Source of the DNA: Octopus vulgaris
Taxonomy: Eukaryota
DNA length: 64,000 nt
Direction: 5' to 3'
NCBI GenBank assembly: GCA_951406725.2
Contig: OX597837.1
Location: 14,942,001 to 15,006,000 of the forward strand
Shown here one piece after another: positions 1-64,000 of this stretch. The number at the start of each line of letters is the position of its first letter. Position 1 is the first letter of the stretch. The notes under the pieces were generated by a model. The model made no database searches. It was given only the letters and a program-made list of their open reading frames with translations, and was not told the DNA's origin. Made by a program: the position numbers and the translations under genes.

Positions 1-499
1 GATTTAATTCCGAACAGCAAATATTTACTTTGCTCTTTCGGTAATCTCCGTTTGATCTACCAACTTTGGGCTTTTATTATAGGTTCCTTTACTATGTACA
101 AACACAGCAGACCTACCACTTCTACCGCTACATCATCGAAATCTTATTATTATTTCTTAGCGTTTCCTATCTTTTGCTCCCTTGAGGAAACACACTTCCT
201 CCTTTTTTTTCTTTTTTCTTCTTTTTTTCCTTTTTCTTTACTCGAGATTGCATCTCGCATTAAAACTGCTATTTTAGTTCTTCGTCTTTGTGTAAATAGA
301 ACCATTTTATCTGTTTATCACATTTTCATCAACAGCTGCAGACATGGTTTTTAGATTTGCCTTTATAATTTCCTTTTATTCTTGAGTTACCGTTTCTGTT
401 CGGTTCTTGGAGAGAAGTGTAACAGTTTCAGAATCACTAACGGCAAAAAGACCACCATCAGATGCGTTCTAGATATTATCTTGAGCCAGTGTGAGAGGA

Positions 500-690
500 G
501 CAGCTATGTGGTCAGTTGATCTGCAAGAAATAGCAGCCAAATCTCCTTCAAATCACAAACTATAAAAAAGAGGAAAAACACACAGGATAAAGTGGTTTCA
601 CACCCCGGGAGAAAATATCTGGAATGGTCATGGTTGGAATGATTTTGATCATAAGTCTGCTTCAGTCAGAGCTGATTGAGGCTAAACAAC
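500..690 (-). mobile_element. Dispersed repeat family F (unclassified, probably non-autonomous)
   Basis: Motifs agaaatagcagccaaatct and gatcataagtctgc recur in either orientation at about 3505, 12240-12410, 14790-14870, 37440-37630, 39340-39400, 45000-45130, 47775-47880, 48380-48500 and 59560-59640. Strand is arbitrary. Confidence 0.6.
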
Positions 691-718
691 AGCCCATGAT
701 ATCACGCATACAGCAAAA

Positions 719-970
719 AGGCGGCGAGCTGGCAGAATCATTAGCACACCGGGTGAAATGCTTAGCGGTATTTTGTCTGCCGTTACGTTCTGAGTTCAAA
801 TTCCACCGAGGTCGACTTTGCCTTTCATCCTTTCTGGGTCGATAAATTAAGTACCAGTTATGCACTGGGGTCAATGTAATTGACTTAATCCGTTTGTCTG
901 TCCTTGTTTGTCCCCTCTATGTTTAGCCCCTTGTGGGTAGTAAAGAAATACATAATAAGAAGTATTATGT
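719..970 (+). mobile_element. tRNA-derived SINE family A, full length with TSD
   Basis: A-box-like tggcagaatcattag, B-box gagttcaaattcc, central gactttgcctttcatcctttctgggtcgataaattaagtacc (resembles the MetaSINE domain from memory). TSD atacagcaaaa at 708-718 and 971-981. More than 12 copies in the window. Confidence 0.85.
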
Positions 971-1269
971 ATACAGCAAAAGGTGTATGCACAATATTGT
1001 GTGTGTGATCAGCATCAGCATCGCCTACTCTCCCATGCTGGAATGGATTTAATGTTGGTGCATGTTTTTGTGGCACCATCGTTATAGAGGTTTCCTTAGC
1101 CTGTGGAGTAAGACGAAAGAGTCCTTGTGTTGTCACTGCTCAATTTGCCAATTACCTCACTTGGAAACCGGTAAGAGCTGGTGACAGGAAGGGCACCCAG
1201 CTGTAGACAATCTATCTCAACAAATTCCATGTGACCCAAGCAAGCATGAAAAAGTGGATATTAAAAACA

Positions 1270-1443
1270 AACAAGGACAGATTATCGCAACCCCAGTGCG
1301 TAACTGGTACTTATTTAATCGACCCCGAAAGGATGAAAGGCAAAGTTGACCTCAGCGGAATTTGAACTCAGAACGTAGCGGCAGACGAAATACCACTAAG
1401 CATTTTGCCCAGTGTGCTAACGTTTCTGCCAGCTCGCCACCTT
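1270..1443 (-). mobile_element. SINE family A, inverted relative to 719-970
   Basis: Reverse complement of the family A head and central domain. Confidence 0.85.
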
Positions 1444-1606
1444 CTTTCAGTTTCTGTCTTACCAAATTCACTCAAAAATCTTTGGTCAACCTTGAGGCTG
1501 CCATAGAAAACTCTTGTCCATGGTGCTGTGCAGTGGAACTGAAACTGGAACCATGCAATTGCAAAACAAGCTTCGAACCACACACACACCTATGCCTGAG
1601 CTTTTA

Positions 1607-1645
<39 letters not shown>

Positions 1646-2344
1646 ATCTACCACCCATCTATAAAAGCAGGCGTGAGCTTTTCCTTCTATCCTTAACCAC
1701 ATCTCTTCGTTATCTTGATGTCTATCAACACAAACATGTTTCAAATGAAATTAACTGTAATGACACAGATTAGTTTTGTTATTGTAAGGAGAAAAGAGAC
1801 CTGGTTGCCAGCGGCGCCGAAGAATGTAGGATTGTCACGCATCAGACTGGATTGATAAAGATGTCTGGCTTTCGTGAAGTCTTCTTAATATGTAATCCTT
1901 TTGGTATCAACCTAGCTGGAACCAACCCCAGCTCTGTGAAGCAAAACTGTCTACTTTGGAGCATTCATAGTTAAACCCTTAACACTTGGATTATCCTGTT
2001 AAGTGTGATCTCCTCAAGGTTGGTCGAAGGGGATTCCTTGCCCAGTTGGTGTGGCAGATGCTTACAGCCGTTTGGAATGATAGGGAAAGAGCGAAGGGTG
2101 GCTGTGCACAGGATGAAAGAGGCAGCAGAAAGGGCCGCTTGCTGGTTACGGAGCAGGAGAGAGGAGTGATGAGCAATAATTTGACAGCCTCTACAGACCC
2201 ACCAACGGGAGGCTGTCACAATTCAGGGTCAAAACACCTGATGGTCATTGGATACCATCTGATGGCATCAGTTGCTCCTGGCCAAAGCTCCGTTCACTTT
2301 GGTCAGTGGGAAAAAAGTGCCTTCTTGCAGATGTTATCAATAAC

Positions 2345-2910
2345 AATCATTTTTGAGATTTCAAAGATGTGATTGCTTATTAGAATGACATTGTAGGGTA
2401 TACGTGACAGGTCAAATCTGGCCAGTTTCAGCAAAAAAACAGGTCAAATATTTGGACAGATATGGCCAGTTTAAATCCTAAAGAGTTAAATTAAAATCTC
2501 TTTAATGATAAAGTCAATTATTTTACCAAATCATTCCAAATTGTTGATTATCCTCATTACTTGACTGTTATTTTTTCCCTAAAGGATGAAAGGCAAAGTT
2601 GACCTTGATAAGATTTGAACTCAAGCATTAAAAAGCCAGAAATAATTCTAGCCATTTTATCCAATGCCCTAACAAGTCTGCTAATCTACCACCTTAAATA
2701 CCAGCACCCTTCAGCATTCAAACTGGCCATACCCAGCCCAAAACTTCTACCTGTTTTATGTTCAAAGTGGCCAGATCTTGTCTGTCACACCTACCCTACA
2801 ATGCCATTCTAAAAATAATTAATCACATCTTGAAAATCTTGAAGCTATGAGTAATGCATGACTAATTCAAAACAATCTGAATAAATGAGCATTGAATAAT
2901 TAAGGGTTAA
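2345..2910. mobile_element. Two oppositely oriented copies of a TTAA-ended piggyBac-like MITE (about 2345-2489 and 2707-2910)
   Basis: Ends ccct(t/c)agcatt...aagggttaa. Same body as the copies at 35051-35474. Confidence 0.55.
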
Positions 2911-3179
2911 TTATGAAGTTAATTAGTTTACTAAATCACTCCAGATTGTTGATTATTTTCTTTAATGAATTCAGTGTATTTCATTAGAAATATGGGTGGT
3001 GAGAGTTAAGGGTGAAAGGCGTAGAATTAAGTCAGTGATCTTAGCTGAACCATTAGCATGCCAGACAAAATGCAGAGTAGCATTCTGTCTGTCACTACAT
3101 TCTGAGTTCAAATTCCACTGAGGCTGACTTTACCTTTCATCTTTTCAGGGGGTTGATAAAATAAGTTATCTTTATCGAG

Positions 3180-3390
3180 GCATCATCCAGTCAGGCCGAT
3201 TGCCCAGACCAGCCTCACTACCTCTCTCCATCCTCCTAATCTTCCATTAGTATTTTTTAGGTCTTTGATTTGGCATCAAGCATCTTCTACAAGGCTGTTG
3301 TATATACATCCTCCATGGTCGTCAAGCTGCTGTGGTACCATGATCTGGTGTCCCACCATAATGACCAGCAAACCTCAATCTCTGACCCTA
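3180..3390 (-). mobile_element. Decayed RTE-clade LINE 3' end
   Basis: Minus-strand translation gives RLRFAGHY...HG...GWREVV, typical of the RTE C-terminus. Confidence 0.55.
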
Positions 3391-4759
3391 GAAAATCTTG
3401 ATTAAATTCCATCCAAAACATGCAAACATGGAAAAGTGGACATTAAGACAATGGTGATGATGATGATCAGAGATATACTGGATAGTATTATCCTAGGTAG
3501 ACAAAAAAACAGGATGGTCAGAGCTGGAATGTCTTTGATGATAGTCCTGCTCAGTGCTGACCGGGGTCTAACCAACAATAGCCAAACAGTCTCTTCCCTC
3601 TTAAATGATTCAGATAAATTCTTTCAGTTGCCAAATGAAATGTTCCAAGATTCCTCTAAAAGAATGGAGAAACTATTCCAATGATAATAAATCTCTAAAT
3701 CTCCCACTTTAAACAAGTTTTTTTCAAGAAAAAGACTTGACATTTCTCTTCCTTAGATTGGCAAATGATATAAAAATGTGGCAGGAGAATTTTGGAAAAT
3801 AAGTTATCATTTGATATGGAATAGAAACAACAGAAGATCTTGCTTTTGATAATATCTGGACTGAGTAGAAACCCAGAAGAAAATAAGACAATTGAAGTTT
3901 TTTTTCTTTCACGAATTCTTATAAAAATATTGTCTTGGCCTTCACTTTGGAACCACATATTATTCCTCTAAACAAATGGTGATTAACTCATTTGTTTTCA
4001 TTGTTTTTGCAATTATGGTAAAATGTTTTACGTTAATTTACTCATTAAATAACTATCTCAGTAATTTTTTTCTTGTTATGATAATGAGAGAGAGAGCGTG
4101 TGATATAACACTCTTTTATCTAAGACAAGATGGCTGTTAGTTGACTGATGACAGCAGCTGTGCATTAGAGGTATTATTAGTAATATGAGGTGTGTGTGTA
4201 TATATATATATACACACACAACTATATTACAGACTTCATAGTTTCTTTATTGCTTTAGGAGTGCATATGAGGAATGTGTGATGTGTGTATAAAGAAAATA
4301 TGTTGGATGCTTGCAGTATATGGGTGTAACGGTGCCAGAGGTTAGACGGGAGGAGATTTGGAAGGAAGGAAGAAAAGGCGTGAGATAGATAAGATTTTTG
4401 GGGAGAGTTAAAACTTGTGAATGAGGAATTAGTCATAGAAACGAACCCAGTGTGCAGCATCAGCTGTGTTGGTTCTTCATCTTGTTGTTATTACAGTTTG
4501 GTCGTTTGCTTAAAATAATATGGCTGATGGGGGAAAAAATAACTCAAGCGAGCATTCTGCATGTTAAATGCAAACATGGTAGGGTCTTGCATACGTAATA
4601 TTACATGTTGGAAACTTTGGTTAGCCTAAGTTAGGCAAGCAGCTAGTCTACACAATCCCTTTAAGGCTTGTGTCTATCAAGGGAGTCCACAAAACAAGCA
4701 AAGCGGGGTAGCGCCAGTAAGATTATTGGTTGGAATTATTTGAACAATAAAGAAAATAC

Positions 4760-5066
4760 AGGTTCAGTCCCACTATTTGGCACCTTGGGCAAATTTTGTT
4801 CTGCTATAGCCTTGAGTCACCTGGAGCCTTGTGAGTGGATTTGGTTGACGGAAACTGAAAGAAGCCCGTCATATATGTCTGGTTGTGTTTGTTCCCCACC
4901 ACCACTTGAGAACTGGTGTTGGTTTGTTTACATCCTCACAACCAACAGAATGCATACCAGGCTTAAAAAATAAGTACAGGGGTCATTTTGTTCAGCTAAA
5001 TAAACCCTTCAAAGTGGTGCCCCAGCATGGCCACAGTCCAATGACTAAAACCTGTAAAGATAAAAG
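4760..5066 (+). mobile_element. SINE family B (CORE-like domain)
   Basis: ggttcagtcccact...ggcaccttgggcaa CORE-like motif; 3' ccccagcatggccacagtccaatgact. Confidence 0.75.
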
Positions 5067-6104
5067 AACTCATCTTAGACATTTAACATTGACTGAGAGA
5101 TGTTCAGTTGCTACATGTTCACTTGCTACATGTAGAATTATTGAATTGTTGGAGCCGTTTACTATTTGGGTGTCGCTATTTAAAGTCTGTCTCACAATGC
5201 TGTCTGATTCTATCCCAGTAGTCTTTGGTAAGCGTAGAGCAAAGGTAAGTTGCTAATGGGTCAAATCAATGACCTGGTTCCAAACCTTGGCTAAAAGAAC
5301 GATTTCCTAAGCAAATGGTAATTTCAGTAGAATACATTATTGATCTTGCTTTGATTTCCAAATAAAGATTTGATTTCACTCTGGGGTGCAATTGGCTGAT
5401 GCAGTGCAGTGTAATTCTGTTGTTGTTTAAACTCCTAAATATCCCTCAAATTACGTTCTGCTGTCTTCAAAGAAAAACATGTTTTTTTCATATATCCCTG
5501 GGTAAACGGTCTTAGAAAAAAACTTACATTGTCATGCTTTGAATGTCTTTAAATGTAATCCTGTTGGATCTGATCTGAAATGAATCGACCCTTAGGTACC
5601 AACCTGCCTGAGGTCATCTCTGGTTCTATGATCCCAAACCCCTTGTTTTAAAGTCACATAAATTAAAAACTTCCATCAAAATTTGTTAATTTCTGTTCTG
5701 AACATGACATTATTAATCAGTTATTTTGCTAAATTCTTCATTGATTTTGAAATTTGTTACCCAAAGTCTTGTGAGTAGATTTGGTTGAGGGAAACTGAAA
5801 GAAACCTCTGTGTGTGTGTGTGTTAGAGTTTCCTTGTCATGACTGCTTGATAGTTGCAAAATGAGTGCCACCGTTATGCAAGTGGTGTCGTTTGTTTCCA
5901 ATCTTCTGTGAAACCATGTCTTGTCAAGGAGGAAAATCCTCTTGTTTAGAAACGGATGAGGATTGTCAACAAGAAGAACACCACCTGACCATAGCAAATC
6001 TTCCCCAACAAATTCCATCCAACCCATACCAGCATGGAGAAGTGAATGCCAAAGTCATGATGAAACACAGCTCTTCAACAGAAATAACTTTTACCTTTTG
6101 TCTC

Positions 6105-6458
6105 TTGTTTCAGTCATTAGACTACGGCCATGCTGGGGCACTGCCTTGAAGACATTTTAACTGAATGAATTGATCCCCAGTTTTTATTTTTTGTTAAGGC
6201 CAGTGCATATGCTATCTGCCTATTTTGTTGAACCACTAGGTTACAGGGACATAAACGCACCAACACCAGTTATCAAGCAGTGGTGGGACACACACACATA
6301 GATGATGGTCTTCTTTCAGTTTCTTTCTACCAAATCCCGGTTTTGGTCAGCCCAATGCTAGAGTAGAAGACACTTGCCCAAAGTGCCATGCAGTGGGACT
6401 GAACCCAGAACCATGTGGTTGAGAAGCAAACGTCTTAACACACAGCCACACCTGCTCC
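6105..6458 (-). mobile_element. SINE family B, full length
   Basis: Reverse complement of the family B head (tggctgtgtg...aag), CORE-like domain and tail. Confidence 0.8.
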
Positions 6459-6522
6459 TATGGTAACAAAAAAGATTACAACAATGGCTCTTTTTTCCTT
6501 TCTTTCTTTTTCTATTCTGCAG

Positions 6523-6787
6523 GAATCAGTCCTTCTCATTGCACCTCATCCACCCCCACCCAAATGTTTCCTCTATTTCCTCTTATTTTCACTCTTCATC
6601 AATACATCACTACTCATAATTCACTTTCTCCAGTTTCCAATCAATTTTTCTACTCTCAGTGCATTTTACCTGTAATCTACCTTTTTACAAAGGGAATCCG
6701 AGACAATCTTTTCATGCCAAACTTTGTCTATTGTTCTGTGAGATTTCTTAAATTGATTTTGTTTTTTTTTTCTTTTTCTCATTTCAG
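6523..6787 (+). other. Candidate non-coding exon, or the region leading into a recursive splice site
   Basis: Strong acceptor (long pyrimidine tract + ctgcag ending 6522) and consensus donor CAG|gtaagt at 6788. The donor is itself preceded by a U-rich pyrimidine tract. Confidence 0.4.
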
Positions 6788-7014
6788 GTAAGTGTTATCT
6801 TCTTCTTGAGTGTATGATTGGTTTGATTTCAATGTTTATATCTTCGGGTGACCCCTGCTTACCTGAGCTGATCCTAAACAGTAAGTGACGATTTTATATT
6901 AATTTTTGTTTGATGTTCCGGATATGAAATTGAAGTCACAATGTGAAATTACTTAACACTATTATTTCAATCAATGTTTTGTTGTTCTGCTTCTTTTTTT
7001 TCTTTGTCTCTTTC

Positions 7015-7046
<32 letters not shown>

Positions 7047-7047
<1 letters not shown>

Positions 7048-7620
7048 GGCAGCAAGCTAGCAGAACCGTTAGCACGTCAGTCAAAATGCTTGGCGGTATT
7101 TCATCTGTTGCTACGTTCTGAGTTCAAATTCCACTGAGGTCGATTTTTCCTTTCATCCTTTCAGGGTCAATAAATTAAGTACCAGTGAAACACTGGGGTT
7201 GATGTGTTCAACTGTCCTCCTCCCGTAAAATCTAGGCCTTGTGCTGATAGCAGAAAAGATTATTATTATTGTTATTAAGGCGGCAAGTGAATAGAATGAA
7301 TGACAGTTGAGAACAGGGGTCAATGGAATCAACTTAACCCTGCCCCCTACGATTACTAGCCTTGTGCCAAAACTTGAAACCATTATTATTGTTGTTGTTG
7401 TAAGGGGGAAAGCTGCTAGAAGCCTTACCGCATCAGACAAAATACTTCGCATCACTTTTTCTGACATTACGTTCTGAGATCAAATTCTGCTGTAGTTGAG
7501 TTCACCTTTCAGCTTTTCAGGGTTAATAATCTGAAGTACCAGTCATGTACTGGGGTCAGTGTAATCTACTAGCCCTCTCCCTCAAAATTTTATGCTTTGT
7601 GCCCATAGTGAGAAGTATTA
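7047..7620 (+). mobile_element. Head-to-tail array of family A SINE variants separated by (ATT)n
   Basis: Three heads, each following an att/gtt tract; tails ggccttgtgc...agaaaagattattatt. Similar arrays at 8330-8700, 51172-51545 and 57100-57540. Confidence 0.75.
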
Positions 7621-9119
7621 TCATCATCATTTTTATGTACTATCGTCATCATCACATTCGTTTTCCATGCTGGCATGGGTTGGACAGTATATATACACAC
7701 ACAAACACACACATAGATAGATAGATATCTTTTGGTGATGGATATTAGTGAAGGACATAAGCATCAAAGAGTAGACCCCAAAATCAATGCTTTACAAATG
7801 AAGTCCTTTGACATGTTTGTTCTGCACTGGATTAGATACTCCCTTGTTGCTCTTGTCATCACAGACGAAAGAAATTGCTGATTGGGTCCCTTAACCTGTA
7901 AAATAAATGCTGTTTATTTTTTTACAGTTGCCATTTACAAAGTAAATAATTAATTATAATTTATGCGATTAATATAAGAATGAAGCAGAAATAAAATTTT
8001 GAAACTAAAGAAAAAAATAAAGAAAACCACCCTGCTTATTAGGGATTAGTCATGATGAGATCAAAGGATGAAGCATAAATCTTTTTTCTACCTGGTTGGA
8101 TGCTGTCATTTAAATCCTGGAATCGCAACTGATGATGAGAAACACCATTTTGGAATTGGAATTTTACCTTTGTGTGTCATTGTGGGAAAATGTTGCATGG
8201 AATGGAAGGGAAATACCTTTTAGTAAAATATCATCATCATCATCATCATCCTTCTCATCACCACTATCATCCTCATCATTATCAGTCTCAACAGCATTAT
8301 CATCATCATCATCATCATCGTTATTGTAGATTGGCAAGAACATTAGAAAAACTGAATAAATTCATTGCCATTTTTTGTCTTCTGGTCCTTTAAACTCTGA
8401 GTTCAAACCCTGCCATGGTTAACTTTGCTTTTCATCCTTCCTTAAAAACTGCTGGCCTTGTGCCATCATTATTATTATTATTATTAAGGCAGTGGGCTGG
8501 TAGAATTTGTTAGCAAGCTGGGCAAAATGGTTAACAGCATTTCAGCTGTCTATGTTCTGAGTTCAAATTCTGCTGGGGTCAGCTTTGCCTTTCATCCTTT
8601 TGGGGTCAATAAAATAAGTTCCAGTTGCATACTAGGGTTGATGTAATCAAATAGCCCCCTTCCCCCAAAATCCTTGTGCCTACAGTAAAATGGATTATTA
8701 TTATCATTATTTTTTTTTTTCCTCTTTCTTTCCATAATATCTCTGACTAAATTACATTATCTAATTCGAATCTTACCGACATTGGAATCGTGTCAGTTGA
8801 TATTTAGCTGCATTCTTCTGAAACTGTAAACCAAATGCTTTGGTTTTAAACTTTGGAGCCAAAAATCTATTTTTAGACATGTAAGCTGATCCATGAGCCA
8901 CATGGCTGCATGGAGGTTCTTGGAGAACTTAAACAAACACGACCTTATTGACTTGAAAAACTAAGATCATAGGAAAACGTGTTGAGTGCCAAACACAATA
9001 TTATCTCAGAAGAGGAAATGGTGTTTTCCTTTCATTCATCTGATTTGTTTTTAGAGGTTTTTTTTGTATGCAGTGTAATTTTTTTTTTTTTATATATTTT
9101 ATTATTTGCTTGGTTCCAT

Positions 9120-9480
9120 CTTTAGAGTACGGTCATGCTACAGCACCACCTTGAAGGGCTGAACAAATCATCCCTAGTATTTATTTTTTAAGCTTGGTAG
9201 ATGTTCTTTTGGTTTTGGTTTTTTTTTTTATCTTTTTCTGAACGGCTAGATTATTGGGATGTAAACAAACCAACAGTTTGTCAAGCAGTGGTGGGGACAG
9301 ACAGACAGACAGACACACACACACAAAACAGGCTTCTTTCCGTTTCCGTTTACCAAATCCACTCAGAAGGCTTTAGTTGGCCCAGGGCTACCGTAGGAGA
9401 CACTTGCCCTAGGTACTGTGCAGTGGGACTGAACCCAAGACCACATTTTGTTAGGAATTGGGTTTTTCAACCTCACAGCT
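9120..9480 (-). mobile_element. SINE family B
   Basis: Matches 22150-22545. Confidence 0.75.
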
Positions 9481-10357
9481 GAATCTGCCTGTTGCATAGC
9501 TACAAGATTCTTTTTTTTTTTTTTTGTATTGTTAACAAATTCCTTAGAAAATTCAAGTTCAAGGTTTGGAGTCCAATAAAAACTCCAAAATGGTTTTTTT
9601 GAAATATAAAAGACTGATGGCGTTTGGGTTTTGGTTTCTTACTCCTTCCTCAGAGAGATTCTTCAGAACTGGCATCTTGGTGGTCGTTTGCCAGGGGGAA
9701 TATAATCTCGCTGCCACTACCAATGGTTGCATATTTAATTCATTTATGTCTTGCCAAGCCTTAAGTAGAATTATATTCCTCCTGGAAGCTGCCTTTGAAT
9801 GAATAATCACTTCTCCGACTGATAATCTCCTGCTCAAGTTTCGTTTACAAAATACACCACAAAACGCTTAGAAGCTGTGTGTACATATATGTGTGTGTGT
9901 GTGTGTGTGTATACATATATATTGTTGTTGTCTTTTAATCTTCGTTCCCCACCATCGCCACGGCCACCACCACCACCACCACCTATATCATTAAGTGCTG
10001 ATATATACTTTTTAAACCAAATCGCTGTAACTTTATATTTGATAGTCGAGTTTTTTTTTCTTGTTTTTTTTTATTTTAAATAAATAAATATAACATCTTG
10101 TAATACATTCTTTCCGCTTGCCTGCCTCGTCTGATAATTACTCGAGGCTGTCAGTTATTTCGCTGCCCCTATCTCCTCCTCATCATCTTACATTGCAATG
10201 AACTTTTATTATCGACGATTATTCAATGTCTGTCTTTGGAATTGCAGTTATTCAAAGTTCGTTATTTATTTAGCTATTTCCTAATGAGCAATTCTCTTGC
10301 AACCAAATTATTCTGCGTGTCTCTGCTTCTTTATGCAAATTATATAATATGATCATA

Positions 10358-10715
10358 TCTGGTTGTGTGGTTAAGAAGCTCGCTTGGCAGCCACTTGGCT
10401 TCAGGTTCAATCCTACTACACAACACTTAGAGCAAATGTCTGCTACTGATTGAATTTGGTATATGGATATTGTGAGGAAGCCTATCATATATGGATGTGT
10501 ATGTTATTATGTTTATGTTGTCTTTGTCTCCCATCACGACCAGTGTTGGTTTGTTTATGCCCCTGTAACTTAACAGTTCAGCCAAAGAGAATGATAAACT
10601 AAGTACCAGGCTTTAAAACCAAAAATAAACACCGGGGTTAATTTGTTGAACTGAAGCCCTTCAAGGTGCTGCCCCAGCATGGCCTGAGTCTAACACCTGA
10701 AACAAGTAAAAAAAT
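10358..10715 (+). mobile_element. SINE family B, diverged
   Basis: tggttgtgtggttaagaag head, ggttcaatcc B-box, family B tail. Confidence 0.7.
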
Positions 10716-11084
10716 AAAAATGATAAATTACTGTTTGTCTCTTTATGCAAATTGTTTAATTTAATTATATACATGTTTATCTGATGTTGACACCGAAGTC
10801 GTTATCTTCATAGTTCGTTAAAGGTCAAGTAATTTATTTAAGCTGATGAGGGAATGTTGTCAGTAAACAAACGATGAAATATCAACAGTTTCAACTTTGG
10901 CCATTAAATATCAAATTATACAGGCAGGCTGTATATGATATGATAGGGAGAGACTGTTTACACAGGGCCACCATGCAGCTGGGATCCCTATTAAATGGGG
11001 AAATATTGATGTTTTGTGACTCACTACATACCCTATTCACTGAAGGCTTAGTAGAGGTGTGGGAAGCAATGAAGCCAGGAAGGT

Positions 11085-11610
11085 AAAGGGGTACGTCTAC
11101 TTGGGGTACACAGTGAACCTGCACTGAAGCATACACGACTGTTGAACTCTCAAAGAGAATACAAGCAGGATGGAAGGCCTTTATCTCAATAGGGAACAGG
11201 CTCAAAGCAAAGCTGGATAAGACCCATATGTGCTTGGCTCCTCTACATGTGATTCCTTGGGCTATAGAGGGAAGAACATCGGATTGGTGACCATGCAAAA
11301 AGCCATGGACAGATCTATGCTGGGAATATTGTTGTGAGAAGATAGCTAAATGAAATAATTTGAGAATGAAGCAGGGTGAGTGAAGTGATCGCAGAATACC
11401 AAAAGGGCTAAAATCCAGTGGATTGGACATGTTGCAATGTTCACGGATGACAGGTGGATCCTTGCAGTTGGCAAGTAGCATCCAGCAGATGAGAAAAGGC
11501 CACTCAAAATCCTCCATGGTGATGGGAGGATAATTAAATGATTTAGGCCAAAATGGTTAAGAATGGTGCGGCCAAGAAAGAATTGGAAGTGCATTGTGAC
11601 CAGTGATGTA
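11085..11610 (+). mobile_element. Decayed RTE-clade LINE (RT thumb and C-terminus)
   Basis: Across frameshifts on +: YVYLG, KRIQAGWKAF, QKAMDRSMLGI, WIGHVA..TDDRW, then KR..P..WED-like. Confidence 0.75.
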
Positions 11611-12789
11611 TAACATCTAATTGTCTGATCGAAACAGTGATATACATTCTGTATAGCTTTGGTTTTCTGGAACCTTTGGTGCCAAAACCATTTTAGACAA
11701 CTGATTTTTTTTTCAAGCTATTGAAGCTATTGAAGTTAATTAAATAATTAAATGAAACCCAGGTATGTGTGCATTAGTATAAATGGTACAAGCTTATTGG
11801 TATTGTACAAGATGCTGTGGGAAATGGTTTCCCAGTAAACTAGTGAAGGGGTCACTGGAATTTGGTGTTCTTATTTGTAAATGAGTGCAGACTACAAGTG
11901 CCGAGAAAGTTACTGTTGTACTTCTAGTAATATTGTGAGTTAAAAAACATCGATTTACTAAGCTTATCCATGCAGTTAGTAGACAAAGTTACCCTCTAAC
12001 AGTATTCAGAATCTAACATCCAACATGTCAGGAAGATAAATCTAGTGAGGTCAGCTAATTGAATTTGGAGGAAGATAATTAGACAAAACCAGTATATAAG
12101 GAATATAACCATAGTGTAATTTCAGCTAATTGAATTTTTAAAAAATAAAGATGGAGATGAGAGTAAGTCTTTAATGTCAACTGGTAAAATTAATACATAT
12201 TTCAGTCTTATCAGACCTCTTCAGGGAGGCATGTTACTTTTGTTGTTTAACCCCAGGTTGGTTTTGATTTTTCAGTCCCATGATCAAAGACCATAATATT
12301 TCTTTTTTTTTTTTAGGCATAGTGTACCTTGGACAACATTATCTAGTGTGTTTTATTCTTTCAAGATTGTCATGTGCTGGTATTTTGCTATTATTTCTAT
12401 CAGGCCCCTTAACCATAAAGGGGTTTCATCATTGAATCACACAAATAAGTTTTGATTCTCAGTTAGAACCTTGTCATTTCACAGAAACTGCTGCTACATA
12501 GAGAAGCGGATGAGCTGCAGGTTTTAGCATTTTACCATTCTTACCTAAAATTTAGAACCATGCTCCTAACAGCTGCTACAGTTTAGTGAAGCAGCATGAT
12601 GGTAGAACTAATTGAATACCTGGCTACATGGCTTGCAATATTTGCAGAAACAGTGAAGCATCTACCAATATTGTTTTACCATATTTAGTTCCAATTATTT
12701 GCATATGTCATAAGAATTCAAAAACTTTGAGACATGTGACATAAATCACTTTTAACAGAGAAACTCAAAATAGATAAAGCTATAAATAA

Positions 12790-13005
12790 TACTTTCTACC
12801 CTAGGCACAGGGCCTAAAATTTGGGAGAAGGGGTAAGTTGATTGCATCGACCTCCCCACCTAGGGCTCAGCTGTTTTTTTATCGACCCTGAACAGATCAA
12901 AGGTAAAGTCGGCCCCAGTAGAATTTGAACTCAGAACATAAAGACAGACAAAATACCACTAAGCATTTTGCCCAATGTGCTAACAATTCTCCAGGCTCAC
13001 CATCT
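12790..13005 (-). mobile_element. SINE family A variant
   Basis: Reverse complement of head, central domain and tail. Confidence 0.7.
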
Positions 13006-13076
13006 TTGATAAAGCTTTAAATAATAGCAAGTAAATATTGGGGGTGGAAAACCCCCTTCAGATAGAAAAAGTCAAA

Positions 13077-13148
13077 GGTTGCCCATGGATTTGAGACCCA
13101 CATCTCCTGTAACCATGACATATGTTCTACCATTGGACCCAAGCAATC
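13077..13148 (-). pseudogene. tRNA-like relic (tRNA pseudogene or isolated SINE head)
   Basis: Imperfect acceptor stem gattgct/ggcaacc, A-box-like tgggtccaatgg, degenerate T-arm gtgggtctcaaatccat. The anticodon arm does not fold cleanly. Confidence 0.4.
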
Positions 13149-13679
13149 TTCGAATTTTGCTGTTCACTTTAGAAGCTTTGTTCTTACCAGTGAGAATTGT
13201 ATGTTTACATGATAGGAATTTAGAAAGTTCAAAAAATATGAAATAAATAGTTTTTAACAGTGGATCTTAAAATAGTCAAACTGGGTGAAATGCTTTTTAT
13301 AAGAGAAACAGCAGTAAATTAATGAAGGGGATTTCATAATTCCTATTCTTTTGGCATTCATTAATTGATATTTTGCTCTGTACCCTCTAGACTCTTTACT
13401 CTAAACCATAAGTACATCAAGTCCTAACAACTGGTCAACACTGCAAAATTATATATATATGTATATTGTGTATTTTATTAGAAGTTGACGTTTCTTGATT
13501 CTTAACTCTGAGTTTCATTTAATTAATTAATCAATTAATCAAAGTAGGGAAGCAACATAACAACATGCAAGCAAAAACTTTAACAAACACACATTGCAAT
13601 ATGAAAGCTCAACAGTACATAGAGATTTGATTGGTTCCTGGAAAAGCTGTTAGTGAATGCATCAAACATTCATCTATTA

Positions 13680-14450
13680 AGTTGTCATGTGCAGAGCTTG
13701 AAAATATTTCCCCCTCTTTACATGCAATAACACACAATGTTCATTTTTCCAAAAGGTTTTATAATTGCTAACATTATCATCATTTAAACTTTAGCTGTAT
13801 TTAGATAGTGATGTAGTGAGGTATCTTTCTGTTCAAGCATATATAGGTGTATGTTACCAGACTGTTCTTGTAAAGGGGTTTTCAGGAAGTTCTTTTTGTT
13901 TCCCTATTATCTGAAAGAGACCATAACTTCGTAAACTAATTAGAAAAACACCCCCAGTTGAGAGCGCAGATATTAGGACTGTTCCTCATTTGTACAAAAA
14001 AGGGGTTTGCTTTTTCTATTGTCTGTGGAAGCAGGGAAATTTTTTTCTGCCTCTGTCGCTCACCTTAACACTAATTTTATTGTCTTATGTTTATGGTCTA
14101 TGGAGAAAGACTCTTTTATGATATTTAAGAAAGCTCTGATGATATCGGGATGAATATTTAATTGATAAGGAGGATTATACCATGTATTTCATTTTCTCCC
14201 TTTCCTGGTTTATTGGGTTAATGTATTTCCACTCATCCATTCTCTCTTTTGTTCTTTGGAATCTAAATTACATTACAATGCTCTCCAATGGAATATCTGA
14301 GACTAAATAATCCAGCAGGGTCTGGCTTTGTTTTTTCTATTTTTCTTTCTTTTTTTGAAAATGGAAGGAGTGATGCTAATGTGGTTGCTATTTCTAGTGG
14401 TATGATACTCAGTTTTTTAAGCAAGGCAAAGAAACTTCAATTAAAGAATT
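13680..14450 (-). mobile_element. Highly decayed Penelope-like element (RT thumb, linker and GIY-YIG remnant)
   Basis: Minus strand reads SNH...RKGRK*NTWYNPPYQLNIHPDIIRAFLNIIKESFSIDHKH (WYNPP at 14168-14182), then CAL, TSLSKY and YKTFWK. This matches the PLE pattern W(F/Y)NPP...FL...F...H...T.LSKY..W. Confidence 0.65.
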
Positions 14451-15535
14451 GTGTCTTTGGCATATCAATATTCAACTCATTTGTCTCCGTTGTGGACAGG
14501 ACAGAGATGTTGAGTGCAAATAAGTTGAGGGAACAACTGGTGTTTGTCCCCTGCCACCACACAGCAATCATTCTTGGTTTGTTTACATCCCCCTAACTTA
14601 GCAATTTGGTCAAAGAAACCAGTAGAATAAGTACCCAACTTAAAAATGTGTACTGGGGTCAATTTGTCAATTTGTTCAACTAAACACTTCAAGGTGGTGC
14701 CCCAGCATGGCCTCAGTCCAATGACTGAAACAAATATAAAAGATAAAAGATATATTGTACCACCACTTTGTCCAGCATGCCATTTTTGTTAAAGACAGTA
14801 GGATGTAATTTGAGAGAGAGAGAGAGTGATTTGGCTGCTATTTCTAGCAGGTCTAGTGACTGCATAGAAACTGCCTTCAGAGAATCTGGAAGATGCTGCA
14901 GCAGAATTGCAATAAACGATTCTGAACATCTTTTATCATAAAAATGAAAAACAGTAAATTTCTGATGATGCTAATGCGGAATAACAATTGACCCCATTCG
15001 TTAATTTTGCTCCAAGCAAACACTTTTAATTGCTAACGATAAACAGTTTTAATGTTCCATTATATTCCATATGATTTTATATACGCACTGTAGACACACT
15101 CACAGACATTTATTCTTTAAGACAGCTTGTTTGGAAAGCTTCACCTTGCAAGAATACCCCATAAAAACCCACCCCAAAAAATGTCTGAGTTGAAATGGGT
15201 TTCTCTAACCATTTCCAGCTGTTACATTATTGTTGTTGTTGTTGTTCACACCACAACCAACCAGATATAAACCCTTTGTGTGACTGTGATACACAGGGGC
15301 GTATAGAGGCGTGGTTGTGTGGTTAAGGAGCTCACTTAGCAACTAGTTAGTTTCAGGTTCAGTCCCACTGTGCAGCATCTTGGGGAAAATGTCTTATGGG
15401 TCTCCAACTCTAGCCCCAGATTGACCAATCCCTTGTCTATGAATGTGGATGACAGTATGATAAAAATGGTTTCGAAATACATATACATGCACGCGCATAT
15501 ATATATACATATATATATACATAACTATCTATCTA

Positions 15536-15578
<43 letters not shown>

Positions 15579-15602
15579 AATTCTTTGGTGTAGCAATGGC
15601 AC

Positions 15603-15695
15603 GCGGCTGAAGAAGGCTTTTGATCTATCTGTTATATCGATTATGCATTGATGTAAGAATAAGTTGTTCTATAAAGCCCGAAACATATGTACCGC
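15603..15695 (+). ncRNA. Type I hammerhead ribozyme motif
   Basis: Stem I gcgg/ccgc, core CTGAAGA 15607-15613, stem II ggcttt/aaagcc with long loop, GAAA 15680-15683, palindromic stem III acatatgt, predicted cut after GUA at 15691. Confidence 0.65.
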
Positions 15696-15784
15696 AACAT
15701 CCTTTGCGTCTTGACCTCGTGTGTACCATTGGCGATTTTTTTTTTTCCTCTGTCTTCCCTTCTCTGGATCTTTCCTTCTCCTAT

Positions 15785-15819
15785 GTTTCCGACGAAGAGC
15801 TCCGCTCGAAACTTTAAAC
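15785..15819 (+). ncRNA. Minimal hammerhead motif, mutated
   Basis: Stem I gttt/aaac, ccGACGA(a), stem II gagc-tcc-gctc, GAAAc. U4 and stem III deviate from consensus. Confidence 0.55.
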
Positions 15820-15919
15820 CCTCCTTCTTTCCTTCTTTCCTGAGTGTCCAATAATACTATATTTGTTCCACGTCCTCGCGTTGTTGTGTTTTCTCTTTGT
15901 GCTTTCTTGTTTGGATTAA

Positions 15920-15958
<39 letters not shown>

Positions 15959-17819
15959 TAGATATAAAATTAAAGCGTATAAAAAGAGTGACAAGATTCA
16001 TATGTTAACTCAATGATTTTGGTCAAGCTTTACTCATCATTTTTCTCTTGGGCTTTGTTGTATCTTTCCTTGATCTCCCACATTTTCTGTTTATACCCAA
16101 GATAGATCTGTTTGAGAGCAGATCTGATGATCAAAGACAATCCAGCCAATCTCAGTGACACATCTCAGGAAAGTGTCTTCAACTGTAGAGCTGAACCAAC
16201 CAATGCCTTGTGAATGAATTTGATGGATAGAAACTGGGTGGAAACCAATGTGTGTGTGTTTGTCCCCATCCCTATATTGTGACAACTGGTGTTGGTTTGT
16301 TTATATCCCCATAAGTTAGTGTTTTGGCAATAAAGACTCACAGAAAAAGTATCAGACTTAAAAATAAGTACTGGGGACAATTGGCTCACCTAAACCTTTC
16401 AGGGCAGTGCCCCAGCATGGCCACAGTCAAATGACCGAAACAAGTAAAAGATAGAAAAAACAGATGCAAAAACATGAGACTGCAACAATTTCCATAATTA
16501 TCAAGTTAAGAACTTGGACGTTCATCATTTTCCAAAACTGAATATTATTGAAGCTACATCAGCCGCTTTGGCACTTCCATTACTCCCTGGGCCATTCTAT
16601 AACTGAACTGGCACCTTTACAACTCAAACGAACCAGTAAATGGATCTGAGCTCAGCCTCCTCCAAGAGAACATTGATGCTACCTTAGCCATTTTAGCTTC
16701 CTCTATGCCCTCTTCTATGTACCTGCTTTAAGTAAACTGGCACCTTTACAAATCACGTGATTCGGTTTTTGATAAAGAATCTGATCTGAAACCCTCGAGA
16801 GAATACGACGGAGTGCGTGGGGGTTGTGAGAGGGAGAGAGGAAGAGGAGAGAAGGTAAATGTTGTTACCTTTCTCTGTTTGGTAACTCAGAAGGCAGCTG
16901 TTTAACATTAAATATTTGAAAAATCAAATAAAGAAAGAAACGAGAAATAAATGTAATTTCCTTCCACCTTTTCAGACCTTTTCTTTAATCTTCTCCCCTC
17001 ATTCACTTCACAACTTCAGTATCAGGTTAGAAATTTCAATACACAAAGATATACATACATACATGCATATATATATATATATATATAGTTGAGGAAAGCT
17101 TATATTTTGGAATTTTGGGAGCAAATAATAATTAAAAGAATATTAAGGGCTTAACAAGAATTTATCCCCTTCATGCAAAGGGGATGGAATGAAGATGGTA
17201 GTGTTTTGTGTGTATGTATGTATGTATGTATGTATGTATATGTGTATATATATACAGATAGATATAGATATATATCTATCATTTATGTACATGTACGTAT
17301 AAATGTATATGTGTATATTTCTATGTATGTATATATGCATGAATATACATATATGGGTGTGTAAATAAATATGCATGTGCATATATATATGTGTGTGTGT
17401 GTGTGTATTTTGTACACATATAGGAGTTGCCGTTTGAAAATTTATGTAATAATGTTTAGAAATTTAGAAAATTCTTGAGTGGAAACAAAGAATTTGCAGT
17501 CTTGAAAATGTACAGGGTTCTTTTTGGGGGCCGTGTTACATTTCACACTGCTTCTGAGACAGATTCCTTCAAAGATAATACCAGATGTTACCAAACTGGG
17601 ATTGCATTACCTATTTGTAAATTACCAGTTTTGAATGAACAAACAAAACTGACAATGGGAGCCTACAACCTTCACACCGTTCAGCGCCAACACATCAAAT
17701 TTGCAACAGATCCTTGTAAATAGGGGAGCCCTGGTAAATAGACTTATGTAATGTAGCAGTTTGTCCCCTGCAAATATTTTACTGTTTACAAAATTATTGA
17801 AGTATGATATCTACAATAC

Positions 17820-18515
17820 GTACATATATGAGCATGTCTAGACATGCAATTATATGCATGAGAATACGTACGTAAAACAAAACATACAAATCTATACAAA
17901 ACATACATATGTCCCAGTGGAAACCTCAATAAAATGTAAGCCCAACAGACCTGATATAAGGATTTGGGAAAGAGAAGAGAAACTGTGTACAGTTGTGGAA
18001 ATTAGCTGCCCAGTGGATGTTAACATAAAGCTGAAGATTAGTGAAAGAGAGAGCACCTATGCTGAACTATTGAGAAATCTGCAGTTACTCTATCCAGATT
18101 ACAAGTACAGGTTTTTACCTGTAATTATTGGGGCCCTGGGATATATAATGCACTGCCTAGATACCAATCTTGAGAAATTAGGTTTCTCAAAACCAGAAAG
18201 GAAAAAGCTGATTTGAAGACTACAGATCCAATCTGTCACTGGAACTGTTAAAATCTGTAAAACTTCTCAGAAGTTTATCATTTCAATATATACATGAGCA
18301 TGTCTAGATATGTAACTGTATGCATGGGAATACAAGCATAAAGAAAAACATACAAATCTGCACATATACATACAAACAAACAAAAATACCCTGTTGTCGA
18401 TGTTGAAATTCCAATGAAGGAGCCTTGGATCTAGGTTAGAAACCGGATCCTTCTCAATTGGCAAGAAATCTTGAAATAAACTGAATAATGACATACATTC
18501 ATACATACATATATA
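17820..18515 (+). mobile_element. 5'-truncated non-LTR retrotransposon with restriction-like endonuclease (R2/R4/NeSL group)
   Basis: ORF remnant NRPDIRIWEREEKLCTVVEISCPVD...KISERESTYAELL...PVIIGALG is a PD-(D/E)xK RLE domain. Premature TGA at 18214. The 3' UTR ends aataaactgaataatga(cata)n, and a 3' UTR fragment is duplicated upstream at 17820-17910. Confidence 0.8.
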
Positions 18516-18647
18516 CATATGTGTGAGAGGATGCTGAAAAGTTTCTGGCTTTAAGAGTATCCGGGAAGGCTTGGTTGGAGACTCAACCTTCAGTGGACAT
18601 AAACACACAAACACCAGTTGTCAAGCAGGACAAAGACAGACACACAG

Positions 18648-18689
<42 letters not shown>

Positions 18690-19134
18690 ACATATACATA
18701 CATATATACAATGGGCTTCTTTCAGTTTTCATCTACCAAATCCACTCACAAGGCTTTGGTTGGCCCAAAGTTAAAGTAGAAGACACTTGCCCAAGGTGCC
18801 ATGCGGTGGGACTGAACCCAAAACCTTGTGGTTGAGAAGCAAGCCTCTTACCACACAGCCATTTCTATATGCAGCAGTAGCAATATTGTAATGCCCTCTT
18901 CCATGCTTCCATGGACTGGACAGAGTTCGTTGGGGCCCTTCCTGTCTCTAACCCTCACCTTTTTCTAAGCAAGGTGATACTTTCCCCTTTGCTAGATAGG
19001 TTTTCACAGAATATCGGAAATGAATGACACTGCTTGTATAACAGTGACTCTCATTTACAGCTATCATGTGAAGTCCAAAGCATACACATGTATGTATGTA
19101 TGTATGCATGTATGTACCTATTAATACTTAATAT

Positions 19135-19390
19135 TCATTCGAGCGTGATCGTTACCAGCTACATTTGAGCGTGATTGTTACCAACATCACCTACTGGCAA
19201 CTGTGCTGGTGGCATGTATAAAAAGATTCAAGCGAGGTCGTTGCCAGTACCGCCTGACTGGCACGTAAAAAGCACCCACTTCACTCTTGGAGTGGTTGGC
19301 GTTAGGAAGGGAAGCCATCTGGTTCGCCAGTCCTCAGTCAAATCGTCCAACCCATGCTAGCCTGGAAAGCGGACGGTAAATGATGATGAT
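19135..19390 (+). mobile_element. SINE family C 3' part with (gat)n tail
   Basis: ggcacgtaaaaagcacccact...ggttggcgttaggaaggg...ccaacccatgctagc...tgatgatgat. Copies at 26390-26750, 33280-33595 and 48010-48192 (+); 26060-26210, 49275-49470 and 53040-53330 (-). Confidence 0.75.
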
Positions 19391-19887
19391 TCCTTCAGTG
19401 AGCCTTTGGAAATAGGTGTGGTACATAACTACCTATTCCATTCCCTTCGCCCACAGATATATATTGGTTTGCTATAAGAGAAATAAAGGAGATATATAAA
19501 TAGACTTACATAGATATACACACATGCAATGAATACAATCCTTCTTCTTGAAAGATTGGGTGTGAGTTGAGTGAAACATCTGTAATAATGGGTGTCTATT
19601 GTATCCGAGATGACAGGGAGCTGAACATCAAATACCATCTGGGTGTGTACGAATGATATGCATTTGAGTATTTTCAAAGTAAAATGCATAACACCCACAT
19701 TTGAGGGGGAAAATATTTTTTCTGAAATATACAAGGTTTGTATGAACACACACACAGACAAACAGACAGACAAGTGGAGCCTGTTGCAGCTCTCTGACTT
19801 ACCTGTCCTAGTCAAACTGTCTCACCTATGCCAACAAGAAAAACAGATGCTAAGTGGTGGTGGTGGTCTAAATAAACATATATATAT

Positions 19888-20112
19888 ATGGCGGAGGGTT
19901 GCTGAAAAGTTCCTGGTTTTAAGGGTATCACAAAAGGCCTGGTTGGAGGCCCAAACTTCTGAGTTCTTTTACAGGTCTTAGAAAAACTGAAGGACCATTA
20001 CAATAAGTGTGTTAATCTGAGAGAGAAACAAAGATAAAATCATAATTAACTGATCCTCCTCGTTTTTATTTTATCCAAAGCCAGGAACTTTTCAGCGACC
20101 CCCCCTCCTTTA
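19888..20112 (+). mobile_element. Mariner-derived MITE
   Basis: TIRs gctgaaaagttcctgg / ccaggaacttttcagc in a TA context. The interior resembles the mariner transposase C-terminus (FF..GLEKL...NKCV.L.G). Copies at 22825-23054 and partial 18522-18590. Confidence 0.75.
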
Positions 20113-20179
20113 TATATTTCACACAGAGAGTGAGATGCATGCATATGTGTATGCACTGTATACAATAAGCTCATATTAT

Positions 20180-20192
20180 AAATATGTATGTA

Positions 20193-20249
<57 letters not shown>

Positions 20250-20390
20250 ATATATGTATCTGTATGTATGTATATATATGTATCTGTATGTATGTATATA
20301 TATGTATCTGTATGTGTGTATATATATGTATCTGTATGTGTGTACATATATGCATGTGTGTATGCATATATATATACACACACACATACA
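20180..20390. repeat. Compound (TA)/(TG) microsatellite with tatatatgtatctgtatgtatg units
   Basis: Visible directly. Confidence 0.9.
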
Positions 20391-20937
20391 TTGGACTTCC
20401 TGTTTTCAGTTGGACATAATTAAATTGTCCAATCAGCTGAATTACCTACTTATTGGATAATATTAGTGTAAGTGGGTGACTATTTCACAAGCACTTCTTG
20501 TGTCCTTAACGTAATCCTCAGACAGAACCAGTTTACAAGGCTGGCCTCTTGAATTACAGTTTTTCACTGGATTGTCTCCGTTTCCCCCCAAATGCCTCCT
20601 TGGGTTTGGCCCAGACTACAATAGAGGAAATTTGTTCGAAACACCTCATGACCTCAAAACAAACTGCTTGACCATTGCACCATTCTTGTGTCCAAGCAGA
20701 TGTATTTACACCAATAGTACACAAAGCGGTGGGCCATGTCTCATATTGGGGTCCGCACAATTGTTTTTTGGGGGTTTTTTTAGGTTCAGGTGTAGGTGTT
20801 TGGTTTATATTAATAAACCTTTAATGTTTCCTTGTGCCAGGATTGGAACCCAATATCAGAAGTACTACAGTGTTTATTCTCAATTGAATTAGCAGCCGGG
20901 CGTGCCTCCTCCTGTTTATAAAGGGAAGTGTGTGTTT

Positions 20938-21892
20938 ATAGTCACAGTTCTAGGACAGCATTCTACACCATATGAGATGTCATCGGGTGTACCACAGGGA
21001 TCTGTCCTTGGTCCCCTCTTGTTTGTGGCATACATTAATGACATAGATGCCAATTTAAAGAATGCCACAGTATTGAAAGATGCAGACGACATCAAGCTGT
21101 ACCTTGAAATCAAGAGGACAGATCCTGATGTCCACAACTCTTTCCTGCAATCAGACCTAGACACAATGCAGCAATGGATCACAGACTGGCAACTGAAACT
21201 GGCTGTGGACAAGTGTACCACCATGCATTTTGGGAGAAAAAACCCTGCATCCACATACTCCCTCCACAACACTGATATCAAGAAATCCTCTTGCGAGCGT
21301 GACCTAGGCATCACTGTCAGCAGTGATTTGCGTTGGACAAAGCATATCTCTAAAATTGTCAAGAAGGCCGAGGGTGTCTTGGCATCACTCAGCAAGACTT
21401 TTGTTAGCCGCTCTCCAGCCATCTATTTAAAACTGTATACAGCTATGGTACGACCACACTTGGAATTCGCATCATCAGTTTGGAACCCCTATCTTGCTCA
21501 GAACATTGACCTCCTGGAATCTGTCCAGAGACGTGCAACCAAACGCATACCCTCCATCAGACACCTACCATATTCTGAGCGCCTTGTTTCCCTGGGCATG
21601 GATTCACTGAAGCTCCGGCGTCTGGCGACGGACTTGGTAAACACCCACAAAGTTATCAACCACCTCACCAACAACAACACTGAACACCTTTTTGATCTCC
21701 ATGTGTCCAACACACGTGGACATGCCTACAAAGTCAGAAAACAACACAGCTCCCATGACTTTCGGAAACATTTTTTCACGCTCAGAGTTGCTGAAGCAGT
21801 GGAATAAACTGCCTGCGTCAGTTGTTGACTGCCATGACACTGCATCCTTTAAGGCCCTCATGCTTTCCGAAATCCGCCGAAACTACACCTGA
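20938..21892 (+). pseudogene. Reverse transcriptase C-terminal part of a CR1/L2-group LINE, disabled
   Basis: SGVPQGSVLGPLLF, DADD in place of YADD (21079-21090), RDLG, LYTAMVRPHLEFASSVWNP, LESVQRRATK, TRGH, and WNKLP after a +1 frameshift at about 21799. Confidence 0.92.
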
Positions 21893-21948
21893 TTATATAT
21901 ACACTTTAGATGAGTTGTAGTGCACCTGAGCACTGTACACAATGTTTA

Positions 21949-21974
<26 letters not shown>
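20938..21974 (+). mobile_element. 5'-truncated CR1/L2-group LINE with (ATT)n tail
   Basis: RT remnant, 3' UTR gtgcacctgagcactgtacacaa and (att)n. The same 3' end recurs alone at about 31765-31823. Confidence 0.9.
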
Positions 21975-21979
<5 letters not shown>

Positions 21980-22149
21980 GTGTATATGTGTGTATGAATG
22001 TGTTTGCATATGTACATGTGTAGGCAGGTGTGTGTTAGGCAGGTGTGTTTAGGCAGGTGTGTTTAGGCAGGTGTGTTTATGTGTCTCTGTATGTATGTAT
22101 ATGTTTGTACATGCACGTGTGTGTGTGTGTGTGTGTGTTTATGTGCTTA

Positions 22150-22349
22150 CTCTTTTACTTGTTTCAGTCATTTGACTGTGGCCATGCTGGAGCACCGCCT
22201 TTAGTCGAGCAAATCGACCCCGGGACTTATTCTTTTCTAAGCCCAGTACTTATTCGATCGGTCTCTTTTGCCGAACCGCTATGTAACGGGGACATAAACA
22301 CACCAGCATCGGTTGTCAAGCAATACTAGGGGGACAAACACACAAACGC

Positions 22350-22380
<31 letters not shown>

Positions 22381-22545
22381 CATACATATATATATATATG
22401 ACGGGCTTCTTTCAGTTTCCGTCTACCAAATCCACTCACAAGGCTTTGGTCAGCCCGAGGCTATAGTAGAAGACACTTGCTCAAGGTGCCACGCAGTGGG
22501 ACTGAACCCGGAACCATGTGGTTGGTAAACAAGCTACTTACCACA
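22150..22545 (-). mobile_element. SINE family B, young CpG-retaining copy with internal (TA)n
   Basis: Nearly complete reverse complement of the family consensus. The 3' half is nearly identical to 43100-43315 (+). Confidence 0.85.
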
Positions 22546-22824
22546 TGTATGTGAACATATGTATATTTTGTGCATGTTCATGTGTGTACATATATATATA
22601 TATGTATGTGTGTTTAAAAGTGTATGTTTGTATGTGTAAATATGTTTGTATTTATGTGTGTACCTTTTTGTGTATGTCTGCACGGGTTTGTATGGCTACA
22701 TGTTAACTTGTATGTAGATACATGTGTTTATACATATACATGTTTGTGTGTGTATATGTATGTATTTACAGATGTACATGTTTGCATGTGTGTGCGCATG
22801 TGTTTATGGGTGTATGTGTACATG

Positions 22825-23054
22825 TACGAGGGGAGTGCTGGAAAGATCCTGGCTTTAAGGGGTTTGCGAAAGTCCAGGTCGGAAGACCAATCATCGAGTC
22901 CTTTTCCAGGGCTTAGAAAAACCGAAGGACCCCTGCAATAAGTGTGTGAATCTGAGAGGGGAATACATTGCATAAAATCATAATTAACCATTCCTCCTCT
23001 ATTTTCTTTTACCCAAAGCCAGGAAATTTTCAGCCCCCCCCCCCCCCCATCATG
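22825..23054 (+). mobile_element. Mariner-derived MITE
   Basis: Starts TA-cgagggg...gctggaaagatcctggcttt and ends aaagccaggaaattttcagcccc. Confidence 0.75.
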
Positions 23055-23329
23055 TGTATATATTGCACATGTAAACATGCACAAACTAATTAACATGAAG
23101 TGGAAAGGTAATATTTTAAAAAAATATATTGGACTGTTTAACAAAATAACTGTGGCACTTGTAATTCATATCCAGCCATTTCCCACCCACCCCTTCTCCC
23201 GTTCTCACAACATGCAATACAAACACATTATATACAAAAATACACACATACATATATATACACACACATATATATAGTGAATATGAAGTTGTAGTTCATA
23301 TTCACTAATTCCCTGCTTTCTCTCACAAT

Positions 23330-23480
23330 ACAAATATGTATGTGTGTGTGTGTGTATATATGTGTATATATATGTATGTATCTATATATGTATGTATCTA
23401 TATATGTATGTATATATGTATGTGTATATATGTATGTATGTATATATATATACATGTATATATGTATATATATATGTATA

Positions 23481-23515
<35 letters not shown>

Positions 23516-23570
23516 ATATGTCTATATATGTATATGTGTATGTATATATGTGTATGTATATGTATATATC
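23330..23570. repeat. Compound (TA/TG) microsatellite
   Basis: Visible directly. Confidence 0.9.
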
Positions 23571-24469
23571 TCATTTGTAGATAATTTAATTTATTATATT
23601 ATATATACATATTCTTGCCGTTCTCTGCATCGTTCAACAACATCCTGCTGTTAAGGATGTATAGGTACTTGTCGTGGTGCTACATGCGCTGTAATGTTGT
23701 AGTAGACTTTAACATATCCTCTTACATGGTAGCTTTTGTGAGGAGGAGGAGGAGGAGGAAGAAGAGGAGAAGACGGCCTACAGATACACTTACAACCAAA
23801 CACACACACACACACACACGGCAATATGTGTTATTCTTTAATCTCTTCTTCTTGCAACTTTTTTTTGTTGTTTTTTGTTTTCCTTTTTTTGTGTGTGTGC
23901 CCCCCCCCCCCCTTCCATCCCTAATGAACGGTGTTTGGAGAATGAGTAAACATATGCTAAGTTAAGACAAGAATTAAAGAAAAGAATTTGCTGCAAAACA
24001 AGAAATGGATTTTTTCTGGGGTTTTTTGGGGTTTTTTTTTTTTGGTCTTTTTGGTAAATTCTATTGTGAGACGGGAGCGGGGTGGGGGTGGGCTGCTTCT
24101 TATTCTGATTCTGTTGCTGCCATTCCATAATTGAGATATATCTTATGTTTAAAGGAATATACAGCAATGAAATCAGATACGGTGATGCCGAGCCCACCCA
24201 CCACCCCGTTCACGCACCACACTCTCACTAAATTCTCCCCTGCCAAACACACCCTGGTCCTTTAGAACTTCCAACTCATGTAATTGCTATCCATATTTCT
24301 TGGTAACGCCCCATTTTCGTAGCGCCAACACTTAAGACTCTAGTTCTCTCTTCCTACAGCACCTTCGCCAATCCAAATCTCTTGAATAATAAAAGAAATA
24401 CAAATTTACGAATATACATTTAAACATCAGCATCATCATCATAATTATTATTATTGTTATTATTATTAA

Positions 24470-24760
24470 TGTGGCGTTCTGGCAGAGTCATTAGCATGCC
24501 TGGAAAAATGCTTAGCGATATTTTGTCTGCTGTTATGTTCTGAGTTCAAATTCCGCCGAGCTCGACTTTGCCTTTCACCTTTTCGGGGTCGATTAAATAA
24601 ATACCAGTTACGTACTGAGGTTGATGTAATTGACTTAATCCGTTTGTCTGTCCCCTGTCCCCTCTATGTTTAGCCCCTTGTGGGTAGTAAAGAAATAGAT
24701 ATTTCATCTGCTGCTATGCTCTGAGTTCAAATTCTACCAATGTCGATTTTGCCTTTACAG
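24470..24760 (+). mobile_element. SINE family A with a partial second tandem unit
   Basis: Restarts after aaagaaata at about 24697. Confidence 0.75.
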
Positions 24761-24887
24761 AGTGCACTTGATGGTTTTGCTGTGGCACCGGCTTTCTTTC
24801 ACAACATTGGCACCATACAGATAACCCTTCAAATTAACTCTAAATAAAAAAGAAACACACAAACAAACAAACATCTATATATATATA

Positions 24888-25218
24888 TGGCTCAGTGGTT
24901 AGAGCGTCGAGCTTACGATCGTGAGGTTGTGAGCTCGAATCCCGGACCGGGCTGCGTGTTGTGTTCTTGAGCAAGGCACTTTATTTCACGTTGCTCCAGT
25001 TCACTCAGCTGTAGAAATGAGTTGCGACGTCACAGGTGCCAAGCTGTATCGACCTTTGTCTTTCCCTTGGATAACACTGGTGGCGTGGAGAGGGGAGGCT
25101 GGTATGCATGGGTGACTGCTGGCCTTCCATAAACAACCTTGCCCGGACTTGTGTCTAGGAAGGTAACTTTCTAGGTGCAATCCCATGGTCATTCATGACC
25201 GAAGGGGGTCTTTACCCT
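24888..25218 (+). mobile_element. Young tRNA(Arg)-like SINE family D (possibly octopus OR-type) inserted in (TA)n
   Basis: Head tggctcagtggttagagcgtcgagcttACGatcgtgaggttgtgagctcgaatccc, CORE-like cttgagcaaggcacttt, CpGs intact, (TA)n on both sides. Confidence 0.8.
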
Positions 25219-25235
25219 TATATATATATATATAT

Positions 25236-25421
25236 CGCCATGATAGATCGTTAGCTACTACACACATTTTTTTTCTCTCCTTGTTTTCTTCTGTGTCCCT
25301 TTCTGTAGAAGAACGTAGGCTCGAAACGTAAAAGACTTTTTCTATTCCTAAGCGTTATACTAATACATCTGTTTATTTTGTACACCACCTGTCTTCATCT
25401 TTTGCTTTTTTTCATAAACCT

Positions 25422-25424
<3 letters not shown>
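25236..25424 (+). mobile_element. (TA)n-flanked cassette with a minimal hammerhead (25299-25334)
   Basis: Stem I cttt/aaag, ctgtaga(a), gaac-gtag-gctc, GAAACGTA. Downstream ttcct.ag.gt...taatac resembles 15837-15860. Confidence 0.6.
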
Positions 25425-25472
<48 letters not shown>

Positions 25473-28400
25473 TTGACAGACAGACATATGTGAAGGCATG
25501 ATCATGAGGTTGTGAGTTCAATTTCTGGACTGGGCAGCATGTTGTATCATTGATCGAGGCACTTCATCTTGTCTACTAATCTGCAATTAGTATCACCCGA
25601 GTGCTGGTACAGTACCCGTTCTCTCAAGCTGTCGATGTTCTCAGTGTTCCACTTGATCAAGGGTGGAGGTTCAATATCTGCTTGCATCCACCCAAACACT
25701 TAAAGCAATTAAGGAATGAACGGTAATTGCTATCGAGTCATATTCGTTTGTGAATGATGGCTGTGGGTTTCCTGTTTGTAGATGTATATATGATGATGAT
25801 GATGATGATGAATGACAATAGGGATTAAGGAAATCCAAGCAAATACCTCAGTAAGCACTCTTTGTACTTAAACCCGGCTAACAGAATTGTCCGGTCGTGA
25901 TTATAGTAATCCATATAGGATGTTACTTTCTCTCCAGGTGACAGGTACAAACTGTAAATCCGAAATTCATCACCAAATCACCAATTAGTAATCCTTGTGT
26001 ATTAATCACAGAGTATGTTAATAAACAAAGAATGAAGGTATCTGTCTATCTATTCAATCATCCTTTAATGTCTTCTTTCTATCCTGGCATGGGTTGGACG
26101 GTTTGACAGGAGCTGGCTAGGCATAAGACTGCAGCAGGCTCCATTGTCTGTTTTGGCAGGATTTTTACAGCTAGATGCCCTTCCTAACACCAACAACCCC
26201 ACAGAGTGGACTGATCTATCTATCTTTCTCCTTAACTGTCTATCACCCTATCTATCTATCTGTCTGTCTATCTATCTATCTATTTATCTATCTATCTATC
26301 CATCTATCTATCTATCTATTTATCTATCTATATATATACATACATACATACATATATATTGGACACTAAACTCTGCTTGCCAAGACCTGTTGAGGCAAGT
26401 GAAATCAAAATCAAATTCAATGACTGGCACCCATGCTAGTGGAACGCTAAGAACATCATTCGAGCGTGATCATTACCAGCGTTACCTTACTGGCAATTGT
26501 GCCAGTGGTATGGGAAAAAAACATTTGAGCAAAGTCGTTGCCAGTGCCACCTGACTGGCCCTCATGCCGGTGGCACATAAAAGCCCCCACTACCCTCTCA
26601 GAGTGGTTGGTGTTAGGAAGGGCATCCAGCTGTAGAAACTCTGCCAGATCAGATTAGAGCCTGGTGCAGTCATCTGACTCGCCAGTCCTCAGTCAAACCG
26701 TCCAACCCATGTCAGCATGGAAAGCTGACGTTAAACGACGACGATGATGATATATATATATCTCATTTATGTCTCCTTTTCGCAGTGGCATGTGTTTCAT
26801 GCCTTGCTAATCCATGACAACATGCAAAAGAAATATAAAGCAATGTTGTGTACATATGTGCACACAAAAGGGCAGCTTTTGCACAGTTTCTGTCTTCCAG
26901 ATTCCATTCACCAGACATTGGACAGCAGAAGGTTACAGATAATGGAAACACTTGCCCAAGGTGCTGTGCAGCAGAACCAAACCCAGAACTTTATGAGCTT
27001 CTTCACCTCCCAGTTACAGCCCCACCTATTGATTAGATTAGAGTGTTGTAAAAGTAATTCTGTGGAACCCTTTTGCGATATTAACTAACCTTATTTATTC
27101 TACACCGAAATAAGCAGCCCCTCCCTTCTGCCACCCATGTTTTTGCCTGACAAGATTTATTTGGTTTTCTCATAAAGGAACCATTTATCATCTTTAGTAC
27201 CCTTAACCAAAGTTTCAGACTTTTGCTTATCACCGTTTTGCAGGGAGAGTAGGGCTAAGAGGATCGGTGGGGAATGAGCGGAGTTCATGCAGCATTCCTC
27301 TTCGGTTTCATGTTTGCTAAATGTTTTCAAGTCTGCAATTTTGGGGGTGGGGAGAGTTTATATATGTATATATGTGTATATGCATATGTATATATACATT
27401 CATACATACATACATACATAGACATCTTTGATAGTAGGAATATGTTCTTTAAAGAGAATCGGTATAAGAAGAAGAAGAAGCACAAAGTAGCAGGGTTGTC
27501 TTTGAGATTTTCTAAAGGCCTAACTGCAACTCCACCCATCTCAGTAGGGAAGAAAATGGTGGAGGATATGGTGGTGGTGTTGGTGGGGCGGTTGAATTAC
27601 CTTGTATGGTAGGTTGTGTTACTGAAGAAATATTATACCTTTAATGTGTTTAATGCATTTCAGGAAGAGAGAGGAAAAAAAAAAGAGAAATGGAATCGGT
27701 CTTTTTTTAGCATGTTTCTGTATATGGTTAAAAGATAGGTGCAGCGTTAGATTAGGGGCGACATATATGAGGGTAACCATTATTTAATATTGTGCATGAA
27801 AAGACCAAAATATCCTTCTGTTTATTAATGGCATTTCATTACCTTCTACTGGTTTCAATCATTGGACTGCAGCCATTCGAGGCCAATGTCTTGGAGCGCT
27901 TTTATCAATCAAATCAACCCCTGTTTGTTTGGTGTTTTTTTTTTTTGTTTGTTTGTTTGTTTTTTGAAGGGGGAACCTGGCATTAATTTTATCAGTCTCT
28001 TTTGCTGAACTACTAAGTTATGGGGACATAAACAAACCAACACCAGTTGTCAAGTGGGATATAGTTTAATGCCTTGCCAAGGACAAATAAATATTCACCT
28101 TAGCCCTTTAGCATTTAAATATGTTCATACTCATTGGATCCAGCCTCTCACACCTAGTGTAATGGGCACAAATGACAAAAACAAACCGTTTCTCTTTAGT
28201 ATAAAGTATAGAGCTTGTGGTATTAGTTTTATCAATTAAGAGCAATCACAGCAAGTCTTGGTTCCAGCCAAACTTCCTTCTACAGATTCAGATATGATAT
28301 CATTTATTATTTTTTTTCTACTTTAAGATTATTTATAAATCTTGAATTTATTGAGAAGGTGGAAGAGAAAACTTTCAAGGATTACCGCTCTTTCCTTCTC

Positions 28401-28749
28401 CCTTGGCTGCAGGTGAGAAGAAGTGCTCAGTTTCACCTGGGAACTGAAATCAGGTTACAATCTTGTTTCTTAAGGAATTAACATTTAAAATCTGTTTTTC
28501 ATTTCCTTTCCATGGTGGAACCTTAGATGGTTCCAGTTCTATTTATTTATTCATTTTATTATTTGGCTCAGAAGAAGCAGTTGCTAGTCTCCTCATCAAT
28601 ACTTCTCCCTTTCTGGAGAAAGGAATGGTGTGAATGGTACCTCCTCCACCCCACAGTGGTCCTTCACATGGCATGACTTGGCCAATTTGGACAGGGAGAA
28701 GGAGAGAAAGAGAGAGAATTATTACCCATTGCCCTTAACTAGTACCTAA

Positions 28750-29160
28750 CTTAAACTTCTTCAAGCCCTTCGCCTCCTTTGGAGCAAGACCCATCGGTGA
28801 CTTTTCTCCACCATTCTCTCGACTCAGCACTGTCCCTTTTCTGCTCCTCCTCAGTTAAACCCCTATGTTTCCTTTCAGATTTTGCCACACCACATCCCGT
28901 TTTCCTGAGAAAGGCCTTCCTCTTCTCAGACCCTTTGGCTTTGAATTGCTATCAATGATTCCATAACTTTGCATTTTTCAAGGTAGGAATGTTGGCCCTA
29001 CACAAACCTATTTTTACTTCTGGGAAGAGATAATCCATGCTAATCTAGACCTGTATCCTTTCATCTGTCTTGCATGGTAGGCCATACCAAGAGCTTGTGT
29101 TCCACTGCCATAATTCCCAGGATCACTGAGACATGTAGGCCACCACGCTGCAACAAAGAC
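28750..29160 (-). mobile_element. Probable internally deleted (bipartite) RTE-like element
   Basis: 28755-28940 resembles an RTE 3' end on the minus strand (RRGRP motif and a W-containing terminal motif). 28975-29160 resembles RTE 5' UTR motifs. Heavily decayed. Confidence 0.45.
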
Positions 29161-30507
29161 TGGACCTTTTGGTGGACTTAATTCAATGGGAAAATAGTAA
29201 ACTTAACCCAGCAAGATTTGAACTCAGTACAGAGAGGCTGGACAAATATAAAATATAAATTCCAGAATTTTTGAAACTTTTTTCAGAAAAGTCCTTTATT
29301 AATTTCAGAAAAGTACAAAACTCTTGTCTCTCCTTCAAAGTAGGATCTTCCACTTCAATCTTCATGTAGTACTTCAGCTACTTCATGAAGGCCCCATGGA
29401 CGTCTGCCAAAGTAAAGGTGTCCAGGCCATTTGTCAGAGCATCCCTTCATCTTCTGGTTTGCCAGACCTCAGTCAAATCATCCAACCCATGCTAGCATGG
29501 AAAGCAGACGGTAAATGATGATGATGATGAATTTAAAAAAGAAAAAATATTTTACCTGATAACTAGTTCCATCTCCTGATTTCTAGATTATAGCAAGAAC
29601 TCTTTTGCCTCTCCAAGGCATTTTCATGAGTTTGTCCCAAGCATCCTTCCTTGTTTTCAGACTTTTGGTCAGCACATGTTTCCATGAATCCTGCGCAATA
29701 TAAAACTTTCCTTTCAAAAATCTCAAGTAACCCTGGTGGTTAAAAAAGAAATTAGGAATATATATCACATACGATGCCTGAATCCCAGCAAAATATGTCC
29801 TGTGTATCACATGTAAAACACTGAACAGGCAAAGGGTTAATCATCAAAACCCTTCATGAAAAAAAAGGGGTCACTTATTGCTATGTAAAACACGTGTCAG
29901 AATTTTGAATTCCAATCTGATTGTTTTCTGGTATTTTACTTTACATATTTAAAGATAAAGAGAAAATGCCTTTTGTGTTTATCATGCTAATTATCACGGA
30001 ATTATCTTCGGTTGATCTCCAAAAATATTTTACATCAGCTCATCTCTAATGGGTTAACACTTAATCAAGGAATAATTTCAATTTTTCTTGGAAAATTTGT
30101 TTTATGTATTTAATTATTTGTTGGTTGTTTTTTTTTAATGAATTTAATAACTTACTGAATATTTTTCATTCTCGTTTACTTTAAACTAATGAGTTAAAAG
30201 GAAAAGTAATTTAATTAAAACAGATTCTATGAAAATTCATGGTTTTCACTTTATGCGTGCTCACCCAGACACAGTAAATTCTTGAGAAATAGGATCAAAT
30301 AGACCCATTTAGATGTTGAACAGATAAGGAAATAATCTTTTCTTTATATGTGTGTGTACGTGTGTATTATATATAGATAGATAGATAGATAGATACAAAT
30401 ATAGATAGATAGATACATATATAGATAGATAGATACATATATAGATACATACATACATAGATATGCATATATACACACACATATATATCTATATATAGTC
30501 TTTTTTT

Positions 30508-31032
<525 letters not shown>

Positions 31033-31532
31033 ATCACAGACAGACACACACACACGGACGGACGGATACAAACATTTAGTATGCATGTTTGACTACTGCT
31101 AAAATATGCACACACACGTAAAGGTTATAACCTAAATTAATTCTAATTATACATTTTAGTGACATATGTATAATACAAGAAATTTATGGCAGAGAAACTT
31201 CCTAGTAGGCCCAAAATTAGCGATTTATCATCAGAGTAGTATGCATCGATTAATATTGAGACCCCCTCATAGCCTTGGGGCCTCCGGGCAACTTCACAGT
31301 ATGGCCATACCTTTGACATCCAACATTATGTATTCGAGTGTAAAGAAAAGGGATAAGAGGATAAAATATATGAGAATATTTCGTTTTTGGATTTGGTTTG
31401 CAAGATTCTTCATATGAGTTTGTGTGTTGAAGCATATTCTGTTGTGTCTGGGGAGAGTCATTTTCTTTTTGTGCCTTTATAATGTAACACACTCACCGGT
31501 AAAATTTCCACTATTTTCTTATTTTTATTTTC

Positions 31533-31569
31533 CTAAAATTTTCGTTGCGTCTTGCAACCTTTTCAATAG
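31533..31569 (-). ncRNA. Minimal hammerhead motif with U3-A8 core variant
   Basis: Minus strand: cta TTGAAAA g gttgc-aagac-gcaac GAA aatt t tag, followed by aataaa. Confidence 0.5.
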
Positions 31570-32010
31570 TTAGAATATTTATTACCAATATTCTTATACA
31601 AGTGATTGGGGAGAGGGTCGCATTATATTTGAGATGGCATTGTACTCGAGAAAACATCCAATAAGTTCGTGTATAAATACTTACCCTAGATATATTTTAC
31701 AGTGTGTTTGTGTGCGTGTGTATATGCAAACAGATACGCACACACACACTAGTTATACGCACTTTTGAGAAGTTGTGGTGCACCTGAGCACTGTATACAA
31801 TAATTTCATTATTATTATTATTATATACATACATGCATTTACATATGTTTAATCATATGCGTGCGTGTGTGTCCTAAACACTTTTTTTGTAGGTCATAAA
31901 AAGTTTTCATTCAGATCAACTACAAAAGTGACTATTTTCAACACGAGCAATCGTTATAGTTTTGACTACACACACACACTCATATACACACACACATACA
32001 CACACACCCT

Positions 32011-32042
<32 letters not shown>

Positions 32043-32412
32043 ATAGTGGCAAATTAGAGGCTGACTTTTTGAGAAACGTGCTAAGTAGCTGTATACGAAC
32101 TATGAAGTTGTTCATTGCATCTATATACTGTGAGGTTTTTAATTAAGGCACGTGTTCCTTAGTTTAAGGTCAGCTAACGAAACAATAATTAAGTCATCCT
32201 GCGCCTGGACCCGTTAATGAGATCCGTGCAGGTGATAAGAGAAGACTTGATTAACGCCTGGGTTTTAAGATTAAGCAAGGTGTAGGGGAGGGGAGACAAC
32301 TCTTTGATCTGAACGTAATTGTTAGTCTCTCTTCATTATGTCACACACACACACAGCCACCCGTCCACCTACCCATCCGCCTACACACGCAGGCAGGCGC
32401 ACACGCATTTAC

Positions 32413-32462
<50 letters not shown>

Positions 32463-32599
32463 CATGCATACATAGATATAATATACACACACTCATCTTC
32501 CTCTGTATCTATATCGATAGACTTTAGGGTGTGTGTGTGTGTGTGTATGAAAACGACAAGGATGGTATATAAATAAATATAAAGATAGCATTTTTCCGA

Positions 32600-32673
32600 T
32601 GGCCGGATAACTGAAGAGATGGCGACGTGGATTTCCACTTCAGCATCCGAAACTCGGAGTTTTATCATGGCTA
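32600..32673 (+). ncRNA. Type I hammerhead ribozyme motif in a pLTR-like fragment
   Basis: Stem I tggccg-gataa/ttatc-a-tggcta, CTGAAGA 32611-32617, long stem II, GAAA 32649-32652, stem III act-cgg-agt. Followed by aataaa and (TA)n. Confidence 0.65.
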
Positions 32674-32717
32674 CCGAATAATTGTAACATATTATATTTA
32701 CAGATATAATTAAATAA

Positions 32718-32757
<40 letters not shown>

Positions 32758-32909
32758 CCCCCACACATATACATATATCAGAAGATGATGCAGTCCTCGA
32801 ACACGCTGGATCCTGTCGGACTTTCCAACCCATGCTAGCATGAAGGATGGTGTTTTTATATATGAATACATGCACATGAATGTGTGTGTGTCTGGTTAAT
32901 GAGGGACAG

Positions 32910-33195
32910 AAGGTCGACTTTGCCTTTCATCCTTTCGGGGTCTATTAAATAAGTACCAGTTATGCACTGGGGTCGATGTAATCGACTTAATCCGTTTGTC
33001 TGTCCTTGTTCGTTCTCTCTGTGTTTAGCCCCTTGTGGGTAGTAAAGAAATAGGTATTTTGTCTGCCGGTATGTTCTGTGTTCAAATTCTGCCACGGTCA
33101 ACTTTGCCTTATGCACTGGGGTCGATGTAGTCGACTTAATCCCTTTGTCCTTCTTTGTCCTCTCTATGTTTAGCCCCCTGTGAGCAATAATGAAA
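32910..33195 (+). mobile_element. SINE family A tandem units without the head
   Basis: Junction aaagaaata|ggtattttgtctgcc at about 33051. Confidence 0.75.
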
Positions 33196-33653
33196 TATAT
33201 ATATTTAAAGGATAAAGACCTCCTCCAGTTACAAATAACCGTGGGATTGCACCTAGAAAGTTCCCCTCCAAGGCACCAGTCTGGCACCCATGCTGGTCGC
33301 ATGTAAAAAGCACCCTTCAAACGGAGGCAGTGACAAGAGACCAAGACCTTTGGCAATATGCTGTGCTTGAGAAGACCTTTCCAGCATAGTCATGGCCGAT
33401 GACAGTGTTTCATAAGTGGCATGTAAAAACCACCCACTACCCTCTTGGGGTGGTTGGCATTAGGAAGGGGTTCCAGCTGTAGAAACCTTCCCAGATCAGA
33501 TTGGAACCTGGTGCAGCTTCCCAGCTTACCAGTTTTCAGGCAAACCATCCAACCCATGCCAGCATGGAAAGCAGACACTAAATGATGATGATGGTGCCAT
33601 TGATGCTGTTAACATTTAAAATACAGCAGGTGAATCAATACTCTTGGGAAAAT

Positions 33654-33771
33654 CTCCAGGGATACAGGCATCCAGCAACAGGACCTCCGTAATGCCATGA
33701 TGGACCGTGAAGTCTGGCGTAGCATGGTAAATTCCATTGTCTCGACCACGGTCAAACAATGATGATGATGA
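33654..33771 (+). mobile_element. Extremely 5'-truncated RTE LINE with TSD
   Basis: Encodes SRDTGIQQQDLRNAMMDREVWRSMVNSIVSTTVKQ* plus (tga)n. TSD tgggaaaat at 33645-33653 and 33772-33780. Same family as 43860-44151. Confidence 0.85.
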
Positions 33772-33871
33772 TGGGAAAATGCACACCAGTGGGATTCCCC
33801 AGAGATTGTGACATTCTTGGGAGGAAGGACTGGGTGTGTAGATTCTTTATTGGTCAGTTATCCACAAACAC

Positions 33872-33916
<45 letters not shown>

Positions 33917-35050
33917 ATAGCTGAGACCAAACCATAAATTCCAATACAACTGCTTGTGGCAGTATTGACGGAACCAATGTAGAAAATAGAGTTATTAAAG
34001 AAGAGAGGAAACATTCTGTAATGAAGTTTTATACTCACTGGGTTTATATATTGGCAGTCATTAGAGTGGTGGAGAGAATGCCTCATGGTATTTGTTCTGA
34101 GTGTCGGTAATCCGAGTTCAAATCCTGTCAAAGTCAGCTTTGCCTTTCATCTTGTTTTGGGGGCTGATACACAAGCACACACATACACACACATTTGCAT
34201 GTGCACTCACACACACAGCATCAATGTTTAACATCTGCTTTTCTATGCCTGCATAGGTCAGATAGAGTTGGTTGAGGCAGGTTTTCTACAGCCAAATGCC
34301 TTTCCTGTTGTTAACCTTTACCTGCTTCCAAGCAAAAGAAAAATATTTCCCCATAGTCACGCATGATTTTTTTTATAGAAAACTAGAAATGAACAACATC
34401 TCTTGTATCACAGTGACGCTTGTCTCCAATCTTCAGATGATGTCAAGGCAAGGACACACACACACACACACACACAATGGGCTTCTTTCATTTTCCATCT
34501 ACAAAAGCCACTCACAAAGCTTCAGCCAGTCCACGGCTGTAGCAGAATGCAGTTGCCAACATGATGAGACTGAATTGGAGACCCCATGGTTGGGAAGCAA
34601 TAATTAAGGCGTGTAACTTACTACCTGTAATTTGCTACCTTCAGCCAACACCCATCACAGATATATCAATTCTAGCCATCAGATAGAATGACATGTTACC
34701 AACGTTGAGATAAAGATCTCGGGTTCTAATCAGTCATCTGCTGGCATTTTTATATGATATCTTTCACGATATCTCCTGCTATCAAGTTGCTCTCATGTAC
34801 ACAAGACATTTGTCAAGGTTTCAAATTACAGCATTAAAACAAGATTGAACCAACTAACTTTATATTTTTTAGCTGACATCATATCAATGACACGGTCTTC
34901 AACACACACCCACACCCATCAGAAGCTGTAAAAGGAGTAGTGACAAAGACTGATTAGATTGTGCCAAAACTCTTTTATCAAATTCTCTGCCTTACTCTTT
35001 TGCCATAAATCTTGAGAACACCAATTTCCTGTTAGGTTCTTAGAATTAAG

Positions 35051-35474
35051 ACCTTCAGCATTCGAGTTGCTCAGTTAAAGGCAATTCTTGTTTATTAACA
35101 TTGTTTTGAATTAATCATACATGATCTCATAGCTTCAAGATTTTAATTATGTGAGTGGCAAGTGTTTGAAGGACATTGCAGGGTAGGTGTGAGAGGCTGG
35201 ATCTGGTCTATTTCAACATGAAGCATGTAGAATTTTGGGGCTAGATATGGTTGGTTGAAGCCTTTAGCATTCAGATCACTTGGTCAAATGTAATGCTTAT
35301 TTATTCAAACGGTTTTGAATTAATCATGCATTTTCTCATATCTTCAAAATTTCAATGATATGATTGTTTATTTTTCGAATGACATTGTAGAGTAGGTGTG
35401 AGAGGCCCAATCTGGCTAGTTTGAACACACAACAGGTAGAATATTTGGGCCAGGTATGGCTGATGAAGGGTTAA
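35051..35474 (+). mobile_element. Two tandem copies of the TTAA-ended piggyBac-like MITE
   Basis: Units start cctt(c/t)agcattc at about 35052 and 35260; the array ends aagggttaa. Confidence 0.6.
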
Positions 35475-36502
35475 ATTATATGTCAGTATATTAAGGCATT
35501 GGGTTACGGCTCAAATTGATTTCCAGCTGATGTCAAATAAAGCAAGCTTTCTTTACCTCAGCAGTTCAGAATGTATTTGTCAAGTGGGATTATCCCTTAA
35601 GCCAGTCCTATCTACAGTTCATGGTTTCTGTTATGTTTTGTTTCAGCCATAAAACGGCAAACATGCGCTGGAGGACCGCCTTGAAGAGTTTTAGCTGAGT
35701 AGATCGACCCCAGTAGAATCTTCTGCTTTTTAAAGTTTGGTACTTATTCTACTGGTCTCTTTTGGTGGATCAAATCACTAAGTTACAAGGACATAAACAA
35801 ACCAACACCAGTTTTCAAGTGGTGGAAGGTGGACAAGCACAAAGGCATACGCATAAAAATGTATGTATTTGTGTATGTATGTGTCAACTATATACATACA
35901 TACATACAGGCACACACACACACACACACATATACATACGTGCATAGACACACACACATGCATACATACATACGTGCATAGACACACACACACGCACACA
36001 TACATACGTGCATAGACACACACACACACAGATATATGTAGATTCAAAGACTAAACATGTTCAGAAGATAAACCCACAAAAGTACAAAGCACCGAGATAT
36101 TTAATATATATTGACAAAAATAAAATAAATATTTGACAAAAATAAATTTAGTGTTCCATAGAGTATAAGAAATGTTGTATCTGCATCCCTATCTCCGTAT
36201 CAACTCATCTGGATTTCTCTTACAGCCACGCTTAACCCCCGAGGGCCCTAGTCCTTGATAAAGATTTTCGAGTTGAACTTCGTGTTTGCACTGCTACAGG
36301 TTTTCTCTATTGAGCATCTCTCGATTTCACCCGTTGACTTTGTGTGTGTAGTAGTAGTAGTAGTAGTAGATTAACCATATCACGATGGCATCAGAGAGGT
36401 TGTCTTACAATATTCCTTCTGATTTTCTGCCCACTGAGTTCAAATCTCTCCAAGGTCAACCTCAAGGGTAATGAATAATGGGATAGTTCTCTTTTGGGTC
36501 AG

Positions 36503-36540
<38 letters not shown>

Positions 36541-36740
36541 TTTTCTTTCTTTCTTTCTTTCTTTAAGAAATTGCCTTATAGTCAGAGCTGGAGGCGAATA
36601 GAGTTCACCAGTTCCAAAACCTGCCCCAGTCCTGACGCCTCCCCCCCCCCTCACGTCTACATCAAAGGCTGAAGTCCGAAGTCAAGACAGTGTGGGAGCA
36701 AACATATATACATACACATGTATAAATGCATACACACACA

Positions 36741-36747
36741 CTCTCTC

Positions 36748-36832
<85 letters not shown>
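36741..36832. repeat. (CT)n microsatellite
   Basis: Visible directly. Confidence 0.95.
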
Positions 36833-36844
<12 letters not shown>

Positions 36845-36953
36845 TGAAGGTTAGCAAGCCAAAAGTTCAAAGAAACACATATTCTAAATGTAATCCTTCA
36901 GTTTAATGTTTATATTGTTTTCTTGTCAAGTTAAATATAAGAACAATTATATA

Positions 36954-36998
<45 letters not shown>

Positions 36999-37914
36999 GT
37001 TCGTATTGCTTGTTGATAGATACTGCAATACGTATATAAATATACACGCACGCGTATGTGTGCACATATATATACACATATGTGCATGTTAAACATATAT
37101 ATAGTGACTTACACGTGTATCTGTCCACATAGAGACACACACACCAGCATAAAACAGAATCTGACTATTTTTTCTTTTTCCCCGATATAAAAACTCTATA
37201 ATAAGGTAATAACTAGTGGGAGGTAACTCCCCCTTCCTTGGCGCTTCTTAATTAAGGTTGTCTTTCATTACGATTCCGGCTACGGAAGTATAAACGTTCC
37301 CCTTCGCCCTTCATATAAATAGTTTTTCCCCTCGAGATTTTGTTACCTTCAGAGTATTTCTTTGTTGTTATCAATCGAAATCGGATTCTGAATGTATTGT
37401 AAGCAGTAATCGTTTACTAACACTAACCAAGGACATTGGTTTCGTTGTTCAGGACAGTTCCGATCGAGCAGACCTCTAATCGAACGCAATTCAAAGCATG
37501 GCCTTCTATTTATATCTATTTTTCCCTGTTTTTAAATATCTAGAACTTGTCTTATTCGAGATGTACTTTCTATTTCGATTAAGGTTGTGTGTCAGTAATG
37601 CGAGAGAGATTTGGCTGCTATTTCTAGCAGATAGTAGCTGTTATGTTTTAGATTAGTACAAAGGGTACAACGCCGGGAGCCAGGATCGATTTTGCTTCTC
37701 ACCGTTCCAAGGGCAATTGCGTAGCTAGAGTGAGTTATACCCGGAGCAGCCCTTGTGTTCATCACCCCCAGTCCGGACCCTGACAAGTGCTTTGCCAGGG
37801 GCGTCCACACCTTTCCCGCCATCCCCAACTGCGCTACTGTCCGAGGATCTTAATTTTCTGTTGTAATTAAGTCGTGAATGTTTTAGAGGAATACTAGATA
37901 GATGGATTTAAATA

Positions 37915-38297
37915 GAGAGATAGTCAGACAGACAGACAGATAGGTAGACAGATAGACAGATAGGTAGACAGACAGATAGGTAGACAGACAGATAGGTAGA
38001 CAGACAGATAGTCAGACAGACAGATAGGTAGACAGACAGATAGGTAGACAGACAGATAGGTAGACAGACAGATAGGTAGACAGACAGATAGTCAGACAGA
38101 CAGATAGGTAGACAGACAGATAGGTAGACAGACAGATAGTCAGACAGACAGATAGTCAGACAGACAGATAGATAGGTAGACAGACAGATAGGTAGACAGA
38201 TAGATAGGTAGACAGACAGATAGGTAGACAGATAGATAGGTAGACAGACAGATAGGTAGATAGATAGGCAGATAGGTAGGTAGACAAACAGACAGAT
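37915..38297. repeat. (GACA)/(GATA)/(GGTA) compound tetranucleotide array
   Basis: Higher-order unit gataggtagacagaca repeated. Confidence 0.95.
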
Positions 38298-38750
38298 TAT
38301 GTATATAACTGCAAGTGTATGTGATGATGTATGCTTGTTTTCCATACTTGCATGAGTCAGGCGGCATATATTGATTTTCTTGTGCTGAACGGGGCCTTCC
38401 TGTCGCCAAACCCTTACCTGTTTCCCAGCAAGGTAATCTTTCTCCATGGCCAAACATGTTTTTTGCAGAATATTAGTGACGGACATTTATTTTCGACAAT
38501 CACTAAAAATATTGTATATGCACAGAGATTGTTTGTCAGAATTTCCTGTCTCTGGTTGGTTGTGTATAAAATCTTTGCAGAAATAAAAACAGTTAAAAAC
38601 TAATTTGTATTTTGATCTGGCATATAACAACTGGCTACACTCCAGTATTATTGATAGCAATCAAGGGAAAAGGTCGGGAGACATGTTGAATAAAAAGAAA
38701 TATATTTATATTATACTGTAGTTTGGACACATTATAAAGTGTTCTGGCTT

Positions 38751-39282
38751 AACCACGGGTTACCTTGGGTTAAGCAGACCTATAACCATGGGTTACCTTG
38801 GATTAAGCAGACCTATAACCACGGATTACCTTGGGTTAAGCAAACCTATAACCACGGGTTACCTTGAATTAAGCAAACCTATAACCACAGGTTACCTTGG
38901 ATTAAGCAGACCTATGACCACAGGTCACCTTGGATTAAGCAGACCTATAACCACAGGTCACCTTGGATTAAGCAGACCTATAACCACAGGTCACCTATTA
39001 AGCAACCTATAACCACAGGTCACCTTGGATTAAGCAGACCTATAACCACAGGTCACCTTGGATTAAGCAGACCTATAACCACTGGTTACCATGGATTAAG
39101 CAGACCTATAACCATGGGTCACCTTGGATTAAGCAGACCTATGACCACAGGTTACCTTGGATTAAGCAGACCTATGACCACAGGTTACCTTGGATTAAGC
39201 AGACCTATAACCACAGGTTACCTTGGATTAAGCAGACCTATGACCACAGGTTACCTTGAATTAAGCAGACCTATAACCACAG
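38751..39282. repeat. 33-bp minisatellite, about 16 units
   Basis: Unit aaccacaggttaccttggattaagcagacctat, with few variants and no spacers. Confidence 0.95.
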
Positions 39283-41709
39283 GCTTTTCAGTCTTGTCTC
39301 TTTCATATTTTTCTGTATCTGTGATTATATTATTCAGTTTGTCCTTTAAGATGGTACAGTATGATTTGAAGAAGGTTTGAGCTGCTATTTCTAGCTAATA
39401 AGTAGAATGACCATTTAGAGGTTCCTTCATTTTTGCTCATTCTATTTCGTGTTTGATTATGCAGTATCAGAGTTCCAGGTTTCTGTTAGTTGAGCCGTTT
39501 CAATATGGAGTTGCTAGAATTGCATTTTTGGTGCCACCTCCTGAAATGTGACTGAAATTATTATATCTTGTATACAATTTGTGCATTTAATAAACCAAGT
39601 TGACTGTGTGCTTGTTATGGTAACTAAGTTCGGGGTTTGTAAAATGTTGAAATGTCAGCGAACTCCTCTTTAGTTTCTTTGCATAACAAGTACCATTAAG
39701 GACATTTAGAAAAAAAAAAAAACCCATATTGTATTCTTGTGTGATTAGAGTGTGTGTGTGTCTGTCTGTGTGTGCATATTGAGAAGGTGAGGTACAGATT
39801 TGGGGCATTATTTACCAACTGGTTTTCAAGTCTAATTTCGTTGCTGCTGTGACATTTAATGAAGCGTGTGTGTGTGTCGATGGTCATTTTGCATAAATAA
39901 AGAGTTTTTTTTTATGAAAAAGCTTTAGCATCACTTCAGTGTACAATGGTCTTCTCTTCCACAATCTCTCTTTCTTTCCTTCTCTCTCTAAGTTACCTGT
40001 GGTCAGACCTGGACACAGATGAGCCCCACCAGGTTTACAATGCCCAAAACAGTGCCCCTACAGCCCTGCCCAAAACAGTGCCCCTACGGCCCCATCAGAA
40101 GCTAAGGACCTTACACTTACTGTATTTAATAAACATTTTCTTTTCTATTGTTATTTTCCTTATCTTGAACTGACCCCTATCAGTTACGCTCTCCACTTAT
40201 CTGAATCCTTCGTTGATATACCTTCACTCTCCAAAACACTCTTGACTTCCTTCTCACCTGTAAACACATCACTGACCCTGCTCCACCCCAAACATCATCA
40301 GATTATATATTCACTGCTTCATCAACAACAAAAACACTGCTCCCTATCATCCTATCACACAACAACCAAACCCTCTCCTACTTCAAATTTGCAAACTAAT
40401 CAGAGGGGGGAAGGTGACTGGCAGTATCTTCTTCCTATGTATGCCCTTCCATATTCTTTACACAAACCCCCTGATCATCCACAGGTTCACTGCTCCATAC
40501 CATCCTTCCACACAACAGCTACTTCCTCCAAACCCTTCAAATTCTTCAAGTCCCCTGACTGGTGAGAGGGTCCACTCATGTTCTTCCCACACGTGCCTTT
40601 CCACATTCTTTACATAAACCCCAAATTATCTACACATGACAACCACTTCCCCTAAACCCTTCAAATAATTCAAGACCCCTGACTAGCGAGAGGGGTGATT
40701 CATGATGTCTTCTTCCTCTGTATGTGCAAAAATTATTCAATTATTTCACACACGCACACGGCTCCAGCACAGCTATAGGGGTGAGGGACACTCTACCCCC
40801 AACATCTGGAGGAAGCAACTGACCTAGTGCAACGCTTGCAAGATAAACACCAAAAGTGCAGAAGCTGCTTTCCTGCATCTGCCACCTGTTGCTGCTCTCT
40901 CGCATCCTCCCAAATAACAACAACAACCACCTGGCCCTCTCTCATCATTGCCAAAGCATCAGACCAGCCCACACTCACTTTTCAAGATCTTCCTCTTTAA
41001 CCCAGATAGTTCTGTAAGTAGGACTCCTGCTGACAGTCACAGCATTTGCTGCGACTATTCCCTTTTTTTTGTTTTCGTTTTTTCCTTTTATTTTAAGAAT
41101 TGTGTATTTAGAACTACAGTATCAAATGTGCCCTTCTTTTTCAAGACAGTGGAGAGTGATATGGGTTACTTTTTGGATAAAGTATAATATCATACATATA
41201 TATATAAATAGCGGCAGTGGCGTCTTATATATGTCATCAGTACTACGCACACACATGCACACATACATACAATTACATTCACACTCACATAATCACATTC
41301 ATACACACAGGGACACTATCTCACACACATACACACACTAGGAAACCCCTTCCAAACTCCCCTTTCTCGACTCCATTTGTCTAATCACCCCTACTTACAA
41401 AGCTATGGCCTCTGCTAAACAGATTGAAGCAACATGAAACAATGTACCTTGCTCAAGAAGACAACATGCCACCCAGTGCAGAAATTGAACCCACAACCTT
41501 ATGATCATGATCCCAACACATTAACCATTAAGCTATACACTTTTACAACCACAACAATTGAAATATTAAGTCTTTATTAATGCTGTTTTTTTCAATCTTC
41601 TATTGCAGTGTTTGTGTGTGTGTGTGTGTGTGTGTGTGCCTGCTTGTTGTTCCTGGTTTTATCTTTTGTTTTCTGTACATTTGAACCATTATACACACAC
41701 ACACACACA

Positions 41710-42012
41710 CACGATGGACTCTCCCATCGATGATGACACACGAGCATTCAGTCTTTGTTGAATGATCTGCACGAATGATCTGTTTATGGTGATCAAATGT
41801 TTCGTGTCGCATACTAAGCTCACTTTCTCCACCAAATTGACACTGTCTGAACAGGTGCACGTTGTGACATGTGTCAGGTGATTGCAGAGTGATTGCAAAG
41901 CACAATGCGAGATGAAGTGTTTTGCTCAAGAGTGCAGTGCCCCACCTGGTCTTCAAATTGAATCACAATCTAACGATTGTGAGAGCCACACCCCAACCAC
42001 TAAGCTGTGTGC

Positions 42013-42014
<2 letters not shown>
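41710..42014 (-). mobile_element. tRNA-derived SINE family E
   Basis: Minus-strand head cagcttagtggttggggtg, CORE-like cttgagcaaaacacttcat. The body matches the interrupted copy at 43724-44530. Confidence 0.65.
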
Positions 42015-42067
<53 letters not shown>

Positions 42068-43060
42068 GATAATAAATTGAGGGAATATTATTCCAAACTT
42101 ACAGGGGAAAATTCAATTTAGAAATACTAAATCAAATTTCACAAAATATAATATATATATATAAATTAGAAAAAAAACATAATATAATCTAGTGTGAAAA
42201 CTCAGTTAAGGGTACATTGTGTGTCTTTGGAATACTCAGCCACTTCTACACAGATTTCAGCAAATAAGAATTCGGTTGGCAAAACAACTGAATGCTCATC
42301 GTCGAAAACCGATGAATGATTCCCACCAGAATGGCTTTTCTGCTCCTCTGAACTTATCATTTCCAATTTGTCTCACTCTTAAACGCTTTGCCAGATTTTC
42401 CTTCTCAAAAACACAGCCATTAGGAATTCCCTTCCTGCCAACATTTTCCCTTTGGGCATCAACGCCCAGAATTTTAAATTAAACATAAACCCTATTGACC
42501 TCAGCTTCGGTGTGTGTATCTGTGTACGCGTAAAGGTCACGGCTACTCTCTACCCCCATTCTGTGTCTAAATATAGTTCAAAAGTTATTCACAAAATAAA
42601 TGCCATTTCAATGAACCCCGCAACGAACGAGATTAAATATAAATTTTTAGATGAGATTTCCAAATTGAACAATGGGTTTGCGTGTCATTTATTTCGTTGA
42701 TTTCTTTTTAAAAAACCATTCATGTTTTTTCTTTCACAACTGTGTGAAAGTACAATGTCCTGTTGAACTGTGTGTGATAAATTTGTTTTAAACCAGTCAA
42801 ATTGGTAGAGCAGCTTAAACCCAGAGAAAAGAAGTGACTAAATGCCAAAGTTAATGGTTGAAAATTTGTCACTTCACTCACAACATCCCTTGTGGAGCAG
42901 AATCATTCATTAATGGGTGAAATAATTTTACAGTTAATAGCTGGATGCTCAGAACGGTTAAATACAACCGGTTGCTGCTTATTAAACAAACTCTTCCTGT
43001 TCTTTGTTGGACACTTTCATCTTCAGGCAACAAAAATGCAAGAAAACATATTGATGATGA

Positions 43061-43103
<43 letters not shown>

Positions 43104-43859
43104 TGTGTGTGTGTGTGTGTGTGTGTGTTTGTCCCCCTAGCATTGCTTGACAACCGATGCTGGTGTGTTTATGTCCCCGTTACTTAGCGGTTCGGCAAAG
43201 AGACCGATAGAATAAGTACTGGGCTTACGAAAGAATAAGACCCGGGGTCGAGTTGCTCGATTAAAGGCGGTGCTCCAGCATGGCCGCAGTCAAATGACTG
43301 AAACAAGTAAAAGAGTATATATATAGACAAAACTATGTTAAAGCTGAAAAAAGTAACTGAAAAGTTATTTTTAATACAGAAATTGAAATTTATTTATTGC
43401 TTTTGCAACATTTGTATTCTGAGAGTTTTATCCAATTCTGTAGAATATGACTGTTTGCACACTGATGCATATGAACGGAAAATTTCGAGTTTATAGATGT
43501 TGGAATTCATCCAACTATTAAATCTAATGTAAAATGTCTGTCTTCCTCGGACCGGAATAACTGGAACGCTCCTTGGAACTGTTGAACACAAATAAAAATC
43601 TGAAGCTGGAATAGAGATTAACAGAACTGTAGCCCTTCCATTAATCAACACCCTCACCTGTCACACCTGAAATACTGAGGTTTCACTTTATAATCCATCT
43701 GTTGCTCTGACAACTCTGTAAATTGGCCACACACTGTGGTGAGGGTTGTTGCACTCATAACCATTAGATTGTGGTTTCCATTCTTGGATTGGGCAATGCA
43801 CTGTATTCTTGGGCAAAACCCTTCATTTCATGTTACTCTGCAATTACTTTGGCACTGTG

Positions 43860-44151
43860 CATCATCATCATCATCATTGTTCGACTGTGGTCGAGACAAT
43901 GGAATTTACTATGTTACGCCAGACTTGACGGTCCATCATAGCATTACGGAGGTCCTATTGCTGGATGCCTGTATCCCTGGAGATTACATCAGGGTAGGAG
44001 AGTGTGCACCCTCTGGTATCGCGAGCAGATGCCTTCCAGAGGAGAAGAGTAGAAATTACCTCGTTTTCAGCTCTACAACAATGTCCAGCAAACTGGACTC
44101 TTCTACCTTTTACAAGAGATGATACAGGTGGTAGTTTCCCATATATTTGCA
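43860..44151 (-). mobile_element. 5'-truncated RTE LINE
   Basis: QIYGKLPPVSSLVKGRRVQFAGHCCRAENEVISTLLLWK...YPDVISRDTGIQQ; (tga)n tail. Confidence 0.85.
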
Positions 44152-44209
44152 CCGGTGCAAGCAATGTTGATTTGATGGAGGGAATGAGGTAACATATGCC
44201 GCTATAAAC

Positions 44210-44462
44210 CAGGGGTTCTCAACCAGTGTCCATATGGCTCTTGGGGGCCCATATAAGATTTTGTTGTTAATATTTATCTGCAAGAAGTTGATTATGGTTC
44301 TATGTTACACCAAATATTGTAACAAATGTTTATAATACAATTACTAATGATAATTATTTGTAAAAAAATATAAGAGGATTTATTTTTACATTGAATGGTT
44401 ATGAGGGTCCACCTGAGTAGAATAGGAATCAGAAGGGTCCGGAAAATGGTTGAGAACCATTG
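44210..44462. mobile_element. hAT (Charlie-like) MITE with perfect 8-bp TSD
   Basis: TIRs caggggttctcaacc / ggttgagaaccattg; TSD ctataaac at 44202-44209 and 44463-44470. A right-end fragment occurs at about 53482-53567. Confidence 0.88.
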
Positions 44463-45405
44463 CTATAAACAAATCATCTGTTCAGGTTGTTTAGCAAAGA
44501 AGTTGCAGAACCCTCAACAGGAGAGTCCACAATAAAGGCATGCGCACACACGTTAAACCCTTTCCTCCCATCTTTATGCCCTTGAATAACTCCTATGGTA
44601 TTCTCAGCTAATTAATAAAAAAACTATCAAGTCTATACTCTGTTTTATGTATTGAGTTCTCTTCCTTCTGTTTGTAAAGCAAATGTACTTATTTATGTAC
44701 ATAGTTTCTTTCTACTAAATTCCACTCCCAGGGTATTGGTCAACCCAACACCAGAGTAGAAAGCACTTGTCCAAAGTTCTGCTTAGTGGGATAGAACCTG
44801 AAACTGTGTGGTTGTGAAGCCAACTTCTTAACCACACGATGACCGTACCTGTACCTACGATGCAACTTCTAAATCTTGATGTTTCCTGTTGAACTTGAGT
44901 TTAAAGTCAGCGTCTTTCATTGTCCTCATTTGCAAAGGTCCCTGCACCAAAATACCTCAACACTTTATCATGCAAACCAATGACGCAACTTCTATCTTAT
45001 CAACCAGCCTACTAGAAATAGCGACCAGATTTGCCTCAGGCTATATTCTACTATCTTAAAAAAACAAGATGATCACAGCAAGAACACCTTTGATAAGTAT
45101 GCTCAGTCAGGGCTGACCTAGGGTTAAACAACAACTTCTTATCATTGTTTGCTAAGATATCCCAATTTTTGCTTATCTTTCCCCAACCAGTTCATACTGA
45201 TATGAACTCACCTACCCACCACCCAAGTGTGTGTCTGTGTGTCTGCCCCCCCCTCTCTCTCTCTCTCCTTATCGTCCACATACCCTGGGGTAATGTTTAT
45301 ACCTATTTTATTGACTCTAGTGTAATAATAATAAAAAACAAAATTTTTTAAGAGAGAAAAAAAATTAAGTGAATCACCTGACAAAACCCGAAATCTGGTA
45401 CCAAC

Positions 45406-45442
45406 ATGTCTTTCGTGCGAAAACAGTATCAGGTGAATGAAG
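45406..45442 (+). CDS. Possible short alternative first coding exon (MSFVRKQYQVNE)
   Basis: ccaacATG context and strong donor AAG|gtgagt at 45443 (weaker CAG|gtgaat at 45433), in unique sequence. No homology recognised. Confidence 0.3.
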
Positions 45443-47096
45443 GTGAGTTCTGTACATCATCGCTTTAATTAATGAAAACTTAATGAACTTGATCGTATTT
45501 TGTTGATGATGAATAATCCTGGATGGACTTTTAACCTGAAGAGAACCAAAGAAACATTTAAGAGAAATTTCAGGGCTGTATTTGTCTGGCAAGGGATTTG
45601 ATCCGAGACCCCTGTGTTGAGAGAAATCCACAGGTTAAACTCACTGATTAATATCTGCTGCAGACCAGTGTTGGCCTACCCAGGGTATATAGTTTGCTAT
45701 GCAATGTCTTTGCCTTCTTTGGCCAAAAATCACCTGATTGGCACAGTTCTGAGGCTTAAAAAACTTCTAATGAACTGTCCAACCCATGCCAGCATGGAAA
45801 ACAGACATTTTATAGCTGTGGTGGTTGTTGTTGGTTAGACCTAGGTCATCCCTAATCAAGCAACCCTGTGACCAAAGCTGTTCTAACCATGACCATCTCT
45901 CATCATATTTCTCTTGGACTACATTATCCAATGAGTCCTGGTCGTGGGTTCTGTTTTTGGACTTGGTGCCAGCATATTGTGTCCTTGAGCAAGACTTTTC
46001 ATTTCACGTCACCTCAGTCTACTCAACTGTAAAAAAGGTACCACTCAATCACTGGTGCAACTCCCACCAGCTGTCACATCATGGATAATATTTCACAGGG
46101 TCTAGGATAAGAGGGTACCAAGAGTGTCTTCTCTCTGTTACACAGGCACATGAAACAATTAGCCAAAGCCTGGTACCATGTTAGTCAAGCCATACTTGCT
46201 CACAAACAATGGCTGTACTGCACTTGTGCTATAATGAGATGTGGTTGCCACTTGTGGAAGGTCAAGTATGTAGAGGCTTGCCAATTGGCTTGTCATAGGA
46301 TTATACATAATATATATAACGGTATTAAGTTTATACATCCTTAACCTCATCACAGACACAGTTTCCACAGCATCTGTTGATGCAGTACGAAATAAAATCT
46401 AATGAAGATGAATTTGTAACAACAGATATCTCTCGGTTTTAAATGGCCATCATAATTCTGCCATAATGTGATTGATTTCTAAAATCATCCAGAGTACATA
46501 CACGCGTGTATACGTACCCATGTACACACAGACAGACACACACGTCCATATAGATCTCGTTTAATGTATCAGTTTCAGAATGGCCACAAACACATAAAAC
46601 AAATGAAAATCCAATACGAAGCTGAATTGCCTGCCCAAATAGATACGAAGAACAGAGAGGGAGACTCTGTGCAATGATTTGCCAACCAGGCCGTGGCAAG
46701 CCGTTCTCTCTCTCGTAGACATGGAGTAATGAAAAAGCTGGCCGTTATATCATTGCATATATTTATTGATAACACAGCAACGGATATATTTGTTTGCTGC
46801 TGGGTTATCACCAACAAAACAAAGTACATAGTGGTTATTGGTTTTGTTTTTAGTTGGATGACGATGATGATGATGATGCATCGTTGCAAGTGAGAGGTAA
46901 TCGTGACTTTTAGGTTCTGTTTTTGCTTATTTATTTAAATTTTTTTTTTTTGTAATATCTTTATGAAACTCAACTTGACCTGTCTTCTAAGTTGCCAACA
47001 TTTCTGAGTGAATTACTTATAACTAACGATTACCAGCATCAGTCGAAAGCAATTTATTCCCAAAATGCTGGGAATTCATTTGATTCTATATACATA

Positions 47097-47480
47097 GGAG
47101 TGGCTGTGTGGTAAGTAGTCTTGCTAACCAACCACATGGTTCCAGGTTCAGTCCCACTGCGTGGCATCTTGGGCAAGTGTCTTCTACTGTAGCCTCTGGC
47201 CGACCAAAGCCTTGTGAGTAGATTTGGTAGACAGGAACTGAAAGAAGCCCGCCGTATATGTGTGTGTGTGTGTGTGTGCTTGTGTGACCTCATCTAGACA
47301 TCATGTGACGGTTGCAAATGAGCATCATCATCATCATACAACCAAAGTTGTTTGTTTCCTGTCTTCCATGAAAAGCCTGCCTGGCCACAGGAATAGGGTT
47401 GGGCTGTAGAAAATCTGCCTCCAAACATTTGTCTGACCCATACAATCATGGAAAAAAGGGCATCAAATGATGATGATGAT
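47097..47480 (+). mobile_element. SINE family B head with an alternative (gat)n-ending tail
   Basis: ggagtggctgtgtggtaagtag head and CORE-like domain, then gtagaaaatctgcctc...catggaaaa...tgatgat. Similar copies at 5760-6065, 50320-50600 and 34215-34605 (-). Confidence 0.75.
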
Positions 47481-47955
47481 AATGCATCTCGCTTCGATAT
47501 GATATCGGAGAAGCTTAATAAGTTTAAAACCATCTCTTATTTTATTAAACATGGCAATATGCCTGCATTCCTTTCAATTCTCTCACACCACCACCCTGAA
47601 GTGGGTGGGGGGTGCAGCCACCCCCTTTTCCATGAAAAACACTGCTCTAAAAGATTACATCAATACTGCTAAAAAACCATCGTTCTGTTGTAGTAATAAC
47701 TCATCCAAAAGAATATGGCCCATAAAATTATTGGCTTCAGATATTGATCTCCGGAGTCTAGTGCGGAATTAATACTGTTGTTTGACCTTTGGTCAACTCT
47801 GATCAAGCAGAATCTGTGATGGAAGACATTCCAGCCATGAACATCCTGTCTGTTTAAGAGTAGCTGGGACAACATTATTTAATGGAAGGAAAGCTTTACA
47901 GTACTCAGAATGTATGAAACAAGGACTAATAATGTCTATATATATATATATATAT

Positions 47956-47996
<41 letters not shown>

Positions 47997-49619
47997 TATA
48001 CACATATATATGCCAGTGGCATGTAAAAAGCACCCACTACACTCATGGAGTGGTTGGCATTAGGAAGGGCATCCAGCTGTAGAAACTCTGCCAGATCAGA
48101 CTGGAGCCTGGTGCAGCCTCCTGGCTTCCCAGTTGAACCGTCCAACCCATGCTAGCATGGAAAAACCGATGTTAAACGATGATGATGATGATATACCATC
48201 ATGTGATTCACAGAAGACATGCCTGACAATCTAACGTCTAAATAATTTATAAAAAAGCCACCAACTAAACTAAATTAAGCTACAAATAACTAATTAAAAA
48301 GTCTGAAAACGAGGATGGTCATTTTAGGACAAACTTACGAGAATGCACATAGGACAGGCAAAGGATTAAGGGAGATGTGGCTTGTATTGGAGCCCTTCCA
48401 ACCATGGTCACTCTGTCTTTTCTCTTTTATATGCAGGGAATTCAAGACCAAATTACAGTGTTATTAGGGAGAGATTTAGCTGCTATTTCTCATGGGTCAA
48501 ATAATCCCCCACCACAGAGGTTTTTCATTAATTATAGAAGTGATAGACTTTTCTTATGACTTGGTTGTTCAAAGAGGAAATTAAAAAATACAAAAATACA
48601 ACCGGAGGAAGATTTCAAATAACTTTTTAATTCACATCCATCCCTACAATTTAGACATTAATTTTCTTTTGAAGCTGCTACTAACTATTATTATTATTAT
48701 CATTATTATTATTATTATTGTTGTTGTTGTTGTTGTTGTGACTTATTATTGGTTTCCTATTGTTTTAATTAATAATGGGATTGACCCCACTAAGTTTGTT
48801 TCATTAACATATTTCGTAAAACATAACTCTCAGCCTTTACATCTTTCTCATAAATCCTCTTCATCATCATCATCACCATATTCTATTCATATTATCATTC
48901 ATTAGAATCAAGAGACGAAGTGAGCAGCTCAATGTGGTCACTCAGTCTGCTGACCATAGCAACTAAATCTTCTTCGAATCACATCCCATGGTCATAAAAA
49001 TGAAGTGACACCACTGGACATAGACTTATTTTAAGGGTCTCCATTGGTCAGATTTCAGTATATAGCAGTATCAATATACACGGACCTTGTTACTGATTTC
49101 TTTGTGGAAGGCTACCAGTTGCCCGTACAGTCCAAGGGAAAGGCTTTTCTTAAAAGCCCATGGAGTTTGAGACAAGTATTGTTGCAGGCATCGCTGCCTA
49201 AAGCCAAAATCCTTTGCAGCTCTGTAAGGCCTCTTCTAATAACTCTATCAATTCTGCTTATTTGCAGCCCTTTTTTCATCATCATCATCATCATATAATG
49301 TCCATCTTCCATATTGGCATGAGTTGGATGATTTAAGATGATCTGATGGGCCCAAGGACTGCATTGTGCTCCTGTGCTTGCTTTGGCAGGGTTTCTAACA
49401 CCTGGATGCTCTTCCTAATGCCAACCACTTTATAGCTTGTACTGGATGCTTTTATCAAGCCATCAGCACAAGTGAGACCCACCATGTAGTTTGCAGGACC
49501 ATGAACCCTGAGGGGACAACTTTATGCTTGGAGATAAGGGATAAAAGAGGTGTAAAAGTATGAGAGAAACAGCTAGAACAGGATAGGTTTCTTGCTGTAG
49601 TAGAGGGGCTACATGACCC

Positions 49620-49870
49620 TTCACATTTTAGAAGAGTGAATGGGAATGATTGGTTGGAATGGGAAAGTGCTAAAAAAAATAACGGTGATGAGGTGTCCCA
49701 ATAGACCTTTCAAGGTACAAATGGGTAGAAATGAGTGAGGCAGAGGGACCAGAAATGAGTGGAAGTAGTAGAAGATGAGTGATAGAGCAGAACAGCAGAA
49801 TAGTAACAATGAAACAGTAGACAGGAGACAGATGAGAGAGCATGTTGGATTGGTTGCAAAGAGTGACTGG
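49620..49870 (-). mobile_element. Possible ancient LINE (Jockey/L2-like) C-terminal remnant
   Basis: Faint LQP...LY..YY...CS pattern and purine-rich strand bias. Heavily decayed. Confidence 0.3.
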
Positions 49871-51954
49871 GGAAGAGAGAATCATTATATATATTTCATA
49901 ATTCAAAAAAAAAAAAAATTATTCACATCTTGAAACGAAATTATGAAATTTTCTAATAAAAAAAAAACTCATATACTCCTCAGACATTTGCTCGTTATTT
50001 TCATCAAGATTCTGATAACATCTTTGCAATATCTTGCCTTTAATTAATTAGCAATAATTAACTAAATATGTAGACCCATCTGATATACTGTTTTAAGGAA
50101 GATTCTGGTTAAACCTTTATCATATGAATCAAGGAATAGGTATTCTCTACATTCTACATAGAAACTATTAAATAGTTTATCATAATTACCATTTTACTGC
50201 CAGTGGCTACTTTTGTTTATCTTGGGTTCTGTTCCTGCCAATTTGCTTATCTCCATGCTTAGGATCATCTTTATGGAGGGATAAATTCAAGTTCTTTTAT
50301 CATAGCACTGAGTCATTGAAAGCTTTGTAAGTGGATTTCGTAGACAGAAACTGAAAGAAGCCCATCAATGGGGGGAGAGGGGGTACCTTTGTCCTGACGT
50401 CATCTGATGGTTGTAAATGAGCATCACCATCATACGTGTAATGCTTGTTTTGTCTTCTGCAAAGCATCTTGTCTAACCATGGGGAAATAATACCTTGTGG
50501 GGTGGGTGACAGGAAGGGCATCTGGTCGTAGAAAATCTGCCTCAACAAAGTCCATGTGACCCATGCAAGCATGGAAAAGTGAACATTAAATGATGGTGAT
50601 CACTGTTGTAGACAGAAATCTATTTTACAAGAATGGAGAAACGGTGCCTTTTTTATTTTATTTTTTTTATTTTATAGCAGGGCATTTCCAAACTAATCTC
50701 TTATCAGTGTTACATAGTTCAAAACCTTGGGCATGTGTGGGGGTCATTGTGCCAATGAAAACACACACACAGACACTGGTTACATTCTAATTTCTTTATT
50801 TTTGGTTTCTTTCTTTTTTTTTTGTGCATGTATTTTCATTTGCCAAATGGTCCTCCCACACGGTTTTGAACTATAATTATTTCAGCATTCTGTGTCCCAT
50901 AAAGACATAAATAAATAAAAATTGCATGTTAAATAAAATATCAACTCTCTTGTTTTTATTTTAAAAATGTACTTTAGGAAAAAATATTAAATATTTATTC
51001 TTGTTTTAATAATATTTTTGATATTTTTGTTTGTTTATGTTGTTGCTTTTGTCTTTCATGTACTTTCGGAAGAATAATTTAAACTCTAAAATGCTTCAAT
51101 TTTTAGAGAGATTATTCTCCTTTAGAGATTCCTAATTAAAATATCCTTGATTGCAATGTACTTAGTCTGTTGGGGTGGCAGAGTTGGTAGAAGAACAGCA
51201 AACCAAATTCCATGTGATATTTAAAGACATTCCCTTTCTGTTAGGAGTTCAAATCCCATAAAGGTTAACTGTGCTTTTTCATCCTTTCTGGTACCACAAA
51301 TTGAAGTACAACCAAAACAAAAGTACCAGTCAAATTCTGGGGTCAATTTAATCAAGTGTTGTGCCAAAATTTGAAACCATTATTACTGAAGGTGGTGAGA
51401 TGGCAGAATCGTTAGCACACCGGACGAAATGCTCAACAGCATTTCATTCAGCTTCAGGGTCTGAGTTCAAATTCTGCCGAGGTCGACTTTGACTTGCATC
51501 CTCCCACGAAATTGCTGGCCTTGTGCCAAAATTTGAAATCCTTATTAAGCTGTTAATTGGAATGTTAATTATCCTGCAATATTGTTGGAAGGTTCACTTC
51601 AAAACAGGAAGGTTCTATCAAAGAATCGGGAGTGTTCCCAGGCAGGTCGGTATCATAAGGGTTAAAACTAAACTGGTTCCTTGTTGGCTGAAATCTAAAA
51701 CAGTGCCCCAGCATGGCATCAGCTTTGGAAGGCTGAAACAATTTCACATCTGTGGTTATATATTCTGTGTTTTCACTCAAGTTTGCCAACTGTTGCTGTC
51801 AGGTTGTAGAATCTAAGTAGATGGGTTTTCCTGCTTCCATATGTGACTACACCCACCCAAAAATTGTTTTCACTCTTTGCGTAAACATCTGACTTCCATT
51901 TTCACTTTGTGTGTCTGTTATAAAACTAGGTTATTGCTGTGGTATGCAGGCATA

Positions 51955-52262
51955 TATATATATATATATATACACCCACACACATGTAAGATATATATAG
52001 TATATATGTAACATATATAAAGTATACACAAATAGTACATGTATATGTAAGATATACATGTATATGTATATATGTATGTATATGTAAGATATACATGTGT
52101 GTGTATGTATGTATGTATATGTAAGATATACATGTGTGTGTATATATGTATGTATATATAAGATATACATGTGTGTATATATGTATGTATATGTAAGATA
52201 TACATGTTTATGTATATGTATATGTATATGATATACATGTGTGCGTGTATACAGATATATAT
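51955..52262. repeat. Microsatellite-derived minisatellite with core tatgtaagatatacatg
   Basis: Core repeated about 7-8 times with variable TA/TG linkers. Confidence 0.85.
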
Positions 52263-52615
52263 ATAAAATTATGAGAAAATTCATCTAAGTGGTGCTGAAC
52301 AACACTGGGAGCTTTTAAGGTCACCTGCTGCTGAAGGTTTTAATTTGTTTTTATATAGAACAAAGTGTTTATGCAATTCTGTATTGTGAGGTAATTGAAG
52401 GAAAACAGAATATTTAACATCTCATTATTAGACATCAGTTGTGTTTGTATCCAGCCAAGCTAATGATGTTGGAATCTGTTTATTTTCCTAAATACTAAAT
52501 TACAGCAATGACAAAACAGTGAAGCTCGTTGTGACACCATCATCGTCAATGTCAGTCATCAATTAATGTTGGTCTTCCAGGCTGGGCTGGCAATGATTGG
52601 ATGGTTTGAGAGAAG

Positions 52616-53029
52616 GTGGTGAGCTGGCAGAAACGTTAGCACACCGGGCGAAATGCTTAGCGGTATTTCAGCTGCCGTTACATTCTGAGTTCAAATTCCA
52701 CCGACATTGACTTTGTCTTTCATCCTTTCGGGGTCAATAAATTAAGTACCAGTTACACACTGGGGTCGATATAATCGACTTAAACCGTTTGTCTGTCCTT
52801 GTTTGACCTCTCTGTGTTTAGCCCCTTGTGGGTAGTAAAGAAATAGGTATTTCGTCTGCCGCTATGTTTTGAGTTCAAATTCCACTGAGGTTGACTTTGC
52901 CTTTCATCCTTTTGGGGTCGATTAAATAAGTACCAGTTACACACTGGGGTCGATATAATCGACTTAATCCATTTGTCTGTCCTTGTTTGTCCCCTCTGTG
53001 TTTAGCCCCTTGTGGGTAGTAAAGAAATA
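52616..53029 (+). mobile_element. SINE family A dimer (head plus two 184-bp units) with TSD
   Basis: Units start at 52662 and 52846. TSD ggtttgagagaag (52603-52615) and ggttttagagaag (53030-53042). Inserted in a family C copy. Confidence 0.85.
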
Positions 53030-53949
53030 GGTTTTAGAGAAGCTAGTGAGCTTGAGGTCTGCCCCAAGCACTGCTGTTGGTATGGTCCCTATGGCTGAAT
53101 GCCCTTCCTTACGCCCACCACTTTATAGAATGTGCTGGGTTCTTTTGATACATAGCACCAACACCAGCAAGCATGGGTTGGGCGGTTTGACATGGTGGTG
53201 GTTAGCAGGGAGCTGTCCAGACCCCAACTGTCTATTGTGGTATGGTTTCTACAGCTGGACGCCCTTCCTAATGCCAACCACTTTACAGAGTGTGCTGGAT
53301 GCTATTTACATACCACTGGCACAGGTGCATTAACGTAGAACCAGCACAGGTGTGTTAACACAGCACGTGAAAGGACAAGCCTGTATGTGTGGAAAACAGT
53401 GATTTCAATTAGCTTGATGCCTTTTTATCAGGTACAGCAAATCACAACATCTCTTGGTCCAGAATGTGTTTTACGCACATCGAATGGCTATGGAAGTCCA
53501 GTAGAGTAAAATGGGAATCCAAGGGGGTCCATAGGTTAAAAAAAAGTGGGGTTGAGAATCGCTACTGCAGAGGGAGTTACTTGTACAATTTGAAGGACTT
53601 TTGTCAGTTTTAAACAAATTATGCCCTCTCCATGCGATGCTTATATATCTTTCTCAGAGCAGAAATATTTTTCTTCAGAATCATTTGGAGACTAAAGGGG
53701 TTTAAATATAGGGAAAACTGCTTGTGAGGGTTCGATTCGGTCTGCTAGCATGTGTCCAAGCGTGTAAAATTGTATTGTTGAGCCTCAGGGCGGCACTAAA
53801 TCAGGAGATCCTTCGTCGAAGGTTTTCAAGTCGCAGCCACATCCTATATACACCTAAGTGTACCAAGGATAACATTAGCCAATGTACTCTTCCGCTTTTA
53901 AGAGAGAAGAGTGCATTTGAATGAAATAGAACTATTGTTTCTAGCAGGT

Positions 53950-54450
53950 TGGACAGCCGCAAAAAGGCTCCCACGCTGGCTCGGGTATATAGTGCGTATG
54001 TGTGTATGTATGTGTCAGTATGTGTAGTGGGCGGGTATAGGAGATGGCATACCTATCAAATACACGGTGTGTGCGCGCGCGGGTGCGAGCGGTTTTGTTG
54101 GTTTAACACAGCGGAAGATGATAAAAACAAGATTGAATAAAAAAAATCTCCCACCCGCTTTTCTATGCAACATTTTCCCAAATCCCGCCCCCCACCCGCC
54201 GAGACACACACGACTCCGTTTAAAAAAAAAGGAAAGCAAACCTGGCACCTTCTGCACTCCCATCCACCCGGAATACCCGCAGCCCTCCTCTTCCGCCACC
54301 CTCTTTCTCTTCCCAATTCCGAACCCTCGTCTTCTCACCCCTTTTCCCCGTTTCACTCTCTAACTATCACTTTCTCTGTCGTTGGTGGTGGTCGTGGTGG
54401 TAATGGTATAGGTACGGCTGACTGACTCACTTCGAATAGCTCTCTCTCTG
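53950..54450 (+). promoter_or_regulatory. Candidate Pol II promoter in a CpG-rich island
   Basis: tatatag at 53986 and Inr-like tcagt with A at 54017 (31-nt spacing), gcgcgcgc, CpG-rich and SINE-free, followed by CT-rich tracts. Confidence 0.4.
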
Positions 54451-54489
<39 letters not shown>

Positions 54490-54493
<4 letters not shown>

Positions 54494-54612
54494 TCTGCTT
54501 CTCTCATTCTCTCTCTCTCGTCTGCTTCTCTCATTCTCTCTCTCTCGTCTGCTTCTCTCATTCTCTCTCTCTCGTCTGCTTCTCTCATTCTCTCTCTCTC
54601 GTCTGCTTCTCT
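54490..54612. repeat. 27-bp CT-rich minisatellite, 5 copies
   Basis: cgtctgcttctct at 54492, 54519, 54546, 54573 and 54600. Confidence 0.9.
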
Positions 54613-56559
54613 TTTTCATTGAATAAACCCCAGATCCGTCCAAACCGAGGCAGATGTGTGTCTCTTCTCTCTGTCTTTACGTGAGCGCGCGCGTACTATG
54701 TGCGTGTGTAATACATGAATAAATTATGTAAATGACGAACTTCCTTTTCACAGTATAAAAATCGCTATGAACCTGCTTCTACACTATTCGTTTTATGGGG
54801 CCCCGTCAGCTCTGTTTCTACTACTGACACTACTACAACCGCTTCTCTCTCTCTCTCTAAGCCACACCTACTTTGCGTGTGTGCAGGCGCGTGTTCAGGG
54901 TGGGTCGTTGAGAGAAAATAATACTCAGGAAGACTTGATACCGTTTCTCTTTTTTTAATCGATCAACTGCTGTGAATTCACATCTCGATATCTTAATTAT
55001 AAATAGTAGTAGTAGTAGTAGTAGTACTAGTAATTAATTTTTTCTTTCTTTTTTTTTTTACTATTAGTACGTCTAGTAGTGGTGGTATTATGAGTATTTC
55101 TTCACCGAATTTTGGCCACGACTATCACTACTTCTTTCTTTTTTCTCACTGCTATTACCACCAGCACCACCGGTAGTCTGAAAATTACTACTACTGCTAC
55201 TACTACAACTAATAATATTACTACACGTACTATTACCACCACCACCACCACCGCCGCCACCACTACATTTAACTACCGCTGCTTTTTACTACCGCTTAAT
55301 TCCGCTGCTGCTTCGAGGAATAAATTACATTGACCATTTTATGAAATTTAACCTTTAATTAAGCGAAGTAATTATTGTAATTAAACTAATCTACCTTGTT
55401 TGCAATTAAACTAAACGAATCTACATTCTTCAATGTTATAAATCTCAAAATAATAACCGTCGGTTCCTTCTTTCGTTTGCATTTCCATTTTTTCTTTTTT
55501 AACTCAATTCCTTAAATAATGCTGTTTAATTTTATGTTAATGAGAATCTAATTCCTGGATGAATTAATTCCCAATATAGCGATATATTAGACATGTGCTG
55601 GTGATATCGAAATGGAAGAATTCAAATGGAAATTAAATAAATTATAGACGAATTGCTGAGGAGCAAGTGAGAAGCGGAAAGGGAAAAAATAAAGCTCGTA
55701 CGAACCGAATTTTGCAATGCGGTTTCGGTTTTTGGTTGGGGCCCATGTCGTTTCCCCTTAAGTATTTATGTCAAGTCGAAAGAAATGTATGAATGTCACA
55801 ACTTCGTATCCACCCCACCTTTTTACTTTTGAAAAGTCGACAGTTTTTTTGGGGTGGGTTTTTTTTGTGAGGAGGGGCTGATAAAAAAAAGGCTCAATTG
55901 TGTGTGCGAGTGTGTTTGCGTTAAGGTGTGTGTGTGTGTGTGAGAGAGAGAAAGGACGGTTCTTTGGATCGATATGGGGGAGAATCCGTTGCCCGCGGAC
56001 AAAATTTCGCCTGCATTCAGATCTGAAACCGTTTGTGGACAAAGTCTCTGAAAATACTATTTAAAAGATAAGAGAGAAAAGAAGAAGAAAAACCCAGCTT
56101 GGGCCTTAAAACCACCAAAGTAATCAAATAATATATGAATAAGCTACATGCATCATCTATGGAATTGTAAAAGTGAAGGTGCTTTGATATTTTCCACCAT
56201 AGATGCGTCACTTCAAAATCGCCCTTGGTTATTAGGAGAGAGAGAGAGAGAAGGGTCTCCACCTGTTTTGACTGACCCTTTACAAATCCTTTTATACACT
56301 TCATGATGTGTAATGTCTGTATTAAAAACCATTATTGACGGAAAGTTCACACGGCCGCATGCACACATATGTGAGCGTATTATGTATGTATTATATGCAG
56401 TGGCAAAACTAAAAAAAAAAAAAAGCAGAAGGAAGAAGTGGTGGGGGAGAGGAAAAGGTGAAAAATCAATATATTACTCATTCTGCTTGTCTTCGCCGGC
56501 CGGCAACTATTGCAAATACGACATGGTGGCTTAAATAAAAGCTAATTGGGTGCACAGCT

Positions 56560-56839
56560 TGCTCTCTCTCTCTCTCCAACTTCTTCCTCTCTCTCTCTCT
56601 CTCTCCCTCCCTCCCTGCCTTTCTCTCTCTCTCTCTCTCCCCAACCTCTTCTCTCTCCAACTTCTTTCTCTCTCTCTCCTCCCTCCTTGCTTTTCTCTTT
56701 CTCTCTCTCTCTCTAACCTCTTCTCTCTTCAACTTCTTTCTCTCTCTCTCCAACTTCTTTTCTTCTCTTTCTCTCTCTCTCCCCCAACCTCTTCTCTCTC
56801 CAACTCCTTTCTCTCTCTCTCTCCAACCTTTTCTCTCTT

Positions 56840-56862
<23 letters not shown>
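56560..56862. repeat. Polypyrimidine tract with ccaac(t/c)t interruptions
   Basis: About 300 bp, almost all C/T. Confidence 0.9.
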
Positions 56863-56873
<11 letters not shown>

Positions 56874-57964
56874 GACATTCATGACATGTCTTCAGGAATA
56901 AACAAATAATACATAGAAATAATACAAATATCTTTCACAAATAGCAGCCGTAATGATAAACGTGGACGATTAGACATTGCAACGCTGCACGTATCAGTCA
57001 GAAGAAGACACAACAATGGAACGAATCAGCAGAACCTACGAAGATCTCTTAAACATGCGGCTAAATAAATAAACACACACACACGCACGATCCATAATTA
57101 AGGCGGCGACCTGACAAAAACCGTTAACACGCCGGACCAAACGCTTAGCGGCATTTTGTCCGGCTTTACGTTCTAACTTCAGATACCGCCGAGGTCGGCT
57201 TGGCCTTTTGTCCTTTCGAGGTCGATAAAATTATTAGGGCTGATGTAATCCACTTGCTTCCTCCCCTAAAAACTTCTGACCTTGTGCCAAATTTAGAAGG
57301 AAGGAAAACATTATTAAGGTGCTGAGCTGGCAGAATTATTAGTGCGTCGGACAAAACGTTTAGCGTCATTTCTTCCGGCTCTTTACATTCTGAGTTCAAA
57401 TGTCGCCGAGGGCATCTTTGCTTTTTATCATTTTAGGGTCGATAAAATAAGTACCAGTTCAGCAGTGGGGTCGATGCAACCGACTAACCCTTACCCTTGA
57501 AACTGCTACCCTGTGCCAAAATTTGAAATCACTATTATTAGTGATGTGTGACTAAAGGGATTCAGGTTCGCCATATTCCGGACAGAATCGTCTGTTTAAT
57601 CCTCTCCCACCTCATTCATTAACCATGCGTTAAGTTTCACTAAGATACGTTTCTTTATTGGTCACACAAGGCTGAACACAGAGGGGACAAAATACAAAGT
57701 AGAGCTTTTCTTTTTGAGAGGAAAAAAGTGGTGGGGTGAAGCATTTCGATCAAAAGGGATCGTGGAGGAAAAAAAAAAAGGCCGATCAATAGGGATCGTG
57801 TATCACAAGATAAAAACTCCTTTGGTCTTGTGCCATTTCGCCGCCTGATTAGGAAGACAAGAAGACATGGCAAGTGAGACGGGGTCAAACCACTCGACTG
57901 TCAAATGGAATTATTCAGTACAGTTCCATCCATTCATTTTTGCTGGGAGAGCCGTTGGGGTAGA

Positions 57965-58180
57965 ATTCTCAGGTACCTCCTCCATAAGGTCCTATCATTT
58001 TCCTGCTGGATTCCCAACTACAACCAACTGAAACGATGGATGTTATCCAGCCAATTCGCTGTAGGTTTGCTCTTAGATTTCCTGTCGGCTGGCGTTGGCT
58101 CGTCTTGAAGTAGCCATCTTGCGGTCCTTCCTTGCGAGTGAAATCACTAAATTCCTCTGCCCTTCTGACCACTCTACACT
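57965..58180 (-). mobile_element. Decayed RTE LINE 3' end
   Basis: Minus strand gives VVRR...PTANWLDNI...DRTLWRR. Confidence 0.55.
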
Positions 58181-58829
58181 GTAATCACTCCAGTCCAGTT
58201 TGATCCACTGGTCAATGCACGCACCCCAACTGACCCCAGTTCATCTATCGGTCACCGAAGAAGTCATTGGTAACTTTACTCGCCAGTGAGGTTATATTAT
58301 TCCAGCGTTTCTCAAAGCGGAGAAGCGCTGCCTCCTGGCTGGGGACGGGGTGACGCTGGAATATTTTATAGGGGTACCGCAACGAAGAGATGTTAGAAGT
58401 AACGGATGCATCTTTTACCTAGATTTCAAAGACATTTCCAACCTTTATTCTGTGCGAATATATCTGGTAATATTATAATCAAAATGCTTAGTGGTATTTC
58501 GTCTATTTTGACTTTCTGAGTTCAAATTTCTCTGCCCCCACCCCCGGAACTGCAGGCATTATGCCAAAATTTGAAACAATGTTTTAATCAAAATGTTGTA
58601 TTGACATTCTACATTAAATCGATGAAATGACTTGGGTGCAAGGAGTGTTGTAAAAGCCATCAACTTGTCGGCAGTAATTTTTTGTGGCATATTTAATTTT
58701 GTTGAATCGTCACAAGGCGACATTGAAAGAGTGTTAGTAAAAGAAATGGATCGATAGTTTAAGACGTTTGAGAAGCATTGCGTTAACTGATCACTTATGA
58801 ATCGATTGTCGTTGAAAGAGTCTCTGAAA

Positions 58830-59220
58830 TCCCCAAATTGCCGATAAGATTGTTGATCGCTGATCACTTATTGGTCAAAAGCGTTATTGGTGGCATAAAC
58901 TGCCTACAAGGCTGTCTCAACTGATCATTTAGTTACTGCTGACATAATCCATGAAATTATTGGCGGCTCAAAACGTCTGTAAGGCTGTCTCGACTGATCT
59001 GTTGAATGCCGGTGACAGAAACGGCTGTAAGTCTCACAGCCGATCTGTTGATTACTGGTGACTTATGATGAAGTTATTGGTGAACCAAAACGTCCGTAAG
59101 GCTCTCTCTCAAAACGTTTTTCAATGCTGTCTTAACTAATCTGCTGAACGCTGATGACCCAAAAAGTCTTTAAGGTTTTCTCAATTGAGCTGTTCAACGC
59201 CGATGACGTTTGTCAGTGAC
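58830..59220. repeat. Diverged tandem repeat with core aaggctgtctc.actgatctg
   Basis: The core recurs about 6 times at irregular 45-75 bp spacing. Confidence 0.6.
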
Positions 59221-60383
59221 GAAGTGACAGGTGAATAGGAACATCAATAATAATCTTTTTTATCAAGCTTTATTGATCACAAATGTTTTTCGTGGCTGAC
59301 TCATTGGTCTGTAAAGGAATCGTTGAGATCCCTAACAATGGAATAAAACACATCGGCAGAAGAGACTAATCGACAGTGCAGCCAGCGTCGTCTTTTCGAC
59401 GATGTGGATAATTAAGCGCAGTGGTAGTCATCGTAACAGCGACGGTGGTGGTGGTATACTACTACTACTACAACTACTACTAATACTACTACTATTAGTG
59501 GTGGTGGTGGTGGTGGCGATGCGTTAGCGGCAACAATGACAGTAGCATTGATAGTGGTTGTTGTCCTGATCGAACAGGCGAAAGACGTTTCAGCCGTGAC
59601 CATCCTGTCTGTTTTCAGATCACATTATCCAACATGATGTAATCGATTATCCTCCTTCCCCGATTTTCAGGCTTTGTGCCTATAAGAGAAAGGTTTGTCC
59701 AACATGTTCTTTATATATCGGCATTGTAGTTTAAGGTTCACAAAAATGCCTTGTGGTTGTTTGGTTACTCCTCTTTATACCTTGAGTAAAAAGATTAGCG
59801 GGGGGAAAGGAGTACTGCCGAGATCAACGGAGCCTCCTCTCGTCCTGTCAGAGTAGATTTAATATTTCCATAAAGCATCTTGAAGGTGTAAATAGAATTG
59901 TCACCTCGGACAAAGAATGACCTCGTAAGGCCTCTCCCCCCACCTCCGCCCTTCGTTGGTTCCTTGCATTGAGGGTGGTAGGGGTGGCGGCGGTGCTTGT
60001 AGTATCAACAGCTGTTGTAATGCAATAATCGGGGGTGGGGGTGGAATTCACTTCGCTCGCACACGCACCTAAGATATTGAGGAATAAATACTTGAAATTA
60101 TAGCGAAAATATTTTTGTGCAAAGCGATTTGTGAGAGCTTAATGGGGGGTTTTGGGGCTTCTTTTTTTGATGTGCACTTTAAAAAATACGCATACACTTA
60201 GAAATCAAATCGAGCTACACGTGATAGATAGATAGGTAGGTAGATAGATAGATAGATAGGTAGATAGACAGATAGATAGGTAGGTAGATAGACAGATAGA
60301 TGGATAGATAGATAGATAGATAGATAAGATAGATAGATAGATAATGGTGATGCAAACAGGAAAAATAGAGCTCAAAATATGAG

Positions 60384-60524
60384 TGTCGACTTTGCCTTTC
60401 ATCCTTTCGGGGTCGATTAAATAAGTACCAGTTACGCACTGGGGTCGATGTAATCGACTTAATCCGTTTGTCTGTCCTTGTTTGTCCCCTCTGTGTTTAG
60501 CCCCTTGTGAGTAGTAAAGAAATA
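60384..60524 (+). mobile_element. SINE family A 3' unit, young
   Basis: Near-consensus sequence with CpGs intact. Confidence 0.8.
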
Positions 60525-60799
60525 ATATATATTAATATTTATCTGAAGCAACGGTGGCTCAAGGTCCGAGTGTTTCGTGCGTTCACACTTATCAATCGTT
60601 TGTATAGAGAAAGAGAGAAACCTGAAAACAAACTATTCGAATGACAGTGAAGGTTAACCCTTTTCGATTAACCAGAGAAGTGGTTGGTTTTCGACTTCGG
60701 TGTTACGCTTATGAAAATCGAAGGCATGTCTGTTCAAGATAGATATGCTATAATCCTCAGAGTGTGTGAATAACATTAATTTTCAACCGAGGAAAAGCG

Positions 60800-61493
60800 A
60801 AGACAGATTCGTGTTAGGAGAGAGAGAGATAGTTCTGCTCGCATCCAGTCTTAAAACTCTCTCTTTTTCCACATACCTTACAGTAGTACTACACGCCGAA
60901 TAAAACGTGTGCACCATTTTCATTCTTATTATAACTGCTACCGCTTATATAGCAGATATATATATAAGCCCCAGTGCCTGCTTACACACTCGGGCATAGC
61001 TCTTATTTCTTTTTTCTACTCCTATACACTGACGCACGCACCGAGGCCTACACCGCATACTTTACCACCATCACCACCATCGTCGTCATCATCACTACAA
61101 TAACCCCCCCCCCCTCGTGCTCACTATCACCTCCCCTTCAAAACTGCCACATACACCCTGCTTCTATTTCCTCGCCTATTTAATGTCCCTCCACCCTCCA
61201 CTCCTTCACAAGCTTCTTGCCTCGTTCTTTCCTCCTCCTCCTCTTGCCTTCCCTCTTCTTCTCCGTCTCCTTTGTGCGCCTATCGCTATCTAGCAGTTCT
61301 CCTCCCCTTCTCTTGCTCTTTCTCTCTTTTTCCCCCTTTTCCGTTTCTCTCTCTCTCTCTGTCTCTCTTTCCTTCGTCTCCCCCCTCTCTAGTAGCAGCA
61401 GTAGAAGTACAAGAAACAGCAGCAGCAGCAGTCTGTCTGTCTGTCTGATTGTTAAAGCCATTTGGAATACATAGAGACGACACTCCGTCAAAA
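60800..61493 (+). promoter_or_regulatory. Candidate promoter and pyrimidine-rich 5' UTR
   Basis: CpG-rich and TE-free; TATA-like ttatatag and tatataag at 60945-60968; C/T-rich leader leading to a good ATG. Confidence 0.45.
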
Positions 61494-61538
61494 ATGACCA
61501 GCAGGACGCCTGTCAAGAAAGTCCCCATCCACTTACAG
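61494..61538 (+). CDS. Probable first coding exon of an unidentified gene (MTSRTPVKKVPIHLQ, phase 0)
   Basis: tcaaaaATG invertebrate-type start context, 15 codons, consensus donor CAG|gtaagt at 61539. Confidence 0.6.
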
Positions 61539-62931
61539 GTAAGTGGACACTACACTGTTCATAAGGGACACTGTCTACCGTTTTTGGGGGGACCCTTTTT
61601 TTCCCCCAAAGGTCCATCTCCGAATTTATTTCCTCACACACATCCAAAAAAAAAAACCCTCCCTCTCTCTGTCACCGTTTCATAACTAAACTATCCGACG
61701 TATCTGGCAATGTGCGTGTGTGCGCTTTCTATATATGTGTGTGCGTGTATATATATATATATATGTATATATATGTGTGTAGAGGGAGAGAGTGCGTTAG
61801 TTATTTGCCTTTGATTAGTAATATGGTAAGGGGTCAAATTATAATTAAGTGTCCAGTATATTTTAAACCTCCCGATTTAATAATAGTTCCTTCTTAATTG
61901 ACCTTTTGCGGCAACCACACATGCACACCGACCGCATGATATTGTTATATATGTACAATTTATTGACAGGGACTTCGAATTTCCGCAGGTGATCGCCTGT
62001 TTTCTATAAATATATATATAGAGAGAGAGAAAGAGAGATCTGTCTATATGTCTATTTCATGTGTGTGAAGTGAATTTCCGCGCATTTACTTCGCTATATC
62101 CTGGTCCACGTCGTGACCGATCTCTCTTTCAATCTACTTATTAGTACATGGGAATATTTTCGGAGACAATCTGAACGGCTCAGTCTAGATGTGGCCGCCC
62201 ACCCTGTGTCGGTGGTGGTGGTTGTAAAAGTCACGATGCCACCGTTTTACAGTGGTTGCATTGTAGACTCGCTGACATCCCCCCTTCGTATATCTTCTTC
62301 TCCGCTGCTTCACTTGCGATGCCCCTCCATTTCCCACTGTATTATACATTAGCAATTTCATTAGCTAATAAAGTGTATTTTATCATCTTGTATGAAATAT
62401 TGTCTCTTCTTTCCATTAATAAGAATGTCATGCACGATGCATGGCCGGAGGTGGAGATCTTAACTGTTAGAGATTTGTGTGTTCGCATCAGCGAACTGTT
62501 TTCTCTAACGTTTATCATACACACACACACATTAATAATATATATTTGCAGTACTTGATCATTAAATATTCCCTCCTCCTATTCTCGTAGTTATTAAATA
62601 GAGGTGAAAGGGACCAAGCCGGATGAAAAAGGTCAGACAGGCTAAACTGCATAGACAGCTGCTACTGTTAAACAGCCCCTCTCTGTAAATGCATATTTGC
62701 CGGTGTCACGATCGGAGTATTTGACCGGCGATTCCTGCCGGCCTCTTGGCCATTTCGAGACCGGCACGATTCGGTTTTCCTCGGTGGCCATTTGTTTTCT
62801 GAAATCGTTCGTTTTTTCTGTCGTTGTGAATAAAGCAAATGCGGTACAATTGGAAGATTACAGAAATTATCGAAGCACATTGGACTTAATACACTGCCCG
62901 AGGGACACCTTCCTTACTGTACAGGGACCGT

Positions 62932-63112
62932 CGTGGGATCGTACTTAGGGGCAGTGCTAGATAAAAGCATCGGTTTTAGGGGTTGCTGCCCAGGTGTCTC
63001 TCTGCTAACTGGAGGGCCTCCAGAGATATCGAGAAGTTACTGAAAATATTACTGAAGTGGGCCTTGTAGTACTTCGTTATCTAGGGGCCTATAAAATATT
63101 AATCCGGCTTTA
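62932..63112. mobile_element. Possible decayed hAT-like MITE
   Basis: Ends cagggaccg... and ...ttaatccggcttt, with internal gggcc motifs. TIRs imperfect, no TSD seen. Confidence 0.3.
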
Positions 63113-63794
63113 CTTTAAGAATAATAATTTCACCTACAAATAAAAATGAAATATAAATTTATGGCTGATTACTCATTATGGTAATTATATATATGATCAA
63201 TGAACTGTACCACACACACACACACATTCACTGTACAGAATGCTGCTTACTCTACTTCTACTACTATAAAGCAGCACTATGTGTGATGTAATCTCAGTCA
63301 CCATTCTTAGTTCCAAGACATCACTGCTAGCATCATCAACCTGCTTCTTATTCTCAGCAGCTTATAAGCCTCGGTTCGCGCTTCCAGATTTCATGATCGA
63401 CACCAGTTAGCTTTCTTTGGCCCTTGCCTTAGGCGAGATAATCTGCTCGGATAATCCTGGCTTCGATGTGAGTGTGTGCAGATAATGTTATATCAGTAGA
63501 TAATAACTACTGCTCGAGTGTGCAAACAGGCTGACAACCATTCCTCTCGCCGCTGTGTGTGAGAGAGAGAGAGACAGACACACACGCACACAGTAGGAAT
63601 TCTGATGTGTTGCAAGACGAACGGTGGCTTCGCTGTCGTCGATCACAAACCGATCTTCGGTTTGCTTCTTTCATCGACGACCACCAACTATCACTACTAT
63701 AATAGACAAATAGGTCAGATCCAGCACTGGCTGTCACGTCGTTAACATCACCGCATACAGAATTCATTATTCTCGTGCTAATATCTAACCAGCC

Positions 63795-63982
63795 ATGGCG
63801 AAATATACCGTCACACTCAATAATTTGCTGCATAAAAAGTTAATAGCATTTTCTGTGAAAAGTATCTGTTATAATTTCACCGTAATTTCATATTTTAATT
63901 ATGTGTATCTTTGGCTTCGGCTTCAGTCATCCTATACGGAATCGGGCCACATGAAGCTTATAACTTTCAAAGAACCTGTTTG
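63795..63982 (+). CDS. Possible further alternative first exon
   Basis: gccATGG after a CpG-rich, GA-repeat leader; open frame to a possible donor TG|gtaatt. No homology recognised. Confidence 0.2.
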
Positions 63983-64000
63983 GTAATTATGAGCGGTTAA

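Follow-up and report, generated by a model that had tools for sequence, protein, structure and literature searches.

The 64-kb window, which is the whole stretch of Octopus vulgaris DNA that was analysed, is repeat-rich, AT-rich DNA of animal type. Within it a stretch of 347 bp (15576..15922, 40.6% GC) lies between (TA)n tracts and carries two type I hammerhead motifs, HH1 and HH2, on the same strand (Table 1). The sequence-only reading had taken this stretch for a single cassette with two hammerheads. The (TA)n setting and both motifs stand; the single cassette does not, as coverage breaks at 15708-15713 and the two halves, here called families A and B, occur apart elsewhere. A blastn search with a word size of 7 found no second copy of the 347 bp in the 64-kb window.

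Table 1. Features of the locus, in coordinates of the window
Feature	Position	Strand	Evidence
Left microsatellite, target tract	15497..15575; pure (TA)n 15538-15575		TRF
Family A, 5'-truncated 3' end of a hammerhead-bearing repeat, without its last ~25 nt	15576..15713	+	depth, loose ends at 15582 and 15706-15713
HH1, type I hammerhead	15603..15695	+	descriptors, folding, family variants
A-B junction	15711..15713	+	loose ends behind 15710 and 15713 and before 15712; depth trough 15708-11
Family B, nearly full-length copy, few 5' bases missing	15712..15922	+	contig coverage, depth
HH2, minimal type I hammerhead	15785..15819	+	descriptors, folding, family depth
Right microsatellite, likely family B priming site	15923..15966; pure (TA)n 15923-15956		TRF; family B ends TTAAC + (TA)n

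Other repeats are common in the window. Dispersed, SINE-like short repeat segments flank the locus at 16330-16452 and 15296-15450, with 7 and 8 other matches in the window, respectively. Tandem arrays are present at 38750-39283 (a 33-bp unit, 16.3 copies) and at 37930-38264 (a 16-bp unit, 20.4 copies), and positions 52662-53032 hold a 184-bp head-to-tail dimer of a dispersed repeat. A 304-codon open frame at 20893-21807 (+) matches a reverse transcriptase domain (PF00078, RVT_1; E 9e-14) and is a LINE remnant, which we take to be CR1-like. Two further open frames, 17842-18216 (+) and 10891-11717 (-), look by eye like retroelement remnants and gave no Pfam match at E 0.01.

HH1 has every element of a type I hammerhead (a CUGANGA core, GAAA, a NUH site, and stems I and II). 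Its core is intact (CUGAAGA at 15607-15613 and GAAA at 15680-15683), its stem I is GCGG/CCGC (4 bp, 15603-06/15692-95), and cleavage at its GUA site is predicted after 15691. Helix III, ACAUAUGU (15683-90), is a perfect 8-nt palindrome, and the computed energy of its homoduplex is -7.0 kcal/mol. An extra A15614 follows A9 and precedes the pair G15615-C15678, and a spare C15679 stands ahead of GAAA. Stem II has a foot of 6 bp (15615-20/15673-78) followed by a long extension with an apical 9-bp hairpin around 15633-15655. The core, the GUA site, the stem I pairing and the palindromic stem III are thus all present as the sequence-only reading had described them; what it called an unusually long stem II loop is mostly helix, made up of the basal stem and the apical hairpin. 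Relative to the free ensemble, the hammerhead fold of HH1 costs 3.9 kcal/mol locally and 8.25 kcal/mol in the whole 347 bp.

HH2 is smaller. Stem I is GUUU/AAAC (4 bp, 15785-88/15816-19) and stem II is GAGC/GCUC (4 bp); an extra A15796 is followed by G15797-C15807 (G10.1-C11.1), GAAA lies at 15808-11, and cleavage is predicted after 15815. The two predicted cuts had been placed 124 nt apart, and these positions hold. The core reads CCGACGA, that is, U4C (window position 15790), and helix III of the locus copy is ACUU, so that this copy has neither the U4 nor the helix III pair of a canonical core. The sequence-only reading had described HH2 as a minimal, mutated hammerhead; the changes in this copy are U4C and the loss of an ACGU palindrome. 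Its hammerhead fold costs 1.8-2.6 kcal/mol relative to the free ensemble.

The two changes differ in their distribution within family B. Position 15813 is G in 88-98% of family B depth, which gives the ACGU palindrome and a GUU site; the helix III change is therefore private to the locus copy. U occupies position 4 in just 26-32% of depth in three runs, and U4C, at about 70%, is thus the majority form of the family. Comparison of this 26-32% with the 2-12% found at three CpG control sites suggests that the U4 form is a real subfamily. CpG decay as the sole source of U4 was considered and is disfavoured by the same comparison, although a non-CpG site reaches 11-35%. U4C has been described as greatly lowering activity in vitro while still permitting viroid infectivity (in the portion of PMC3088659 available).

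Both motifs have the extra base between A9 and 10.1, the G-C foot of helix II and the short helix I of the minimal hammerheads in pseudo-LTRs (pLTRs) of Penelope-like elements (PLEs). The palindromic helix III of the PLE type is present in HH1; for HH2 it is found in the family majority only and is absent from the locus copy. The computed energy for pairing helix III of HH1 with that of HH2 is +1.2 kcal/mol, that is, the strands do not pair, and HH1 and HH2 are therefore unable to dimerise with each other in the way believed necessary for minimal PLE hammerheads. HH1 is predicted to cut only as a homodimer or with the help of a protein, and the locus copy of HH2 is probably inactive. For these reasons no 124-nt RNA is expected as a designed product, and the small released RNA proposed by the sequence-only reading is unlikely.

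Descriptors for strict HH1-like and for HH2-like hammerheads, written after the motifs had been seen, each match exactly once in the window and in none of 60 dinucleotide-shuffled 64-kb windows, so both motifs exceed chance. A relaxed canonical descriptor matches twice in the window and once in a single one of the 60 shuffles. Folding energies are unremarkable (z = 1.06 for the whole stretch, 0.23 for HH1 and -0.24 for HH2). The sequence-only reading had looked to hammerhead models for confirmation, and none came from Rfam: there is no match at the gathering score across the 64 kb, and the 16 weak matches up to E = 10 include no hammerhead.

A third type I hammerhead, picked up by the relaxed descriptor, lies elsewhere in the window, at 32605-32667 (+). 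It has the core CUGAAGA at 32611, a long imperfect stem II, GAAA at 32649 and a predicted cut after 32661, and it is followed by an AT-rich tail and then by (TA)/(CA) repeats. It is single in the window. Its helix III, ACUC-G-GAGU, is as in Hydra-clade elements among those listed in the accessible part of PMC8557442, and it is probably another PLE 3' end.

Part of the region 15300-16300 is present in 20 of the 24 public runs listed, under four organism labels. Contigs matching 15570-15930 (361 bp) number 20,071 in run X1, 12,014 in X2 and 4,785 in X8, so the sequence is highly repeated. The two halves are not equally abundant. Summed depth in X1 is 46,000-208,000 over 15583-15712 and 0.8-5.9 million over 15713-15907. 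The ratio of B to A depth is 6-22-fold at the junction, and at the cores it is 62 in X1 and 130 in X2, both DNA-labelled runs. In X8, whose RNA status is a guess, the ratio of HH2 to HH1 depth is 2,050, a figure that cannot rank expression because it is contig depth; no RNA-labelled run is among the listed runs that hold the stretch. Neither this ratio nor the family B joints seen in X8 were taken as evidence of expression, as similar joints occur in DNA runs. With eight long contigs as a single-copy proxy for summed depth, family A has about 700-2,800 copies, and family B about 15,000-40,000 at its 5' part and 75,000-200,000 at HH2, all order-of-magnitude figures at best. Only 2 of the 12,895,792 reads of the raw-read run X22, which bears the same species label as X1, match 15570-15930. 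Such near-absence does not fit a high-copy family; a record filter or another organism under the label may be guessed at.

Alignments to family A start at about 15582, and some copies run upstream into other, conserved sequence (nine X2 contigs, agreement 0.95). At the other end, contigs that leave the locus sequence at 15706-15713 enter a T-rich tail of ~25 nt and then TA-rich sequence in all four runs examined at this point, and the left part of the stretch is therefore the 3' end of a family of its own. The locus copy has 1-4 private changes in this part. Across stem I, core and helix III (15603-13 and 15680-95, 27 positions) the variant list has no entry of at least 8%, which is not proof that these positions are identical in all copies; for stem II (15614-79, 66 positions) it has 10 such entries. 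Some of the stem II variants keep pairing (G15615-C15678 to G-U or A-U, and A15614 to G opposite C15679), as unphased changes. Variant tables depend on the length of the stretch compared: the shorter stretch 15664-15760 gave no variants, including at four sites that are listed with 15570-15930.

Family B is a very high-copy, non-coding, pyrimidine-rich repeat of ~210 bp. Its 5' end is defined and is followed 24 nt later by 11 consecutive T (15736-15746); its 3' end, according to loose ends, is TTAAC followed by (TA)n. Two clear private substitutions, at 15813 and 15845, mark the locus copy. The final AC (15921-22) was considered as a remnant of a family A tail on the basis of one X1 loose-end consensus of six contigs and was not counted. 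Head-to-tail joints of family B are rare: 15919 to 15712 in X1 (depth 54.9) and X2 (depth 21.4), and 15897 to 15713 and 15898 to 15719 in X8. They represent either tandem copies or nested insertions. Given a unit of retrozyme size and these rare joints, a circle of ~210 nt formed from rare master dimers is conceivable. Loose ends of both families show insertion in (TA)n or AT-rich DNA with a fixed 3' end, the mark of EN+ PLEs such as Hydra, Neptune and Poseidon.

Pattern scans with a 19-mer of HH2 found no viral contig, and scans with a 21-mer of HH1 found neither viral nor genome contigs. Seventeen metagenome loci that match the HH2 19-mer were dismissed as chance, all 17 being GC-rich with matches of only 19-23 letters. 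The literature covered holds no description of families A or B, or of retrozymes from octopus or other cephalopods; they are possibly catalogued in Repbase, Dfam, the library of PMC13282606 or bioRxiv supplements, which lie outside that coverage.

The dinucleotide TG at 15712-13 is common to families A and B and forms a microhomology of 2 nt; T15711 differs from the C of family A. The junction was examined by comparing 15664-15760 with four runs (X1-X4) under four organism labels. The 32 longest of the 3,070 matching contigs align over 49-50 letters on one side only, either on 15664-15713 or on 15711/12-15760, and none of the 32 crosses the junction (records were filtered, and about 80% of X1 was read). 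A bridging contig with 31 letters on each side would be at least 62 letters long and should appear among the longest. The 24 contigs listed for 15570-15930 likewise include none that crosses. The junction of the locus's own copy is also absent from the listed contigs, which weakens the absence of bridging contigs as proof.

Depth and flanks agree with a break at this point. In each of the four runs, depth at 15708-11 is no more than 9-15% of the left plateau and 0.7-1.4% of the right. The 15-31 contigs per run that enter at 15712 differ from one another in their AT-rich flanks (agreement 0.47-0.52), and eight listed contigs of 299-823 nt start or stop exactly there. One X2 contig carries family B behind a 29-letter end that matches the dispersed repeat at 16420-16448, 25 of 29 letters by eye; this repeat has seven other matches in the window. 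The A-B join is likely unique to the locus. The sequence-only reading had envisaged the cassette as a multi-copy family and had named a single-copy cassette as grounds for giving it up; the joined form is probably single-copy, as no listed contig crosses the junction.

Hammerheads of the kind found here have been described in several settings, each cited from the portion of the source that was accessible. Minimal type I hammerheads in PLE pLTRs have a short helix I, an extra base after A9 and a palindromic helix III; they are mostly single dispersed motifs from truncated elements, and dimers are thought to be needed (Cervera and De la Pena 2014, PMC4209133). The locus resembles them in its 4-bp helix I, extra base after A9, G-C foot of helix II and palindromic helix III. 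It differs in that helix II of HH1 is extended to about 66 nt, family B is mostly U4C, two dissimilar hammerheads stand in accidental tandem, and no PLE ORF is tied to A or B.

Nearly all Hydra-clade PLEs, of which one is listed from Octopus bimaculoides, target (TA)n, and a hammerhead sits at their 3' end; a preference for (TA)n or microsatellites is described for Hydra, Naiad and Neptune (Craig et al. 2021, PMC8557442). Shared with the Hydra clade are the (TA)n insertion, a hammerhead near the 3' end, a CUGAAGA-type core, a spare base before GAAA, and a 4-bp palindromic helix III ending in GU and the cut base. The hammerhead of Hydra-1_Obim differs by eye from HH1 and HH2 in its other stems and in a 9-nt helix III with a central unpaired base, and the parts of the supplement to PMC8557442 that were searched with 12 short terms gave no relevant match to family A or B, the few matches being unrelated. 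The microsatellite targeting claimed by the sequence-only reading is supported by the (TA)n flanks of both families, and for hammerhead-bearing PLEs it was already in print (PMC8557442).

Metazoan non-LTR retrozymes are small non-coding repeats of 150-450 bp with a type I hammerhead, proposed to derive from PLEs; by the published test, a retrozyme must consist of hammerhead-bearing monomers of one kind repeated in tandem (Cervera and de la Pena 2020, PMC7229834; Li, Clavereau, Pollet 2026, bioRxiv 10.64898/2026.07.22.740005). Cleavage was reported for only one of nine retrozyme dimers tested (bioRxiv 10.64898/2026.07.22.740005). Like retrozymes as described in these two sources, the stretch is small, GC-poor (40.6%) and non-coding with a type I hammerhead, and the family B unit of ~210 nt with rare head-to-tail joints falls in the same size range. 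Unlike them, the locus is not a tandem of one monomer, since its two hammerheads come from unrelated families and the joined stretch does not recur in the window; family B occurs mostly as single copies with a minimal rather than a canonical hammerhead.

Taken together, these features indicate that the stretch is probably two independent hammerhead families joined, a copy of family B having been inserted by a PLE reverse transcriptase at the AT-rich tail of a family A copy in (TA)n, with the loss of ~25 nt of A. Family A is likely a PLE 3' pseudo-LTR and family B likely a non-autonomous passenger. A PLE is the likely carrier of both to judge from PLE biology; the loose ends, 30 letters long, link no RT or GIY-YIG ORF to either. 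Copies of A and of B are found separately in large numbers, ending in (TA)n or AT-rich sequence. As PLE biology suggests, each would have entered (TA)n through target-primed reverse transcription that began at a fixed 3' position, and the template would have been uncut RNA, because both locus copies span the predicted cut sites. Priming of family B may have taken place in the (TA)n on the right, with its 5' end then joined to A through the 2-nt TG, at the cost of about 25 nt of the A tail together with any TA spacer. The outcome would be identical if the two had been inserted side by side and the DNA between them had later been deleted.

The model for these steps is the Poseidon element PAc of Anolis (Frangieh et al. 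2024, PMC11167929). According to the sections of that source at hand, the anole element cleaves AT-rich DNA and begins reverse transcription at fixed positions within its RNA; the template RNA is uncut, and insertion proceeds even when the ribozyme is dead. From PAc are taken the AT-rich targets, the fixed internal start and a protein-assisted hammerhead that is dispensable for insertion, all of which are assumed here. PAc differs in being autonomous, with an ORF that overlaps its hammerhead; A and B are known here as repeat ends without such an ORF. The spread of family B, about 70% of whose depth is U4C, fits insertion with dead ribozymes. For 5'-truncated L1 insertions, deletions at the target that were repaired through microhomology have been discussed (PMC2912911, in the part accessible).

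The same arrangement could have arisen in one insertion, if a PLE reverse transcriptase reached the 5' end of B RNA, switched by way of TG to an A RNA at a point ~25 nt short of the 3' end of the latter, and came to a halt after a further 130 nt or so. A single cDNA would have the order and polarity seen, with B 3' and A 5' on the same strand, and would fit an almost complete B next to an A that lacks its 5' part. In addition, the two match over 2 nt at the junction, and the few private changes (1-4 in A, 2 in B) may point to a like age of the parts. Against such a template switch, the 5' end of B also occurs on the 3' ends of other repeats (on B itself and on the dispersed repeat), the pattern expected from landing at AT-rich tails and one that favours insertion of B at the A tail; the join also adjoins the natural (TA)n end of A, where a second insertion is expected, and the literature matches listed include none on PLE template switching. 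A single junction cannot separate a DNA-level join from a template switch, and a target-site duplication is unreadable inside (TA)n. The switch is judged possible, on the unlikely side. That the 347 bp are instead an amplified double-hammerhead element releasing a linear or circular RNA of 124 nt is very unlikely. Two same-strand folds between (TA)n tracts, with cuts predicted at that spacing, speak for it, and some depth remains in the trough (9-15% of the left plateau), so that filtered records could hide bridging copies. The trough depth is, however, explained by family A contigs that reach 15710-15713, and none of the 32 longest contigs of the four runs bridges the junction. Further, the helix III strands of HH1 and HH2 do not pair, the HH2 copy combines U4C with a broken palindrome, and the 124-mer folds no better than shuffles (z -0.22), while retrozyme circles are described as highly self-paired (PMC7229834, in the part available).

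An assembly artefact, in which an A locus and a B locus were joined across similar (TA)n-rich sequence, would account for the junction being in none of the listed contigs of the four runs, including the locus's own copy. The join lies, however, inside non-repetitive letters with a 2-nt match and not inside a TA tract, and the runs come from other individuals or species (best share of words 0.61), so that a private or polymorphic allele explains the absence; an artefact is therefore highly improbable. Least probable of the readings considered is mobilisation of the families by a (TA)n-targeting LINE. No PLE ORF is linked to them and LINE remnants occur in the window (RVT_1 at 20893-21807), but the described hallmark of PLEs is a minimal type I hammerhead whose helix III is palindromic and which lies close to a 3' end in (TA)n, and both families lack a poly(A) end.

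Insertion of B at the tail of A thus remains the preferred reading, and the locus probably brings together, by accident and at a single site, two hammerhead motifs of known kind that belong to separate, abundant families. The sequence-only reading was right to see ribozyme-bearing mobile repeats here, in that both halves are of the PLE-pLTR or retrozyme kind, with many copies, conserved cores and (TA)n flanks; the mobile element is not the 347-bp unit. A bolder proposal, decidedly doubtful, would make family B a monomeric PLE parasite of SINE scale (roughly 10^4-10^5 copies) that spread after U4C arose and whose fold now serves as a recognition structure and no longer for cutting; the locus would then record a switch of the PLE enzyme between two ribozyme RNAs, a route to a new two-ribozyme retrozyme that releases a small RNA.

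As found, a (TA)n tract with two fused hammerhead-tipped ends of PLE type is of small importance. It does show that hammerheads lying close together in genomes of this kind can be neighbours by accident, which calls for care in reading them as one unit. Family B, with U4C in about 70% of its depth, bears on the question of whether an element with a PLE-type hammerhead can spread only if that ribozyme cuts.
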